From NCBI GenBank assembly GCA_040389905.1, contig JAZJZK010000004.1, positions 28,530 to 92,529 of the forward strand: a stretch of 64,000 nt of DNA, in the 5' to 3' direction. The stretch is from Gemmatimonadota bacterium (GTDB lineage: Bacteria; Gemmatimonadota; Gemmatimonadetes; Gemmatimonadales; Gemmatimonadaceae). Numbering within the stretch: position 1 is the first letter of the stretch; each line of letters begins with the position of its first letter. The notes beneath the pieces were generated by a model that saw only the letters and a list, made by a program, of their open reading frames with translations, searched no databases and was not told the DNA's origin. The position numbers and the translations under genes were made by a program. Shown one piece after another: positions 1 to 64,000 of the stretch.

Positions 1-738
1 CGCTCCAGGCGCGGCATCGCCGACGCGCTGCGCACGGGTTACCTGAATTCCAGCGGACGGATCCTCGTCTTCTATCCTGCCGATCTCCAATTCAAGCCGG
101 AAGATATTCCACGCCTGGTCGAACCGATTCTCGCGAATCGCGCGGACATGGTGACGGGATTCAAGGAAGGGAAATACGAGAAGGCGTTCGTCTCGAAGAT
201 CTACAACGGGTTGAGCCGCGTGCTGTTCGATATTCCGGTCAAGGACCTCAATTCGGTGAAGGCGTACCGGCGCGAGATCATGGACGGACTTCCCGTTCGT
301 CCTGACTGGCACCGCTTCATGATCGTCATCGCGGCGGAGCAGGGCTTCACCGTTTCCGAGATTCCCGTTCCACTGTATCCGCGGAACGCCGGCCGTTCGA
401 AGTTCGGGCTCTCGCGTATTCCCGTTGGCGTCCTGGACATGCTGTCGGTGTGGTTCGAGCTGAAGTTCGGCAAGAAGCCACTGCTCCTATTCGGAATGCT
501 CGGCGCTGGGCTTTTTCTCGTCGGGGTTCTCGCCGGCGTCTTCGCGCTCGGAGTGCTCGTGCTTACCCACGTCGGACAACGCTGGGCGTGGACCGTCATC
601 ACGACCTGCCTCATTCTCGGCAGCATTCTCTTCGCCACCGGGTTGCTCGGCGAACAGATCGCGGGGTTACGCGCAGAGTTGCGGGAGATGCGACGCCAGC
701 TCGACGAGGCGCGCGCTGAACGCGTGCGAGAGAAGTAG
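1..738 (+). CDS. Glycosyltransferase family 2 (GtrB/ArnC-like), 5'-truncated by the window edge
   Basis: Frame 1 is open from base 1 (RSRRGIADALRTG...VFYPADLQFKPEDIP...DMVTG); GT2 motifs (PR.AG.SKF) and two C-terminal TM helices. Confidence 0.85.
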   Translation, partial: RSRRGIADALRTGYLNSSGRILVFYPADLQFKPEDIPRLVEPILANRADMVTGFKEGKYEKAFVSKIYNGLSRVLFDIPVKDLNSVKAYRREIMDGLPVRPDWHRFMIVIAAEQGFTVSEIPVPLYPRNAGRSKFGLSRIPVGVLDMLSVWFELKFGKKPLLLFGMLGAGLFLVGVLAGVFALGVLVLTHVGQRWAWTVITTCLILGSILFATGLLGEQIAGLRAELREMRRQLDEARAERVREK

Positions 739-741
739 CGG

Positions 742-1908
742 ATGAAAGTACTGTTTTTCACGCACTCGTATCCGCGCAACGACGGTGATGCGGCGGGCTC
801 CTTCGTGCTGCGGCTTGCCGTGGCGCTCGCGAAGGAGGGGGTTGGCGTGCGCGTCGTGGCGCCCGGCGCCGATGGACTCGCGTCGCACGAGGACCTCGGC
901 GGCATTCCGGTCGACCGTTTTCGGTACGCACCGCGTCGCTACGAGACGCTCGCCTATGGCGGGAACATGGCGGCGCAGGTGCGCGACTCATGGTCCGCCC
1001 GTTTTACCCTCGTTGGCTTTCTCGGTGCGGAGTTTCAGTGCGGCGTCAAAGCGCGCCGAGCACAGCAGCCAGATCTCGTGCATGCACACTGGTGGTTCCC
1101 CAATGGCGTCGCTGCGCGGTGGGTCGCCAAACTTGGCGGCATTCCACTCGTGACGACGATGCACGGCACGGACGTCCGCATGGCGCGCAACATCTCCATG
1201 TCGCGTCCCGCGTTCCGGAGTGTGCTTCAGCACTCGGCCGCGGTCACGACCGTTTCGCGCTGGCTCGCCGACGAAGCACAATCGATCGTGAGCACCAAAC
1301 GTCCGATCGTGGCACCGATGCCCGTGGCCACCGAGCTGTTCGACGTCAGCAACACCCAGCGTTCGACTCGGCTGCTGTTCATCGGGCGTTTGATGGCGCA
1401 GAAGGGGCTCGACCTGCTGCTCGATGCGCTCGCGCAACTGCCCGCGGAGATCGAGTTGGACGTGGTGGGCGATGGTCCCGAACGCGCGGCGCTCCAGGCT
1501 CGGGCAGCGTCACTCGGCGTGTCTGCGAGAGTGGCGTGGCACGCTCCGGTGAAGCAGTTCGAATTGCCCCGGTTCTATCAGAGCGCATTGGCCTTGGTCG
1601 TTCCATCGGCACTCGAGGGGCTGGGACTCGTTGGCGTCGAGGCCCAGTTGTGCGAAACGCCAGTCATCGCCTTCGACTCTGGCGGCCTGGCGGACGTTGT
1701 GCAGCACGATCGCACCGGCCTGCTCGTCCATTCGCGCGACGCTGCATCGCTCGCGACGGCGATCGCGGCTCTCTATTCGAGAGCCGACCGCGGCGCGAGC
1801 CTCGGCCAGGCCGGGCGACTGCACGCACTCGCGACCTTTGCTCCGGAGTCCGTGGCCAAGCGGTACATCAGCATCTACGAATCGGCGCTTGGACGCGGTA
1901 CGTCGTAA
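742..1908 (+). CDS. Glycosyltransferase family 4 (GT-B)
   Basis: DLVHAHW, FIGRL..QKG, EGLGLVGVEA (EX7E) motifs. Confidence 0.9.
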   Translation: MKVLFFTHSYPRNDGDAAGSFVLRLAVALAKEGVGVRVVAPGADGLASHEDLGGIPVDRFRYAPRRYETLAYGGNMAAQVRDSWSARFTLVGFLGAEFQCGVKARRAQQPDLVHAHWWFPNGVAARWVAKLGGIPLVTTMHGTDVRMARNISMSRPAFRSVLQHSAAVTTVSRWLADEAQSIVSTKRPIVAPMPVATELFDVSNTQRSTRLLFIGRLMAQKGLDLLLDALAQLPAEIELDVVGDGPERAALQARAASLGVSARVAWHAPVKQFELPRFYQSALALVVPSALEGLGLVGVEAQLCETPVIAFDSGGLADVVQHDRTGLLVHSRDAASLATAIAALYSRADRGASLGQAGRLHALATFAPESVAKRYISIYESALGRGTS

Positions 1909-2839
1909 GCATCTACTGCGGATTGCGGGTTGGGTCGCGGCGACCGTCGTCGTTATTTACGTCGCGAGAAGTCTCGCCGAAGGTTTGCGCCAGCTCGCCA
2001 CGCAACCGATGCCGTCGCGGCCCGGATGGGGCAACATCGCCGCATCCGGTGTCCTGTTCCTGTGCGCGCACGCCGTGCTCGTTCAGACCTGGCGAAGCGT
2101 TCTTTCCTGTTGGGACCAGCGGCTCCCGTTCTGGGGCGCCGCGCGGATCTGGAGCGTATCGAACCTCGGCAAGTATGTGCCGGGGAAGGTGTGGCAGATC
2201 GGCGCCATGAGCGCCATGTCGCGCGGCCTCGGCGTCTCACCCATTGCGGCCTCGGCGGCCGCAATCCTTGGCGCTATCGTCAACGTCATCGCCGGGTTTG
2301 TGATTTCTCTGGCGTGCGGGCGAGTTCTATTGGAGAAGACGCATCCCGGTTGGAGTTCGGCTGCGACGCTGATCGTGAGCGTGTCACTCACGGGCCTTCT
2401 GCTCGCGCCGGTTCTCGTCCCACGCCTGGCCCCAGTGCTGGCGCGGCTCGTGGGGCGCAGGCTCGACACAACCCTTCCGGTGCGTGCCGTTGTCTATTCT
2501 CTCATTGGAAACGTGATTGCGTGGCTGATCTACGGTGCAGCATTTCAGCTGTTGATGATCGGGCTGCTCGGCAGCGCCACCGGTGATTACGCGGCATACC
2601 TCGCGGCGTATACGATCTCCTATCTCGGTGGTTATCTTGCGTTCTTCGCGCCCGCGGGTGTTGGGGTACGCGAGTATTTGATGGGCAGGGTGATCGAGGC
2701 GGCGATGCTCGGCACGGCGCCTCAGGCAGCGTTGATTATGATCGTTTCACGCGTCTGGCTGACGCTTCTCGAGGTCACGCCAGCGTTTATCTTCTGGACG
2801 CACCATCGCTTACAGCCGAGCCCGACGACCATCGACTAA
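1889..2839 (+). CDS. Lysylphosphatidylglycerol synthase TM-like / flippase-like membrane protein
   Basis: Multi-TM protein with GKYVPGKVW and FAPAGVGVRE motifs; TTG start at 1889 inferred, overlapping the upstream gene end. Confidence 0.75.
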   Translation: MDAVRRKHLLRIAGWVAATVVVIYVARSLAEGLRQLATQPMPSRPGWGNIAASGVLFLCAHAVLVQTWRSVLSCWDQRLPFWGAARIWSVSNLGKYVPGKVWQIGAMSAMSRGLGVSPIAASAAAILGAIVNVIAGFVISLACGRVLLEKTHPGWSSAATLIVSVSLTGLLLAPVLVPRLAPVLARLVGRRLDTTLPVRAVVYSLIGNVIAWLIYGAAFQLLMIGLLGSATGDYAAYLAAYTISYLGGYLAFFAPAGVGVREYLMGRVIEAAMLGTAPQAALIMIVSRVWLTLLEVTPAFIFWTHHRLQPSPTTID

Positions 2840-2859
2840 ATGCTGGATGCACCGAATTG

Positions 2860-3582
2860 ATGCCTGAGCGCGCGCTGGTCATCGTCCCGACGTATAACGA
2901 ACGGGAAAACATCGAACGGCTGATCGAGCGGGTCCTTCAGCAGGACGGACGCATCGAGATGCTGATCGTCGATGACGGGTCTCCGGACGGCACCGGTGCG
3001 ACGGTGGATGCGGTCGCGCTGGTCAATCCCCGCGTGCACATCCTGCATCGCGAGAAGAAGATGGGCCTGGGACGGGCCTATCTGGCAGGCTTCGCCTGGG
3101 CACTGGAGCGCGACTACCAGTATGTCCTGGAGATGGATGCTGACTTCTCACATGATCCCATCCACCTCCCGCAGTTTCTCGACGCCATCAAAAACGCCGA
3201 TCTCGTCCTCGGCTCACGCTACCAGCAGGGCCGAGTCACCGTTGTGAACTGGCCGATCGGCCGCCTGCTGCTCAGCTATTGCGCGAACATCTTCGCGCGA
3301 AAGGTGACGGGCCTGCCACTCTGGGATGCCACGGGGGGGTTCAAGTGCTTTCGCAGGTCGGTGCTCGAGGCCATCGACCTTCAGGGCGTCCGTTCCAATG
3401 GCTACGCCTTCCAGATCGAAATGAGCTTCCGGGCGTGGAAAAAGCGCTTCCGGATTGCGGAGATTCCGATTGTCTTTGTGGATCGTTCCGAAGGAACGAG
3501 CAAGATGTCCCGGAACATCCAGATCGAGGCGTTCTGGATGGTGTGGCGCCTGCGGTGGTGGGCGCTGACCGGCGCCGTCTAG
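2860..3582 (+). CDS. Polyprenol-monophosphomannose synthase (Dpm1/Ppm1-like GT2)
   Basis: IVPTYNEREN, VDDGSPDGT, EMDADFSH, DATGGFKCFR, GYAFQIEM, DRSEGTSKM. Confidence 0.9.
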   Translation: MPERALVIVPTYNERENIERLIERVLQQDGRIEMLIVDDGSPDGTGATVDAVALVNPRVHILHREKKMGLGRAYLAGFAWALERDYQYVLEMDADFSHDPIHLPQFLDAIKNADLVLGSRYQQGRVTVVNWPIGRLLLSYCANIFARKVTGLPLWDATGGFKCFRRSVLEAIDLQGVRSNGYAFQIEMSFRAWKKRFRIAEIPIVFVDRSEGTSKMSRNIQIEAFWMVWRLRWWALTGAV

Positions 3583-3606
3583 ACCGAGCTCCAACCAAGC
3601 ACACCG

Positions 3607-4425
3607 ATGCTTCCCAGTGGGCGGGCGTTCTTCAAGATGAGCGGATCCGGAAACGACTTCATCGTCGTGGACGCGATGCGCGAACCGCCGGGCTCGCTCG
3701 GCGAGCCCGAGACGATTCAGGCGCTCTGCGCTCGCGCGACCGGCATCGGCGCCGATGGCATCGTCTTTCTCGAACCATCCGGCGTTGCGGACTTCAGGAT
3801 GACGTACCTGAACAGCGACGGCTCGCCAGCGGACCTCTGTGGAAACGCCTCACTGTGCTCGACGCGGCTTGCCGTCGAGCTCGGTATTGTGACGGGAAGG
3901 GAATTCCGCATGGAGACCGACGCGGGCATTCTCTCGACGCGCCTGATGGAGTTGGCCCCTGAAGTCGATCTCGAAGCGGTGTCCGACGTCCGTCCGAGGC
4001 TGCCAATTCGGCTGGACCCTGGAGAGCACTGGATCGGCTTCGCGCTTGCGGGCGTGCCGCATCTCGTGGTCCGCGTGGATGACGTGGCGGCGGTAGAGGT
4101 CGTCGGTCGCGGCCGTCCGCTGCGACATCACGAGTCGCTGGCCACCGGAGCGAATGTGAATTTCGTGTCGCCAGCAGCTGGCGGCGGCTGGCACATCCGG
4201 ACGTACGAGCGCGGGGTCGAGGGCGAAACGCTGGCCTGCGGAACGGGCTCCGTTGCGACGGCCATCCTTTTGGCGGACGCCGGCGAAGCGGCGGATCGCG
4301 TCGCCATGACGACCAGGTCCGGTCGCGTGTTGAGCGTCCGCCTGGCACGCGAAGGGGCCGCGTGGCGTCCGTCGCTGTCGGGGGAGGCCCGAATCGTGTT
4401 CCTCGGGCAGTTCGGCGAGGGCTGA
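3607..4425 (+). CDS. dapF: Diaminopimelate epimerase
   Basis: KMSGSGNDF, GIGADG, NSDGS..LCGNA, ERGVEGETLACGTG. Confidence 0.95.
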   Translation: MLPSGRAFFKMSGSGNDFIVVDAMREPPGSLGEPETIQALCARATGIGADGIVFLEPSGVADFRMTYLNSDGSPADLCGNASLCSTRLAVELGIVTGREFRMETDAGILSTRLMELAPEVDLEAVSDVRPRLPIRLDPGEHWIGFALAGVPHLVVRVDDVAAVEVVGRGRPLRHHESLATGANVNFVSPAAGGGWHIRTYERGVEGETLACGTGSVATAILLADAGEAADRVAMTTRSGRVLSVRLAREGAAWRPSLSGEARIVFLGQFGEG

Positions 4426-4606
4426 TCGCGCCAGCGAATGCGACAGCAGCTGATCGGTAGGAGTCGTCTGTTGAAATTCTCCCCGAACGTACATTCCGGC
4501 AGCGAAAGTACTTCACATCGCGATGCTAAGTAGCGTAAGCATGGAGCGTTACATCGGCAGCGGTTGGCTGAGTGGGATCAGTTCTCCACAGTTATCCACG
4601 GCCGCT

Positions 4607-4634
4607 AGTTTACATAATACATCTTATACGTACT
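4607..4634 (-). other. dif: dif site (XerC/XerD chromosome dimer resolution site)
   Basis: Minus strand reads AGTACGTATAA-GATGTA-TTATGTAAACT, the 11+6+11 layout of dif (E. coli GGTGCGCATAA-TGTATA-TTATGTTAAAT); it lies in an AT-rich gap between convergent gene blocks. Confidence 0.8.
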
Positions 4635-4703
4635 ATTCCCAACGTCTTCTTATCGCTGCTGGCAGTATGCTGGCAGCCCCCGCTCCACAGTAATCTGCTT
4701 ATG

Positions 4704-4741
4704 TAAAGCAAACGGGCGGACGCCGTTCGTGGCGCCCGCCC
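4704..4741 (-). terminator. Intrinsic terminator downstream of the TPR gene
   Basis: Minus strand GGGCGGGCGCC-ACGAAC-GGCGTCCGCCC followed by GTTTGCTTT. Confidence 0.65.
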
Positions 4742-4765
4742 AATGTCTTCAGAACTGAAAGAGTG

Positions 4766-5422
4766 CTACGCTTTGTTGCCGGCGGCGAGTTCACCGAGCC
4801 GCACGCGCGCTTCCGTGGCGAGCGCCGGGTTATCCGACTGATTCGCCAATCCCTCGAACACCTTCTGCGCCTCGGCACGCTTTCCCGCCGCCAGGTAGGC
4901 TCGACCGGCCTTCGACAGGAGGAAGGTCTTTTCGTTCGTCAGCTTCGTGAGACCGGCCGCCTTTTCATACTGCGCAGCGGCCTCAGCCGTTTTGCCAAGC
5001 TGTTCGAGGGCGTCTCCGAGTAACCCGCCAACCGACGCGGCCGCCGGACCATCCCCCACCTTCGACGCCATCGCCTGCAAGAATGTCAGTGCGCCCTGGT
5101 TGTCGCCCTTCTCCAACCGGAGCTGCCCGATCAGCAAACCGGCCTCTGCGCCCGCCGGCTTGCTCCCGTACTTGTCGTACACCTTCTTCAGATCGGCCTC
5201 CGCCAACGGCGCATTCCCGGAACTCAGCGACTGCTTGGCCACGAGAAGCTGCTTGTCCGAATTGATCGTCTCGTTCATGGCGGTGCGCTGCATGAACCAG
5301 AACACGAACGCGGCGACGACGACCACTCCGCCTCCGATCGTGACTATCCGGGAGTTGACGTGGAACCAGTCGATGAAACTCTCAGCTTTTGGCTGGTCGG
5401 GATCGTGAATCGGGCTCGTCAT
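4766..5422 (-). CDS. Membrane-anchored tetratricopeptide repeat protein (YfgM-like)
   Basis: N-terminal TM helix followed by helical TPR-like repeats. Confidence 0.75.
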   Translation of the reverse strand: MTSPIHDPDQPKAESFIDWFHVNSRIVTIGGGVVVVAAFVFWFMQRTAMNETINSDKQLLVAKQSLSSGNAPLAEADLKKVYDKYGSKPAGAEAGLLIGQLRLEKGDNQGALTFLQAMASKVGDGPAAASVGGLLGDALEQLGKTAEAAAQYEKAAGLTKLTNEKTFLLSKAGRAYLAAGKRAEAQKVFEGLANQSDNPALATEARVRLGELAAGNKA

Positions 5423-5533
5423 TATTGAGGCGTCTCAAGTGCGCGCAGTTGGCGCCGTAGGCGGCGGGATGGAGGCGGATGTGAAGCCATGAAATGTAAT
5501 CGGATCGAGGCGCGAGCGCATTCCCGCGCTGCT

Positions 5534-6661
5534 CTAGGTGGTACCGCCCTCAAGTGAGGAAACCCCGTTCGCCGTCGAGCGGACCCATTGGGTGCCCGCT
5601 CCGATGTAGCCTTTTGCGCGAAGCGGCCGCTGCGGTTCGTAGACAACCTTGATATGGTGAAGCGAGAGAAAGATCGTACTGAGCGAGCGCCGATTGAGGA
5701 CCGCCGATGCCCGAAGCAGTGCGTCCGGCCAGACATCTCGGTGGTTCACCTCGTCCATCCACCCGTTGAACGCGGCGAGCGCCCTGCGCTTTTCAGGAAG
5801 GCACAGACCGTCGCGTTCGAGCTCGGCAAGCCAGACCGGCCAGCGCGGCTCCCGGAAATACGGTGTGGAGAACATCCCTTCGATCCCGATTCGGACAGCG
5901 ACCTCCTCGCCGACATCGAGGTCGAGAAGGAGGACGTCCGGAAGCTGAAAATGACGCTGGATAACCGCCCCCACCGCCGCAAGCGAACCGCGCCAGCCGA
6001 TCCGCGCGAGATACGGGACGATGTCCTCCGCCTTGATGTAGCTCACGACCAACCGCAATGCCGATGATGGCCGCTGCAGCATGGCGCCGACGTGCGTCAC
6101 ACTGGTTCCCGGAGGCTGTTCTGCGACGCACTTCTCGATCGTCGCGCGAGCCCGCGGTGACAAGCGCGCGCCGAGCAGAACGGGAAGCGCATCCTCAGTC
6201 AGCCATGGTCCGAAGGAACTCCCGCCGTCGATTCCCTCTGTCGGCCCAATGAAGACATTGGGTTCCGTTGGCAACTCCGAATCGGACCCATCATCCACGT
6301 CGAACTCCAGCCACATATTGCTCATGGTGCGCTCCAGGGCTGAGCCGGGCGACAACCAGCCGGCCGCGAGTGACTGGATACGTCCCCACGTCGAAGCTCC
6401 GCCGCCGGCTGGAGCGAAGGGATACGCCAGATTCTGTCCCGCGAGTGTTTCGCGCTCGCTCCCCTCCCCTCGAATCAGCACCAGCAAATCGGCGCGCGGC
6501 TCGGGCGAACCCAGCGGGCACTCGAAGCCGACTCGCGCGCTCAGCGTCCCAGGCATGTGGCGACAGATTCCCAATATCCTCGCCATGTTCTCGTGCGAGA
6601 TGAGCGCTGGCTGAATTCGGCCCACCACCGGCCGAAGCATCTGATCGAGTGTCCAGCTCAC
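5534..6661 (-). CDS. Hypothetical RiPP tailoring protein, putative ABBA-fold (aromatic/peptide) prenyltransferase
   Basis: GTG start at 6661 overlaps the cyclase stop (GTGA); motifs GFECPL, WLEFD, LDLDVG..RIGIE, HHIKVVY..AKGY; function inferred from motifs and context. Confidence 0.55.
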   Translation of the reverse strand: MSWTLDQMLRPVVGRIQPALISHENMARILGICRHMPGTLSARVGFECPLGSPEPRADLLVLIRGEGSERETLAGQNLAYPFAPAGGGASTWGRIQSLAAGWLSPGSALERTMSNMWLEFDVDDGSDSELPTEPNVFIGPTEGIDGGSSFGPWLTEDALPVLLGARLSPRARATIEKCVAEQPPGTSVTHVGAMLQRPSSALRLVVSYIKAEDIVPYLARIGWRGSLAAVGAVIQRHFQLPDVLLLDLDVGEEVAVRIGIEGMFSTPYFREPRWPVWLAELERDGLCLPEKRRALAAFNGWMDEVNHRDVWPDALLRASAVLNRRSLSTIFLSLHHIKVVYEPQRPLRAKGYIGAGTQWVRSTANGVSSLEGGTT

Positions 6662-7638
6662 GTCTGCATCGGTTCGGCAACGAAGCGACCGAGCACCGTC
6701 GCAATGGCCTGCGCGCAAACGACGGTGGTGAATACGCGAGCGCCGTAGAATTCAGGCAACATGTCGCGAAAAAAAGTCCCCGTCGCCCAGCCGCCGTCCG
6801 GCTGCTGCCGAGCGAGAAGCCAGTCAGCCGACTCCTCATCGCGCGGCCCTTCCGCGCCGGCGGAGAGCAGCGTCATGACCGCAAGCGCTGTTTCGAGATC
6901 ACTTCCCCACCCGCCATCCGCATGTTGGGTGTGTCGCAGCCATGCGATAATCGGGTTCATTGTGCCTTCCAACTCGGTGACTGCACCTCGCGCGAAGGCA
7001 CGAGCGATCAGGTACGGCACCGCGAAGCGAGCAACGCCCCAACGATTGAGGATGTGGTAGGTCGAGCGTGTTGCAATGTGGTGAAAGAACGCGATCAACC
7101 GTGGATCAGGCCGCTTGAGGAGCCCCTGTAGCAGGAGCACGTTGGCATTGACCATGGAGTCCGGCAGTTCGAAGTCATGGGCGTTGATCTCCGGATCTCG
7201 CCACGTCTTGAATAACCCACATTCGGCGCGCAGGGGCTCGAGCGAGTCGAGCCACGCGTTGGCTTGCGTCGCAATCCTTTCGTCACCTGGATTCGCGACA
7301 AGACGCGCGGCGTAGGAGACGGACGTCGTATCGAGATCCGGGAGACGCTCTGGAAAGGCTGGTCCGAAAAAGCGCCACCATCCATCGGACTCCTGCGTTC
7401 GAGCGAGGTAGGCGTCGGCGCGTCGGAGCATCGGCGTCGCCGCGGGCGCCCGTGGTTCCATCGCCGCGAGTGCATCGGCAACGATCGCGTGAAGGTAGGG
7501 AGACTCGATGCGGCGCGCGCCAACCAGTCGCGGCGCGCTCGACACCTCGGTACGGAAGCCACCATCGGTCGACTGCGCATTCGCGAGAAAGGACAACGCG
7601 CGATCCATTGCATCCGTCAGCTTCGAATGACTCGGCAA
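6658..7638 (-). CDS. Monodomain class II terpene cyclase / prenyltransferase-squalene oxidase repeat protein
   Basis: Four QW-type repeats (AQSTDGGF, TQESDGWW, TQHADGGW, RQQPDGGW) and PDLDTT (DxDD-like) motif; TTG start with AGGAG RBS. Confidence 0.8.
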   Translation of the reverse strand: MPSHSKLTDAMDRALSFLANAQSTDGGFRTEVSSAPRLVGARRIESPYLHAIVADALAAMEPRAPAATPMLRRADAYLARTQESDGWWRFFGPAFPERLPDLDTTSVSYAARLVANPGDERIATQANAWLDSLEPLRAECGLFKTWRDPEINAHDFELPDSMVNANVLLLQGLLKRPDPRLIAFFHHIATRSTYHILNRWGVARFAVPYLIARAFARGAVTELEGTMNPIIAWLRHTQHADGGWGSDLETALAVMTLLSAGAEGPRDEESADWLLARQQPDGGWATGTFFRDMLPEFYGARVFTTVVCAQAIATVLGRFVAEPMQT

Positions 7639-7764
7639 TCTCGACTCCTGACTCGCGCGCTGTGCACGCGGTGTGATCTACTACATTGAATTGTCGCGAA
7701 TGGCGAACTAACGTTGGCCCGACAGAAACGAACGTCAAGCCGCCATAAGCTCTGAGGTACAGTC

Positions 7765-8085
7765 ATGGACGACAAGGTACAATCGCGGAAAGATCTGGAA
7801 GCGAAACTCGTCGAGCTCGCACAAAAGGACGAGCAGTTCGCAGAAGCCCTTCGTCGCAATCCTCGCGCGGCGATCGAAAAGGAAATCGGCGCGCTACCCG
7901 AAGGCATGAACGTGAAGGTCATCGAAGAAGACGCAAACACCTTCTACCTGATCCTCCCACCGGCGGAGCAGACCGGCGACTTCGCCCTCTCCGAGGAAGA
8001 TCTCGCTTCGGTCGCGGGTGGATTGGGTGGACATACGGCAACGTGCTGTGGGTGCGTCGGCACGAACTGGCCGAAGTCAAAGTAA
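7765..8085 (+). CDS. NHLP-leader RiPP precursor 1 (core LGGHTATCCGCVGTNWPKSK)
   Basis: Leader motifs A.KDEQF...L..NPRAAIE, VKVIEE..NTFYLILP, LSEEDLASVAGG; GAGG RBS. Confidence 0.92.
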   Translation: MDDKVQSRKDLEAKLVELAQKDEQFAEALRRNPRAAIEKEIGALPEGMNVKVIEEDANTFYLILPPAEQTGDFALSEEDLASVAGGLGGHTATCCGCVGTNWPKSK

Positions 8086-8095
8086 CTGGCTCGCG

Positions 8096-8132
8096 CGAAC
8101 GCTCCCCAAATCGGGGGCGCGCTCGTTTTTTT
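8096..8132 (+). terminator. Intrinsic terminator-like hairpin after precursor 1
   Basis: CGCTCCC-CAAATC-GGGGGCG stem followed by a T7 tract at 8126-8132. Confidence 0.6.
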
Positions 8133-8185
8133 CTCGGCGTCGTATTCGCGCTCGCGCGCCGCCCCACACCTTCAGAGGCACAGTC

Positions 8186-8500
8186 ATGGACGAAAAAGTA
8201 CAGTCGAGAAAGGATCTGGAAGCGAAACTCGTCGAGCTCGCACAGAAGGACGAGCAGTTCGCGGAAGCCCTTCGCCGCAATCCTCGCGCTGCGATCGAGA
8301 AGGAGATCGGCGCGCTACCCGAAGGCATGAACGTCAAGGTCATCGAGGAAGACGCCAACACCTTCTATCTCATTCTTCCGCCCTCCGAGGAAACGGGCGA
8401 CTTTGCGCTCTCAGAGGAAGATCTCGCCTCGGTCGCAGGTGGTGCACACACGGCAAGCTGCTGTGGCTGCACCGGCACGAACTGGCCGCAGTCGAAGTAA
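8186..8500 (+). CDS. NHLP-leader RiPP precursor 2 (core AHTASCCGCTGTNWPQSK)
   Basis: ATG at 8186 with GAGG RBS; 86-aa leader nearly identical to precursor 1, ending VAGG. Confidence 0.92.
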   Translation: MDEKVQSRKDLEAKLVELAQKDEQFAEALRRNPRAAIEKEIGALPEGMNVKVIEEDANTFYLILPPSEETGDFALSEEDLASVAGGAHTASCCGCTGTNWPQSK

Positions 8501-8520
8501 CCGACTCTCATGCCGATGGT

Positions 8521-8560
8521 GCGGGCGCGCTCCCACAGCGGGGGCGCGCCCGTTGCTTTT
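8521..8560 (+). terminator. Hairpin terminator between precursor 2 and the convergent lanM
   Basis: 14-bp stem GCGGGCGCGCTCCC-ACAGC-GGGGGCGCGCCCGT followed by TGCTTTT. Confidence 0.7.
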
Positions 8561-8568
8561 CGCCGCCG

Positions 8569-11500
8569 TCAGCGACGCCACGCGAGGACGCATGGAAGGC
8601 GTCCCGGGAACGCCTGACGAAGCAGCGCGTAGCCAACGCCGGCACTGCCCTGAAAGAAACCGGGAAAGAGGGCTTCCCGCGGCAATCCTGGCAACAGCTC
8701 ATAGCTGCCGGCGTCCGCCTTTTCGAGAACGCGACTTGTCAGCTCCCGAGCCTCCGCCGCGAGATCCGCGCGCCCGAGATCGACCGCTGCTTCGAGGAGA
8801 ATGTCCGCCCTCCCCATGTTCCCGCAACACAGTTGGTCTACGCCTTCAAGTCCGTGGGCGCGCGTCGTGGACAGTGCAATGTCCAAGTCTTCACGCACTG
8901 CTGCGGTGTCGAGCGCGTGGAGTCCCACAAGACGCCCGAGTGCGATGCCGGGAGCGCCATGACACCACGACGTCCAGATCGAGGGACCTCCATCCGGCGC
9001 TGATTCGCCGAGTCGCGGCCAGTTGCCGTGGGCGGTCAGGAACAGCGTGCGCTCGTACGCTACGGCCTGCTCGGCTGCCGTGACCAGCGTCTCATCCGGC
9101 CCGAGGGCGTGCACTCGCAACAGCGCTGCGGCAATGCCAGCCGCCCCGTGTGAAAAGCCGGCGAACGGAAGGTCACGGATCGTATTCCACGCACGTAGTC
9201 CCTGCCCCGGAACGACGCTTTTCGCAACGAGGTGACGAGCACACAGCTGCGCGCGCGCGAGGGCGTTCACGTCCCCGGATGCCTCGTAGAGCGCAAGCAA
9301 TCCGAGCGCCGCGCCCGCACTTCCGGCAATCACATCGAGCTGTGTGTCGGCCGCGACGATCGTCTCGTCAATGAGCGTTGCCGCCGTACGTGCCGCGTTC
9401 AACAGCAATGGTTCACCCAGCCACTCGCCAACCAGGGTAAGAACGTAGATCGTGGAGCCAATGCCATCTGCTCCGCCAATCCCTACGGCTGAGCGAAGAC
9501 GTTGGGGCTGGCGATGCAACTCCTCACGAAGCGGTTGAAGTGCCTCCAATGCCCACGTTCGCCATTCCTCCGACGCCGTGATGCGCCACAACGCCGCGAA
9601 GAAGAGTCCCACACCGGCACATCCGCTGTAGAGACCGTAACCCAGCGGATGCATTTCGTAACGCCCTGCCTGCGGGAAAAACTGCACGGCGATCCACGAT
9701 GCGCCGCCGTGCGGTGCACGCACGGCGTTGTTGACCAGCTCGCGAGCGATGGCAACCGCGCGAGCCACGAGCATCTCCGGCTCGAGCGTTCCAGAGGGTC
9801 GTGCTGCAACGGCGGGCGAAGCGACGGTATCACTCGGGCGCGGCTCCCGCGCCACGCGAAGGTGCAGTGTCGCACGAATGAACGAGACTTGGCGCTCGCA
9901 GTCCTCGAGGCTCAGCGCCGCGATTCTCGCCCGTGCGCGCGCTGCAGGTGAGACCCCGAAGCAGTCTGGCACTTCCCCATGTTCGCCCAGCGGAAGCGAC
10001 CTGGAACCAGCATTCGCGACGAAGAGCGGAATATCCGCGCGCTCGAGTGCCTCGGCCTCGGCTTTCCGCACGGGCCAGAAAGCGTGCAGTGACGGATTCT
10101 CAACGAGGATTCTGCTCGGCGCATCGATCGCCGTGGATCGATCGACACCATCGCGAAGCAACGTCCGATTGTAGGATGCGTTCAGGTTGAGGAAGTACTC
10201 GCGCGTCGCCCGGAACAGGAAACGCACCCGCTCACTCTCGAGCCCTTCCAATGGGCCACCGCGATCGAGAAGCGCGTCGCGATTACGCAGCAACAATTGG
10301 TAAAGCCCGCGGAAACCTTTGACGAGAGAGTCGGCATAGTCCACCGGTGACAACGCGCGGTCGTCCAGGATGACAACGTTTTGCTGCGGCTGTGCATCCA
10401 CGTGTTCACGGACGAGACGCATGTCGTCGGTGTTTGGATGTTGCCACGTGGCCATCCGATCGAGCGTCTTCTGATCGCCGCCACCCCCGAGGGCGCTGAT
10501 GTCTTGACTGCTTCCATCTGGTCCGAATACCCAGCGCGGGAGCAGGCCGACTGACAGCACCGTGTCTGCGAGCATTCGGTCGGCGACGACGAATGCCGTG
10601 GGCTCCTGCTCAGCCCCACCATTGAGCGGACGCTCTTCGTGCGAGACCAGCATCTCGAGGTCAATGAGCATCGGTTGCTCGCCGCTCGCCACGAGGTTCT
10701 GGTCGTGGAGGTCCGTTGTGCCAAGCGCATGCATGAGCGCGAGGATCATTCCGGCGCGCTCATAGTATCGTTCCGCCTCGGCGACGTCAGCACAGGCGCG
10801 CTGTTCGGCGAACTCCACCCAGCCGTGGGTTGGCCTGGCGAGAACCTTGAGTGGCCGAAGCGGCGGCGACGCACCGCGATCATTGGCCCACTGCAGCAAC
10901 CGGAACCAGCGGGACTCCAACGCCAAATCGCGCGGTTTGTAAACGACACGCAACCCAGAAGCAAATGTCACAATTGCCACAGTACGCCCGCCGCTGTGCG
11001 CATCGGAAAGTCCAGCGTTCGCCGACACGACGCCGCCAATGTCCACCCCGTCGGCGAAGAGCGCTTGAATATCGTTCTTATCTGCAACGAGCCGATCGAT
11101 TGTCTCCTGTGTCACGTCAATCCACTGATCAGTCACCGTGGCGGTGAGGCGCGCGGCAACGGGAAAGCGTCTGAAGAATTCGGTCAGCCCTCCGGTGCGC
11201 ATCCGCTCCAACCAACGCCTGTAGAGGTGCTGCGGCGGGGTGCGCTTCCCCGCGAGTCCGCGCTCGAGGGGTGATTGCTGCGCCGCGCGAAATGCGAAGA
11301 ACTCCTGGACGAGCGCGTTGGCGCAGATGCTCGAGATCGAGCGTAGCAGGTCCTGCTCGAAGGCGGCGAGCGCGACGTCCGACATGGTGCTCGCCCTGGT
11401 GCGTGCTGCGAGGCGAGTCCGTGCGAAACGCACGAACGGGAGAAGCGCCTCCTCCATCGGGACCGGGCGCAGCGGATCCATACTGCGGTCCGTTTCTACC

Positions 11501-11802
11501 CATGACTCGTCGGATAGCACGGCAGCGAGTGTCGCGGTCCACGCGGGGAGCGGCGTGTCCGCTGGAAGACGCACCTTGCCGAAGAGTCGGCGCGCGTCGG
11601 CGGGTGTCAAACCATCCATCGCCAGACGGCGCTCGAACAGGGCTTGGTCTCCACCGGCAACGAAGCGACGCCACCGTTCGAATCGCGAGTCGACGTCGGC
11701 CGCACGCGCTGGCTCGTCTTCGAGAATGGTGCCAACGGCGAGCCGCTCCGTGAGAGAAGTAGCGCGCGCGACTATCTCCCTCAGCTCCGCATCGGACAAC
11801 AT
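8569..11802 (-). CDS. lanM: Class II lanthipeptide synthetase LanM
   Basis: Dehydratase motifs VYKPR, DLHDQN, LIDLE, RFLFRATREY; cyclase motifs GLYSG.AG, GFSHGAAG, SWCHGAPG, LCCGNMG, GFFQGSAGVGY. Confidence 0.95.
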   Translation of the reverse strand: MLSDAELREIVARATSLTERLAVGTILEDEPARAADVDSRFERWRRFVAGGDQALFERRLAMDGLTPADARRLFGKVRLPADTPLPAWTATLAAVLSDESWVETDRSMDPLRPVPMEEALLPFVRFARTRLAARTRASTMSDVALAAFEQDLLRSISSICANALVQEFFAFRAAQQSPLERGLAGKRTPPQHLYRRWLERMRTGGLTEFFRRFPVAARLTATVTDQWIDVTQETIDRLVADKNDIQALFADGVDIGGVVSANAGLSDAHSGGRTVAIVTFASGLRVVYKPRDLALESRWFRLLQWANDRGASPPLRPLKVLARPTHGWVEFAEQRACADVAEAERYYERAGMILALMHALGTTDLHDQNLVASGEQPMLIDLEMLVSHEERPLNGGAEQEPTAFVVADRMLADTVLSVGLLPRWVFGPDGSSQDISALGGGGDQKTLDRMATWQHPNTDDMRLVREHVDAQPQQNVVILDDRALSPVDYADSLVKGFRGLYQLLLRNRDALLDRGGPLEGLESERVRFLFRATREYFLNLNASYNRTLLRDGVDRSTAIDAPSRILVENPSLHAFWPVRKAEAEALERADIPLFVANAGSRSLPLGEHGEVPDCFGVSPAARARARIAALSLEDCERQVSFIRATLHLRVAREPRPSDTVASPAVAARPSGTLEPEMLVARAVAIARELVNNAVRAPHGGASWIAVQFFPQAGRYEMHPLGYGLYSGCAGVGLFFAALWRITASEEWRTWALEALQPLREELHRQPQRLRSAVGIGGADGIGSTIYVLTLVGEWLGEPLLLNAARTAATLIDETIVAADTQLDVIAGSAGAALGLLALYEASGDVNALARAQLCARHLVAKSVVPGQGLRAWNTIRDLPFAGFSHGAAGIAAALLRVHALGPDETLVTAAEQAVAYERTLFLTAHGNWPRLGESAPDGGPSIWTSWCHGAPGIALGRLVGLHALDTAAVREDLDIALSTTRAHGLEGVDQLCCGNMGRADILLEAAVDLGRADLAAEARELTSRVLEKADAGSYELLPGLPREALFPGFFQGSAGVGYALLRQAFPGRLPCVLAWRR

Positions 11803-11811
11803 CGCGTGGTC

Positions 11812-13287
11812 CTAGGGATTCGTGTAAGCGCGGACCGACTGGCCCGTGTCTGCTCGATAGCGCACCACGGCATTCACGAGGTCGAACCACGCGCGCGCCT
11901 CCTCGAACTCTGCCTGTGACTCTTGCTCCTCGTACTGAAGAAGGCGGAAGATATCCGAAAGTCCCAGAGCGAGTCGCTCGCGCTCCCCCTCATACTGCTC
12001 CCGCGCGAGCCGCATTGCCTCGGTACTGCGGGTCAACCGCTGGCGTCCAATCGTGATGCCGCGATACGCGGACCGAACTTCCACGCGGGTGGCATTCTCT
12101 GCCTGCAGGAGCGCCAACGAAGCGCCTTTCGCAATGGCATCCGCGCGCTCGGCTTCTGCCTTGGCCGCATGGTTCCCGATTGGGTACGTGACGAGAAGTC
12201 CCGCGCGCCAGTCGGTCAACCGTGCCTCATTCGCATCACGCGCCGAGAATCCGGCGGCGTCTCTCGTGAACGCGAGCGTGGAAAACCCTGCGGCCAGCCC
12301 AACGGACGGCCGAAGGTTGTCGCGTGCGAGGTCCAGCAACACGCGGCTTTGATCCAACTCGCTTCGCGCCACGGCGATATCCGGCCGCTCGGTCAGCGCG
12401 GCGCTCACCGTCGTACCAAGTGGAGGCAATTCGGGAATGACGACTGCCGTATCGACCGCGAGCAGAAACTCGTCGTCCTTGAGCAATTCTGCGGGCGCGT
12501 TCTCTCCATACACCGCAAAGACCAGCGCATCCTGTGCATCATGCCGTGCCTGCATGAGCCTCAACAGCGCCGCCTGGCGAGAGGTAACGCCAAGTCGAGC
12601 GGTCGTGAGGTCGATCTCCGTGATCCGGCCGATGCGACGCAGTTCGAGGTTCGCCACGAGCAGATCCTCAGCCCGTTTGAGCGAGCGTTCTTCTACGGCC
12701 TGCGCCCGTTCCTGCTCGACGAGTAGGTAATACGCCGCTTCGATACGCGCTACCGTCTCGTTCTGGATTTGCGCCAGGCGGGCGCGCGCGGCATCGACGC
12801 CGAATTCCGCGGCGCGCGTCGGAGCCGTGGTCGCTCGGCTGCGGAATCCGCGCAGCAGCGGCTGCACCACGCTGGCCGAGAAAGTGTTCTGGGCGAGCGG
12901 TTCTCCGGGGAGCGCAGACTGGAAGCCCGTGCCGACCTGATAGGTAGTGCCGGTGCGCAACGCACCCTGCACCGCTCCCGTGTAAAGCCGACTCGCCAAC
13001 TCGGAGCTTTGGCCGGCCAGCACGCGTCCATTGGAGGTGTAGGTCGGTCCAATCTGAATGGCCGGATCGAACGCCGATTGCGCGGCAAGGACGGCACTCG
13101 ATGACGCACGCGCGCTGACGCCCGCCTGACGAACATCGAGGTTTCGCTGCAGCGCGATGCGCACCATGTCTGCGAGACGAATGCGGAGCGTGTCGTCGTG
13201 CACCGATTCGTCATGCGCCGGTTGAGCCATCGCGCGACTGGCCAGGAGCGACGCGAGAAGAATCGCGGCAGCGTGTCGTCGCGTCAT
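11812..13287 (-). CDS. TolC-family outer membrane efflux protein
   Basis: Signal peptide, ALQRNLD, ERPDI..AR, repeated OEP halves; coupled to the ABC genes. Confidence 0.88.
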   Translation of the reverse strand: MTRRHAAAILLASLLASRAMAQPAHDESVHDDTLRIRLADMVRIALQRNLDVRQAGVSARASSSAVLAAQSAFDPAIQIGPTYTSNGRVLAGQSSELASRLYTGAVQGALRTGTTYQVGTGFQSALPGEPLAQNTFSASVVQPLLRGFRSRATTAPTRAAEFGVDAARARLAQIQNETVARIEAAYYLLVEQERAQAVEERSLKRAEDLLVANLELRRIGRITEIDLTTARLGVTSRQAALLRLMQARHDAQDALVFAVYGENAPAELLKDDEFLLAVDTAVVIPELPPLGTTVSAALTERPDIAVARSELDQSRVLLDLARDNLRPSVGLAAGFSTLAFTRDAAGFSARDANEARLTDWRAGLLVTYPIGNHAAKAEAERADAIAKGASLALLQAENATRVEVRSAYRGITIGRQRLTRSTEAMRLAREQYEGERERLALGLSDIFRLLQYEEQESQAEFEEARAWFDLVNAVVRYRADTGQSVRAYTNP

Positions 13288-16193
13288 GTGGTCTGCCGAG
13301 CCGCCAGCTTGGCGAACAGACCATCGCGCGCCACGAGGTCTTCGTAACGACCCTCCTCCACAATGCGGCCTTCGTGCATGCTGAAGATGCGATCGGCGTT
13401 CCTGATGGTGGAGAGACGATGCGCGATCACCACGCGAGTCGCCTGAAGCCGCTCGAGACTCTTGCTCACGGTTTCCTGCGTCCGGTTGTCGAGGGCACTT
13501 GTTGCTTCGTCGAAGAAGATGATACGCGGCTTCTTCACGAGGGCTCGCGCGATCAGCAGCCGCTGACGCTGGCCACCCGACAACGCCGTCGCGCCCTCAC
13601 TGAGCACCGTATGCATTCCCATTGGCATGAGCCGAATGTCATTCGCAAGTCCCGCCATCTCCGCCGCCTCCCACACGTCGTCCAGACTCAGCGGAGCCGC
13701 GCCCGCGATGTTGGTGAAGATGTCACCGGCGAGGATGCGACTCTGCTGTAACACAACGGCACATTGGCTGCGGACCGCTGAGACGTCCACGGAGGAAAGG
13801 TCCTGCCCGTCAAAGATGACGGCTCCACGCTCGGGACGTTCGAAGCCTAGGAGGAGCCGCAGGATGGTGGACTTCCCTGCCCCTGATGCGCCAACGAATG
13901 CCACGAATTCGCCTGGCCGTATCTGGAATGAGACGTCCGAGAGGATGGGCGGCCCGTCGGCGAGATAGCGGAACGTGACGTGTGATACCTCGATCCGTCC
14001 GGTCAAGAGGCCCGGGTCGGGCTTGAGCTCGTCCACCTCGGGCGGCGTGACCAGGATCGGCCGTGCGCGCTCCAACATCGGAATGATGTTCAGCAGACTG
14101 ACGGCTGTGGTACTCATCTGCGTGCCAGCGGTCAGGAACGCACCGAACGCCGCATAGAACGCCATGAAGTCTCCGGTCGAAAGCGTCTGGCCGGCCCCGG
14201 CGTCCGAGCCGGAGATGAACACGAGAAAGAGGACGATCGCCGCGACCGTCGGAAGCGTTTCGTTGAACACGGTGACGGCCGCCTGACTGAGCCCCATGCG
14301 GTAGGACACCGCCTTCTGGTCGCGGAAGATGGCGCCCCACACGGCAAAGGCACGACGCTCAGCGGCCGCGACGCGAAGCTTCGCGATGCCGCCGAGGATC
14401 TGGAAAAGCAGCGCGCCCACTCGTCCCTGTATTTCCTGCCGTTGTCGCTCGAGCCGGAGGGTGTGCACACCTAACGCGCCAGTGACGAGGACAGAGACGA
14501 CGAACACGCCAAGTGCGACGAGCGCCAACTTGCCGCTGTACTTGATCATCAGAAACAGGTTTGCCACTACGAGCATGCCGCCGAGCAACGCAGTGATGGC
14601 GGCGCCGCTGAGGAGTTCTCGCACGCCGTTGATGGCCCCCGCACGAAGCGACAGATCGCCGACGCTGAAGCGCCGGAAGAATGGGACCGGAAGCGCGAAC
14701 AACCGATCCACGAGTGCGGCTTGGAGCGTCGCGTTGGAACGTCCTTCGAAGCGCACGAGCGCCATCGCGCGCGCGAGATCCACCAGGCCGCCGCCAATCG
14801 CCATACCAGCCAGTGCGCCAAACAACGCGAGCGCATTGCTGATCTGCGCACTCGGAATGACGGCGTCGAAAATCTTCTGCGTGGAGATCGGAAGCGCGAG
14901 ACTCAGGAGGCTCGATGCCACCGCAAACAGCAGAACGCGTCGAAGATCGATCCATGCCTCGATGCCCGCCACGCGGGCAAGCACTTTGAGATCGATCGGT
15001 CCACTCGGCGCGGGGCGGTAGAACATGTATCCCACCGCCTCGAGCGTGCCGGCCACTTCCTTCGTCACGATTTCACTCGTTCCGGTGGCTGGGTCGCGGA
15101 GCGTGTAGATCCCTTCGACCGAGGAGAGCAGCGCGACGGGAGCATTCCCTTCCGAACGGTAAGCGAGGAGGGGCCCGCAATCCGTGCTCCACCACTCGCC
15201 GCGCAGGACCACCCGCCGATGGCGGACGCGCGAAGCCCGACAGATCGCGCCGAGGCGGTCGCGCCAACGTCCGCTCTCCTCCCAGCTTGGCGGCGCCCGG
15301 AAAACGATGCGTGCGGAATCACCAACAAGCCGACACGCCGCGAGCAGCGGATCCGACGTTTCGAGCAACGGTGGAGCAGCGCCGCGGGAGGTGCCGAGGA
15401 CACTCGCGAGGCCAGTCATGCTCAGCGCCTCGAGTTCTCGCTCCTGATCCGCCTTCCGTCGCAGCCGCTCGCGATCGGCCTGCATCGCGCTCGCGGTACC
15501 TTTCGCCGCCCAGGAGAGAAACGCGCCGCGGACGATCTTCAGCGCCGGCCGCACATTGCCGTGTGCCAAGGCGTTTTCGGTGCTCACCGCGGTGAGCGTG
15601 GCCTTGGCAGACGTGACGGAGTACCACATGCCGCGCGCCAACGGCAGCGCGGCGCTAGCCTCCAGAGGCACATCATTGGCGAAGGCAAGCTCGCCGTCGC
15701 TGGCAGAAATCCAGCACACTGCGCGCGGCGCTCCAACCGACGCAGCGCGTTGGAGGCTGAGCGGTTCCGCGTCGAGTTCGATATCCACCACTGGTCCGTG
15801 CGACGTGGCCGCCATCGCGCGGGCGAACGTTTCAGCGACTCGCTCGGCAAGCGGTGCCGACCAGCCGCTGTGATCGTCGAGCGCCGATTCCGGAACCGCA
15901 CGGATCCGAGCCGCGCCGGCCGCAACAGCGATCAGCGTCGCGGTGCCGTCTGTGGTGCCTCCGCCGAGGACCACCTCGTTCGCCCAGAGCGTCGTGAGAA
16001 AGTGGAGCGGCCCGAATTCGCCGTCCGGCCTCTTTTCCGCGAAAAAGATGTCGACTTCACCCTTGAGCACGACCCAGAGTGTGTCCGGATCATCGAGTGG
16101 GAGTGGCGTGTTCCCGGGTAGCGTGCGCACTGCCCCCGGCAATGCCGCGTCGCTCAGTTGCGGCTGGATGAGGTCTGACCTCGCTTGGCGCAC
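13284..16193 (-). CDS. NHLP bacteriocin system ABC transporter, permease/ATP-binding protein (no peptidase domain)
   Basis: Long N-terminal region with L.G.WW..D.GPLL, TM domain, Walker A GASGAGKS, LSGGQRQR, FDEATSALDN; GTG start at 16193 inferred from GGGAGAG RBS. Confidence 0.9.
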   Translation of the reverse strand: MRQARSDLIQPQLSDAALPGAVRTLPGNTPLPLDDPDTLWVVLKGEVDIFFAEKRPDGEFGPLHFLTTLWANEVVLGGGTTDGTATLIAVAAGAARIRAVPESALDDHSGWSAPLAERVAETFARAMAATSHGPVVDIELDAEPLSLQRAASVGAPRAVCWISASDGELAFANDVPLEASAALPLARGMWYSVTSAKATLTAVSTENALAHGNVRPALKIVRGAFLSWAAKGTASAMQADRERLRRKADQERELEALSMTGLASVLGTSRGAAPPLLETSDPLLAACRLVGDSARIVFRAPPSWEESGRWRDRLGAICRASRVRHRRVVLRGEWWSTDCGPLLAYRSEGNAPVALLSSVEGIYTLRDPATGTSEIVTKEVAGTLEAVGYMFYRPAPSGPIDLKVLARVAGIEAWIDLRRVLLFAVASSLLSLALPISTQKIFDAVIPSAQISNALALFGALAGMAIGGGLVDLARAMALVRFEGRSNATLQAALVDRLFALPVPFFRRFSVGDLSLRAGAINGVRELLSGAAITALLGGMLVVANLFLMIKYSGKLALVALGVFVVSVLVTGALGVHTLRLERQRQEIQGRVGALLFQILGGIAKLRVAAAERRAFAVWGAIFRDQKAVSYRMGLSQAAVTVFNETLPTVAAIVLFLVFISGSDAGAGQTLSTGDFMAFYAAFGAFLTAGTQMSTTAVSLLNIIPMLERARPILVTPPEVDELKPDPGLLTGRIEVSHVTFRYLADGPPILSDVSFQIRPGEFVAFVGASGAGKSTILRLLLGFERPERGAVIFDGQDLSSVDVSAVRSQCAVVLQQSRILAGDIFTNIAGAAPLSLDDVWEAAEMAGLANDIRLMPMGMHTVLSEGATALSGGQRQRLLIARALVKKPRIIFFDEATSALDNRTQETVSKSLERLQATRVVIAHRLSTIRNADRIFSMHEGRIVEEGRYEDLVARDGLFAKLAARQTT

Positions 16194-16194
16194 G

Positions 16195-18393
16195 CTAGCT
16201 CTCCCGGGCGAGCGTGGCATACAGGCCGTCCGGATCACGCATCAGCGTGTCGTGCGTGCCTCGCTGTACCACAGCACCTTCCTTGAGCACAACGATTTCG
16301 TCGGCATCGCGGATCGTCGACAGCCGGTGCGCGATGATGACGCATGTGCAGCCGCGCCGACGCAAGCTCCTGTCGATTTTGTGCTCGGTGACCGAGTCGA
16401 GCGCGCTCGTGGCTTCGTCCAGCACCAGCAGCCGAGGAGAAAGCACCAACGCGCGTGCAATTTCCAGCCGTTGCCGCTGGCCGCCGCTGAAGTTGGCTCC
16501 GGCTTCCTCGACCTGGCTCTCGTACGCGCCCGGCCGAGACATGATGTCGTCGTGAATCGACGCATCGCGGCAGGCCTGCATGAGCACCGCCTCGGGAACC
16601 GTCGAGTCCCAGAGGGTCAGGTTCTCGCGGATGGTCCCGGCAAACAGCGAAATCTCCTGGTCCACCAGCGCGACAGAATTCGCGAGCACGCGTCGCGGCC
16701 ACGCCGTACGCGCCTTGCCGTCGAACAGCACGTCCCCTTCCCACGGGTCGTAGAGACCCGTAGCCAGTCGTGCCACTGTGCTCTTTCCGCAGCCCGACGG
16801 GCCAACGAGCGCAACACGACGCCCCGACCGCATGCGTAAATCAAAGTTCTTGAGCAGCGGCGCCGCCTGCCTCGAATAACCGAAGGTGACACTGCGGAGC
16901 TCGAATGCCCCTTCGAGCCGGTCTTCCGCGCCTTCCTGATCCTCTGCCGCGGTGAGCCCAATCCGGCTGTCCGCCGGGTATTCCAACACGTCCTGCACTC
17001 GTTCCATGTTGCCGTGCATTTCCTGGACGGAGCTCGCGAGCTGCACGAACGACGCGACGGGTTGAAGGAAGCTGGCCATCAAGCTCTGAAACGCGACGAG
17101 CATTCCAATGGTGAGATCACCCTCGATGACGCGATACGCGCCGAACGTGAGGACGATCGCATTGGTCATGGTGATCGTGAACGCCGGCACCACGAGGAAG
17201 GATTGCGTGACACGCGCCAACGACTGTTGCGCCATGAGATACTTCGCCTGATAGCCGGCCCATCGCGCGAACACGTCACTTTCCGAAGCGCCGGCCTTGA
17301 GCGTCTCGATCGCGCTGAGTCCTGCCATCAGTGTTCCCGTGGACTTTCCTGCCTCCTGCAGCACGCGGCGATTGCCGTCGACTCTGCGCCGGTTGACGAC
17401 GACCGTCGATCCCGCCAGCACGGCGACCGCCAGCACGCCGAACAGGGTGAGCAGCGGATCGTACGCCAACATCAAGGCGGCGTAAAACACGACGAGCAGG
17501 GCGTCGATCGCCGTCGAGGCCAGCTTGCGCGACACGAATTCCGAGATGGTGTCGTTGATCGCCACACGCGAGCTGATCTCGCCGCTGTAGCGTTGCGCAT
17601 AGAACTCGACAGGAAGCCGGAGCAGATGCGAGAGGAAGCGACTCGAGGAGCTGATGGAAAGCTTCGTATCGAGCCGCAACAGGTAGTAGTGTTGCAGCCA
17701 CCCGAGGGCCGCGCGCACGACGGCGGTCAGCCCCATGCCCAGCAGCAGCGGACGGAGCCAGTCGCGCAGGTTATGCACGAGCACCTGATCGACGAACACC
17801 TGCGTGAATGCAGGAAGCGCGAGTCCCGGTACGACCAGCGCGAGGCCGGCAAGCAGCGCAAACGTCAGGGCATTCTCGGAACCGCGGACACGCTCGCGCA
17901 GGAGCGCGACGAGATTTGGCGGCGCGCCACCCGGCGTGAATTCGGATGTGCGCGCGAACTCGAGGACGACTCCAGTGAAGCCCTGATCGAACTCGTCCTT
18001 CGTGATGCTATAGGGGCCCTGCGCCGGGTCGTTGAGGTAGTAGCGATCGTCGAGGACGCCCTCGAGGACGAGAAAGTGATTGAAGTTCCAGAAGACGATG
18101 GCTGGAAATACGGTGCGGCCCATGTCCTTCAGCTCGCGCCGGAACCCCTTCGCCTCCAGTCCGTAACTTCGTGCAGCTCGCAAAAGAACCGCGGCGTTCG
18201 AGCCGTCGCGCGAAACACCGCAGGCAATGCGCAACTCCTCGAGTGGCACGCGACGTCCGTGAAACGCGAGCACCATTGCGAGTGAGGCTGCACCGCACTC
18301 GACCGCCTCCATTTGGAGGATGGTCGGCGTTCTGACACGCGTACCTTCTGGGCGGCGGGGGAAAAACGCCCGCAGCCGCTGCAGCCTAGACAC
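16195..18393 (-). CDS. NHLP bacteriocin system ABC transporter with C39 peptidase domain (LanT-like)
   Basis: TPTILQMEAVECGAASL, CGVSRDGS, WNFNHF, NDPA.G; Walker A GPSGCGKS; FSGGQRQR; start approximate. Confidence 0.93.
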   Translation of the reverse strand: MSRLQRLRAFFPRRPEGTRVRTPTILQMEAVECGAASLAMVLAFHGRRVPLEELRIACGVSRDGSNAAVLLRAARSYGLEAKGFRRELKDMGRTVFPAIVFWNFNHFLVLEGVLDDRYYLNDPAQGPYSITKDEFDQGFTGVVLEFARTSEFTPGGAPPNLVALLRERVRGSENALTFALLAGLALVVPGLALPAFTQVFVDQVLVHNLRDWLRPLLLGMGLTAVVRAALGWLQHYYLLRLDTKLSISSSSRFLSHLLRLPVEFYAQRYSGEISSRVAINDTISEFVSRKLASTAIDALLVVFYAALMLAYDPLLTLFGVLAVAVLAGSTVVVNRRRVDGNRRVLQEAGKSTGTLMAGLSAIETLKAGASESDVFARWAGYQAKYLMAQQSLARVTQSFLVVPAFTITMTNAIVLTFGAYRVIEGDLTIGMLVAFQSLMASFLQPVASFVQLASSVQEMHGNMERVQDVLEYPADSRIGLTAAEDQEGAEDRLEGAFELRSVTFGYSRQAAPLLKNFDLRMRSGRRVALVGPSGCGKSTVARLATGLYDPWEGDVLFDGKARTAWPRRVLANSVALVDQEISLFAGTIRENLTLWDSTVPEAVLMQACRDASIHDDIMSRPGAYESQVEEAGANFSGGQRQRLEIARALVLSPRLLVLDEATSALDSVTEHKIDRSLRRRGCTCVIIAHRLSTIRDADEIVVLKEGAVVQRGTHDTLMRDPDGLYATLARES

Positions 18394-19642
18394 CAAGCCA
18401 CCTGCGCAGCGCTGGGATGACCAGCGCAATCGGCGCTCGGCGTTGAATCACGATCTTTCCGTCCAGAAGCGTTCCACTGCCGAAGGTCATCGGTGGTCCG
18501 TCGCCGGTCGTCCACGCGAACCCACTTGGCGTCGCTGGATTTCGGTCTACCGTCACGTCCACGAGGTATGCGCCGCCGCGCGACGTGAACTGGTTGACCA
18601 ACACGTCATTCTTCAGGTAGCGATGAAGCGCCGTGCCGCTGATCGGTGCCAACGAGACGGAATGGACGGTTCCCAGGAAGTAACCGCTTTCCTCTGGCTT
18701 GACGCCGCCAGGAACCATTTCGACGCGCATCCCCGGACGTATCCGCTTCCCTTCCAGCGGAATAAAGAGCGAGACCTGAATGGGTACCGTCGACGACTCC
18801 AGCGTGACGATCGGTGTGTGGCTGGAAATTGCCTGACCGGCATCGACGAGTTGCTCCACCACGACGCCGTCGTAGGCGCTGGTTACGTTGGCCGCCGCCG
18901 CGAACTGTTCCTTCTGCGCCGCCAACCGGTGCTCCGCCTCCCAGATCTGCTGGTCGAGCGTGAAGACCGTTTGACTGCTCTGGCTCGTCAGTTGAGAGAC
19001 TCTGGCGGCGAGTTCCTGCTTCCGCGCCAACGCCCCCATGAGTTGTTGCTCGGATTCACCGCGCTGTGCGATGGTGCCCTGCGCCGCATCGGGCGTCAAC
19101 AGTCCGCGCTTGAGCGCTTGTGCCTCCAGCGCGATCCGATCATCCAGGTACTTCACCCGGTCGCGAGCGGCGACGATTGTCGCGTCCGCCTGCTTTTGCT
19201 GCTGGTCGATCGACGCGAGCTCGAGGCGCTTGCTGGACTGGACGAAGGGCACCGTCGCGGCGCGGTTTCGGCGCAGCTGTTCGAGGGTGACCTCTGTCTG
19301 CGCCACGGCGGTTTGCAACTCGGGCTGTGCGAGGATCGCGACCACCTCCCCTTTGTGCACTGGCGTGCCGGGCCGCGCGACCATCTGTTCGATCTGCCCG
19401 GCGCCATTGGATTGGACCCGGAACAATCCGCCTTCACGAATCATCAGGCCGGATCCGGCGATGGCCTCGGGGATTCGCCCGAACACTCCCCAACTCAGGG
19501 CCCCAACGACCACAGCACCAAGCGCTGCCAGTGCCATCCAGCCCTTGAGGGTAGTGACCTCCATGAGCGTGTCCAACCGCTCCGGGCTGGACAGTCGCTC
19601 GAGCGCCACAGCGCGAAAGAGGCGGCGCGGGTTGCCAGCCAT
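18386..19642 (-). CDS. NHLP bacteriocin system HlyD-family secretion protein
   Basis: LFR..ALERLSSPE.LD N-terminus, TM helix, coiled coil, PI.LVIP C-terminus. Confidence 0.92.
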   Translation of the reverse strand: MAGNPRRLFRAVALERLSSPERLDTLMEVTTLKGWMALAALGAVVVGALSWGVFGRIPEAIAGSGLMIREGGLFRVQSNGAGQIEQMVARPGTPVHKGEVVAILAQPELQTAVAQTEVTLEQLRRNRAATVPFVQSSKRLELASIDQQQKQADATIVAARDRVKYLDDRIALEAQALKRGLLTPDAAQGTIAQRGESEQQLMGALARKQELAARVSQLTSQSSQTVFTLDQQIWEAEHRLAAQKEQFAAAANVTSAYDGVVVEQLVDAGQAISSHTPIVTLESSTVPIQVSLFIPLEGKRIRPGMRVEMVPGGVKPEESGYFLGTVHSVSLAPISGTALHRYLKNDVLVNQFTSRGGAYLVDVTVDRNPATPSGFAWTTGDGPPMTFGSGTLLDGKIVIQRRAPIALVIPALRRWLGV

Positions 19643-19744
19643 GATGGAGGTTTCCGGGCTCCGCAGGCGAGGCCTCGGAGCGTGCTAGAGACGAATGCTG
19701 TCGTTGGGAGAGATGGAAACCGACGACGTCGTGCGGATAGGAAA

Positions 19745-19818
19745 TACCCTCGGGCGGACTCGAACCGCCGGCCAACGGTTTAGGAAACCGCTGCTCTATC
19801 CACCTGAGCTACGAGGGC
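19745..19818 (-). tRNA. tRNA-Arg (anticodon CCT), CCA not encoded
   Basis: GCCCTCGTAGCTCAGGTGGATAGAGCAGCGGTTTCCTAAACCGTTGGCCGGCGGTTCGAGTCCGCCCGAGGGTA folds as a cloverleaf. Confidence 0.95.
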
Positions 19819-19891
19819 AACGACTTCCCTCAAACTAGCAAGAGCGTTCGCCGCGCGGAACACTCGTTTGTGATGCGAGAACCTCGAGTCA

Positions 19892-20446
19892 TCAGACCGA
19901 GTAGAGGGACGTGCACCGGCGTGCTCCCAGTCGGTTCATTCCCTCGAGAAAAGCGATGTCGAGAAGAAAGGAACACCCGACCACGGTGCCGCCGCCCCGT
20001 TCAACGAGCTGGCACGCCGCCGCGGCGGTACCTCCAGTGGCAAGCACGTCGTCGACCACGAGCACCCGCGCCGGCGCGGCGCACGCGTCATCATGCATCG
20101 CGAGGCGGTCGGTTCCATACTCGAGGGCGTATTCCACTTCCGTCACGCGCCACGGCAGCTTCCCCGGTTTCCTGATCGGCACGAAGCCTACACCAAGCTC
20201 GATCGCCACCGGCGCGCCAAGGATGAAGCCGCGGCTCTCGATACCCGCGACATGCGTGACGCCCGATGCACGCCACGGCGCCGCCATGGCGCGCGCGACG
20301 TCGCTCAACAGTTCACCGTTACCGAGCACCGGCGTGATGTCCTTGAACAGGATGCCCGGTTTGGGAAAGTCAGGTACATCGCGCAAAGTGGCGCGGAGTC
20401 GCTCAACGAGCGCCGCATCTCCGGATGACTCCAGCTCTGTTTTCAT
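19892..20446 (-). CDS. apt: Adenine phosphoribosyltransferase
   Basis: DFPKPGILFKDITP, IESRGF, RKPGKLP, LEYG, VDDVLATGGT. Confidence 0.95.
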   Translation of the reverse strand: MKTELESSGDAALVERLRATLRDVPDFPKPGILFKDITPVLGNGELLSDVARAMAAPWRASGVTHVAGIESRGFILGAPVAIELGVGFVPIRKPGKLPWRVTEVEYALEYGTDRLAMHDDACAAPARVLVVDDVLATGGTAAAACQLVERGGGTVVGCSFLLDIAFLEGMNRLGARRCTSLYSV

Positions 20447-20718
20447 CGGCGTATGGCGAAAGGGTACGGCAGCGAGCCGTCGAGCTCGCCTTCGATGTTC
20501 TCGACAATCGTCACGCTCGCACCGGTAGGACCGACGCCAAGCGCGATACGCAACCGCTCCAGTGATGCCGCCTCGCCTCCCGCGGCAAGCTCCACCTCGC
20601 CCGTGGCGAGATTGGTCACCCAGCCGCTCAGCCCGAGGCGACGCGCCTCCTCGCGCGCGAACCACCGGAAACCAACGCCCTGCACCTTCCCACCAATCCG
20701 GAGGTGTATGCGGTGCAT
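20443..20718 (-). CDS. acyP: Acylphosphatase
   Basis: GKVQGVGFR, GWVTN motifs. Confidence 0.92.
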   Translation of the reverse strand: MHRIHLRIGGKVQGVGFRWFAREEARRLGLSGWVTNLATGEVELAAGGEAASLERLRIALGVGPTGASVTIVENIEGELDGSLPYPFAIRR

Positions 20719-20720
20719 CC

Positions 20721-21380
20721 TTATTGCTGCTCCCAACCCTGGGTTCCGAACAATGGGACGAAGCGAACGGGAGCGACGTTGCGCTCCGTCACTTTCCCTC
20801 CCTGCTTCGTGACCATGACGAGCGTCTGCTCCTCCTTCGATCCCACCGGGACGATCATTCGTCCGCCATCCGCAAGCTGATCCACCAGCGCCGGCGGCAC
20901 GCTTGGCCCGCCTGCGCTCACGAGAATCGCGTCGTACGGTGCGTATTCTCGCCAGCCGACGGTACCGTCACCGAGTAGCATCGACACGTTCGTCGCGCCC
21001 GCCCTGTTGATGGCGTCACGTGCCGACGTATAGAGCGCAGCGATCCGCTCGATCGTGAAGACCTGGGCAACAAGGTGCGACAGGAGGACGGTTTGGTAGC
21101 CGGAACCGGTACCGATTTCGAGGACCCGCTCGCTTCCCTTCAAGCCGAGAAGCTCGAGGTAGCGCGCGTGAATGCTCGGTTGCGAAATCGTCTGGCCACT
21201 CCCGATGGGAAGTGGCGCGTCTTCGTACGCGCGATGCCTGACGCCAGTGGGCACGAAGGCATGCCGCGGTGTCATATCGAACGCGCGAAGAACGGCGAGA
21301 TCGCGCACGCCCTTTTCCCGAAGTGTCTCGACGAGCCGGCGGCGTGCGCCGCCCATTTGCCCGTCTACAGATCCCGCCAC
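20721..21380 (-). CDS. pcm: Protein-L-isoaspartate O-methyltransferase
   Basis: AYED.PLPIG.GQTISQP, VLEIGTGSGYQ, APYDAI, VRFVPL; GTG start with GGGGAG RBS inferred. Confidence 0.95.
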   Translation of the reverse strand: MAGSVDGQMGGARRRLVETLREKGVRDLAVLRAFDMTPRHAFVPTGVRHRAYEDAPLPIGSGQTISQPSIHARYLELLGLKGSERVLEIGTGSGYQTVLLSHLVAQVFTIERIAALYTSARDAINRAGATNVSMLLGDGTVGWREYAPYDAILVSAGGPSVPPALVDQLADGGRMIVPVGSKEEQTLVMVTKQGGKVTERNVAPVRFVPLFGTQGWEQQ

Positions 21381-22126
21381 CAACTCCCCGATGATTCCAA
21401 CATGCTGTAGTGCGTAAGGTCCAGGTGAAGTGGCGTGATGGAGATGAACCCATCCTGAATGGCGCGAAAATCCGAGTCCGGTTCGCCCGTCCAGGTAATC
21501 GAACCGCCACCGATCCAGAAGATGTCGCGATCCCACGGATCACGCATCGGCTTGAGTGAACCGGAATACACTCGGCTCCCCAACCGCGTCAAGCGAGCAC
21601 CCCTCACGCCTTCGACTGGCACGGGGGGAAGGTTCACGTTGAGCAGCGTGTTCGCGGGAAAGCTCGGCAGTGACGTGAGGTGCGCGATCAACGGCGTCAG
21701 CACCTTCACCTGTTGCTTGAGGTACGTGAGGTCCGCCCGGAGATCTCCACCCGCGAAGGAAAACGCGATGGACGGAATGCCGAGCGCCAATCCTTCCATG
21801 GCTGCAGCAACGGTGCCCGAGTACAGGACATCCTCACCCATGTTCTGGCCATGATTGATGCCGCTGAGGATGAAGTCAGGGCGCTCCTCCATGAGCGCTT
21901 CGACCGCGATCATCACACAGTCAGTCGGCGTGCCGTCGATCTGCCAGCGGTTGTCTGCCCGCTTCACGGGCCGCAGAGGATGGTGCAGGGTCAGCGAGTG
22001 GCTCGTGGCGCTTTGCTCCCGATCCGGGGCAACCACCGTCACGTCTCCCAGCGGCTCGGCCGCCTCGATCAGACACTCGATGCCGTGCGCGAGAATACCG
22101 TCATCGTTGGTAATAAGAAATCTCAT
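21365..22126 (-). CDS. surE: 5'/3'-nucleotidase SurE
   Basis: LITNDDG, GTPTDCV, SGINHGQN, YSGTVAAA. Confidence 0.95.
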   Translation of the reverse strand: MRFLITNDDGILAHGIECLIEAAEPLGDVTVVAPDREQSATSHSLTLHHPLRPVKRADNRWQIDGTPTDCVMIAVEALMEERPDFILSGINHGQNMGEDVLYSGTVAAAMEGLALGIPSIAFSFAGGDLRADLTYLKQQVKVLTPLIAHLTSLPSFPANTLLNVNLPPVPVEGVRGARLTRLGSRVYSGSLKPMRDPWDRDIFWIGGGSITWTGEPDSDFRAIQDGFISITPLHLDLTHYSMLESSGSWWRDL

Positions 22127-22175
22127 TCTACTCGCGTGCGCACGGTGGCCCGATCGTCATCCCCGAGACAAACTA

Positions 22176-22532
22176 TCACGTATCCGCCGAGAGAAAGCGG
22201 ATGAGCTCCTTGAGATCGGTCTCGAGTGACTCGAGCGTCTGCACGGTGAGCGCCGAGCGAGCGGCTCCACGAAGTTCGCCGCCTTTGCGATGCTCATCCA
22301 CTTTCTGACGCGCGCCCTCGATCGTGTATTTCTCCGTGTACAAAAGGTGCTTCACAAGGAGGATGAGCTCGATCTCGCGGCGCTGGTAGACCCGGTTTCC
22401 TGACCGGTTCTTCGCCGGGTTGAGAAAGCGGAACTGGCTCTCCCAATAGCGGAGCACATGCGGCTTGAGATCGGTGAGCTCACACACCTCGCCGATGCTG
22501 AAGAATTCCTGGACGGGCTCGGCGGCGCTCAT
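22176..22532 (-). CDS. MerR-family transcriptional regulator
   Basis: FSIGEV..L..LKPHVLRYWE..F, YTIEGAR. Confidence 0.9.
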   Translation of the reverse strand: MSAAEPVQEFFSIGEVCELTDLKPHVLRYWESQFRFLNPAKNRSGNRVYQRREIELILLVKHLLYTEKYTIEGARQKVDEHRKGGELRGAARSALTVQTLESLETDLKELIRFLSADT

Positions 22533-23527
22533 GCGTCCTGCTCCGAGCGTAGTTCTCGCGACATCAGTTCTGTGAGCGCCTCTGGAGCCGGATAGCCGTC
22601 GAACAGAATGCGATGCACCATGGTGACGATTGGCATTTCGACGCCTTCGCGCCGGGCAAGCTCGAACGCGCTGCGCGTCGTTGCCACACCCTCGGCGACG
22701 GTTTCCTTTCCGGCAAGCGCCTCATCGAGCGTGGCACCTCGCCCAACCTCGAGGCCAACCGCCCGGTTGCGGCTCAACGAGCCGGTGCACGTGAGGACGA
22801 GGTCGCCAATTCCAGCGAGCCCTGCGAACGTCGCAGGCTGTGCACCAAGCGCGCTACCGAGCCGTGTCATTTCGGCGAGCCCGCGAGTGATGAGCGCCGC
22901 GCGCGAATTGGCCCCAAGCCCAGTCCCCTCCGCGATTCCCGCGGCAACAGCCATCACATTCTTCAACGCGCCGCCAAGTTCCACGCCGATGACGTCGTCG
23001 AGCGTGTAAACGCGCAGGTGCGAATTGCTGAGTGCGTCCTGAACGGCCTCCGCGGCGAGAACATTCTTCGACGCTGCGACGATCGCGGTCGGCTGGCTGG
23101 CGGCGACTTCCGCGGCGAAACTCGGGCCCGAGAGGGCAATGACCGAATGGTGCGGTGCCTCCTCCTCGGCGATGTCGCTCATGAGCTCGAGGGTCGTCTG
23201 TTCGATGCCCTTCGATGCCATGCACAGCGATGCCTCGCGCCCGAGCCCCGACGCAGCGGAACGGAGCACGGCGCGCACATGCTGTGACGGAACTGCGACG
23301 CACACGAGCGACGCACCACCGGTCGCTTCCGCGAGGGACGCCGTCGCGCGCAGGCGGGCGTTCAGACGCACGCCATTTAGGAAGCGCGCGTTCTCGTGGC
23401 GCTCATTCACGCTGGACACGACATCGGGCTCGAGCGCCCACAGCACCACGTCGTGCCCATTACCGGCGAGCACGTTCGCCAGTGCAGTGCCCCACGCGCC
23501 GGCGCCGATCACCGCGCACTGCGTCAT
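22529..23527 (-). CDS. gpsA: NAD(P)H-dependent glycerol-3-phosphate dehydrogenase
   Basis: GAGAWGTAL, SKGIE, SGPSFA, GGALKNV, GDLVLTC..SRN. Confidence 0.95.
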   Translation of the reverse strand: MTQCAVIGAGAWGTALANVLAGNGHDVVLWALEPDVVSSVNERHENARFLNGVRLNARLRATASLAEATGGASLVCVAVPSQHVRAVLRSAASGLGREASLCMASKGIEQTTLELMSDIAEEEAPHHSVIALSGPSFAAEVAASQPTAIVAASKNVLAAEAVQDALSNSHLRVYTLDDVIGVELGGALKNVMAVAAGIAEGTGLGANSRAALITRGLAEMTRLGSALGAQPATFAGLAGIGDLVLTCTGSLSRNRAVGLEVGRGATLDEALAGKETVAEGVATTRSAFELARREGVEMPIVTMVHRILFDGYPAPEALTELMSRELRSEQDA

Positions 23528-24135
23528 GCCTGGCTCCGTTTGCCGAAGCGGTGCTCCTCACCCCGCCGGAGCCGGCCGATGTTCGCGCGATGCGTCCAGA
23601 ACACGAACGCGCCGATGACTGCGCTGATGATGAACAGTGGAGAATCGACGCCGCGCGTAACCGCGAGCAGCGTCGGCAGCAGGATCGCCGACGCAAGGCT
23701 CCCGAGCGAGACGTACCCGAAACCCAGGACGAGCGCAACGAAGACGCCGAAGGTGATGAGCATCGGCAAAGGCGCGAGGGCGAAGAACACGCCGGCCGAT
23801 GTTGCAACCCCCTTCCCTCCCTTTCCGAACTTCAGAAACAGCGGACGAACGTGGCCGGCAATCGCCGCGACGCCAACGGCGATCGCCCAGATCGCCGGGT
23901 CACGTGGGCTCTCGATCCGCGAAGGGAGCAACAGTACGGGAATCGCGCCCTTCAATGCGTCGGCGAGGAACACGGCTACGCCGATCTTCCAGCCGAGCAC
24001 GCGGAACACATTGGTTGCGCCAAGGTTTCCCGAGCCCTGCTTTCGCAGGTCCACGCTCTTCGCCTTTCCGGCGAGATGCGCAAACGGGATGGAGCCCGAC
24101 GCGTACGCCATTGCGAGCGCGACCGCTGGATGCAC
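23524..24135 (-). CDS. plsY: Glycerol-3-phosphate acyltransferase PlsY
   Basis: GSIPF, GSGNLGATN, GGKGVAT, HRANIGRL. Confidence 0.95.
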   Translation of the reverse strand: MHPAVALAMAYASGSIPFAHLAGKAKSVDLRKQGSGNLGATNVFRVLGWKIGVAVFLADALKGAIPVLLLPSRIESPRDPAIWAIAVGVAAIAGHVRPLFLKFGKGGKGVATSAGVFFALAPLPMLITFGVFVALVLGFGYVSLGSLASAILLPTLLAVTRGVDSPLFIISAVIGAFVFWTHRANIGRLRRGEEHRFGKRSQA

Positions 24136-24137
24136 GA

Positions 24138-25463
24138 TTACGCTTCCGTCTTGGCGCCGCTCTTCCGGCGCATGAGGATACGCAGCGGATTCCCCGTGAA
24201 CGGATACGTCTCGCGGAAGCCATTGTGGAGGAATCGAATGTAGTGCTCCTCCACGAGGTCTGGATGATTGCCGAAAAAGGCAATTGTCGGCGGAGAGACG
24301 CTGACCTGCGTTGCATAATTGAGCTTCACTTCGCGGCCCGCCGCCTGGTTGGGCTGGCGGCGCGCGAGCAACTCGGCGAGCCGCTCGTTCACCAGTGATG
24401 TGGAGATGCGCACCTTCGACTGTTCATCCACAAGCTGGATGACATCGAGGATCTTGCTGACGCGCTGGCCGGTGAGCGCTGACGTGAAGAGAAACGGAAC
24501 GTGCTTGAGGAACGGCGCCTTCTCCCCAGCTTTCTTCTCGAACTTGTGCGTCGCCTTGTCGTCCTTCTCCACCAGGTCCCACTTGTTGACGACGACGATC
24601 AATCCGCGGCCAGCTTCCCACGCGAGATGGGCGATGGAGAGGTCCTGGTTGTGGAACTCGCCTTCGGTCGCGTCGATGACGAGGATGCAGATGTTCGCTC
24701 GCTCGATCGCGCGCCGAGCACGTAGCGAGGAGTAGAACTCGATGCCGTCGTCGATCTTCGACTGGCGGCGGAGCCCCGCCGTGTCGACGAAGATCAACTT
24801 CCGTCCGTGATACGTCATCGGCGTGTCGATCGCGTCGCGCGTCGTTCCGGAGATGTCGCTCACGACGAGACGCTCCTCACCGAGCAACCGGTTCACGAAC
24901 GACGACTTGCCCACATTCGGGCGGCCGACAACCGCGATGCGAAGCGCCTCTTCGTCTTCCGGAATCGACTCTGGCAGACGTTCGACGATGGCGTCGAGGA
25001 GATCACCCGAGTTCTTGCCGTTCTGCGCGGAAACGGGAAAGGGATCCCCGGCGCCGAGCCGATAGAACTCGTAGTAATCCGTGCGGCTCGGGTCGTCCAC
25101 CTTGTTCGCGACGAGCAGAATCGGCTTGCCCGAGGTCCGAAGCATTTCGCCAACGCGGGAATCGCTGGGGTGCACACCGATCTGTGCGTCCACCACAAAG
25201 AGAAACAGGTCGGCCTCCTCGATCGCCGTGGCCACTTGCCGCCGGATCTCGAGGTCCATGGGCAGGTGCGGATCGTCAGACAGCCCACCGGTGTCCACCA
25301 ACCAGAAGGCGCGACCATTCCACTCGGCTTTCGAGAAGTGGCGGTCACGCGTGGTTCCCGCCTCCTCGGAGACGATGGCCTCGTCCTCACCGATGATACG
25401 GTTGAACAGTGCGGACTTGCCGACGTTCGGGCGTCCAATCAGGGCGACGACGGGGACACTCAT
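24138..25463 (-). CDS. der: Ribosome biogenesis GTPase Der
   Basis: Two GRPNVGKS / DTGG-DTAG / NKVD-NKWD GTPase domains. Confidence 0.96.
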   Translation of the reverse strand: MSVPVVALIGRPNVGKSALFNRIIGEDEAIVSEEAGTTRDRHFSKAEWNGRAFWLVDTGGLSDDPHLPMDLEIRRQVATAIEEADLFLFVVDAQIGVHPSDSRVGEMLRTSGKPILLVANKVDDPSRTDYYEFYRLGAGDPFPVSAQNGKNSGDLLDAIVERLPESIPEDEEALRIAVVGRPNVGKSSFVNRLLGEERLVVSDISGTTRDAIDTPMTYHGRKLIFVDTAGLRRQSKIDDGIEFYSSLRARRAIERANICILVIDATEGEFHNQDLSIAHLAWEAGRGLIVVVNKWDLVEKDDKATHKFEKKAGEKAPFLKHVPFLFTSALTGQRVSKILDVIQLVDEQSKVRISTSLVNERLAELLARRQPNQAAGREVKLNYATQVSVSPPTIAFFGNHPDLVEEHYIRFLHNGFRETYPFTGNPLRILMRRKSGAKTEA

Positions 25464-26761
25464 GCTGCGCGCTGCCCGGGAATACTGGGCTCGCCTTCAA
25501 GGGTCAATACGTCGATGAAGTCGTACGAGGGATATACCGGCATCGGAAGCGTCTCACGGAGCGCTACGAAGCGCTCCTCGTCGAGGAAAAGTCCATCATC
25601 ATTGATCGTCTCGGCGGGAATGAGCGCGAGATCGAGGTCGTGCCTGTCTGCGAGAGCGCGCCTGATGTCTGCGCCAACGAGCAGTCCTGCCGTCGTGGTG
25701 GTGGGGCCAAAGAGGGAGTTCTCCATCACGATCAGGGAGAATACAGCACCCGTCTGCTCGGTCAGCGCGTCGAGCAGCTCGGGCATGAGCGCCGCCATGG
25801 AAACACCGGTAACGACGCCGATGCGCTTGCCGTCGAGGCGAGGGAGGTCGCCGAGGCCGGCGCGCACACGCTGGCGGAGCGACGTCACTGCTCCCACACC
25901 GTTCTCGATTTGCGAGAAGTCGCCATAGTGCTCGGCGTCGGGCAGCTCGCGGCCGGCGAGAAGATACAGCTCGTCGGATCCAAACACCCACCGGTCCCCG
26001 CGCTCCGCGAGCGCGCGCTCTTCCCAACGTTCGACAGCGGCGAGGATGCGATTCGAGTTATCCGCATCCATCGGCTTGCCATCGTAGAGATGAGAAAACT
26101 GCGTGACACCAACCGGCACCAGCGCGACGCTCAGCACCGCATCGCCGAGGTTCCAGAGATCCGTGAGCGATGCTTCGAGCACGTCGCCGTCGTTGAGGCC
26201 CGGGACAATGACCATCTGCCCGTGAAACTGAATTCCGCCTTCTGCCAACCGCGTCAACTGCTCGACGATATTGGGAACGCGTGGGTTGTTGAGCAGGACC
26301 TTCCGGGCCTCCCACGGCGTGGCGTGCACGGACACATACAGCGGCGAGAGACGATACTCGAGAATGCGCTGGATGTCCTTTTCCTTCACGTTGGACAGTG
26401 TCGCGAAATTCCCGTACGCGAACGACAGCCGGTAGTCGTCGTCGCGAACATAGAGCGTTTTCCGGAGCCCCTTCGGCAGGCCCTCGATGAAGCAGAACTC
26501 GCACCGGTTGGCGCAGCGACGAACGTTGGGCGGCTCGAGCTCAACGCCAAGCGCTTCGCCCTCGGGCCGCTCGACTTCGTAGACGATTTCCTCGCCGTCC
26601 GGAAGGCGGGCCTCGATGATCAGCTCCTCGTCGGCGGTCAGGAATTCCCAATCGAGGAAATCGGCCAGCTCGCGCCCATTCACCGTCAGGAGCTCCGTTC
26701 CGCGAACGACACCCATCTCTTCGCAGATGCTGCCCGGGAGAACTCGACTGACACGAACCAT
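25460..26761 (-). CDS. PDZ + radical-SAM-like Fe-S protein (DUF512 family)
   Basis: C.N.C.FCF, LYVRDDDYRLSF.YGNF, LSPLYVSVHAT, QIENGVG; ATG start at 26761 inferred. Confidence 0.85.
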   Translation of the reverse strand: MVRVSRVLPGSICEEMGVVRGTELLTVNGRELADFLDWEFLTADEELIIEARLPDGEEIVYEVERPEGEALGVELEPPNVRRCANRCEFCFIEGLPKGLRKTLYVRDDDYRLSFAYGNFATLSNVKEKDIQRILEYRLSPLYVSVHATPWEARKVLLNNPRVPNIVEQLTRLAEGGIQFHGQMVIVPGLNDGDVLEASLTDLWNLGDAVLSVALVPVGVTQFSHLYDGKPMDADNSNRILAAVERWEERALAERGDRWVFGSDELYLLAGRELPDAEHYGDFSQIENGVGAVTSLRQRVRAGLGDLPRLDGKRIGVVTGVSMAALMPELLDALTEQTGAVFSLIVMENSLFGPTTTTAGLLVGADIRRALADRHDLDLALIPAETINDDGLFLDEERFVALRETLPMPVYPSYDFIDVLTLEGEPSIPGQRAA

Positions 26762-26952
26762 AGCGCGAACGACCTCCACCGAAGCGACGGGGGAAGATCG
26801 CCAAGACTGCACGATGCTTCCCCCTGCACAGACGTCTCGGGAGCACCTGTCGCGCTCCCTCATGCAAGCTAGGAACTACAGAGGCGGAAGTCAAGAAGAA
26901 TCCAGTACTTCGGGCCTCTCGCCTAGTCTTCTTTATCACGCATATAGGCAAC

Positions 26953-26982
26953 AAAAAAGCGCCCGCCATGAGGCGAGCGCTT
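26953..26982 (-). terminator. Intrinsic terminator
   Basis: Minus strand AAGCGCTCGCC-TCAT-GGCGGGCGCTT continuing into a T6 tract. Confidence 0.75.
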
Positions 26983-26998
26983 CGTGTGGAGCAAGGAA

Positions 26999-28633
26999 TC
27001 AGCCGTCGATCGTGTACTTGTAGGCGACGACGTTTGCGCCCGTAATCTTGAAGCGGAATTTGGCGGACTGGCCGGGCGCGAGGGCTTCCGTTGTCACCGT
27101 CTGCGTTCCAACGGCGGCGCCGGATTTGTCGATGCCGGTGAACGTCAGGGTGACCGCCTTCGGCGGGAACGTCTTCGGCGGCGGCGGCGCGGGAGCAGCC
27201 GCCTTCGCCGGAGCCTTTCCTTTGGCGCCCTTGGCGGGCGCTGGTGCCGGCGCCGGCGTGTTGCTCTTCTCGTTCTCGTCCGCCTTGTCGCGGCGGTCCA
27301 TCACCGTGCCGGCAATCGTGGCATCCTTCTCGTTCGGCGAGAACTCCTGAAATGTCACTTCGACAGGAAGCTTGTTGCCGGTGGAATACCACGTCAGCGT
27401 CGTGTCGTTCAAGGCAGCTGCGATAGGCGTCTTCTTCGCCTTCTCCGCTACCTTCGCCAACGACAGATACGCACGCGCAGCCAGGAAATAGTTCTCCGGA
27501 TTGCCGGTATCTACGGCGACCAGACGCTTGACGATCGGCCCGACCTTCTCGTTCTGCTCCATTGTCAGATACGTGACTGCCACGTTGTACAGCGCATCGC
27601 GGCTGTATGGGTTCTGGGCAAGCGTCGCTTCGAAGAGCTTTCCCGCATCGCCCGACCGGTTGGCGCGAGCCGCGTTGACCGCCGAGTTGAGCAGATCCTG
27701 GTATTCGTACGCCGACGGGTTCGCGATGAGTGCTTCCCAGCTCTTGGCGGCACCAGCCGTGTCGCCGATCGACAGGAGGAGGGTCTGGAGCTGCTGCCGG
27801 CTCATGCTCACGTATGATCCCTTCGTGCCGGGCACGGCGAGCAACTGCTCGAAAGACGCGGCTCCCTTCTTGGCAGCGTCGACCTTTGCCGCCCCGGTGG
27901 CCGTCATCGCGATGTTGGAATACGCCTGGCCGATGTTCGACAACATCTGCCGGCGTACGTCGCGGTAGCTCGTATCCTTTGCCGCGAGATCAGCGGAAAG
28001 CGTCCAATACTCGATCGCCTTGGCCTCGTTGTTCCGCTTACTCATGACGCCACCCAGAATCATGTTGCCGTAGGGGGACGGCGGGTAGAGCGTGTTCGCC
28101 TGCTTCGCATAGTAGTCGGCGGAGTCGAGTTTGTCCGCGTTCATCGCGTTGATCGCGCCATTCACGACGTCGAGATAGAACTTCTGGCCGGCGCGCCAGT
28201 ATGCGGTGTAGTCGGCGCACAGCGGCTTCGCCGTCTCGACGATCTTGAACAGCGAGTCGAGCGTAGATGGGATGTCGAGCTTTTCCGTCGGGCGGGCGAC
28301 GAACCCAACCGCGCCACGCGTAGGCGTGAGCCCAATGCCTGGCTGATTGGCAAAGAGACTCAGCGCCGTACCAAGGGTGTAGGCGTTCACGACCGGATCG
28401 TCGCCTTTCTCCGTGGTCTCGACGAGCTTGACGGCGTTCTTGAGGTTCGAGGCCGCCACCGCTGGCGAGGCGGCCTCGCGAGCAAGGTTGACGCTGAGTG
28501 TGGCACGGGCAGCGTTGCCCTTGGCCGATTCACCGACGTCACACGACGGCTTCGCGGGCGCAGCCTGCGCACCGAGCGCAGCCGACACGAACAACGAGGC
28601 CGCAGCGAGATACTTCGTACCGTGCAGAGCCAT
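26999..28633 (-). CDS. Secreted TPR protein with C-terminal FxLYD-like Ig domain
   Basis: Signal peptide, TPR-like repeats, Pro/Ala/Lys linker, D.SGA.VG...LAPGQS..F. Confidence 0.65.
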   Translation of the reverse strand: MALHGTKYLAAASLFVSAALGAQAAPAKPSCDVGESAKGNAARATLSVNLAREAASPAVAASNLKNAVKLVETTEKGDDPVVNAYTLGTALSLFANQPGIGLTPTRGAVGFVARPTEKLDIPSTLDSLFKIVETAKPLCADYTAYWRAGQKFYLDVVNGAINAMNADKLDSADYYAKQANTLYPPSPYGNMILGGVMSKRNNEAKAIEYWTLSADLAAKDTSYRDVRRQMLSNIGQAYSNIAMTATGAAKVDAAKKGAASFEQLLAVPGTKGSYVSMSRQQLQTLLLSIGDTAGAAKSWEALIANPSAYEYQDLLNSAVNAARANRSGDAGKLFEATLAQNPYSRDALYNVAVTYLTMEQNEKVGPIVKRLVAVDTGNPENYFLAARAYLSLAKVAEKAKKTPIAAALNDTTLTWYSTGNKLPVEVTFQEFSPNEKDATIAGTVMDRRDKADENEKSNTPAPAPAPAKGAKGKAPAKAAAPAPPPPKTFPPKAVTLTFTGIDKSGAAVGTQTVTTEALAPGQSAKFRFKITGANVVAYKYTIDG

Positions 28634-28667
28634 CAGAAATCTCCTGAAGAATTCGGGCAGAATCCGG

Positions 28668-29882
28668 TCAATTGACCGGGTCGTTCACGTTACCCCTCGC
28701 GGCGCGTTGCCGTTCCGCATTCGCGAGCGCAAGCTGGTAAATATCGGCTGGCCGGCGTCCGCTCGCCAGTGCAACGCGCTGGACGTCATCGAACTCCGGT
28801 TTGGAGCGCTCGGAGCCATCCGGGAGCACGACGATCTTGACTCGAACCGACTCGCCAAGAACGTGCACCGTCACCTCCAAGCGTGCCAGAGCCCGCCTCG
28901 TGACTCTCGTGCTCCGTACACCGATCGTCGTCGTTTCCAGCAATAGAAAACGCTCGAAATGCATCGCCTCCCCCACACCACAGAGCAGCTCCACCCGCGT
29001 ACCCGGCCTGCCCTTCTTCATAGCCGTGTGAATCAGCACCACGTCCAGGGCACCATCGGAACGTGCGCGCTCTGCTGCCGCGGCGAGGTACTCTGCGGAC
29101 ATATCGTCGATGTCGCACGCGAGGAGCATCAGCTCATCGGCATCGCTCTCGACCGCAGCTGCCGACTCCGTCTCAGCCAGAATGATCCGCAGTGCATTCG
29201 CGCGACCCTTGAAATCCTTGGTCCCCGCTCCGAAGCCGCTCTTGATTGGGATGTACTCCGCGGGCGGCATCCCGCTGGACAGCGCGCGAACCAGTGCGGC
29301 GCCCGTCGGCGTGACAAGTTCACCTGACCCCTCCGGCCCCGGACTCACCCGGTAGCCTTCGAGCAGCTTGAGTGTTGCTGGCGCCGGAACGGGCAACAGG
29401 CCATGCGCGGCCTGCACCGTTCCGTCGCCCGTTCTGATCAGCCCGCAGTACACGGCCTCCACGCCAAGCTCGTCGAGCCCCCAGATGGCCCCCACAACAT
29501 CGAGAATCGCGTCCACCGCGCCAACCTCGTGCAGGTGAACCTTCTCGGGGGCCTGGCCGTGAATTTCTCCTTCGGCTTCGGCAATACTGAAGAAAGCGCC
29601 ATCCGCCTTGCGTCGGACATGTTCCGGTGCGCTGGACTCCGCCACCAGCTTCCTGATCTGGTGGATATGCCGCCCATGCGGCTGCGGCGGTATCTGAAAA
29701 TCGACCTTCCAGCACATGAGGTCGCCACGCTTCACATTCGTGATGTCGACAGTGACCCCATCCAGGTTGAGACGGCCAGGAAGTGCGCGAAGCCATTCCG
29801 GATCGAGCCCGACGCCGAGCAACGCGCCGAGCGTCATGTCGCCGGAAATCCCGCTGAATGGATCGAGTATCGCGATGCGCAT
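28668..29882 (-). CDS. larC: Nickel pincer cofactor biosynthesis protein LarC
   Basis: SGISGDM.LGAL, HLHEVGAVDAI.D, PVPAPAT, ELVTPTGAA, MKKGRPG, ETTTIGVR, KPEFDD. Confidence 0.93.
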   Translation of the reverse strand: MRIAILDPFSGISGDMTLGALLGVGLDPEWLRALPGRLNLDGVTVDITNVKRGDLMCWKVDFQIPPQPHGRHIHQIRKLVAESSAPEHVRRKADGAFFSIAEAEGEIHGQAPEKVHLHEVGAVDAILDVVGAIWGLDELGVEAVYCGLIRTGDGTVQAAHGLLPVPAPATLKLLEGYRVSPGPEGSGELVTPTGAALVRALSSGMPPAEYIPIKSGFGAGTKDFKGRANALRIILAETESAAAVESDADELMLLACDIDDMSAEYLAAAAERARSDGALDVVLIHTAMKKGRPGTRVELLCGVGEAMHFERFLLLETTTIGVRSTRVTRRALARLEVTVHVLGESVRVKIVVLPDGSERSKPEFDDVQRVALASGRRPADIYQLALANAERQRAARGNVNDPVN

Positions 29883-29918
29883 GAACTAGCGGTGGAAGGG
29901 TCTACAGCAGCACCATCT

Positions 29919-30088
29919 CGCCGGCACCTTGAACGCCGATTGAACGGATGGAAAGGAAAAACAATGATCAAGCATGAAACACGAAATTCGTTTTCTTGAA
30001 GGTTCAGAGCGAGATGCTGTCGCCGCTCACTTTAGAATCAGTGTTTTTGCTGTTCAAATCCGCTCAATCCGCGTTCAATGTGCCGGCG
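29919..30088. repeat. Imperfect ~50-bp inverted repeat element with AT-rich interior
   Basis: Left arm CGCCGGCACCTTGAACGCCGATTGAACGGAT... matches the reverse complement of the right arm CGCCGGCACATTGAACGCGGATTGAGCGGAT... Confidence 0.75.
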
Positions 30089-30098
30089 CATTATGTGG

Positions 30099-31244
30099 CT
30101 AGAAGCGGTACGACGCGCCGGAGCCCGTGTTGAAGAGCACGACTTCCGCGTCTGCGGGAATTCGCTGCTCGCGCACCAGCCGTTCGAGAACACCAAGGGC
30201 ACAGCCGCCTTCCGGCGCCGTGTCGATCCCTGAGGCGCGACTCAGGCGAAGAGTCTGGGCGCGTATGGTGTCTTCGTCCACCGACGCAGCATCGCCATCA
30301 CTCTCGTAGAGCGCGCGCAAGATGAGCCGGTCGCCAAGAGGCCCCGGGACCCGCAGGCCGCTCGCGTGCGTTTCCGGGTTTTCCCAGGGCACCGCACGAT
30401 CGGATTTGGCGTGGAAGGCGCGCACCATCGGTGCGCAGCCGTCCGCCTGCGCGACAACCATCCGCGGCATCGCCACATCGCTCGGGAGCCAGCCGCCATC
30501 GCGCATCTCGGCGAACACCTTCCACATGCCGATCAAGCCGGTGCCGCCACCCGTCGGATAGATGATGTGCGTTGGTAGCCGCCAGCCTAGCTGCTCCGCG
30601 AGTTCGATTCCCATTGTCTTCTTGCCTTCGATGCGGTAGGGCTCGCGCAGTGTCGATGTGTCGAAGAACCCGTGCTCCGCCGCGAACGCGCGCGAGAGTT
30701 TGCCGGCATCGCCGATGTGTCCGTCGACGAGCTGAAGATCGGCACCGAGCGCGCGGATGGTCGCAAGAATCGGTGATGGCGTGCTCGCGGGTGCGTAGAC
30801 GCGCACCGGCAAACGCGCGGCGGCGGCGTAGGCCGCGAGTGCGGCGCCGGCGTTGCCTGCCGTCGGTACGACGAAGCCCGGGACACCAAGCGCCGCAGCC
30901 CGCGTGACCGCCGCACTCATTCCACGCGCCTTGAACGACGCCGTCGGATTGAGTCCTTCGTCCTTCACCCACAGGCGCGCGATACCGAGTTCCTTTGCCA
31001 CGTGCGGCAACTCGTGCATCGGTGTTCCCCCCTCGCCGAGAGAGATCGGGGTTTCGCCGTCGGCCAGCGGTAACACAGACGCATAGCGCCACATGTCCCA
31101 CCGCGGGAGAATCGCGCCGCGTTCGGGCCAGGCTGAGTCGTAGCCGACGAGAAGCGGCTGTCCGCACGCCGGACATACCGAGGCGATCGTATCTCCGGCC
31201 TGGGTATGATCGCACGCAGAACAGTCGAGGTGCCAGAGGCTCAC
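30099..31244 (-). CDS. thrC: Threonine synthase (PLP-dependent, fold type II)
   Basis: SLGEGGTP, KDEGLNPTASFKARG, PTAGNAG, EGKKT, YPTGGGTG, FNTGSG. Confidence 0.85.
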   Translation of the reverse strand: MSLWHLDCSACDHTQAGDTIASVCPACGQPLLVGYDSAWPERGAILPRWDMWRYASVLPLADGETPISLGEGGTPMHELPHVAKELGIARLWVKDEGLNPTASFKARGMSAAVTRAAALGVPGFVVPTAGNAGAALAAYAAAARLPVRVYAPASTPSPILATIRALGADLQLVDGHIGDAGKLSRAFAAEHGFFDTSTLREPYRIEGKKTMGIELAEQLGWRLPTHIIYPTGGGTGLIGMWKVFAEMRDGGWLPSDVAMPRMVVAQADGCAPMVRAFHAKSDRAVPWENPETHASGLRVPGPLGDRLILRALYESDGDAASVDEDTIRAQTLRLSRASGIDTAPEGGCALGVLERLVREQRIPADAEVVLFNTGSGASYRF

Positions 31245-33151
31245 GGGGATGCGGTGTCGTGGGTGACGGGAAGGTTGGACTCTGGCAAGCTCGATGGCTC
31301 GCTAAGCACGGGAGGAACCGGCGCACCGGGAGCAAGTGCATCGCTGGCGCGCAGTGCATCGAGAATACGCTGCGCGCTCTTCACCGAGAAGCCCGGAACC
31401 TCCGCAATCTGTTCGGGCGAGGCCTCGCGGATGGCCTGGACACTGCCGAACGCAGTCAACAACGCGCGGCGCTTGTTGTCTCCCACGCCGGGAATCTTGA
31501 GGAGTTCCGACGTGATCGTGCGAACGGAGCGACGCTTTCGCTGGAACGTGATCGCGAAGCGATGGGCCTCATCGCGGGCCTGCTGAAGCATCCGCAACGC
31601 GGGCGAGCGCCGAGGCAGCCGCAAGGATTCACTCCGTCCGAGCAGAAAGATTTCTTCTTCCCGCTTGGCGAGGCTTGCGAGTGGCATGGCGGCGAGGCCG
31701 AGCGGCTCGAGCGCTGCCGCCGCGGCGCTGAGTTGGCCCTTTCCTCCATCGATGAGGACAAGGTCGGGAAGCGGCCGGTCCTCTTCCAGTCGACGCGTGA
31801 AATAGCGGGCTACCACCTCGCGCATCGATGCAAAATCATCGATGCCGTCCACCGTTTTTACCTTGAATTTCCGATACTCGGCACGATACGGCCGGCCGTT
31901 CTGAAACCAGACGCACGACGCAACGGTATCCGTGCCCTGTGCATGCGAAATGTCGAAGCACACGAATGAGCGTGGCACCTTCTGAAGGCCAAGCTGGCGC
32001 TGCAGCTCGTAGACAGGATCTCCCGCGCGTTCCTCGGTCGGTTCGTCGCCGGTGAGGCGCGCCTCCTCGAGCAGATGTCGTGCGTTCTGTTGTGCGAGGT
32101 CGATCAGCTCGCGTCGCGGCCCGCGTTGCGGCACGTGAATCTTCGTGCGCTCCAGCGATTCCTCCACGACGCCGCGGTCGCACACGTCGAACGGGATGAC
32201 GAGCTCCGGTGCACGCTCCTCGAGGAGACGATACGGCCCCGCGAGATACGTCTCCAGAATGTCGGCGTCGTTCTCGCCCTCGAGGTTCGCGACGAACTGG
32301 TGGTCCCGCGCCAGCAGCTTGCCACCGCGAATGCGCATGAGCGCAATCACGGCGTCGTCCCCATCGCGGGCATAGCCGACGACATCCTGGTCGCCCCCTT
32401 CGGTCTTGAGCACGATTGTGGGCTCTTCCATCTGCTCCAGATGCGCCAGGACGTCGCGCAACTGCGCCGCACGCTCGAAGTCCAGCGACTCGGCGGCAAG
32501 CGCCATGCGCTCCTTCACCATGCGCACGACTTCCTCCGGCTTTCCCGCGAGAAAGTCGACCACTTCGTCGATCATCGCGCCGTATTCGCCCTGCGTCTGC
32601 GCGAGAATGCACGGCGCCTTGCAGCGGCCGATGTGATAGTCCAGACATGGGCGCTCGGGCATCTGCGCCGGCATGTCGTAGTTGCATGAGCGCACCGTGA
32701 AGAGCCGTTTCACGACTTCGAGCGAGCGCCGCATGATGCCGACGTCTGTATAAGGCCCGAAGTATCGTGCGCCGTCGTTGACCAGGCGCCGCGTCACCCA
32801 GACGCGCGGAAACGGTTCCTGCACGGTGACCTTGATGTACGGATACGACTTGTCATCTCGCAGCGCGATGTTGAAGCGCGGCTTGTACTCCTTGATGAGG
32901 TTCGCTTCCAGAATGAGCGCATGCGCTTCGCTCGGCACCACGATCGTGTCGAGCGCGCGGACCTGTTGCATCAGGTGCCACGTCTTCACGCTGTCGCGCT
33001 GGTCGGTCGCGACGTAGTTGCGGACGCGTGACCGCAGCCGCTTCGCCTTGCCGACGTAGAGCACCTTGCCGTCCGCGTCCTTCCAGAGATAGACGCCTGG
33101 CGACTCGGGAAGATGGGGAATCCTATCGAGGATCGCAGCCGGGACAGTCAT
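31241..33151 (-). CDS. uvrC: Excinuclease ABC subunit C
   Basis: PGVY...YVGKAK.LR.RV, FDISH, DDFASM, DGGKGQL, RDEAHRFA, HhH motifs. Confidence 0.97.
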   Translation of the reverse strand: MTVPAAILDRIPHLPESPGVYLWKDADGKVLYVGKAKRLRSRVRNYVATDQRDSVKTWHLMQQVRALDTIVVPSEAHALILEANLIKEYKPRFNIALRDDKSYPYIKVTVQEPFPRVWVTRRLVNDGARYFGPYTDVGIMRRSLEVVKRLFTVRSCNYDMPAQMPERPCLDYHIGRCKAPCILAQTQGEYGAMIDEVVDFLAGKPEEVVRMVKERMALAAESLDFERAAQLRDVLAHLEQMEEPTIVLKTEGGDQDVVGYARDGDDAVIALMRIRGGKLLARDHQFVANLEGENDADILETYLAGPYRLLEERAPELVIPFDVCDRGVVEESLERTKIHVPQRGPRRELIDLAQQNARHLLEEARLTGDEPTEERAGDPVYELQRQLGLQKVPRSFVCFDISHAQGTDTVASCVWFQNGRPYRAEYRKFKVKTVDGIDDFASMREVVARYFTRRLEEDRPLPDLVLIDGGKGQLSAAAAALEPLGLAAMPLASLAKREEEIFLLGRSESLRLPRRSPALRMLQQARDEAHRFAITFQRKRRSVRTITSELLKIPGVGDNKRRALLTAFGSVQAIREASPEQIAEVPGFSVKSAQRILDALRASDALAPGAPVPPVLSEPSSLPESNLPVTHDTASP

Positions 33152-33209
33152 GACGAAATATAGCTTTGCCGCGAAACTGCCGATTCCTCGAGTGGCGGTG
33201 CCGCCGGCC

Positions 33210-33350
33210 TCAGATGTGACAGGTGCTCAGAAGGCAGCCGCAGCTTACAGAGCGACAGGGGGTGAGGCGATCAGGGCGCGATGCACCCTTGCGCCACACC
33301 CCCTGAAATCTGTTGGCTGCGGCTGATCACTGAGCACCTGTCACATCTGA
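33210..33350. repeat. 141-nt extended palindrome (long hairpin) between murJ and uvrC
   Basis: Perfect 21-bp terminal inverted repeat TCAGATGTGACAGGTGCTCAG / CTGAGCACCTGTCACATCTGA with nested stems CAGCCGCAGC/GCTGCGGCTG and CAGGGGGTG/CACCCCCTG. Confidence 0.85.
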
Positions 33351-33381
33351 TTACGGTGCATCGATGACATGCGCGCTACCG

Positions 33382-34980
33382 TTAGCGCCGCCGAAGCCCC
33401 GGTATCCGCGCCGCCAGCGTGCGCGCCTCGGGAATGCTGAGCGCAAGCGTCGCCGCCGCGTAGACCGCCCCGAATACACACAGCGATACCACCCCCCGCA
33501 ACATGTGACCCGCGTTGTTCAGTGCGGATAGCGCCGCGAATCCCACGCCGCCTGCAAGCAGTGACGCGCCCCAGAGGCGAATCAACCGCCCTTCGGGCAA
33601 GGAGGTCCTGCCGATGCGCTCGGTGATGATCCGTCGAAGCAGATAGAACTCCACCCAGCCGGCAATACCGGCGGACGCGGTCAGGCCGGCGGCACCTGTC
33701 CACGCCGGCAATCCTAATAGCCGCGGCAACGGAAACGCGAACAGGTAGCCCAGGGTTCCCGTGAGCACTACGCGGACGATCGCGAAGGCGAGCGGCGTCT
33801 TGGTATCGCGCAACGCGTAAAAGGTCGACGAGTAGAGGCGGCCGAGACCGCTCGCGACAAGCCCCACTGCGGAACCCGCGAGGATGGCCCAACTGCGGAC
33901 GCTCATCTCCTCGGTGAACCTCCCACCCTCGAGCAACACTCCGGTTATCGCTCGACCAAGTACCAGGAATCCCACCGCCGACGGCACGATGAAAAAGGCC
34001 ACGCGGGGAAGCGCGGCATTGAGACGCGCCCGCAGACGACCGAACGCCACCTCGTCTCCGCCGGAGTCGCGCGCCAACTCCGGCAATTCCGCGGCGGACA
34101 CCGCCATCGCAAAAAGGCTGATCGGCAACATGTAGATGGTGGACGCATTCTGAAGCAGCGTCACCACGCCGTTGTCCGCGATGTAGCTCGCGATCCGCAT
34201 GTCGATCGTGATGCTGATTTGCACGACACCACGCGAGATGAACGCCGGGATGAAATTGCGAACCACCTCCCGAACCGGGGCGAATGCTGAATCGATCCGC
34301 GGTCTGAACTGGCCGACCAGCGAGAACACCGTCGGTAATTGCACGGAAAACTGGAGCGCGGCCCCGATGACGGACGCCCAGGAGAGGGCCACCGAAAGAT
34401 CGACCTCACCGACCCTCCGTCCATAAAAGAGGGCAGCCCCGATCATCGCGAGATTCCAGAAGACTGGCGCGACGTACGAGAGAAAGAAGCGCCGATGGCT
34501 ATTGAGAATCCCCAGACACCACGCGCCCATGACGAACAGCCCGGCGCCCGGGAAGAGAACCCGCGTCAGGCGGACCGCGAGTTCCCGCTTCTCTCCCAGA
34601 AACCCACCGGCGACCAGGGTCACGAACTGCGGTGCAAGCAAAATCCCGACGACCACGAGCAGGGAGACCGCGAGCGCCAGGATCGCTGCCACCGCACTCG
34701 CGATGCGGTCGGCATCCTCTCCCCTTCCCTCCTCGAGCGCCTTCGAGTACACCGGAATGAACGATGCCGAAAGAACGCCTTCGCCGAAGAGATTCTGGAT
34801 GAAGTTGGTCAGTCGAAGCGCGCCATTGAACGCATCCGCGACCCACCCCGCGCCGAGATAGTACGCGATCAGCTTCTGGCGTACCAGGCCAAGCAGCCGC
34901 GAGAGGAGAATTCCGATTCCGATGAGTGCGGAATTCTGACCAGAGGTGCGAGCCGCGGGCGCGGGGGCGACTTCGCTCAC
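33382..34980 (-). CDS. murJ: Lipid II flippase MurJ
   Basis: SRLLGLVR, NLFGEGVLSASFIPV, FYALRDTKTP; multi-TM. Confidence 0.93.
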   Translation of the reverse strand: MSEVAPAPAARTSGQNSALIGIGILLSRLLGLVRQKLIAYYLGAGWVADAFNGALRLTNFIQNLFGEGVLSASFIPVYSKALEEGRGEDADRIASAVAAILALAVSLLVVVGILLAPQFVTLVAGGFLGEKRELAVRLTRVLFPGAGLFVMGAWCLGILNSHRRFFLSYVAPVFWNLAMIGAALFYGRRVGEVDLSVALSWASVIGAALQFSVQLPTVFSLVGQFRPRIDSAFAPVREVVRNFIPAFISRGVVQISITIDMRIASYIADNGVVTLLQNASTIYMLPISLFAMAVSAAELPELARDSGGDEVAFGRLRARLNAALPRVAFFIVPSAVGFLVLGRAITGVLLEGGRFTEEMSVRSWAILAGSAVGLVASGLGRLYSSTFYALRDTKTPLAFAIVRVVLTGTLGYLFAFPLPRLLGLPAWTGAAGLTASAGIAGWVEFYLLRRIITERIGRTSLPEGRLIRLWGASLLAGGVGFAALSALNNAGHMLRGVVSLCVFGAVYAAATLALSIPEARTLAARIPGLRRR

Positions 34981-36521
34981 CCGTGGGCAACCAATGCGCC
35001 AGCGTGCGCTCCGGCGGCATCGCGCATTTCGTCGAGCAGGTCGAGGCCGTGACGGGAGAGCATCGGGATCAAATTGAGGGCGCGCTCCTGCCGCGTCCCC
35101 AACGGGTACAGTGCAGCGCGGAGCGTCCCCACATCCTGAAGCAATGACTGTTCCCGTCGCTTGATCCCAGCGACGAGCCGTCGCTCGAGTCGATCCACGC
35201 GGTGTTGGAGGGAGTGTCGTGCGCCTTCAACCGCCTTGTCGAGTCCGAGCGGAGTCGCTTCGCCACTCAAGTCTGCGGTCAAGCCATTGATTGCCTCCCG
35301 AAGGCCACCAATCGCCGCCGCCGAGCGTTCGGACATCGCCTTTCGGGCGACGGCCCCCTCGAGCGCGTCACGCTGGGCCAGCGCCTCGTACCCCACACCA
35401 AATGCGTCCAGCAATCGCTGGACGTGCGGTTCGATCAGCGTACACGACCAGCGCGGGAGCGCCAACGGACGCTCGACGCCGAGCGCATCCGCGACGGCCG
35501 ACACCTGCGCGAAGTATGCAAGCTCGCCTGGGCCGCCGAGGTACGCGAGCGTCGGAAGGATTGCGCGCTCGACGAGCGGGCGCAGGAGTACGTTCGGAGT
35601 CAGCACGGCACGTTCGTCCGCTGCAAAAGCTGCAGCCTCGACAATCGAGAGCCGTCGCTTGATTCCGGCCTCGCGCGCAAAAACGAGGGACAACTCGCGC
35701 ATCTCCTCGACTTGCGGCTCGAAGCCGGCAGCACGCATTTCGCGCCCACGCTGCGAAAGCGCCTCGGCTACGCCGCCGGCGTTGGTGAGAGCGCTTGCCA
35801 ATGTGTCACGACTTACGGTCTGTACTGCCGCATGTGATGCGTCGATCACCGGAATGCCAAGCGGCGCGAGCAACTCACGCAACAGGGCGACGTACGCCTC
35901 TCCCACCGAGCGTCTTGGATCTGCATACGCGCCCACGCTCGCCTCGAGCGCCCGCGGATCGGCGATGCTTCCCGCCGAATCACGCAACCGCGTGAGTAGC
36001 GACGAGACGTCGCCCAGTGGGGCGAGCGACATCGGTGTGCCGGCCGGAGGCGCATGCTCACTCCGCACTTTCTCTGCGCCACCCGCTCGTGCCAGCACCG
36101 TGTAGGCCGCTTCATCGAAATCGGCATCGTCCGTCGCCGCCCAGAAGACCGCCGCAGTCGCGACGCCGGTTTCACGTTCCAGCGCATCGGCAAACGCCAG
36201 CGCGCCGAGCGCCTTGCTCCACGTGTAGACCGGACCGCCAAAGAGCCCCGGCTGCTGCCCCGTCGTCACCACCACACCACCTTGTTGACGGACGCGTTCC
36301 AGCCGCTCCGCGGCGGCACCTGTCGCGCCGATCGCCGGTGCGAGTGCGTCCCAACATCGACCCCAATCGCGCTCGGCCCTGCGTGCAAGCGCCAACTCGC
36401 GCCATTCCGCCGCAGAGCGTGGCCGTACGCCCACCCACGCGGGCGGCGCATCGCCGGTCTGAATCAATCGCGAGAGCGGAGAGCCGCCGAGCGCTTCGGT
36501 GAGGATGCGGACGTGCGTCAT
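34977..36521 (-). CDS. bshC: Bacillithiol biosynthesis cysteine-adding enzyme BshC
   Basis: VTTGQQPGLFGGP.YT..K, FW.A.DD.DFDE, PNVLLRP, YLGGPGELAYFAQ, QER. Confidence 0.88.
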   Translation of the reverse strand: MTHVRILTEALGGSPLSRLIQTGDAPPAWVGVRPRSAAEWRELALARRAERDWGRCWDALAPAIGATGAAAERLERVRQQGGVVVTTGQQPGLFGGPVYTWSKALGALAFADALERETGVATAAVFWAATDDADFDEAAYTVLARAGGAEKVRSEHAPPAGTPMSLAPLGDVSSLLTRLRDSAGSIADPRALEASVGAYADPRRSVGEAYVALLRELLAPLGIPVIDASHAAVQTVSRDTLASALTNAGGVAEALSQRGREMRAAGFEPQVEEMRELSLVFAREAGIKRRLSIVEAAAFAADERAVLTPNVLLRPLVERAILPTLAYLGGPGELAYFAQVSAVADALGVERPLALPRWSCTLIEPHVQRLLDAFGVGYEALAQRDALEGAVARKAMSERSAAAIGGLREAINGLTADLSGEATPLGLDKAVEGARHSLQHRVDRLERRLVAGIKRREQSLLQDVGTLRAALYPLGTRQERALNLIPMLSRHGLDLLDEMRDAAGAHAGALVAHG

Positions 36522-36601
36522 GGTGGTGCGAAGTTAATGATGGGGATCCCCGACAGCGTAGCCGGGAACGACGATTCCGGTTCCCGCCGCAGGGTCGCCG
36601 C

Positions 36602-37066
36602 TCATTTGTGGTACGGCTCACCCCTCACGATCGTGCCGGCGCGGTAGAGTTGCTCGGCAAGAACGAGTCGGGCCATCTCGTGCGGCAATGTCCACGGGGC
36701 CATCTGGATCGAGCGCTGCCCGCGCGCACGTAGCGACGGTGCGATGCCGAACGCGCCACCGATCACAAATGTGATATCGGCGGCGCGGTCTCGGGCTCCT
36801 GCGATTAGTGTGGCAAATGCGGGTGACGTGAGACGGTCACCCAGTTCGTCACAGACGACCAACGTTCCGCCAACCGGAATGCGCTCGCTCAAACGCTCGG
36901 CTTCGCGCTCACGCGCCATCTCTGGTGAAATGCCCCGTCCGCTCTGTTCCTTCACCTCCACCACCTCGAGCGGCCAGTAGCGCGCCGCTCGTGTTTCGTA
37001 CTCGGCGATCGCCGCCGCGAGGTGCCGGTCTCGCGGCTTCCCCACGACGACGATCAGAACGCGCAC
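36602..37066 (-). CDS. rlmH: 23S rRNA (pseudouridine1915-N3)-methyltransferase
   Basis: FVIGGAFG, TLPHEMARLVLAEQLYRA..I..GEPYHK. Confidence 0.95.
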   Translation of the reverse strand: MRVLIVVVGKPRDRHLAAAIAEYETRAARYWPLEVVEVKEQSGRGISPEMAREREAERLSERIPVGGTLVVCDELGDRLTSPAFATLIAGARDRAADITFVIGGAFGIAPSLRARGQRSIQMAPWTLPHEMARLVLAEQLYRAGTIVRGEPYHK

Positions 37067-37072
37067 GCCTGT

Positions 37073-38380
37073 TCAGGCGTAAATGCCGCGGAGCCGATGC
37101 ACGGTCGCCACTCGGCTGATCGACACCATGTAGGCCGCCGTGCGCATGTTCACCTTGTGCTGCATGGACAGCTTGAGGACATCGGCGAAGCTGCGGGTCA
37201 TGATGTCGGTGAGACGCTCGTTCACCGTTTCCTCCGACCAGAAGTAGCCGCCACGGTCCTGGACCCACTCGAAGTACGAGACCGTGACGCCGCCCGCATT
37301 CGCGAGAATGTCTGGAATGACGAAGATTTCCTTCTCGTCGAGAATCGAATCTGCTCCAGCGGTGGTCGGGCCGTTCGCGCCCTCGCAGATGATCTTCGCC
37401 TGGATCTTCGACGCATTCTTGCTCGTGATCACGTTTTCGAGCGCAGCTGGCAGCAGCACATCGACGTCGCACGTCAGCAATTCTTCGTTCGTGATCGCGT
37501 CGCCGCCGGTGAACCCCTCGAGCGTACGGTTGGCTTGGACGTATTTGATGGCTGCCGGGATGTCGATGCCGCCCTTGTTGTAGAACGCCCCGGTGCGATC
37601 GCTGATTGCGCGCACCTTGCAACCTTCCTTCGCCAGCAACTCGGCCGCGATGGAGCCGACGTTCCCGAAGCCCTGCACCGCGAGCGTCGTACCAGACACC
37701 TTCATTCCGAGGTGCTTGAGCGCTTCCTTCGTCACGATCATGCAGCCACGGCCCGTCGCTTCACGTCTGCCGAGCGACCCGCCCATCTCAACAGGCTTGC
37801 CGGTGACGACGGCGGTCACCGTGTGACGATGATGCATGGAATAGGTGTCCATGAGCCACGCCATCACGCGCTCGTTCGTATTGACGTCAGGCGCAGGCAC
37901 GTCGGAATCAGGTCCGAGCGTGTGAATGATGCCCATGGTGTAACGGCGCGTGAGACGCTCGAGTTCACCGGCGCTCATCTTGAGCGGATCGCAGATGACG
38001 CCGCCTTTTGCACCGCCAAAGGGCAAATTCACAACGGCGCACTTCCAGGTCATCCACGCGGCCAGCGCCTTCACCTCATCCAGATTCACCTGCATGTCGA
38101 AGCGAATGCCACCTTTCGCCGGTCCACGCGAGGTGTTGTAGAGCACACGGTAACCGGTGAAGACCTCGACCTCCCCATTGTCCATCATCACCGGCATGGA
38201 CACGATGATCTGCTTTTCGGGGTGTCGGAGGACCTTGTAGAGGCCCGGCTCGAGATCGAGGAGTTGCGCCGCGCGGTCGAAGCGACTCATCATCGCCTCG
38301 AACGGGTTCTCCTCATGAAGAAAAAGGTCCTTATCGGGATTGACGATACTATCGGTCGGCAGTCGAAGATCGGTGGCCAT
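37073..38380 (-). CDS. gdhA: Glu/Leu/Phe/Val dehydrogenase (probable glutamate dehydrogenase)
   Basis: [58 protein letters not shown]. Confidence 0.9.
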
Positions 38381-38400
38381 TGGATTGAAACTGGGCCGGC

Positions 38401-39438
38401 TCAGCCGGCGGTTGAGGAGACGTCCTCACGAGCTGCCAGGACGGTATCCAGCGCGCGGTCGAGCACGGCAGCGCCATGCTCGATCACGACATTTTGCGAA
38501 ACATACCACAAGGTTGCGGCCGCGGCAGGCCAGCGACCGGCGAGCTTCACCGCGTCCTTCAGGGTGCACACGAGTCCCTCTCGAGCATCGGCCGCCGCCA
38601 CGAGTTTCCGTACGTCGGCATCGGTAAACGCATGATGATCGGGGAACGCGTGGGGATCGAGTTGCGCACCCGTCGCGCGCAGCTGCGCGAAGAACGCATC
38701 GGGCGCCCCGACAGCCGCAGCTGCGGCAAGGCGTCGCCCTTCCATCCAGACAAGTGGCATGCGCGTGTGCGTCCGCGCGTCAACCAGCTCATGCAGGGAT
38801 AACAGCGTGACGGCGACATCGGCACGCGGAAAGCGTTTGGCCAATCGCTCCGCGACGCGCTTCGCCTCGTCCGCGCTGTCGCTCTTTCGTGTCACGACGA
38901 TCACGTGCGCACGCGACAGCGACTCGAGGGGCTCTCGGAGCGGACCGGCTGGCAGTAGGCGGAGCCCGTCACGCCACCGCTCGCAAGACACGAGCACCCA
39001 GTCGGACACACGAGCGGCACGGCGGTGCTGAAATGCGTCGTCGAGGATGACACAATCGGCGCCCCCGACGCGTGCCGTCTCGGCGCCGGCCACCCGGTCG
39101 GCGTCGACGATCACAGGCACGTCCGGATTCAGGGTACGGTGCACGAGCGGCTCATCGTGCCCGTAGCCGCGCATGACGATCGCTGGATGCGCACCCCGCA
39201 CCGCGAGTTGGCTCGCGGCCCAGGCGGCGACAGGCGTCTTGCCCGTTCCGCCAACGGTGATGTTCCCAATGCTGAGGGCGGGCACCGCGGTGCGGCTCAC
39301 CGCACGTGATGACGAGTCATATCGTCGGTTGCGAAGTGCAACGCCGGCACGATACAAGAGGCTCGCTGGGGACAAAAGCGACCGCGCGCCCACTGATGCC
39401 AGTCCCTTCCCGTACCAGAGTGCATCGAGTGCGCTCAT
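38401..39438 (-). CDS. lpxK: Tetraacyldisaccharide 4'-kinase
   Basis: [39 protein letters not shown]. Confidence 0.93.
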
Positions 39439-40065
39439 TTACGACCCTCGGACGGAATCGAGCAGCAACTGGAGCGCGGGCGCTTGCTCTGCGGCATCAC
39501 GAGGTGACGGCGCGCGCACGACAGTCGGCGCTCCATAGCTCACATCCACGCGTGCGAACGGCTTTGGGATGAGAAAGCGATCCCAGCTCTTGAGCCGCCA
39601 CGCACGCGACGCCGCCGCTCGAATCGGCACGATGTGGGCCCCCGTTCGCTGCGACGCGACCGCGGCCCCTGGCGCGAAGACACGCGCCGGTCCTCGAGGA
39701 CCATCGGGCGTGATGGCCCCATCGCGTCCCGCGTCGATTTCTCGCATGAGTCCAATCAGCGCTCGGCTCCCTCCCTTCGAGGAGGATCCGCGCACTGTCG
39801 CATAGCCCAGCGACTCCGCAATCCTGGCGACGATCTCCCCGTCCTTGTGTTCACTGATGACGATGGCAATGTTCTCGCCGCGGTGCTGCCACAGGAGGGG
39901 CAGGAGTTCACCATGCCACAGCGCGAAAATCACGCGTTCATTCTTGGCCCGCGCCGCGCGAAGCCCGTCATCGTTGTGTGATCGCATGCGCCATGTGCTC
40001 GCCAACGCACGCAACAGCACCGCGCCGAAGCGCACGGTCCATCGTACTTTTCGGTCGGAGTTCAC
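39439..40065 (-). CDS. DUF374 / lysophospholipid acyltransferase-like protein
   Basis: ALWHG, SEHKDGE, VRGSS, TPDGPRGP, SWDRFLIPKPF; GTG start at 40065 inferred. Confidence 0.85.
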   Translation of the reverse strand: MNSDRKVRWTVRFGAVLLRALASTWRMRSHNDDGLRAARAKNERVIFALWHGELLPLLWQHRGENIAIVISEHKDGEIVARIAESLGYATVRGSSSKGGSRALIGLMREIDAGRDGAITPDGPRGPARVFAPGAAVASQRTGAHIVPIRAAASRAWRLKSWDRFLIPKPFARVDVSYGAPTVVRAPSPRDAAEQAPALQLLLDSVRGS

Positions 40066-40066
40066 C

Positions 40067-41194
40067 TTACGCGCTCCCCGCTCCACTCGCCAGCGCGATG
40101 GCCATATTGGCAACGCGCTGCGCCGCCCCCGGCGTGCCGAGCATGCCACGCACGCGCGCGAGCTCCTCGATCATGCGTGCGCGCGACGGATTACCTGGGT
40201 CCAGCAGCGGCTCGAGGGCGTTCGCGACGCTGGCCGGCCGAAGGGCGCCCTGTATGAATTCCATCGCCACCTCCCTTCCCGCGACCACGTTCACCAGACC
40301 GATGAACGAAATCGTGATGAAATGGCGCGCGACCGCGTAGGTGATGGGATCGACGCGATACGCGACCACCAAGGGGCAGAGCGCCACTGCAGCTTCGAGC
40401 GTCGTCGTTCCACTCTTGCACATCGCGGCGTCCGCGGCGCGGAGCAACGCGAACGACGCCGCGTGGACCAGCGGATACGGACAGCGTGACTCCGGAATCG
40501 CGACGTGGGGTGCGGCGCTCACCACCACCTTGAGCGAGGGGTCGCGACGCTGGAGTTCGCGAGCCGTTGCGACGAATGCGTCGAGGTGCAGGGCGATTTC
40601 CTGCGTACGACTGCCCGGAAAGAGCACCAGCAGTCGCTCGTCCAAACCGACGCCAATCGCTGCGCGCGCTTCCTCGCGCGTCGGAAGTGTCCCGACGCGA
40701 TCCATCAGCGGATGGCCGACGAACGTCGCATCTACGCCGTTGTCGCGGAGCAGTTTCTCTTCGAACGGGAGTATTACCGCTGCCTTGGTGACCGTGCGGG
40801 CCAGCGCCTTCATCCGCCCAGGTCGCGAGGCCCAGACCTGTGGGGTGATGTAGTACAGCACAGGTACGCCGCATTCTTTCGCGGCCGCGGCGACCTTCAG
40901 GTTGAAGCCCCCGTAGTCCACCACGATGAGCAGCGCGACGTTGCCTGTCTGCATGCGTACGCGCAATGCATTAAGCAGGCGCCGGTACTGCGCTAGATGC
41001 TTCAGTGGCTCGACGAAACCGATATGCGCGAGCTTCTCGATATGTTCGAGCAACTCGACACCAGCTTCCCGCATCCTGTCTCCGCCCACACCGCGAAGGA
41101 CGAACGGCGCACCCGTCGAGCGAATCTCGTGCGCTACTCTCGCCGCGTGCTGATCGCCCGACACCTCGCCGGCGACGAACAGGACCTCACGCAC
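40067..41194 (-). CDS. lpxB: Lipid-A-disaccharide synthase
   Basis: AGEVSGD, DY.GFN, PQVWA.R, LPFE, FVGHP, PGSR..E, SGT.TLE. Confidence 0.95.
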   Translation of the reverse strand: MREVLFVAGEVSGDQHAARVAHEIRSTGAPFVLRGVGGDRMREAGVELLEHIEKLAHIGFVEPLKHLAQYRRLLNALRVRMQTGNVALLIVVDYGGFNLKVAAAAKECGVPVLYYITPQVWASRPGRMKALARTVTKAAVILPFEEKLLRDNGVDATFVGHPLMDRVGTLPTREEARAAIGVGLDERLLVLFPGSRTQEIALHLDAFVATARELQRRDPSLKVVVSAAPHVAIPESRCPYPLVHAASFALLRAADAAMCKSGTTTLEAAVALCPLVVAYRVDPITYAVARHFITISFIGLVNVVAGREVAMEFIQGALRPASVANALEPLLDPGNPSRARMIEELARVRGMLGTPGAAQRVANMAIALASGAGSA

Positions 41195-42200
41195 GCGCGC
41201 TCGGCAGGGAGTGACCGCGCCCAGCGAGCGCCGGGAGCGTTCGCTCGATGTCGCGGACGATCTGAAGCGCCACCGCGAGCGCCTCGCGTCCCGCTTCGCC
41301 CGTCACGGCAACGGGTGCCTCGCCCCGTACCGCGGCGAGAAAACTCTCGAACTCGAGCCGCAGCGGCTCGCCGTCTTCGGCCTCGACGGGAATCCGCTCG
41401 ACGAACTGTTCCAGCGCGAGTGGCGCGTTTGCGATCGATGCGAAATCGACGTCACCGCGCAACCGGTAAAACTCACCATTCCCCGCGCCGAGATCGAGCG
41501 AGAGATACCCGCTCTGCTGAAAGATGCGGATCTTTCGCATGCGTTCGCGGGAAACTCGGCTCGCCGTGATGTTTGCCACCGCGCCGGAATCGAAGGTCAA
41601 GCGCGCGTTGGCGATGTCGACGAATGGCGTCAGCACCGGCACGCCGACCGCACTCACCGACGACGCCTTCCCGCCGACGAGCGTGTGGACGAGATCGATG
41701 TCGTGAATCATCAAGTCGAGCACGACCGCGACGTCGGACCCGCGCGGATTGAACGGGGCAAGCCGGTCGCTCTCGATGAAACGCGGTGCGTCGACATACG
41801 GAAGCGCGGCACGGATGGCACGGTTGAAGCGCTCCACATGCCCGGTCTGCACCACGGCGCCATGCTTCGCCGCGAGCGCCAGCATTGCATCGGCCTCATC
41901 CAGCGTCGCTGCGATGGGCTTCTCGATCATCGCGTGAATGCCACGCGCGAGTACCTGTTGCGCGACCGCGAAATGCAATGGCGTCGGCACGACGATCGTC
42001 ACCGCATCAGCGACATCGAGCAATGAATCGAGGCTTTCGTGTGCGCGGACGCCGAGGTCGGCCGCAACTTTCGATGCCCGCTCAGCGTTCGCTTCGTAGA
42101 AACCGGCGAAATCCGGTCCCAACATGTCGCGCAAGATGCGGACATGGTGGATGCCAAGGCCGCCGGCGCCGATGACACCGGTGCGGACGCGCGTGCTCAG
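41187..42200 (-). CDS. Gfo/Idh/MocA oxidoreductase (GnnA-like), probable CTG start
   Basis: GVIGAGGLG Rossmann motif upstream of the track's start, EKPIA, GHVERFN, DLMIHDID; lies between lpxA and lpxB. Confidence 0.8.
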   Translation of the reverse strand: MSTRVRTGVIGAGGLGIHHVRILRDMLGPDFAGFYEANAERASKVAADLGVRAHESLDSLLDVADAVTIVVPTPLHFAVAQQVLARGIHAMIEKPIAATLDEADAMLALAAKHGAVVQTGHVERFNRAIRAALPYVDAPRFIESDRLAPFNPRGSDVAVVLDLMIHDIDLVHTLVGGKASSVSAVGVPVLTPFVDIANARLTFDSGAVANITASRVSRERMRKIRIFQQSGYLSLDLGAGNGEFYRLRGDVDFASIANAPLALEQFVERIPVEAEDGEPLRLEFESFLAAVRGEAPVAVTGEAGREALAVALQIVRDIERTLPALAGRGHSLPSARA

Positions 42201-42973
42201 ACGACCACCCCGCGTCCGCTCTCTTCGAGGAACCGGATGAGGTCCTGGACTTCGGGAAATGGCTTGAGATCCGTTGCGGCCTTTTCCTTCGCCTGCGTCA
42301 CATTCAGCTCGGAGCGAAAGAACAGCCGATACGCACGCTTCAATTCCGCGACGACATCTTCAGGAAAGTTGTTTCGCGCCAGGCCGACGCTGTTCAACCC
42401 ATAGAGCTTCAGCGGATTGCCGACCGCTTTCACGTAGGGCGGTACGTCCTGCGAAATCCGCGAACAGCCGCCGACGAATGCGTACTTGCCGACCTTCACG
42501 AACTGGTGTGCCGCGCTCGTGCCGGAGATGATGGCCTTGTCACCGACGCTCACGTGTCCCGCGAGCTGCACGCTGTTCACGAGGATCACCCCGTCGCCGA
42601 TGTGACAGTCGTGCGCGAGGTGAACGTAGGACATGATCAGGCAATTCTTGCCGACGGTCGTCTTGAACGACTGCGTCGTGCCGCGATTGATCGTGCTGTA
42701 TTCGCGAATCGTCGTGCCCTCGCCGATCTCGACCGTCGTGTGTTCGCCACCGAACTTGAGATCCTGTGGATCACCGCCGAGGATCGAGCCCGAGCCGACC
42801 TTGACGTTGTTCCCCAGGTGGACAAAGCGCTCGAGCATGGCGCGCGGTGCGATCACGCATCCGTCGCCGATAGTGCAACCTTCGCCTATGATGGCGAATG
42901 GCCCGATCTCGACATCCTCTCCGATCTGAGCATCGGCGCTGACGATCGCGGTCGGATGAATACGTGCGGTCAT
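42197..42973 (-). CDS. lpxA: Acyl-ACP--UDP-N-acetylglucosamine acyltransferase
   Basis: Hexapeptide repeats, PQDLKF, IREY.TI.RGT, HLAHDC, HQF. Confidence 0.95.
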   Translation of the reverse strand: MTARIHPTAIVSADAQIGEDVEIGPFAIIGEGCTIGDGCVIAPRAMLERFVHLGNNVKVGSGSILGGDPQDLKFGGEHTTVEIGEGTTIREYSTINRGTTQSFKTTVGKNCLIMSYVHLAHDCHIGDGVILVNSVQLAGHVSVGDKAIISGTSAAHQFVKVGKYAFVGGCSRISQDVPPYVKAVGNPLKLYGLNSVGLARNNFPEDVVAELKRAYRLFFRSELNVTQAKEKAATDLKPFPEVQDLIRFLEESGRGVVV

Positions 42974-44235
42974 TTGTCCCGCACCATCGCACTCATCTCC
43001 GCCTCGCAGACCAGCTCACCATCGACCTTTGCCAGCCCCTTCATGCGGCACATCATGCCGCGAATCTGCAGCATTTCCAGCTCGAAGCGAAGTTGGTCGC
43101 CAGGCTTCACCGGTTTTCTCCACTTCACGTTGTTCAGCGACGTGAAGTAGACGACCTTCTTTTCGGGGTCTGGCACCGAGCCCATCAGCAGCATCCCGCC
43201 CACCTGTGCCATGGCCTCGACAATCAGGACCCCCGGCATGATCGGATGTCCCGGAAAATGGCCCTGGAAGAACGGTTCGTTGATCGTGACGTTCTTGATG
43301 CCCACGATCGTCTTGGGAGGGTCCATCTCCACCACGCGATCGACGAGCAGGAACGGATAGCGATGAGGAAGGACCTGCATGATTTCTTCGATACCGAGCA
43401 CCTGACTCTCCTGCGCTAACGAGGCCTGCAGCGCGCGCACGAACAGCACCGTGCCGCGATGACTGGGTTTGTGCGCCACGATCCGCGCCTTGAGGCGAAG
43501 ACCGGTGAGCGCCAGATCACCGACGCAATCCATCATTTTGTGCCGCACGAACTCATCCGGCGAACGAAGTGCGTTCTCCACCACACTGGTGTCATCGAGA
43601 ACGATTGCGTTCTGCGTGGACGCCCCCTTGATCAAACCCCGCGATCGCAGCGGTTCCACTTCCCTGACGAATCCAAAAGTACGCGCAAACGCCAGCTCCC
43701 GCGCAAATGACGCCGTCGTGATCGTGGACGCATACCGCTGCGACCCGATCAGCGGATGATCGAAGTCGATCGCCACATCGAGTTCCAACGCGTCCGCCGG
43801 AAATGCTTCGTAGACGGACTCGCCGTCCTCCATCCGGACGGGTGCGCGCAACCGGCCGATGCGCAGACACCCGGGATGTTCCCGGACCCCGGCCGCCGAA
43901 AGCGCCTCGAAGAACGGACCTGCGCTCCCGTCCATGATCGGCGGCTCCGGCCCGTCGATCGAAATCAGGAGGTCGTCGATCTCGAGCGCCGCGACCGCCG
44001 CCAGGACGTGCTCGACGGTATGCACCGCGTTCGGCTCATCGCCGAGCTGCGTTCGGCGCTCCGTGAGCTTTGCGTGTTCGGCTAGCGCAGGAATCGGCGG
44101 CACACCAGATAGGTCGCGGCGCTGGAAACGGATGCCTGACCCACTGAGCGCAGGGCTGAACTCGAGCGTGCACTCGACGCCGAGGTGCAGCCCGACTCCG
44201 CTCACCGACGCCGGCCGAGCAATTGTATTGCGCAT
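42970..44235 (-). CDS. lpxC/fabZ: Fused LpxC / FabZ
   Basis: GVGLH.G, TVEH, ARTFGF, EFVRHK.MD..GDL, then [28 protein letters not shown]. Confidence 0.95.
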
Positions 44236-44259
44236 CAGCTCGTGCCGAGCGTTGAACGG

Positions 44260-44379
44260 TTGTCACCCCGAGCCAGCGAATCGGCGAGTTTGTCACCCCG
44301 AGCGAGCGGAGCGAGTCGAGGGCTCTGCGCCTTAACCCAGACTGAGCGTGCGGATCCCTCGACTTCGCTCGGGATGACA
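44260..44379. repeat. REP-like palindromic repeat cluster
   Basis: Direct copies of TGTCACCCCGAGC at 44261 and 44291; inverted copy GATCCCTCGACTTCGCTCGGGATGACA ending at 44379. Confidence 0.8.
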
Positions 44380-44422
44380 CCCAGGGCAATGCGCGCCAGA
44401 AGTGACGGTTTCGAGATAGGCA

Positions 44423-45499
44423 TCAACTCGACCGCGACTCCTCTCGACCGATCATGCGCTCGATTGCCCGGATGAGCGAGGGTAACCGGAACATCGCCGC
44501 GTGCGCGCGGAGCGCCTCCTTATGTGGGCGCGCAGGATAGCCCGACCAAGTCTCGCCGGCGGGGATGTCACCGAAAACACCCGCCTGCGCCGCCAACCGT
44601 GCTCCTGCCCCGATCGTCACGTGGCCGGATACGCCAACCTGACCCGCCAGGATGCATCCATCCTCGATTCGAACCGACCCTGCGACTCCAACCTGCGACA
44701 TCAACAGGCACAGCTTGCCGATGCGGACGTTGTGCGCGACCTGCACCAGGTTGTCGATCTTGGTGCCCGCGCCGACGACGGTGTCATCGATGCTTCCGCG
44801 ATCGATGGTCGTATTGGCCCCGATCTCGACGTCCGACTCGATGATGCATCGCCCGACGTGCGGGATCTTCTGGTGCGCTCCCTCTCGGAAGACGTACCCG
44901 AATCCATCGGAGCCAATGCGTGCGCCGCTCTGTATCAGGACGCGATCTCCCAGCACCGTGCCTGCATACAGCGTCACCGACTCGTAGATCTCGCAGTCCT
45001 CGCCAATCGCAACCCCGGCACCGACCACCGCGTTCGCGCGCACACGCGTCCGGTCACCAACGCGCGCTCCCGGACCGATCACCGCGTTCGCGCCAATCGA
45101 GATCGCACGTCCGAGCACGGCACATCGCCCAATGACAGCACTGGGGTGGATTCCTGGAAGCGTCGCTGCGGGAGGGTGCAACACCTCCAGCAATGACAGC
45201 AAAGCATCGTGCGGTCGCGCCACAATGACCCGAGCGGGCACCGATCCCGGCGACTGCGCCAGTTCTGGCGATACCAGGACAACGCCGGCGTTGGAGGCCG
45301 CCAGGTCACCAGCGTACTTCGCCACGCCGAGGAACGTCACCTGATTCTGCGTGGCCCGGTCGAGCGGCGCGACTCCAGACACCTCGACGCTCGCATCACC
45401 CACGAGAACTCCGCCCACTGCTGCCGCAATGGCCGCGGCGGTGAGGGAACGTGTGCCCTCACCGCCGCTGGTCGATCCGAGATTCCCAGAATCCGCCAC
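44423..45499 (-). CDS. lpxD: UDP-3-O-(3-hydroxyacyl)glucosamine N-acyltransferase
   Basis: [38 protein letters not shown]. Confidence 0.95.
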
Positions 45500-45502
45500 G
45501 AT

Positions 45503-46108
45503 TCAGTGCATCGGAGGGTTTGTCGGCGGGCGCGTTACGCCGCTCGGCGCGGGGGCAGGCGCGGTCGTTTTCGGCGCTGCGGCGGCCGACGACGCACGCA
45601 GTTTCGCGAGCACTCGGTCCGTGACATTCAGGTTCTTGTCGAACGCCACGATCGGGGAGCCCTGCTCGGCGTTGAAGATGAACGAGTAGCCACCCTCGAT
45701 CCGAACGTCCTCGATCGCCAGCTTGATCCGATCCATGACCGGTCCAACCAGCTCATTCTGACGCTGGTTTGCCTTCGCCTCGATGTCGCGCGTGCGCTGC
45801 TGGTAGGCGGCCTGCTTTCCACCCAGGTCCTTTTCCCGCGTGTCACGCTGCGCCGCCGTCAGGGTGGGCTGGACCTTCTGGTACGCGGCGATCATCGCGT
45901 CGAGCGAGTCGCTCATGCGCTTGATCTCCGCCTTGAAGACATCCGCTTCCTTCTGGTACGCCGTCTCGGCGTCGGCGCGTCCTGGCGCCTGCTCGACGAG
46001 GATCGACGTCGTGACATAAGCCAGTTTCTGGCCTTGTGCCGAGGCACTGCCGCTGAGGGCGGCGACAAAACCGAGCGCGAATGGTACCGCGCGAAAGAAC
46101 GCACGCAT
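45503..46108 (-). CDS. skp: OmpH/Skp periplasmic chaperone
   Basis: Signal peptide, KLAYV, coiled coil, N.TD.VL; located between bamA and lpxD. Confidence 0.85.
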   Translation of the reverse strand: MRAFFRAVPFALGFVAALSGSASAQGQKLAYVTTSILVEQAPGRADAETAYQKEADVFKAEIKRMSDSLDAMIAAYQKVQPTLTAAQRDTREKDLGGKQAAYQQRTRDIEAKANQRQNELVGPVMDRIKLAIEDVRIEGGYSFIFNAEQGSPIVAFDKNLNVTDRVLAKLRASSAAAAPKTTAPAPAPSGVTRPPTNPPMH

Positions 46109-46120
46109 TGGAACTCCAGG

Positions 46121-48538
46121 TTAGAAGAGCTGACCGAGTTTGAAGTGAACAGTCCACTTGGGATCTTTGACGCCATTGGTGGTACGGTCGAAACCATACC
46201 CCAGATCGAGGCCAAGGGGACCAAGGGGAGTGACGATTGACGCACCGAAACCGGCACCGCGGAGGAGGCGAGTCGGGTTGAAATCGCGCGGGCGTGCCCA
46301 GATGTTGCCCGCGTCATAGAAGGCATCGAAGGCCAACTGCTGATTGATACGAAGGCCGAGTTCGACGGAGCTGGTATAGAATGCGCTGCCGAACGACTGC
46401 GGCTGCGCCGTGGTCGATCCGCTCGTCTCCACGTAGCCGCTTGGCGTCACGGAGAATTCGTCGTACCCGCGAAGCTGCTCACCGTATTGCACGCCGCCGA
46501 GGGAGAACTTCTGCGAGATGTAGAAGCCGCCTGGATCGCCGAACACTGCGCCGCCACGCACCGACAGTCCGAGAGAGAGCACGATCGGCTCCGACCCGAG
46601 CCCGCCGCCGCCGAACTGCATCAGCGACGCATAGTGACGCATCTCGCCTGTATAACGCGTGTACTTCGCACCGCCGAATAGCACACCGTTCGACTGTGCG
46701 GAGAGCGTCTGCTTGCCTCCATCGGTGGCGAACGGGAGTCCGATTCGCGTGTCGTGCTCGTACGAGACGCCGAACGTCGATCGGTTGCAACTCACGATGC
46801 GGCAGTCGATGGTGCTGACGAGCCCCTCGTCGCCGTACTGCGCCTTTTCCGCGCCATACGAGAGGAAGACGCGATGATAGCGTGAGCCGTAGAGCGGGAA
46901 ACCGATCTGTGCCTGCCCGCCCACGCGCGTCTGCCGCCCCACGTCGCTTACATAGAAACGCTGCTGCGAGTGATACAGCGTGAGCGTTCCGGAAATCTGC
47001 GACTCTCTGATGAACGGGTCGGAGTACGTCAGGCTGAAATCCTTGATGTACTGCCCATACTGCGCGTTGATCGAGCCCTTCTTGCACAGCCCGAAGAGGT
47101 TCGGCTGGTCGAAGCCGAGGAAGCCTCCCACGCCGGCGCCCTGCCCGACCGATGCGCCGAAATTGACGTTGCCGGTGCGTTTCTCCTTCACGCGGAAGAT
47201 CACATCCAGGTCGCCGACATCGTTCTGGTGTGTTTCCGGCGTCGGAATTGGCGTCTCGAAGAAGCCAAGGTTGCCGATGCTCTGGTAGCTGCGAATCAGC
47301 GCATCGCGGCGGAACACATCGCCGGGCACCACCAGGATCTGATTGCGAATGCACGACTCCGACGTCACGTCGTTGCCGAGGATGTCCACGCGGTTCACGA
47401 TGGCCGGTGACCCTTCGGTGACTTCCCAGCGGAGGTTCACCGTGGGAATCGAATCGCTGCCGACGAGTTTACGTTCCGCGACAGGACGCACGTTCGCGTA
47501 GATGTACCCCTCGTTCGAGTACGCTTCTCCAACACGCCTCGTCGCGTCATCCCACCGCGCCTGATCGAAGTAGCCTTCGTCCGCATCGCCCCGCCCTACG
47601 CGGAGGACACCTTTGACGGCGCCGGTAATCGTCTTCGGCTGCACGCCGAAGGGATAGAAGCGCTGCAGTTCTTCATTGGAAAAGCGCCGGCTGCCAGTGA
47701 CTTCGAAGGTGCCGATGCGGTAGCGCGGCCCCTCCGACACCGTGAGGTCGACCTGCGCCTTGCCGCGTCCGCGATCGACGCGAATGGTGTCCTTCAACAC
47801 CTGCACGTCGAGGTAACCCTTTGACGCGTACAGCGCGGGGATCCGCTCGCCCACGTCGCCGGCGAACTTGTCTGCGTCGAGCTCACCGCGCTTGAACCAG
47901 AAGAAGCCCTCGGGCTTCGTCTCCATCGCGGCGACGATCTCCTTGTCGGAGAGTCCCTTGTTGCCAACGACGTCCACCCCCGATACGGCGAGCCGCTTTC
48001 CCTCGTCGACGCGGAACATCAGGTTGACTTCAGTGTCCACGAAGGTCGTTTCCGGCTTTACGGACACGAGGTAGTAGCCTTCGGACTGATACAGCGAGTC
48101 GATGCGCGTCATCGCCTTGGCCACCAGTGCGGGATCGAGCGGACGCCCAATCAGCAGATCAACGCGGTCCTGCACGTTGCTTCGCGACACGCGATCCGGC
48201 CCGGTGACATCCACCGCTCGCAACACCGGCCGCTCCTTGACCGTGAACACGAGCGTCGCGCGCTTGCCATCCGCTGATGGCTCGCACTCGGCTTTGACGT
48301 CGTCGAATTGACCGGTCGCGTAGAGGCTACGGATGGCGCGATCGAGCGAACGATAGTTGACGGGACCCGGCACGAGGCCGGCGTCACCGCGAAGAGTGGC
48401 ATCCGTCGCGCGAACCGCGCCACGGAAGGCAATTGTGTCAGGAGAGGCGCATCGCCCGGCAACCGAGGGGTCCTGCGCACGCGCCGTCGCCCCCATGAGC
48501 AGCAGGGCGACGGCGGAACAAAGCAGACGTCGCATCAT
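46121..48538 (-). CDS. bamA: Outer membrane protein assembly factor BamA
   Basis: POTRA repeats, LRGYD loop, TPLGPL.LDLGYG, C-terminal Phe. Confidence 0.93.
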   Translation of the reverse strand: MMRRLLCSAVALLLMGATARAQDPSVAGRCASPDTIAFRGAVRATDATLRGDAGLVPGPVNYRSLDRAIRSLYATGQFDDVKAECEPSADGKRATLVFTVKERPVLRAVDVTGPDRVSRSNVQDRVDLLIGRPLDPALVAKAMTRIDSLYQSEGYYLVSVKPETTFVDTEVNLMFRVDEGKRLAVSGVDVVGNKGLSDKEIVAAMETKPEGFFWFKRGELDADKFAGDVGERIPALYASKGYLDVQVLKDTIRVDRGRGKAQVDLTVSEGPRYRIGTFEVTGSRRFSNEELQRFYPFGVQPKTITGAVKGVLRVGRGDADEGYFDQARWDDATRRVGEAYSNEGYIYANVRPVAERKLVGSDSIPTVNLRWEVTEGSPAIVNRVDILGNDVTSESCIRNQILVVPGDVFRRDALIRSYQSIGNLGFFETPIPTPETHQNDVGDLDVIFRVKEKRTGNVNFGASVGQGAGVGGFLGFDQPNLFGLCKKGSINAQYGQYIKDFSLTYSDPFIRESQISGTLTLYHSQQRFYVSDVGRQTRVGGQAQIGFPLYGSRYHRVFLSYGAEKAQYGDEGLVSTIDCRIVSCNRSTFGVSYEHDTRIGLPFATDGGKQTLSAQSNGVLFGGAKYTRYTGEMRHYASLMQFGGGGLGSEPIVLSLGLSVRGGAVFGDPGGFYISQKFSLGGVQYGEQLRGYDEFSVTPSGYVETSGSTTAQPQSFGSAFYTSSVELGLRINQQLAFDAFYDAGNIWARPRDFNPTRLLRGAGFGASIVTPLGPLGLDLGYGFDRTTNGVKDPKWTVHFKLGQLF

Positions 48539-48620
48539 CACAATATACACCAGAAAAGGCCGGCATGGTCCCCATCGTTGGACCCCGCCGGCCTTGCCCG
48601 GGTTGCTCCGGAATAAGGTC

Positions 48621-51110
<2,490 letters not shown>

Positions 51111-51144
51111 GAAGTCCCTCAGAGAGACCAGGATGGACGTACAA

Positions 51145-52230
51145 CTAGCCGATCGCCCCCGCTTCCTCCTCAAGCGCCTTTCGCACGTAGCGTGCGCGCG
51201 CAAGATTCGATTCGCTATCACTCAGCGAACGGCCTTCCACAGCCGACAGATGCGCGGCCTGTGAAAAGATCAGGAGCTTGTTGAGGGTATATACACTGAG
51301 GCCACGGATCAGTTTCAGGCCCACGGCCAGACGCACGCCACTCAAATAATTCATCGCTTCGTCGAACGTGAGGCTTCGCGCATATCGCAGCGTGCCGTAC
51401 GCCCGCCAGAGCTTGTCTTCGATAATATAACCGGCATCACGCAGCAGGACACGCCGCGCTTCCTCCTCCCGCTCGATCACGTGACCCACCACGCGAATCA
51501 ACTGATCGAGAAGGTCTTCCTCCGAGCGGCCAAGCGTCGTCTGGTTCGAGATCTGGAAGAAATTCCCAACGACCTCCGACCCCTCTCCATACAAGCCTCG
51601 GTACGTCAACCCCATTTGTTGAAGCCCAGCCAGCACGCGGCCAATCTCCTTCGTCAGCACCAGCCCTGGCAGATGAATGAGTACGGACGCGCGCATGCCG
51701 GTTCCCACGTTCGTCGGACATGCCGTGAGAAAGCCGAACTCACCGTGGTACGAAAAGGGGACCCTCGCTCCAAGCTCCCGGTCAACTCGATCCAGCGCGG
51801 CGTACGCCGCCCGCAACTCGAACCCCGACTGGAGCGACTGAAGACGAAGGTGATCCTCCTCGTTGATCATGACGCTCAAGCCATCCGAGAGGTACACGGC
51901 GGCTCCACTCCGAAGCGGGTGCTGCGGCTCCAGCCCCGCGAGCTCCTTGCTGACCAGATGCCGTTCGAACAAGAGGGCGCGGTCCGCGAGCCCAAGCTCG
52001 TCAACGCGCACCATGAAGCTGTCCGGCATCTCCGGCAGCTGGCGTAGCGCGTCACGCACCTGTGCCAGGACCCGCAAACGTTCCCCATCGCGCGCTCGGC
52101 TCGCGAAGGCGTAACCCTCGACATTCCGGGCGAGCCGGACCCTCGTTGACAATACGACGTCAGAATGCTGGCCGGATGCGTCCAACCACCGCACGCCGCC
52201 GTCGGGCAGGAGAGAGAGATCCAGCGTCAT
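51145..52230 (-). CDS. mcsB: Protein arginine kinase McsB
   Basis: [49 protein letters not shown]. Confidence 0.92.
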
Positions 52231-52712
52231 TCCAGCACCTTGATTCGGTCGCGCAGTTCCGCCGCGGCCTCGAACTGTTCCTGCTCGATCGCGCGCCGCA
52301 GCTTCTCGCGGAGCTCGCCGAGAACCCCAGCCCGCTCCAGTAACTCATCCTTCGGTGCCCGGTACGGACGGCCCGTGTGGCGCGATCCGCCGTGCACACG
52401 ACGCAGCAGCTCCCGCATGCTCGTCTCGAACGTCGTGTAGCATCGCGCACACCCCATTCGCCCGGTTTCGCGAAAATCCTTCATGGTTTCGCCGCAAAAC
52501 GAGCATTTGCCCGCATCCGCACTCGCCGGCATCGACTGCTGCTGCACCGCCTGCAGGAATTCCCCCAATGGGTGCTTCGGCGTTGCAACAGAGGTCTCGA
52601 CCCCCCGCTCCGCCGCACACTGTTCACACAAGTGCAGCTGGCGCACGGCATTGTTCTCGATCGTGGTGAGGTTCACGACCGCATCCCGCTCGTGACAGTT
52701 GTCGCAGACCAT
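52227..52712 (-). CDS. mcsA: McsA (UVR-domain, Zn-binding activator of McsB)
   Basis: Four CxxC motifs, GRMGCARCY, EQFE.AA.LRD. Confidence 0.9.
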   Translation of the reverse strand: MVCDNCHERDAVVNLTTIENNAVRQLHLCEQCAAERGVETSVATPKHPLGEFLQAVQQQSMPASADAGKCSFCGETMKDFRETGRMGCARCYTTFETSMRELLRRVHGGSRHTGRPYRAPKDELLERAGVLGELREKLRRAIEQEQFEAAAELRDRIKVLE

Positions 52713-53410
52713 TAGACCGCAATCTCCGGCAAGGCGATCTGGCCCAGCCGCGCATCCTCGAGCTGAAGAATCCGGTCTGCGCGCGCGGCCAGCGACCTGT
52801 TGTGCGTCACGACGACCATCGCGATCTCGAGCTCTCGCGCCAATTGGGCAAACAGGTCGTGCAGCAACTCGCTGTTCATGTGATCGAGGTTGCCCGACGG
52901 CTCGTCGGCGAGCAGGACCGACGGATCGGCCGCTAGCGCCCGCGCCACCGCCGTCCGCTGCTGCTCACCACCTGACATCTCGGCGGGTCGGTGCGTCATG
53001 CGTTCGCCGAGGCCAACGCGGGCCAGCAATTCCGACGCACGTTTTCTTGCCGATGCCTCCCGATTTCCGGCAATCCGGAGCGGCATCATCACGTTTTCCA
53101 GGGCGGTGAACTCACGCAGGAGGTGATGAAATTGGAAGACGAACCCAACCGTTCGGTTCCTGAGCGCGGAGACGGCATCGTCATCGAGACCGGACAGGCG
53201 CTGCCCGCCGATCCGGACCTCTCCCGCCGTTGGACGATCGAGCGCACCCAGAAGGTGCAGGAGCGTGCTCTTTCCGGCCCCACTCGCGCCCACGATTGCC
53301 ACCATCTCGCCGCGCTGCACGGTAAGATCGACGGAATCGAGCACGGTGATCACCGCTCCGTCGCCGCCGACATACGTCTTGGTCAGCGCCACTGCTTCGA
53401 CCACGCTCAT
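52712..53410 (-). CDS. lolD: Lipoprotein-releasing ABC transporter ATP-binding protein
   Basis: GASGAGKSTLLH.LG.LD, GFVFQFHHLL.EF, SGGEQQR; ATG at 53410 overlaps the upstream stop. Confidence 0.9.
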   Translation of the reverse strand: MSVVEAVALTKTYVGGDGAVITVLDSVDLTVQRGEMVAIVGASGAGKSTLLHLLGALDRPTAGEVRIGGQRLSGLDDDAVSALRNRTVGFVFQFHHLLREFTALENVMMPLRIAGNREASARKRASELLARVGLGERMTHRPAEMSGGEQQRTAVARALAADPSVLLADEPSGNLDHMNSELLHDLFAQLARELEIAMVVVTHNRSLAARADRILQLEDARLGQIALPEIAV

Positions 53411-54654
53411 TCGCGCATCGCCTCCACCGGCGTCAAGCGGGACGCCTGCACGGCAGGGTACACGGTTGCGACGGCCGCGATCAGGAGACTCGCCACGACC
53501 GTCACGACGATATCGAGCGTCTGTCTCGCGACGGGCAGGTGGTCGATGAAATACACCGACGGATCCAGCGTAATGAGCTTGTATTTGTCGAGTGCCACCG
53601 CCGTGGCCAAGCCGAGCCCTAGGCCGAGCGTGGTTCCCACCACACCGATGAGCGTGCCCTGCACGAGAAAAATGCGTCGGATCGACGCCGCAGGCATGCC
53701 CATGGCCCTGAGGATTCCAATCTCGCGCGTCTTGTCCGCCACCACCATCGTCAGCGTTCCCACGATGTTGAACGCCGCGACCAGAATAATCAGCAGAAGA
53801 ATGAAAGTCATGCCGAGTTTCTCGAGCTTGAGCGCCTGAAATAGCGGGCGATTCTGCGCCTGCCAATCCTCGGTGCGATAGGGATAGCCCAACTCGGTGG
53901 CCAAACTCTCCGCAACCTCCGTGGCTGAAAACCTGTCCACGGCGCGTACCTCGATGCCCGTGACGCTCGAGTCGAGCCCAGCCATCTTCTGCGCCATCGG
54001 CATGGCGACGAAGATGTAGCCGTGGTCGTATTCGTACATTCCGGTCTCGAAGAGACCCGTGACCTCGAGGCGCACCTCGTGTGGAACGACCTCCCCGGTC
54101 ACCGGGCTCACTTCGGAGCCCACTGTCGTGAGGGTTATCGAATCGACACCAGGATAGACACCGAGTGTATTGGCGAGTTTGGAGCCCACAACCGCGCCGC
54201 GTTTATTCCCGTCGGTCGTCTTGAAGCGAAAATCGCCAGCGGTGCGGAAATTCCGGATGGTCGTGACAGGTTCGCCACCCTCGCCCTCTGGAATGATGCC
54301 CATGACGAACGCACCTTCGCTGTACTTATGCCCCGCACCGACCAGCGCCTTGGTCAGCACGAATGGCGCGGCGGCGACCACGCCAGGGTGTTGCCTCACC
54401 TTCTGGATCACGGGCTGCCAGTCCTTCAGCACCATGTCCGATCCGTAGTTCAGCACCCGAAGATCAGGGCTCCCGATCAGGATCTTGTCACGAAGGTCGT
54501 TCTGGAGTCCCGTCATCACACCCATGATGACAATCAGCGTACTCACGCCGATGACCACCCCGCCGATCGCGATGACGCTGATGAGCGATAGCAGCTTCGA
54601 CCCGCGCCGGCTGCGCAGGTAGCGCCACGCGATGGACATCTCCAGGCGGCTCAT
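53407..54654 (-). CDS. lolC/E: Lipoprotein-releasing ABC transporter permease
   Basis: IAWRYLR, LVAAFNI, K.REIGILRAMG, YFIDHLP. Confidence 0.9.
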   Translation of the reverse strand: MSRLEMSIAWRYLRSRRGSKLLSLISVIAIGGVVIGVSTLIVIMGVMTGLQNDLRDKILIGSPDLRVLNYGSDMVLKDWQPVIQKVRQHPGVVAAAPFVLTKALVGAGHKYSEGAFVMGIIPEGEGGEPVTTIRNFRTAGDFRFKTTDGNKRGAVVGSKLANTLGVYPGVDSITLTTVGSEVSPVTGEVVPHEVRLEVTGLFETGMYEYDHGYIFVAMPMAQKMAGLDSSVTGIEVRAVDRFSATEVAESLATELGYPYRTEDWQAQNRPLFQALKLEKLGMTFILLLIILVAAFNIVGTLTMVVADKTREIGILRAMGMPAASIRRIFLVQGTLIGVVGTTLGLGLGLATAVALDKYKLITLDPSVYFIDHLPVARQTLDIVVTVVASLLIAAVATVYPAVQASRLTPVEAMRE

Positions 54655-56141
54655 TCTGGACGCATCGTGGGAAAGAGAATGACGTCACGGATATGCTGCG
54701 TCCCGGTCAGGTACATGAACAGCCGGTCGATACCAATACCCACTCCGCCCATGGGCGGCATGCCGTACTCCATCGCCCGAAGGTAGTCCTCGTCCACCCC
54801 GCTCGCTTCGAGGTCCCCCGCGTCCCGCAATCGTGCCTGCCCCTCGAAGCGTTGCCGCTGGTCAATCGGATCGTTCAATTCGCTGAACGCGTTCGCCAAC
54901 TCCTTGCCACGCGCGAATAACTCGAAGCGCTCGGTCAGTTCAAGGTTTCCGCGCTTGGGCTTTGCCAGCGGCGACAGCGCGACCGGATAGTCGATGACGA
55001 ACGTTGGCTCGACGATCTTGCTCTCTACCAATGCGCCGAACAATTCGTCCAGCAACTTGGGACGGTTCATCGCATCGGTCTTCTCGATCCCGAGCTTCTT
55101 TGCTTCAGCCCGCAACTCCGCGTCCGTACACGCCAGTGCATCTCGGCCGAGCGCCGCATTCAGCGAGGGCATCCATTCAATCCGTCCGAAGGGCGGCGTG
55201 AGCACGGGCACCGCATCGCCGACGATAGGCACGGCACGCACGGCATCCGCCGCCGCAACGATCAGTGCCTCGACGACGGTCATCATCTCACGATAGTCCG
55301 CGAGCGCCTGGTAGAACTCGAGCATCGTGAACTCGGGATTGTGCGTCCGGTCTGTGCCCTCGTTCCGGAAGTCATGCCCAATCTCGTACACACGATCGAA
55401 GCCGCCGACGACGAGTCGCTTGAGATACAGCTCGTCCGCGATGCGGAGATAGAGCGGCATGTCCAGCGCGTTGTGGTGCGTCATGAAGGGCCGGGCGGTT
55501 GCGCCACCGTACAGCGGCTGCAATACGGGTGTCTCGACTTCGAGAAAGTCACGCCCGTCGAGAAAGGCGCGGATCGCCGTCACCAGTCGAGAGCGCGCAA
55601 TGAACGTGGCACGCACCTCGGGGTGCACGGCAAGATCGGCGTAGCGCTGGCGGTACCGCTGCTCGGGATCCGAGAAGCCCGAGTGCCGCACCGTCACCCC
55701 ATCGACGAGTTCCTCCTTCCCATAGGGCAATGGCCGCAGCGACTTCGCGAGCATCTCGACCGCGGTGACGCGAATCGTCGCTTCACCGGTGCGTGTACGC
55801 ATGAGCGACCCGGTAATGCCGACGACGTCGCCGATGTCGAACAGGCCGAGGTGCGCGAAGATCTCGTCGCCGAGGGCGTCCTTTCGAAAGTAGAGCTGAA
55901 TGCGTCCACTGCCGTCGGCAAGGTGGGCGAATGCCGTCTTCCCGTGTCCGCGCCATGCGACGAGGCGGCCGGCAACGCGCACCTCGCCGCCCTCCTCTTG
56001 CCCATCCGGCAACGACGCCACCGCCTCGGCCGCCTGGTGTGAGCGATCGAAGCCGTACGCAAACGGTGGGATGCCGGCGGCTACCAGCGCGTCGAGCTTC
56101 TCACGCCGCGCCTTCTGGACGAAATTCAGCTCGTCGCTCAC
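54651..56141 (-). CDS. lysS: Lysine--tRNA ligase (class II)
   Basis: RYRQRY.DL, GGATARPF, LRIA.ELYLKRL, HNPEFT, YGMPP.GG.GIGIDR. Confidence 0.97.
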   Translation of the reverse strand: MSDELNFVQKARREKLDALVAAGIPPFAYGFDRSHQAAEAVASLPDGQEEGGEVRVAGRLVAWRGHGKTAFAHLADGSGRIQLYFRKDALGDEIFAHLGLFDIGDVVGITGSLMRTRTGEATIRVTAVEMLAKSLRPLPYGKEELVDGVTVRHSGFSDPEQRYRQRYADLAVHPEVRATFIARSRLVTAIRAFLDGRDFLEVETPVLQPLYGGATARPFMTHHNALDMPLYLRIADELYLKRLVVGGFDRVYEIGHDFRNEGTDRTHNPEFTMLEFYQALADYREMMTVVEALIVAAADAVRAVPIVGDAVPVLTPPFGRIEWMPSLNAALGRDALACTDAELRAEAKKLGIEKTDAMNRPKLLDELFGALVESKIVEPTFVIDYPVALSPLAKPKRGNLELTERFELFARGKELANAFSELNDPIDQRQRFEGQARLRDAGDLEASGVDEDYLRAMEYGMPPMGGVGIGIDRLFMYLTGTQHIRDVILFPTMRPE

Positions 56142-57260
56142 GCAGACGCTCCGCTCTTCACGCCACCCGTCTCCTTGAGGAACGCTTCGATGAACGGATC
56201 GATCCCGCCGTCCATCACTTTCTGTACGTCCGCGATTTTGAGCTCCGTGCGATGATCGTTGACCATGGTGTACGGCTGGAAGACATAGCTGCGGATCTGA
56301 CTGCCGAAACTCACATCGGACTTGTTCGCGTCCATCTCCGCCTTTTTCGCGACCTGCTTGTTCAACTCGATCTGGTAGAGCCGGTTCTTGAGCTGCTTCA
56401 TCGCCGTCGCCTTGTTCTTGCCCTGCGATCGCTGCGCCTGCGACGCCGTTACGACGCCGCTGGGTATATGTGTGATACGTACGGCCGAGCTCGTCTTGTT
56501 GACGTGCTGCCCCCCGGCCCCTGATGCGCGGTATACGTCGATCTTCAGATCTTCGTCGCGAATCTCGATGTTGATGTCGGTATCGACGACCGGATAGATG
56601 AACACCGAAGCGAAGCTGGTGTGCCGTCGGGCCTGCGAATCGAAGGGTGAAATTCGAACGAGCCGGTGCACGCCACTCTCGGCCTTGAGATAGCCGTAGG
56701 CGTACAAGCCCTTGATCTCGAGGACGGCGCCCTTGATACCGGCCTCCTCGCCCTCACTGAGATCCATGATCTCGATCGCAAAGCCCTTTCGCTCGGCCCA
56801 ACGCGTGTACATGCGCATGATCATCTGCGCCCAGTCCTGCGCCTCAGTCCCGCCGGCCCCGGCGCTGATCTCCAACTGCGCGTCGCGGAAGTCGTCCGGG
56901 TGCGACAACAGGGAGCGCAGACGGAACTCTTCGAGTTCGCCCTTGATGCGCTCGATCTCCGCATCGACCTCACGTTCCATCTCGCTGTCGGACTCCAACT
57001 CGAGCAGCTCGTGCAATTCACGAGCACTCTGCACGCGGGCAACGAGCGCCTCGAAGGGTTCGACCCACACCTTGAGCGCCTTCACTTCCTGCACAATTCC
57101 CTGCGCGTTCTCCTGGTTGTTCCAGAAGTCCGCACTTCCCATCCGCTCTTCGAGCGCCGTCAGTTCTTTCCGTTTGTGGTCGAGGTCAAAGATACCTCCT
57201 CAGCTCGGCGAGCTGATCGTCGTACGAGGACAGCAAACGGGTGCGCTCATTCTCCGCCAT
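56138..57260 (-). CDS. prfB: Peptide chain release factor 2, +1 programmed frameshift
   Basis: ATG at 57260 ... AGG AGG TAT CTT TGA C, then the +1 frame with SPF and GGQ motifs. Confidence 0.96.
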
Positions 57261-57273
57261 CACGTTCTCCCGG

Positions 57274-57312
57274 GTAAGAAACGAGCCGTCCGGCTTGAAG
57301 GCGGACGGCTCG
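57274..57312 (-). terminator. Hairpin (terminator-like) upstream of prfB
   Basis: Minus strand CGAGCCGTCCG-CCTTCAAGC-CGGACGGCTCG followed by TTTCTT. Confidence 0.55.
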
Positions 57313-57358
57313 CACGGTGTCAGGATCGACACCGGAAGATAGCCTGCGGGACCCGCGT

Positions 57359-58432
57359 CTAGAAGAGCTTCTTTCCCCCAGCCAGGACGTCGTTCAGCGC
57401 ATCCTGGAAGTGAGACGTGGACTCGGCGAACTCCCGGCCGATCTGGTCGACGTATTCCTCGTAGCTCTTCTTGATTTCCTCGCGAAAAAGCTGCTTCAGC
57501 GTGCCGTCGCGAATCCCTTCCTCGCGCTTCTGTGGGAAATAGGCGCAAATATCCGACACGAGCGCCCGAGCCAGCCGCTTCGCCTTCGCATTCGGGTCGT
57601 TGGCGAGAAAGGGATTGATCGGCGCACGCGGCGTCGGCGCAGCGGCCGTTCCCAGCGCGGGCGTCGGCCGAGACGGCGCCGGTGGTGGGGCGGCTGGCGG
57701 AGGCCCCGCCGGGGCCGTTGTGGGGCGAAACACAGGCGCCGACGCTGGTGGCGATGCACTGGGACCCGCCGGCGGGCGAGCGAGGGGTGGCAGCGGCGCT
57801 GGCGATGCAGGAGGGATCGACGTCGGGCGCGGTCCGGCGGGTGGCGGCGTCGCGACGGAGGGCCGAGGCGCAAAGGGCGCGGCCGGCGACGTGGTCGACG
57901 GCCTTGCCGGCGGTGTCACCGAGGAAGGGCGCGCGAATGGCGTCGGTTGTCCGACCGGCGGAGTCTGCGTCGGTCGCGGAGCGGCTGCCGGCGGCTGCGC
58001 CATAGCCGGCGCCGGAATGCTCGGCCGCGATACGGGAGGCGTTGGTGGTGCGGCGGGTGCCGGCGGTGGTGCGGCGGCAGCTGGCCGCTGCGGTGGGGGT
58101 ACAGGTGCGGGTGCAGGAGCAGCTGGCGCCGGCGGTTGCTGAGGCAGCGCCGGGACCGCAGCCGGTGCCGGCTGCGGTGGCACGGGGACCGCAACCGGAG
58201 TTGGTACCGGCGCGGGTGTGGGCTGTACCGCCGGTCGCTGCGGTGCCGAAGCCATGGGCGCTGCCACCGGCGTCGCTTTCACCGCAGTCGCGAATTCGCT
58301 GCGTGCATCGACGCCTGCGGCGATGGAAATGACCCCGCCACACACTGAGCATCTGGCGCGCACGCTTGCCGACGGAAGCTTCGCCGGGTCGACGCGGAAG
58401 ACGGAGCGACATTCCGGACAGGTGACGTTCAT
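57359..58432 (-). CDS. Zinc-ribbon (MJ0042-like) domain protein with long Pro/Ala linker
   Basis: MNVTCPEC...RARCSVC, a long Pro/Ala-rich region, and a compact C-terminal domain (AKRLARALVSDI..Y). Confidence 0.8.
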   Translation of the reverse strand: MNVTCPECRSVFRVDPAKLPSASVRARCSVCGGVISIAAGVDARSEFATAVKATPVAAPMASAPQRPAVQPTPAPVPTPVAVPVPPQPAPAAVPALPQQPPAPAAPAPAPVPPPQRPAAAAPPPAPAAPPTPPVSRPSIPAPAMAQPPAAAPRPTQTPPVGQPTPFARPSSVTPPARPSTTSPAAPFAPRPSVATPPPAGPRPTSIPPASPAPLPPLARPPAGPSASPPASAPVFRPTTAPAGPPPAAPPPAPSRPTPALGTAAAPTPRAPINPFLANDPNAKAKRLARALVSDICAYFPQKREEGIRDGTLKQLFREEIKKSYEEYVDQIGREFAESTSHFQDALNDVLAGGKKLF

Positions 58433-59511
58433 CCGGCGTCTCCCGCGCGCACCGCGATCATCGGACCAGAAATGCGCGTCACCCCAGCCGGCTGGCTGTC
58501 CGTGCGCCGATCGACGGAGTAGACCGATCCTTCCAGGGTCTTTGCGTAGCTCTTCATTTCCGTTGCGAGTTCGCTGACTTGAGCCGCGTGCGTAAAGTGC
58601 CGGCGGTCGTTCGTGACGACGCCGATGGAAACCGTCATGAGCGGTACGCGATGAAGTTGCCCTCGGCGGTCCTTCCCGAAAAAATAGCCCGCGCGCCGGT
58701 CCTGCTCGGAGTATTGTAGCGGAATGAGCAGATCGAAGATGTTCACGATCTCCTCGCACACTTGGACGATATCGCTCGATGGGATGACAAAAATGAAGTC
58801 GTCACCCCCGATATGTCCAACAAATCCCTCCTCGCCGCATACTCCCTTGACCACGTCATGCAGGATCTTCGCGAGAATCCGGATCACGCGATCGCCGTCG
58901 TAATATGAATAGCGGTCGTTGAACTCCTTGAAGTGGTCGAGGTCGGCATAGCACATCGCAAAGCGCGCACCCGAGGCAATCCGCACCGTGACCGCCGCCT
59001 CGATTTCCACTGCTCCCGGCAAGCGCGTAGACGGGTGGACGACCAGGTCACGGTCGGAGCGTCGCAACATGGCATCGAGGCGTACGAGCTGCTCTGGATC
59101 TGCAACGTGCGCGCTCACCACCTCGTCCGCTCCCGCGTTGAACGCGGCCGCGAGTTGCCCACCGGCGTCGTTCACCACAATCACCACGGGGACGACCGCC
59201 GTATAGGAGTCCTGCTTCAACCGACGGCACGCCTCGAACGCAGCGCTTTGACTGACCCGCGCGTCGAACGCCACGACCCGTGGCCGCCCTCGCAGCGACA
59301 TCGCCATCAGGTCGTCCGCGTCGCTGATGCACAACACGGTATCCGCCTGCCTTGCCAGCCAACTCGTGAGTACGGCTGGAGCCGGGGCGTCGTCCGGTGA
59401 AAAGAGGATGGCGCTGATCTTGACCAAACGGGCGTCCGACCGAGGTGGAGCGGCAAGATACGGTTCACGTATAGTGAAGTCAAACCGCGCTGCCACTGTG
59501 AGTTGCGTCAC
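58429..59511 (-). CDS. Receiver-like domain + GGDEF diguanylate cyclase
   Basis: DLDHFKEFND.Y...GD, GHIGGDDF; N-terminal degenerate REC domain; start uncertain. Confidence 0.85.
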   Translation of the reverse strand: MTQLTVAARFDFTIREPYLAAPPRSDARLVKISAILFSPDDAPAPAVLTSWLARQADTVLCISDADDLMAMSLRGRPRVVAFDARVSQSAAFEACRRLKQDSYTAVVPVVIVVNDAGGQLAAAFNAGADEVVSAHVADPEQLVRLDAMLRRSDRDLVVHPSTRLPGAVEIEAAVTVRIASGARFAMCYADLDHFKEFNDRYSYYDGDRVIRILAKILHDVVKGVCGEEGFVGHIGGDDFIFVIPSSDIVQVCEEIVNIFDLLIPLQYSEQDRRAGYFFGKDRRGQLHRVPLMTVSIGVVTNDRRHFTHAAQVSELATEMKSYAKTLEGSVYSVDRRTDSQPAGVTRISGPMIAVRAGDAG

Positions 59512-59533
59512 TTCTCATGACTTCTCGAGCCTG

Positions 59534-60598
59534 CTAGAAGTAGAAAAACGCTACTCCGAGCATCCCATAGACCAACAGCAGAAAGGCTCCTTCGAGCCAA
59601 TGTGACTCCGCATCGCGGACGACGCTCGTGGCGACAGCCACCGCGAGAGCGACGGACGCCACTTCGAAGATGTTAAATGCCAGATCCATGGGCTGACCCA
59701 ACGCCAGCCCGACGAATACCAGAACCGGCGCGATGAGCAGTGCCACCTGCGCGCTCGATCCCACGGCGATCGAGACGGCGAGGTCCATCCGGTTCCGCAT
59801 GGCCATGAGAATTGCCGAACTATGCTCGGCGGCGTTCCCGATGATCGGCACCACGATGATTCCCACGAACACTTCCGACAACCCGATGCCATGAATCGCG
59901 GCCTCGGTCGACCCCACCAGAATTTCCGAAAGCCACCCCACGAATGCGGCAGACCCGAGTAAGACGGCAAGCGACTTTCCCAATGACCAATGCGGTGCGT
60001 GCTCCGCTTCGTGCGTCTCGTTCGAGACTTCCGATGCCTCGCCGAACACCGACCGGTGCGTCCCCATGGAATAGACCAGCGACAGCGCGTAGCCCACGAT
60101 CAGCAGCCCCGCGACCCCGACTGAGACTTTCCTGGTCAGCAGGTGCGTCGGATCGGGATGCGTCGAGAGAAAAACTGCCGGAATCACCAGGCCCACCACG
60201 GCGACGACCAGCAAGGAGACACTCAGGCCGGCGAGCGCAACGCTGAACCGTTGCACCTTGTGGCGCAGGCCACCCGCCAGTTGGGCGGCGCCGAGCACGA
60301 GCAGCAGGTTCCCGAGAATGGATCCGGTGATCGACGCTTTCACGAGATCCACCATCCCGGCGCGCAAGGCCAGCACCGCGATAATCAGTTCCGCAAGATT
60401 ACCGAGCGTCGCGTTCAGCAACCCGCCCAATGTGGGTCCGGTATACGCGGCGATCTCCTCGGTGGCTCGGCCAAGGTATCCGGAGAGCGGGATGATAGCC
60501 GCGGCGCTCAGGGCAAACACCAGCACCGGGTTCGCATGCATGAAGCTGGCTGCGATGGCCGCCGGAACGAACAGCAGGAGAACGGCGAGTATTTTCAT
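59534..60598 (-). CDS. cax: Calcium/proton exchanger
   Basis: GGLLNATLGN.AE, GSILGNLLL, GNAAEH, GSSAQVAL. Confidence 0.92.
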   Translation of the reverse strand: MKILAVLLLFVPAAIAASFMHANPVLVFALSAAAIIPLSGYLGRATEEIAAYTGPTLGGLLNATLGNLAELIIAVLALRAGMVDLVKASITGSILGNLLLVLGAAQLAGGLRHKVQRFSVALAGLSVSLLVVAVVGLVIPAVFLSTHPDPTHLLTRKVSVGVAGLLIVGYALSLVYSMGTHRSVFGEASEVSNETHEAEHAPHWSLGKSLAVLLGSAAFVGWLSEILVGSTEAAIHGIGLSEVFVGIIVVPIIGNAAEHSSAILMAMRNRMDLAVSIAVGSSAQVALLIAPVLVFVGLALGQPMDLAFNIFEVASVALAVAVATSVVRDAESHWLEGAFLLLVYGMLGVAFFYF

Positions 60599-61443
60599 GG
60601 CAGGCGAAGGGTAGCCGACGCGCGCAACTCGCCGCGAGCAACCTGGGTGAGACGAAATACCGCGAAGGCATCGATCGCGCTGAACACGTGATTGGCGATC
60701 AATCCAATCAGATGGTTCTTTGCCTGACGATTGAAATCATTCACGCGATGAATCGATTGGCGGAAGAGATCGCGCTCGAGTTGTGCGTTGTTCCAACTCC
60801 AACCGTAGGGCTGAGTGATCGCGAACGTCTCATAGTAGTCGAGCGCCGACGAGTACAGCGGTGCGCCGGTAGGGTTCTGGTCGTCGAGCGAAATGCCGTA
60901 CGTGAGGCGCGCTTTACGCCAAACCTCACCGTTGTACGTGTTCAAATCGGTTTGCGGCACAGTCGGCGCCGATGATGTGAGCGAGTAGGCGCCACTCTCC
61001 AGATACTTCTCCATTTTTTCGTAGTACTGCCAAACGGTGTCCGGATGCGTGCCGGGGAAGCTGCGGCGTGCAACGTCACGCGCAATGGCGCGGTAGGTTC
61101 GCGCATTGTCCTCGCGCTCCCGAATGTTTCTCACGTACTGAAGCAACAGGTAACCTTCGGTGGCGAGGTAGCCGACGAACCGATCGTTCCCCTGTCTCGC
61201 CTGTCCGAGGCCTGGAATGAGCGCCGACGCGAGCGGAGCAGACCACAACGGCAATCGGTTGAGCACGGCCCACGTCGCCCTCGTCGAGTCACCGCCCGGA
61301 CGTACCAACAGTGTAGCGGCGGCCGCGGCGCCTGCCAGTGTTGGCGTGACGCGGCGTGCGTCACGCAGCTGGGCAGACAGCGGCGACGCACCCGCGAACA
61401 GGGCCGCGCACAGAAGGACGCCCGCGTACCGGTACCGCCTCAT
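60595..61443 (-). CDS. Conserved hypothetical exported/membrane protein
   Basis: Signal peptide, SALIPGLGQ motif, H.FSAIDA near the C-terminus. Confidence 0.7.
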   Translation of the reverse strand: MRRYRYAGVLLCAALFAGASPLSAQLRDARRVTPTLAGAAAAATLLVRPGGDSTRATWAVLNRLPLWSAPLASALIPGLGQARQGNDRFVGYLATEGYLLLQYVRNIREREDNARTYRAIARDVARRSFPGTHPDTVWQYYEKMEKYLESGAYSLTSSAPTVPQTDLNTYNGEVWRKARLTYGISLDDQNPTGAPLYSSALDYYETFAITQPYGWSWNNAQLERDLFRQSIHRVNDFNRQAKNHLIGLIANHVFSAIDAFAVFRLTQVARGELRASATLRLP

Positions 61444-62435
61444 AGACCGACGCGAATCGAGATGTAGGTCGGCACAACGCCCAGGTCCGTCGAGAAGCGC
61501 TCGAAGATCCGGGTAAAATCGACGTGAATTCGCTCCCTCGACAGGCCAATGCCGAACGACGGGCCGCGGCCAGGCGCCGCCTCATCGGATTGCTTCACAT
61601 AGCCGCCACGAAGCGCCAACGTCGTATTGGCTGAGACGTACGTCGCCTCCACGCCCGCACGGATCTCGGTCTTCGAGAGGTCCGGGGTGGAAAAGAGGCG
61701 GCGGGGCGTCATGACCACCTCTCCGGTCGCGCGAACGTGCAGCAGCGGGTCGAATGAGGGTGCTGCGGGTGCGTAGCTCGCACCAAAATGGACGCGCGAC
61801 GGAGCGGCATCCGACTGCGGTTGGTCATTGAGTTGAAAATCAGGACCAATGTTGCTCAGCTCCGCGCCGAACATGAACGGGCTCGTGGCACTCGGACGGA
61901 ACTGTATGCCGGCATCGAGATAGGGATTGGTGGACGACACCGATACGATCTTGGGCGGACAGAGGCCAGAACACGGATTGCCGAGGTTGTAGAGACGGAA
62001 TGCGATACCGGCATTGAGGCGATCGCCAAACGCGGCTGCGAAGGTGCCGGCAATCAGCCGGCTCTCGGTCGAAGTAATTCCGAGCACTTCATCGAACTCA
62101 TCTCGCGCCTCGGCCGATCCGTAATCGAAGAGGCGCGCGGAAATCCCAAAAACGCCCACCGCGCCGGCCGGCAGGACGATGGACGCGCCAAGCCCGCTCT
62201 CCACCGGAAAGAGAACGAAGTGATCGACGGCGAACTCCGGCTTGGTCAGCCGAGCCAGGCCTGCTGGATTCGACCAGATGGACTCGCCGCCGGTCTCTGC
62301 GACCGTGGCAAATCCGAGGGCTGTCCCGCGTGCTCCCATAGGAAACAAGAGGTCGAGGGCTCCGCTATTTGCCTGGCCGCCGACGCGCTCCGCCCTCGAG
62401 CCAAGGGCAAGACACGCCATGGCAACAAGGCGCAT
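61440..62435 (-). CDS. PorV/PorQ (FadL-like) outer-membrane beta-barrel protein
   Basis: GARG.ALG...WSNPAGLA N-terminus, amphipathic strands, LALRGGY; start uncertain (62435 or 62483). Confidence 0.6.
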   Translation of the reverse strand: MRLVAMACLALGSRAERVGGQANSGALDLLFPMGARGTALGFATVAETGGESIWSNPAGLARLTKPEFAVDHFVLFPVESGLGASIVLPAGAVGVFGISARLFDYGSAEARDEFDEVLGITSTESRLIAGTFAAAFGDRLNAGIAFRLYNLGNPCSGLCPPKIVSVSSTNPYLDAGIQFRPSATSPFMFGAELSNIGPDFQLNDQPQSDAAPSRVHFGASYAPAAPSFDPLLHVRATGEVVMTPRRLFSTPDLSKTEIRAGVEATYVSANTTLALRGGYVKQSDEAAPGRGPSFGIGLSRERIHVDFTRIFERFSTDLGVVPTYISIRVGL

Positions 62436-62493
62436 GAGCGCATTCCAGCTCCTTCGCTGTCGACCGATGCATCTCAGATGCATGTGCGGGGCG

Positions 62494-62661
62494 TCAGAGC
62501 GGACTGGCCTGATCGATGAGCATAATCGGAATGTCGTCGCGGACCGGATAGCGCAGCCGGCATGCCGCGCAGTCGAGCGACGGCTCAGCCTCACGGTACA
62601 CGAGCGGTCCCTTGCACTTGGGACAGACTAGAATGGCGAGGAACTGCGGAGAGAGCGTCAT
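62494..62661 (-). CDS. Trm112-family protein
   Basis: LAILVCPKCKG.L...C..C...YPVRDDIPIML; ATGA overlap with era. Confidence 0.9.
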   Translation of the reverse strand: MTLSPQFLAILVCPKCKGPLVYREAEPSLDCAACRLRYPVRDDIPIMLIDQASPL

Positions 62662-63539
62662 GCCGTTGGGTCGTCGTGGAGCCGGTAGCCGAAGCGACGA
62701 ATGTGGCTGTCGCTCTTCCGCCAGTTTGGAAGTACCTTCACCCAGAGGTCGAGATAGACAGGCGCGCCGACGAATGCCTCGACTTTCACACGCGCCGCCG
62801 TCCCAATGTCGCGGATGCGTTGTCCCGATGCGCCGATGAGAATGCGCTTCTGGCTTTCGCGCTCCACGTAAAGCACCGTCCGAATGTATATGGGCGACCG
62901 CGTTTCGCGGAACTCCTCCACCTCGCATGCGAGGCTGTATGGGACCTCCTCGTCGAGTTGCTCGAGTGCAGTTTCGCGCACGAGTTCGGAGACGAAGAAG
63001 CGGACGGATGCGGTGCTGATCTCATCTTCCGGGTAAAGAAACGGGCTCTCCGGCAGGCGCGCTCCGAGTTCACGGAAGAGGTCGTCCACTCCCTCCCCCA
63101 TGAGCGCGGAGATGAAACGCGCGCCCGGCAGCGCCTCGGCCAATTCTTCGCGCTCGACCGGCCTGATGGCGTCGGCCTTGTTCAGGACCGTGACCACCGG
63201 TGCCGCTGGTTCTGACTCCAGCTCCGCGGCCACCACCAGCGATGGCGGTGTACGCTCGGTCGCGTCTGCAAGGTAGACGATGATATCCGCGTCCTTGAGG
63301 GCGCGTAGCGCGGTGCCACGCATTGCGCGCTGGAGTTCGTACCGCGGGTTGAGGAGTCCAGGGGTATCGAGGATGATCATCTGGACATCGTCTTTCGTCA
63401 TGATGCCGACGACCCGGTCACGCGTGGACTGGGGCTTGTCGCTGACGATCGCGAGCTTTTCGCCCATGACGCGGTTGAGAAGGGTCGATTTGCCGGCGTT
63501 TGGCTTTCCGACGACGGTGATGATTCCAGCTTTCGGCAT
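62658..63539 (-). CDS. era: GTPase Era
   Basis: GKPNAGKSTL.N, PQSTR, DTPG, NKAD, EEVPYS, KH domain. Confidence 0.96.
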   Translation of the reverse strand: MPKAGIITVVGKPNAGKSTLLNRVMGEKLAIVSDKPQSTRDRVVGIMTKDDVQMIILDTPGLLNPRYELQRAMRGTALRALKDADIIVYLADATERTPPSLVVAAELESEPAAPVVTVLNKADAIRPVEREELAEALPGARFISALMGEGVDDLFRELGARLPESPFLYPEDEISTASVRFFVSELVRETALEQLDEEVPYSLACEVEEFRETRSPIYIRTVLYVERESQKRILIGASGQRIRDIGTAARVKVEAFVGAPVYLDLWVKVLPNWRKSDSHIRRFGYRLHDDPTA

Positions 63540-63673
63540 TACGAAAAGTAGCGGATGAGTGATGTCGCGACACACGCGATTTTAGCGCGCGTTCTTGGGT
63601 CTCGAGTCCTCGATTCGGTATGAGCGTCCCGAACGATTCAGTGGGACGCGGCAACGCCGACGATCGGGCAAAC

Positions 63674-63709
63674 GAAAAGGCCCCAGCGCGAGTGCACTGG
63701 AGCCTTTTC
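63674..63709 (-). terminator. rRNA operon terminator
   Basis: GAAAAGGC..CCAG / CTGG..GCCTTTTC hairpin with a minus-strand T tract just past the 5S 3' end. Confidence 0.75.
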
Positions 63710-63716
63710 TACGAGG

Positions 63717-63834
63717 TGCCGGCGATGGCCTACTCTCCCGCGTCCTCTCGGACGGAGTACCATCGGCGCTGTAGGGCTTAACGACCGTGTTCGGGATGGG
63801 AACGGGTGTGGCCCCTACGCTCTAATCGCCAGCG
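63717..63834 (-). rRNA. rrf: 5S rRNA
   Basis: Minus strand CACACCCGTTCCCATCCCGAACACGG...GCCGATGGTACT...GGGAGAGTAGG. Confidence 0.97.
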
Positions 63835-63952
63835 AATATATAAATATCAATTGTTGTGATGCGAATTCGACAATGATTGCAATGGTAGATCGCGGGTTTT
63901 TGAATCCTGAAACAATGGGTAATGCTCTGCTTGCAGTTGAACTACTTGGGAG

Positions 63953-64000
63953 TAGTCAAGCCGCACGGGCGATTAGGACCGCTGCGCTCGGAGTCAATCG
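63953..64000 (-). rRNA. rrl: 23S rRNA, 3' end (partial)
   Basis: Minus strand ...CTAATCGCCCGTGCGGCTTGAC matches the 23S 3' terminus and lies upstream of 5S. Confidence 0.85.

Follow-up and report, generated by a model that had tools for sequence, protein, structure and literature searches.

The first account of cyclised terpenes on ribosomally made peptides dates from 2024, and the portions of the literature covered here describe fused enzymes only. The precursor of one of these enzymes, NctPC of the steromaze pathway, is reportedly a proteusin (NHLP) peptide. As summarized in the accessible parts of papers that discuss it, NctPC is a single polypeptide in which an ABBA transferase with low similarity to the cyanobactin enzymes is joined to an MstE-like cyclase, and which acts on Trp with GGPP as donor after the lanthipeptide has been macrocyclised (Hubrich et al., Chem 2024, 10:3224; via PMC13290415, PMC12715784, PMC13647313, PMC12545887). 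In a second enzyme, ChrPC, the domain fused to the cyclase is described as a trans-IDS-like transferase (PMC13290415). The available review text places transfer first and cyclisation second for both, and the units named in the accessible literature are cyclised C20 and C25, together with the C10–C20 donors accepted by ChrPC. Separate enzymes occur in the mpp cluster, which encodes a LanM (MppM), the precursor MppE, a prenyltransferase (MppC) and a ‘terpene synthase’ (MppD) (PMC11791876). According to the available portion of another report, MppC geranylates C5 of Trp after ring closure, requires the leader, refuses free Trp and prefers the C10 donor; that report demonstrates prenylation after lanthionine ring formation with MppC and also attributes this order to the NctPC paper (PMC12715784). 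No report on the activity of MppD was found in the literature searched.

We analyzed a 64,000-nucleotide stretch of a Gemmatimonadota contig (hereafter, the window), for which an initial annotation had listed HlyD, C39-ABC, ABC, TolC and LanM genes, a pair of NHLP precursors, and a cyclase gene overlapping that of an unannotated 375-aa protein. Profile matches and translations agreed with this list in gene content, order and strand, as well as in the gene overlap and core features given below. The export genes lie on the minus strand and encode an NHLP system HlyD-type secretion protein (18386–19642; TIGR03794, 284 bits, cut-off 156), an NHLP export ABC transporter with a C39 leader peptidase (16195–18429; TIGR03796, 1044 bits, cut-off 853; PF03412), an NHLP export ABC transporter permease/ATPase (13284–16238; TIGR03797, 875 bits, cut-off 709) and a TolC-type outer membrane efflux protein (11812–13287; PF02321, 123 bits). 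Coordinates of the two transporter genes are those of the longest ORF, and their starts may really be later. On the same strand is the gene for a class II lanthipeptide synthetase LanM of 1077 aa (8569–11802; TIGR03897, 819.5 bits, cut-off 304), in which dehydratase (PF13575) and LanC-like cyclase (PF05147) domains and the motifs GFSHG, WCHG and CCG were all found. The leader and export trio exceeded their cut-offs (TIGR03793, TIGR03794, TIGR03796, TIGR03797), as is characteristic of an NHLP (proteusin-type) RiPP cluster, and the Gly-Gly leader, the core with Cys and Ser/Thr and the C39 exporter that characterize a class II lanthipeptide were all present. With three enzymes and its own exporter, the cluster is minimal.

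The two NHLP precursor genes are on the plus strand and encode peptides of 106 aa (precursor 1, 7765–8085; TIGR03793, 71.3 bits, cut-off 50.9) and 104 aa (precursor 2, 8186–8500; 70.1 bits against the same cut-off, a score obtained on a longer ORF beginning at 8018). The peptides are identical at 83 of their 86 N-terminal residues. Their cores, LGGHTATCCGCVGTNWPKSK and AHTASCCGCTGTNWPQSK, start after a double Gly, are 18–20 residues long, and carry three Cys, four or five Ser/Thr, a single Trp and a common GTNWP.SK tail. For precursor 1, cleavage after the second Gly-Gly is an alternative. Terminator-like hairpins were seen on the plus strand between the convergent precursor 2 and LanM genes (8521–8553, 14 pairs) and 3′ of precursor 1 (8100–8119); the latter is a weak call, as 5 such sites were found versus 3.0 ± 1.9 in shuffles. 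A sigma-70 promoter search between the divergent genes gave no match.

The 14-kb cluster is inserted between a tRNA-Arg(CCT) gene (19744–19819, minus strand; ARAGORN) and a TPR gene (4766–5422). At same-genus loci the tRNA-Arg was upstream of the TPR gene in 28 of 29 cases, and within 150 bp of it in 25. A duplicated tRNA attachment site at the far end was sought and rejected, the best match being 10 bp, which 66 of about 2000 random window stretches also reached. Composition showed no anomaly (GC of 0.640 versus 0.632–0.634 in the flanks); GC3 of the enzyme and precursor genes was slightly lower than that of seven flanking genes (0.68–0.74 versus 0.75–0.81).

The 375-aa ORF (5534–6661, minus strand) had no Pfam or NCBIfam match at E 0.1, and a PDB sequence search with the protein or its profile returned nothing meaningful. 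Its AF2 model (pLDDT 94) was compared with solved structures, and the best 19 matches were all ABBA prenyltransferases. The top match reached Z 16.2 (rmsd 4.5, 301 aligned), and the scores were moderate overall (TM about 0.5, rmsd 4.1–4.9). As modelled, the protein is an ABBA-barrel prenyltransferase. A full-length alignment with a homologue from another locus, L200, gave 123 of 363 identical residues (34%, E 4e-55). The L200 protein has Trp336 and Phe340, as published for MppC. Around it lie a halogenase, a LanM and a Nif11 precursor with the core ACWRWSG, which matches the published mpp cluster; it was by these features, rather than by accession, that we equated it with MppC. The window’s transferase keeps the family-invariant residues E47, E119, D121, R203, K338, K350 and Y352. 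Arg317 and Val321 align with the leader-binding Trp336 and Phe340 of MppC, and across 114 homologues the Phe340 column held Leu 45 times, Phe 28 times and Val 6 times. Assignment of the protein as a homologue of the MppC-type lanthipeptide Trp prenyltransferase is well supported by sequence, with its activity predicted from that kinship. Thus both fold and homology bear out the initial annotation, which had taken this ORF for a prenyltransferase.

A search at E 0.001 yielded 2588 representatives of the transferase family. Seventeen of 19 GTDB loci carried an NHLP precursor, LanM or NHLP exporter, and 12 of the 19 had a separate barrel gene beside the transferase. By the latter count, stand-alone arrangements are common. 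Fusion to MstE-like cyclases was seen in 9 of the 34 long homologues scanned, one of them in a Nostoc protein cluster. Complete precursor cores at transferase-family loci contained Trp in 25 of 26 cases, compared with 7–13 expected; NHLP precursors without a transferase were too few and too mixed for use as a control set. Six loci of the window’s phylum placed the transferase beside Trp-free cores (LCCCG, LSCCA), and two cyanobacterial neighbours were likewise without Trp, indicating that the family is not always Trp-directed. Sixteen of the 17 other genomes in the phylum with a cyclase match also had a transferase match, and these are mostly two families of kin. No cyclase was seen in the stretches examined of four same-genus genomes with the transferase, some of which stop at contig ends, suggesting that the transferase often works without a cyclase. 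When the MppE core was used as a search pattern, the 8 matches were attributable to chance, none having a transferase, cyclase or leader match.

The 316-aa gene (6658–7608, minus strand, ATG at 7608; PF13243, 49.9 bits) encodes QW repeats and the motif PDLDTT, and its AF2 model (pLDDT 93) is a single alpha6-alpha6 barrel. The cyclase domain of drimenol synthase was the best structural match (Z 32.9, rmsd 2.1, 285 aligned), and MstE (PDB 6SBB) followed at Z 27.1 with 22% identity; scores to cyclases spanned Z 27–33, versus 20.6 for the best glycoside-type barrel. The acid motif D91-L-D93-T-T occupies the column of D107-A-D109-T-T in MstE, and the DxD acid motif is described in PMC12324236. The ORF is intact and keeps the residues invariant in its clade. 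Fold and acid motif therefore uphold the earlier reading of a stand-alone, monodomain class II terpene cyclase. By sequence profile MstE scored E 1e-79 versus 1e-22 for drimenol synthase, in a profile that itself contains MstE-like fused domains. In the tree the cyclase grouped (100/99) with the protein P0188, to whose C-terminal domain it is closest (44%), and fell outside the clade that holds most ABBA-fused cyclase domains. The N-terminal part of P0188 resembles an isoprenoid-synthase fold, a weak lead seen in 21% of one cluster. Because the cyclase groups with P0188 rather than with NctPC-type fusions, its cooperation with the window’s transferase is an assumption. Origin by fission of an NctPC-type gene was ruled out by gene order and the tree, and identity as a squalene-hopene cyclase by the presence of one domain only (48 bits, cut-off 431). 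No relative turned up when metagenomes were scanned with the cyclase.

As the initial annotation had pointed out, the cluster contains no prenyl-diphosphate synthase gene. The genome’s short-chain synthase scored 274.4 on an FPP synthase model, just under its cut-off of 275, whereas its CrtE score was 252.9 for a cut-off of 460. The host genome, 84.6% complete, yielded no GGPP synthase. By these profile scores the host likely has an FPP synthase only. Because this enzyme resembles FPP synthase, GGPP is not the obvious donor; the donor is probably FPP or GPP, with GGPP less likely.

The mpp cluster resembles the window in its LanM, in a stand-alone prenyltransferase that belongs to the same ABBA family (34% identity between the window’s enzyme and the matching protein), an adjoining squalene-cyclase-type barrel gene, a long leader running to Gly-Gly and a Trp in the core. 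The two differ in that mpp has a Nif11 leader, a 7-residue one-ring core, a halogenase, arginases and an oxygenase, whereas the window combines NHLP leaders and cores with three Cys with a free cyclase of 316 aa and a C39 exporter of its own. The barrel gene of L200, which we infer to be mppD, is fused to a flavin oxidoreductase, reads TADDS at its motif and shows no more than distant kinship to the window’s cyclase (hhalign 95%, E 2.6e-8). A LanM accompanied by prenyltransferase and terpene synthase in separate genes is already in print for mpp (PMC11791876), and the suggestion that such a combination had gone undescribed is not supported. NctPC, compared here through published descriptions, shares an ABBA transferase and an MstE-like cyclase with the window, and Nostoc has homologues of the window’s transferase that carry such a cyclase as a fused domain. 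The window’s enzymes, in contrast, are two ORFs, each with its own start and stop and the cyclase upstream, rather than one NctPC- or ChrPC-like polypeptide; its cyclase is outside the main ABBA-fused clade, and the search of its host genome for a GGPP synthase was negative. The architecture described for ChrPC matches that of P0188, nearest relative of the window’s cyclase, a kinship that serves as a lead given that ChrPC too was compared by description; unlike ChrPC as described, the window has no IDS-fold transferase. MstE (PMC12324236) shares the single alpha6-alpha6 barrel and the DxDTT acid motif with the window’s cyclase, but its substrate is a small molecule, geranylgeranyl dihydroxybenzoate, and not a peptide. 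No free-standing RiPP cyclase with demonstrated cyclisation was found in the literature covered; split clusters of this NHLP-LanM type may already be on record in Hubrich 2024 or its supplements. Further prenylated lanthipeptide clusters are listed in the supplement to PMC12715784, and some of them may have a split transferase and cyclase.

We consider it fairly probable that LanM closes the thioether rings, the transferase prenylates Trp and the cyclase cyclises the chain, so that the cluster exports a terpene-lanthipeptide hybrid. Computation covered the identity of each gene, the folds, the integrity of motifs, homology and co-occurrence; the chemical steps, their order, the donor and the site were all inferred. 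LanM, by family function, would dehydrate Ser/Thr in the 18–20-residue cores and add the three Cys to give up to three (methyl)lanthionine rings. By analogy with MppC, the ABBA prenyltransferase would then bind the NHLP leader and place a prenyl group from the host pool on the indole of the single Trp in the ring-closed core. The cyclase, judging from MstE, NctPC and ChrPC, would protonate the terminal alkene through Asp93 and cyclise the chain, possibly onto the indole. Leader cleavage at Gly-Gly would fall to the C39-ABC protein, and export of the product to the ABC, HlyD and TolC components. A thioether peptide with a prenylated and then cyclised Trp had been the initial proposal; its enzyme assignments stand and its chemistry is well supported (Trp in 25 of 26 neighbouring cores), but geranylgeranyl is not the obvious donor.

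A narrower form of this pathway is possible, and we put it forward tentatively. An MppC-type transferase would farnesylate Trp in a lanthipeptide with three rings, and a free-standing cyclase recruited from the clade of the IDS-type fusion would give the C15 chain a drimane-like bicyclic form, acting in trans on the peptide or else, ahead of transfer, on free FPP. This would yield an indolo-sesquiterpenoid lanthipeptide, whose ring type is not described in the portions of the literature covered, and the cyclase would be a portable tool for cyclising prenylated peptides.

It is rather unlikely that the cluster makes a linear prenyl-Trp lanthipeptide, as MppM and MppC alone would, with a cyclase that was recruited late and is inactive, poor on this substrate or only water-adding. 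This would suit the separate lineage of the cyclase, the same-genus clusters with no cyclase in the stretches examined, the C10 donor preferred by MppC, which offers little to cyclise, and the lack of a GGPP synthase in the 84.6% complete genome. However, the cyclase ORF is intact and retains both its clade-invariant residues and the acid motif of MstE, and its translation is coupled to that of the transferase, whose GTG start overlaps the cyclase TGA stop as GTGA.

The reverse order appears improbable: here the cyclase would begin with free FPP (or GGPP), making from it a cyclic diphosphate of the drimenyl diphosphate kind, and the preformed ring system would afterwards be joined to Trp by the transferase. 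The FPP-acting drimenol synthase cyclase domain was the closest structure (Z 32.9, versus 27.1 for MstE), the free-standing cyclase has no evident means of leader binding, and the host synthase resembles FPP synthase. Nevertheless, NctPC and ChrPC are reviewed, in the text available, as acting by transfer and then cyclisation, and the profile favours MstE (E 1e-79 versus 1e-22), although it holds MstE-like fused domains. Highly improbable is a separate small-molecule meroterpenoid unit using free Trp or another aromatic acceptor, or modification of a residue other than Trp: the pair lies across from the precursors and is transcribed away from them, its transferase has small-molecule indole prenyltransferases as the nearest solved folds, and some family members neighbour Trp-free cores, but RiPP clusters account for 17 of the 19 loci of the family, the pair is within the same insertion as the RiPP genes, and MppC does not accept free Trp (PMC12715784).

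What is new here is a minimal cluster with a free-standing cyclase, from a clade with fusion to another transferase fold, in a host whose short-chain synthase is probably an FPP synthase only, inserted behind a tRNA-Arg. We concluded that the locus extends known chemistry and opens no new class. As the cluster requires just three enzymes and a core of 18 residues with a single Trp, it is a clean system for asking whether a free-standing cyclase acts on a prenyl-peptide, in what order the steps run and what chain length is used. If the cyclase does act on the prenyl-peptide, the two enzymes would be a portable pair for placing rigid lipids on macrocyclic peptides, and the many separate barrel genes beside the transferase family would gain a role.

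The gene layout proposed in the initial annotation, a combined lanthipeptide and terpene cluster, was borne out, with every gene found as described. The minus strand carries HlyD (18386–19642), a C39-ABC transporter (16195–18429), a second ABC transporter (13284–16238), a TolC-type protein (11812–13287) and LanM (8569–11802). HlyD and both transporters scored above the cut-offs of curated NHLP-system models (NHLP, nitrile-hydratase-like leader peptide) and LanM above that of its own curated model, so that the TolC-type protein was the only one of the five without such a pass. A further LanC-like stretch in the same genome (G000:C31:11955–13019) showed a 33% match to the C-terminal part of LanM. 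By translation, two NHLP precursors lie on the plus strand (7765–8085 and 8186–8500); the two are identical at 83 of the first 86 positions, and their C-terminal ends read LGGHTATCCGCVGTNWPKSK and AHTASCCGCTGTNWPQSK. Divergent from them, the ORFs for a 316-aa protein (7608–6658) and a 375-aa protein (6661–5534) are coupled by a GTGA stop/start overlap.

A tRNA-Arg(CCT) (19744–19819) lies 102 bp upstream of HlyD, and a TPR gene (4766–5422) borders the far end of the cluster. In same-genus loci this tRNA was found upstream of the same TPR gene in 28 of 29 cases, and within 150 bp of it in 25 of 29; L059, among the 29, belongs to an unpublished genome (G012), and leaving it out does not change the result. 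Because the tRNA and the TPR gene are nearly adjacent in these loci, we concluded that the cluster is an insertion. The site behind the tRNA accepts insertions, of 14.2 kb in the window and about 1.3 kb in locus L052. No integrase was found within the cluster, and a search for an attachment-site repeat found none. The 375-aa protein’s family was present in four of 36 same-genus genomes, within other RiPP clusters, and no cyclase was found in the stretches fetched around these four genes.

The 375-aa protein had no match in Pfam, NCBIfam or PDB sequences. Its family is large, with 2588 representatives at E 0.001, and is present in 45 of 301 genomes of one cyanobacterial order. A structure model of the protein, with 114 homologues as input (pLDDT 94), was compared with 48,161 solved chains. 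ABBA prenyltransferases took all of the first 19 places (Z 16.2 to 11.0, rmsd 4.1–4.9), the following row fell to Z 6.4, and Foldseek agreed with this fold. All seven family-invariant residues are retained, and the protein is thus a predicted peptide prenyltransferase. Other family members are fused to 2OG-Fe(II) oxygenase, methyltransferase, FAD-binding or sulfotransferase domains (P0006, P0008, P0091, P0092, P0069, P0095, P0148, P0176, P0099, P0111), which suggests that the prenyl group or the core is tailored further.

The transferase is linked most strongly to MppC of the published mpp cluster. MppC is described as geranylating indole C5 of Trp on the MppM-cyclised peptide, requiring the leader in cis, rejecting free Trp, and binding the leader via Trp336/Phe340 (PMC12715784). 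The MppE core ACWRWSG recurs in precursors at two of 30 cyanobacterial loci of the family. At L200, which matches the published mpp features, both Trp336 and Phe340 are present in the transferase, and the genes around it include those for LanM, a halogenase and a Nif11 precursor. The window’s transferase is 34% identical to the L200 transferase (363 columns, E 4e-55), but has Arg317 and Val321 at the corresponding positions. The gene adjoining the L200 transferase encodes a squalene-cyclase-type barrel, distant kin of the window’s cyclase, joined to a flavin oxidoreductase. This fusion of a flavin amine-oxidase-type domain and a barrel with the motif TADDS adjoins the MppC-matching transferase in L200 (11121–13271, minus strand) and L201 (10226–12376, minus strand); epoxidation or oxidation of the prenyl chain ahead of cyclisation is a possible role for its flavin domain.

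We consider the following pathway reasonably probable. LanM would make the thioether rings, the leader-guided transferase would prenylate the Trp once the rings of the core are closed, the cyclase would protonate and then cyclise the prenyl chain, and C39-ABC would remove the leader, with export of the product. Macrocyclisation of lanthipeptides ahead of prenylation is credited to Chekan and Piel in PMC12715784, where Hubrich 2024 was the one reference found to list both of them.

The model of the 316-aa protein (pLDDT 93) best matched the drimenol synthase cyclase domain (Z 32.9), followed by two monodomain myxobacterial or actinobacterial cyclases (Z 28.0, 27.7). The monodomain class II meroterpenoid cyclase MstE gave Z 27.1, and glycoside-type barrels were lower (Z 20.6 and less). 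Its D91-L-D93-T-T aligns with the MstE column D107-A-D109-T-T, in which Asp109 is the residue mutated in substrate and product complexes; MstE uses DxD instead of DxDD (PMC12324236). This cyclase was the sole squalene-cyclase-type match in its genome, G000, where a two-domain squalene-hopene cyclase was looked for and none found. A squalene-synthase-like gene (G000:C2:21809–22687, L115) scored 98 bits on TIGR01559, below cut-off. That the product carries a linear prenyl group only is the best-placed alternative, and we judged it unlikely.

In a tree of 31 cyclase domains, the window’s cyclase joined five metagenomic proteins (40–44% identity, support 100/99), outside the clade with most ABBA-transferase-fused domains. 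Among the five is P0188, a 656-aa fusion with an isoprenoid-synthase-like N-terminal part (a weak lead), the same architecture as ChrPC. Of the published fused maturases, NctPC is described as an ABBA transferase with an MstE-like cyclase, placing C20 on Trp, and ChrPC as an IDS-like transferase with a cyclase, using C10–C20 (PMC13290415). Because the cyclase groups with P0188 and outside the ABBA-fused clade, the pair appears to combine parts from two maturase types; its origin as a split NctPC was ruled out by this tree position.

Two prenyl synthases are encoded in the genome (84.6% complete), a long-chain and a short-chain enzyme. Against the FPP synthase model the short-chain enzyme reached 274.4, where the cut-off is 275, and against CrtE 252.9, where it is 460. 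It also has a Tyr five residues ahead of the first Asp-rich motif, an FPP signature. Based on these scores and the Tyr position, FPP or GPP is the likelier donor than GGPP. Cyclisation of free FPP ahead of transfer seemed to us improbable.

The transferase family is linked to RiPPs and, in most cases, to Trp. An NHLP precursor (13), LanM (9) or NHLP exporter was present in 17 of 19 GTDB loci. Trp occurred in 25 of 26 complete cores of the 13 NHLP loci (two incomplete precursors excluded), whereas Trp frequencies of 1.3 to 3% would predict 7 to 13, although paralogues among the 26 are not independent. Counter-evidence came from six loci of the window’s phylum in which the transferase sits beside Trp-free LCCCG or LSCCA cores, and from two cyanobacterial neighbours of the transferase without Trp. 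Clusters in two families of this phylum have LCCCW precursors and a leader-fused cyclase. Relatives with Trp-free LCCCG/LSCCA cores kept the transferase, and the cyclase search there was negative; across this comparison (L080–L083; L117, L118, L121, L122, L124, L128), Trp loss and cyclase loss may go together. That the transferase-cyclase pair is an unrelated small-molecule unit is very hard to credit.

Split transferase/cyclase arrangements were common. In the 19 GTDB loci the transferase is never fused to a cyclase, no open frame exceeding 497 aa. A DxD-type cyclase is encoded separately in three of them: L013 and L015, without a LanM match, and L017, with LanM but Cys-free cores. In the cyanobacterial clusters L013 (3677–5814) and L015 (11147–13293), transferase and DxDD cyclase are split and accompanied by a radical SAM enzyme and by short cores with Trp. 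In nine of the 19 loci the separate gene encodes a more divergent barrel, marked by a T/C-x-D-S motif. Such genes were found in L001 (3389–5215), L004 (9962–11815), L006 (9574–10788), L008, L009, L010, L011, L012, L019 and L161. This unannotated family (about 600 aa, with a 400-aa barrel part) is distant kin of class II cyclases, had no Pfam match in three members scanned, is fused to a transferase in P0045, and is possibly a divergent cyclase family.

A C-terminal cyclase was present in 9 of 34 long transferase homologues scanned, one of which clusters with Nostoc proteins. Among 400 other genomes of the window’s phylum, 17 had a cyclase match (16 with a transferase match also), and 14 further genomes had a transferase match without cyclase. 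The four cyclase and transferase loci examined in this phylum have a leader-fused cyclase and gave a negative LanM search; their genomes have LCCCW precursors and represent two families of kin. L159 (11278–13443, genome G353), from the window’s order, encodes a fused transferase-cyclase of 721–749 aa with DADST. No NHLP leader, LanM or exporter was matched within 20 kb, and inspection by eye showed a small PqqD-like ORF and an ORF for a short peptide upstream; L159 would fit a lasso-type cluster.

The full set of LanM, Cys-rich NHLP cores, free DxD cyclase and free transferase was found in the window alone among the loci surveyed. Our literature searches, with most subscription journals outside their coverage, found no activity report for a free-standing RiPP cyclase. 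We concluded that this is a real, intact and compact predicted terpene-lanthipeptide cluster. It is of value as a minimal system in which to test a free-standing cyclase, and also for a possibly shorter, drimane-type ring system.
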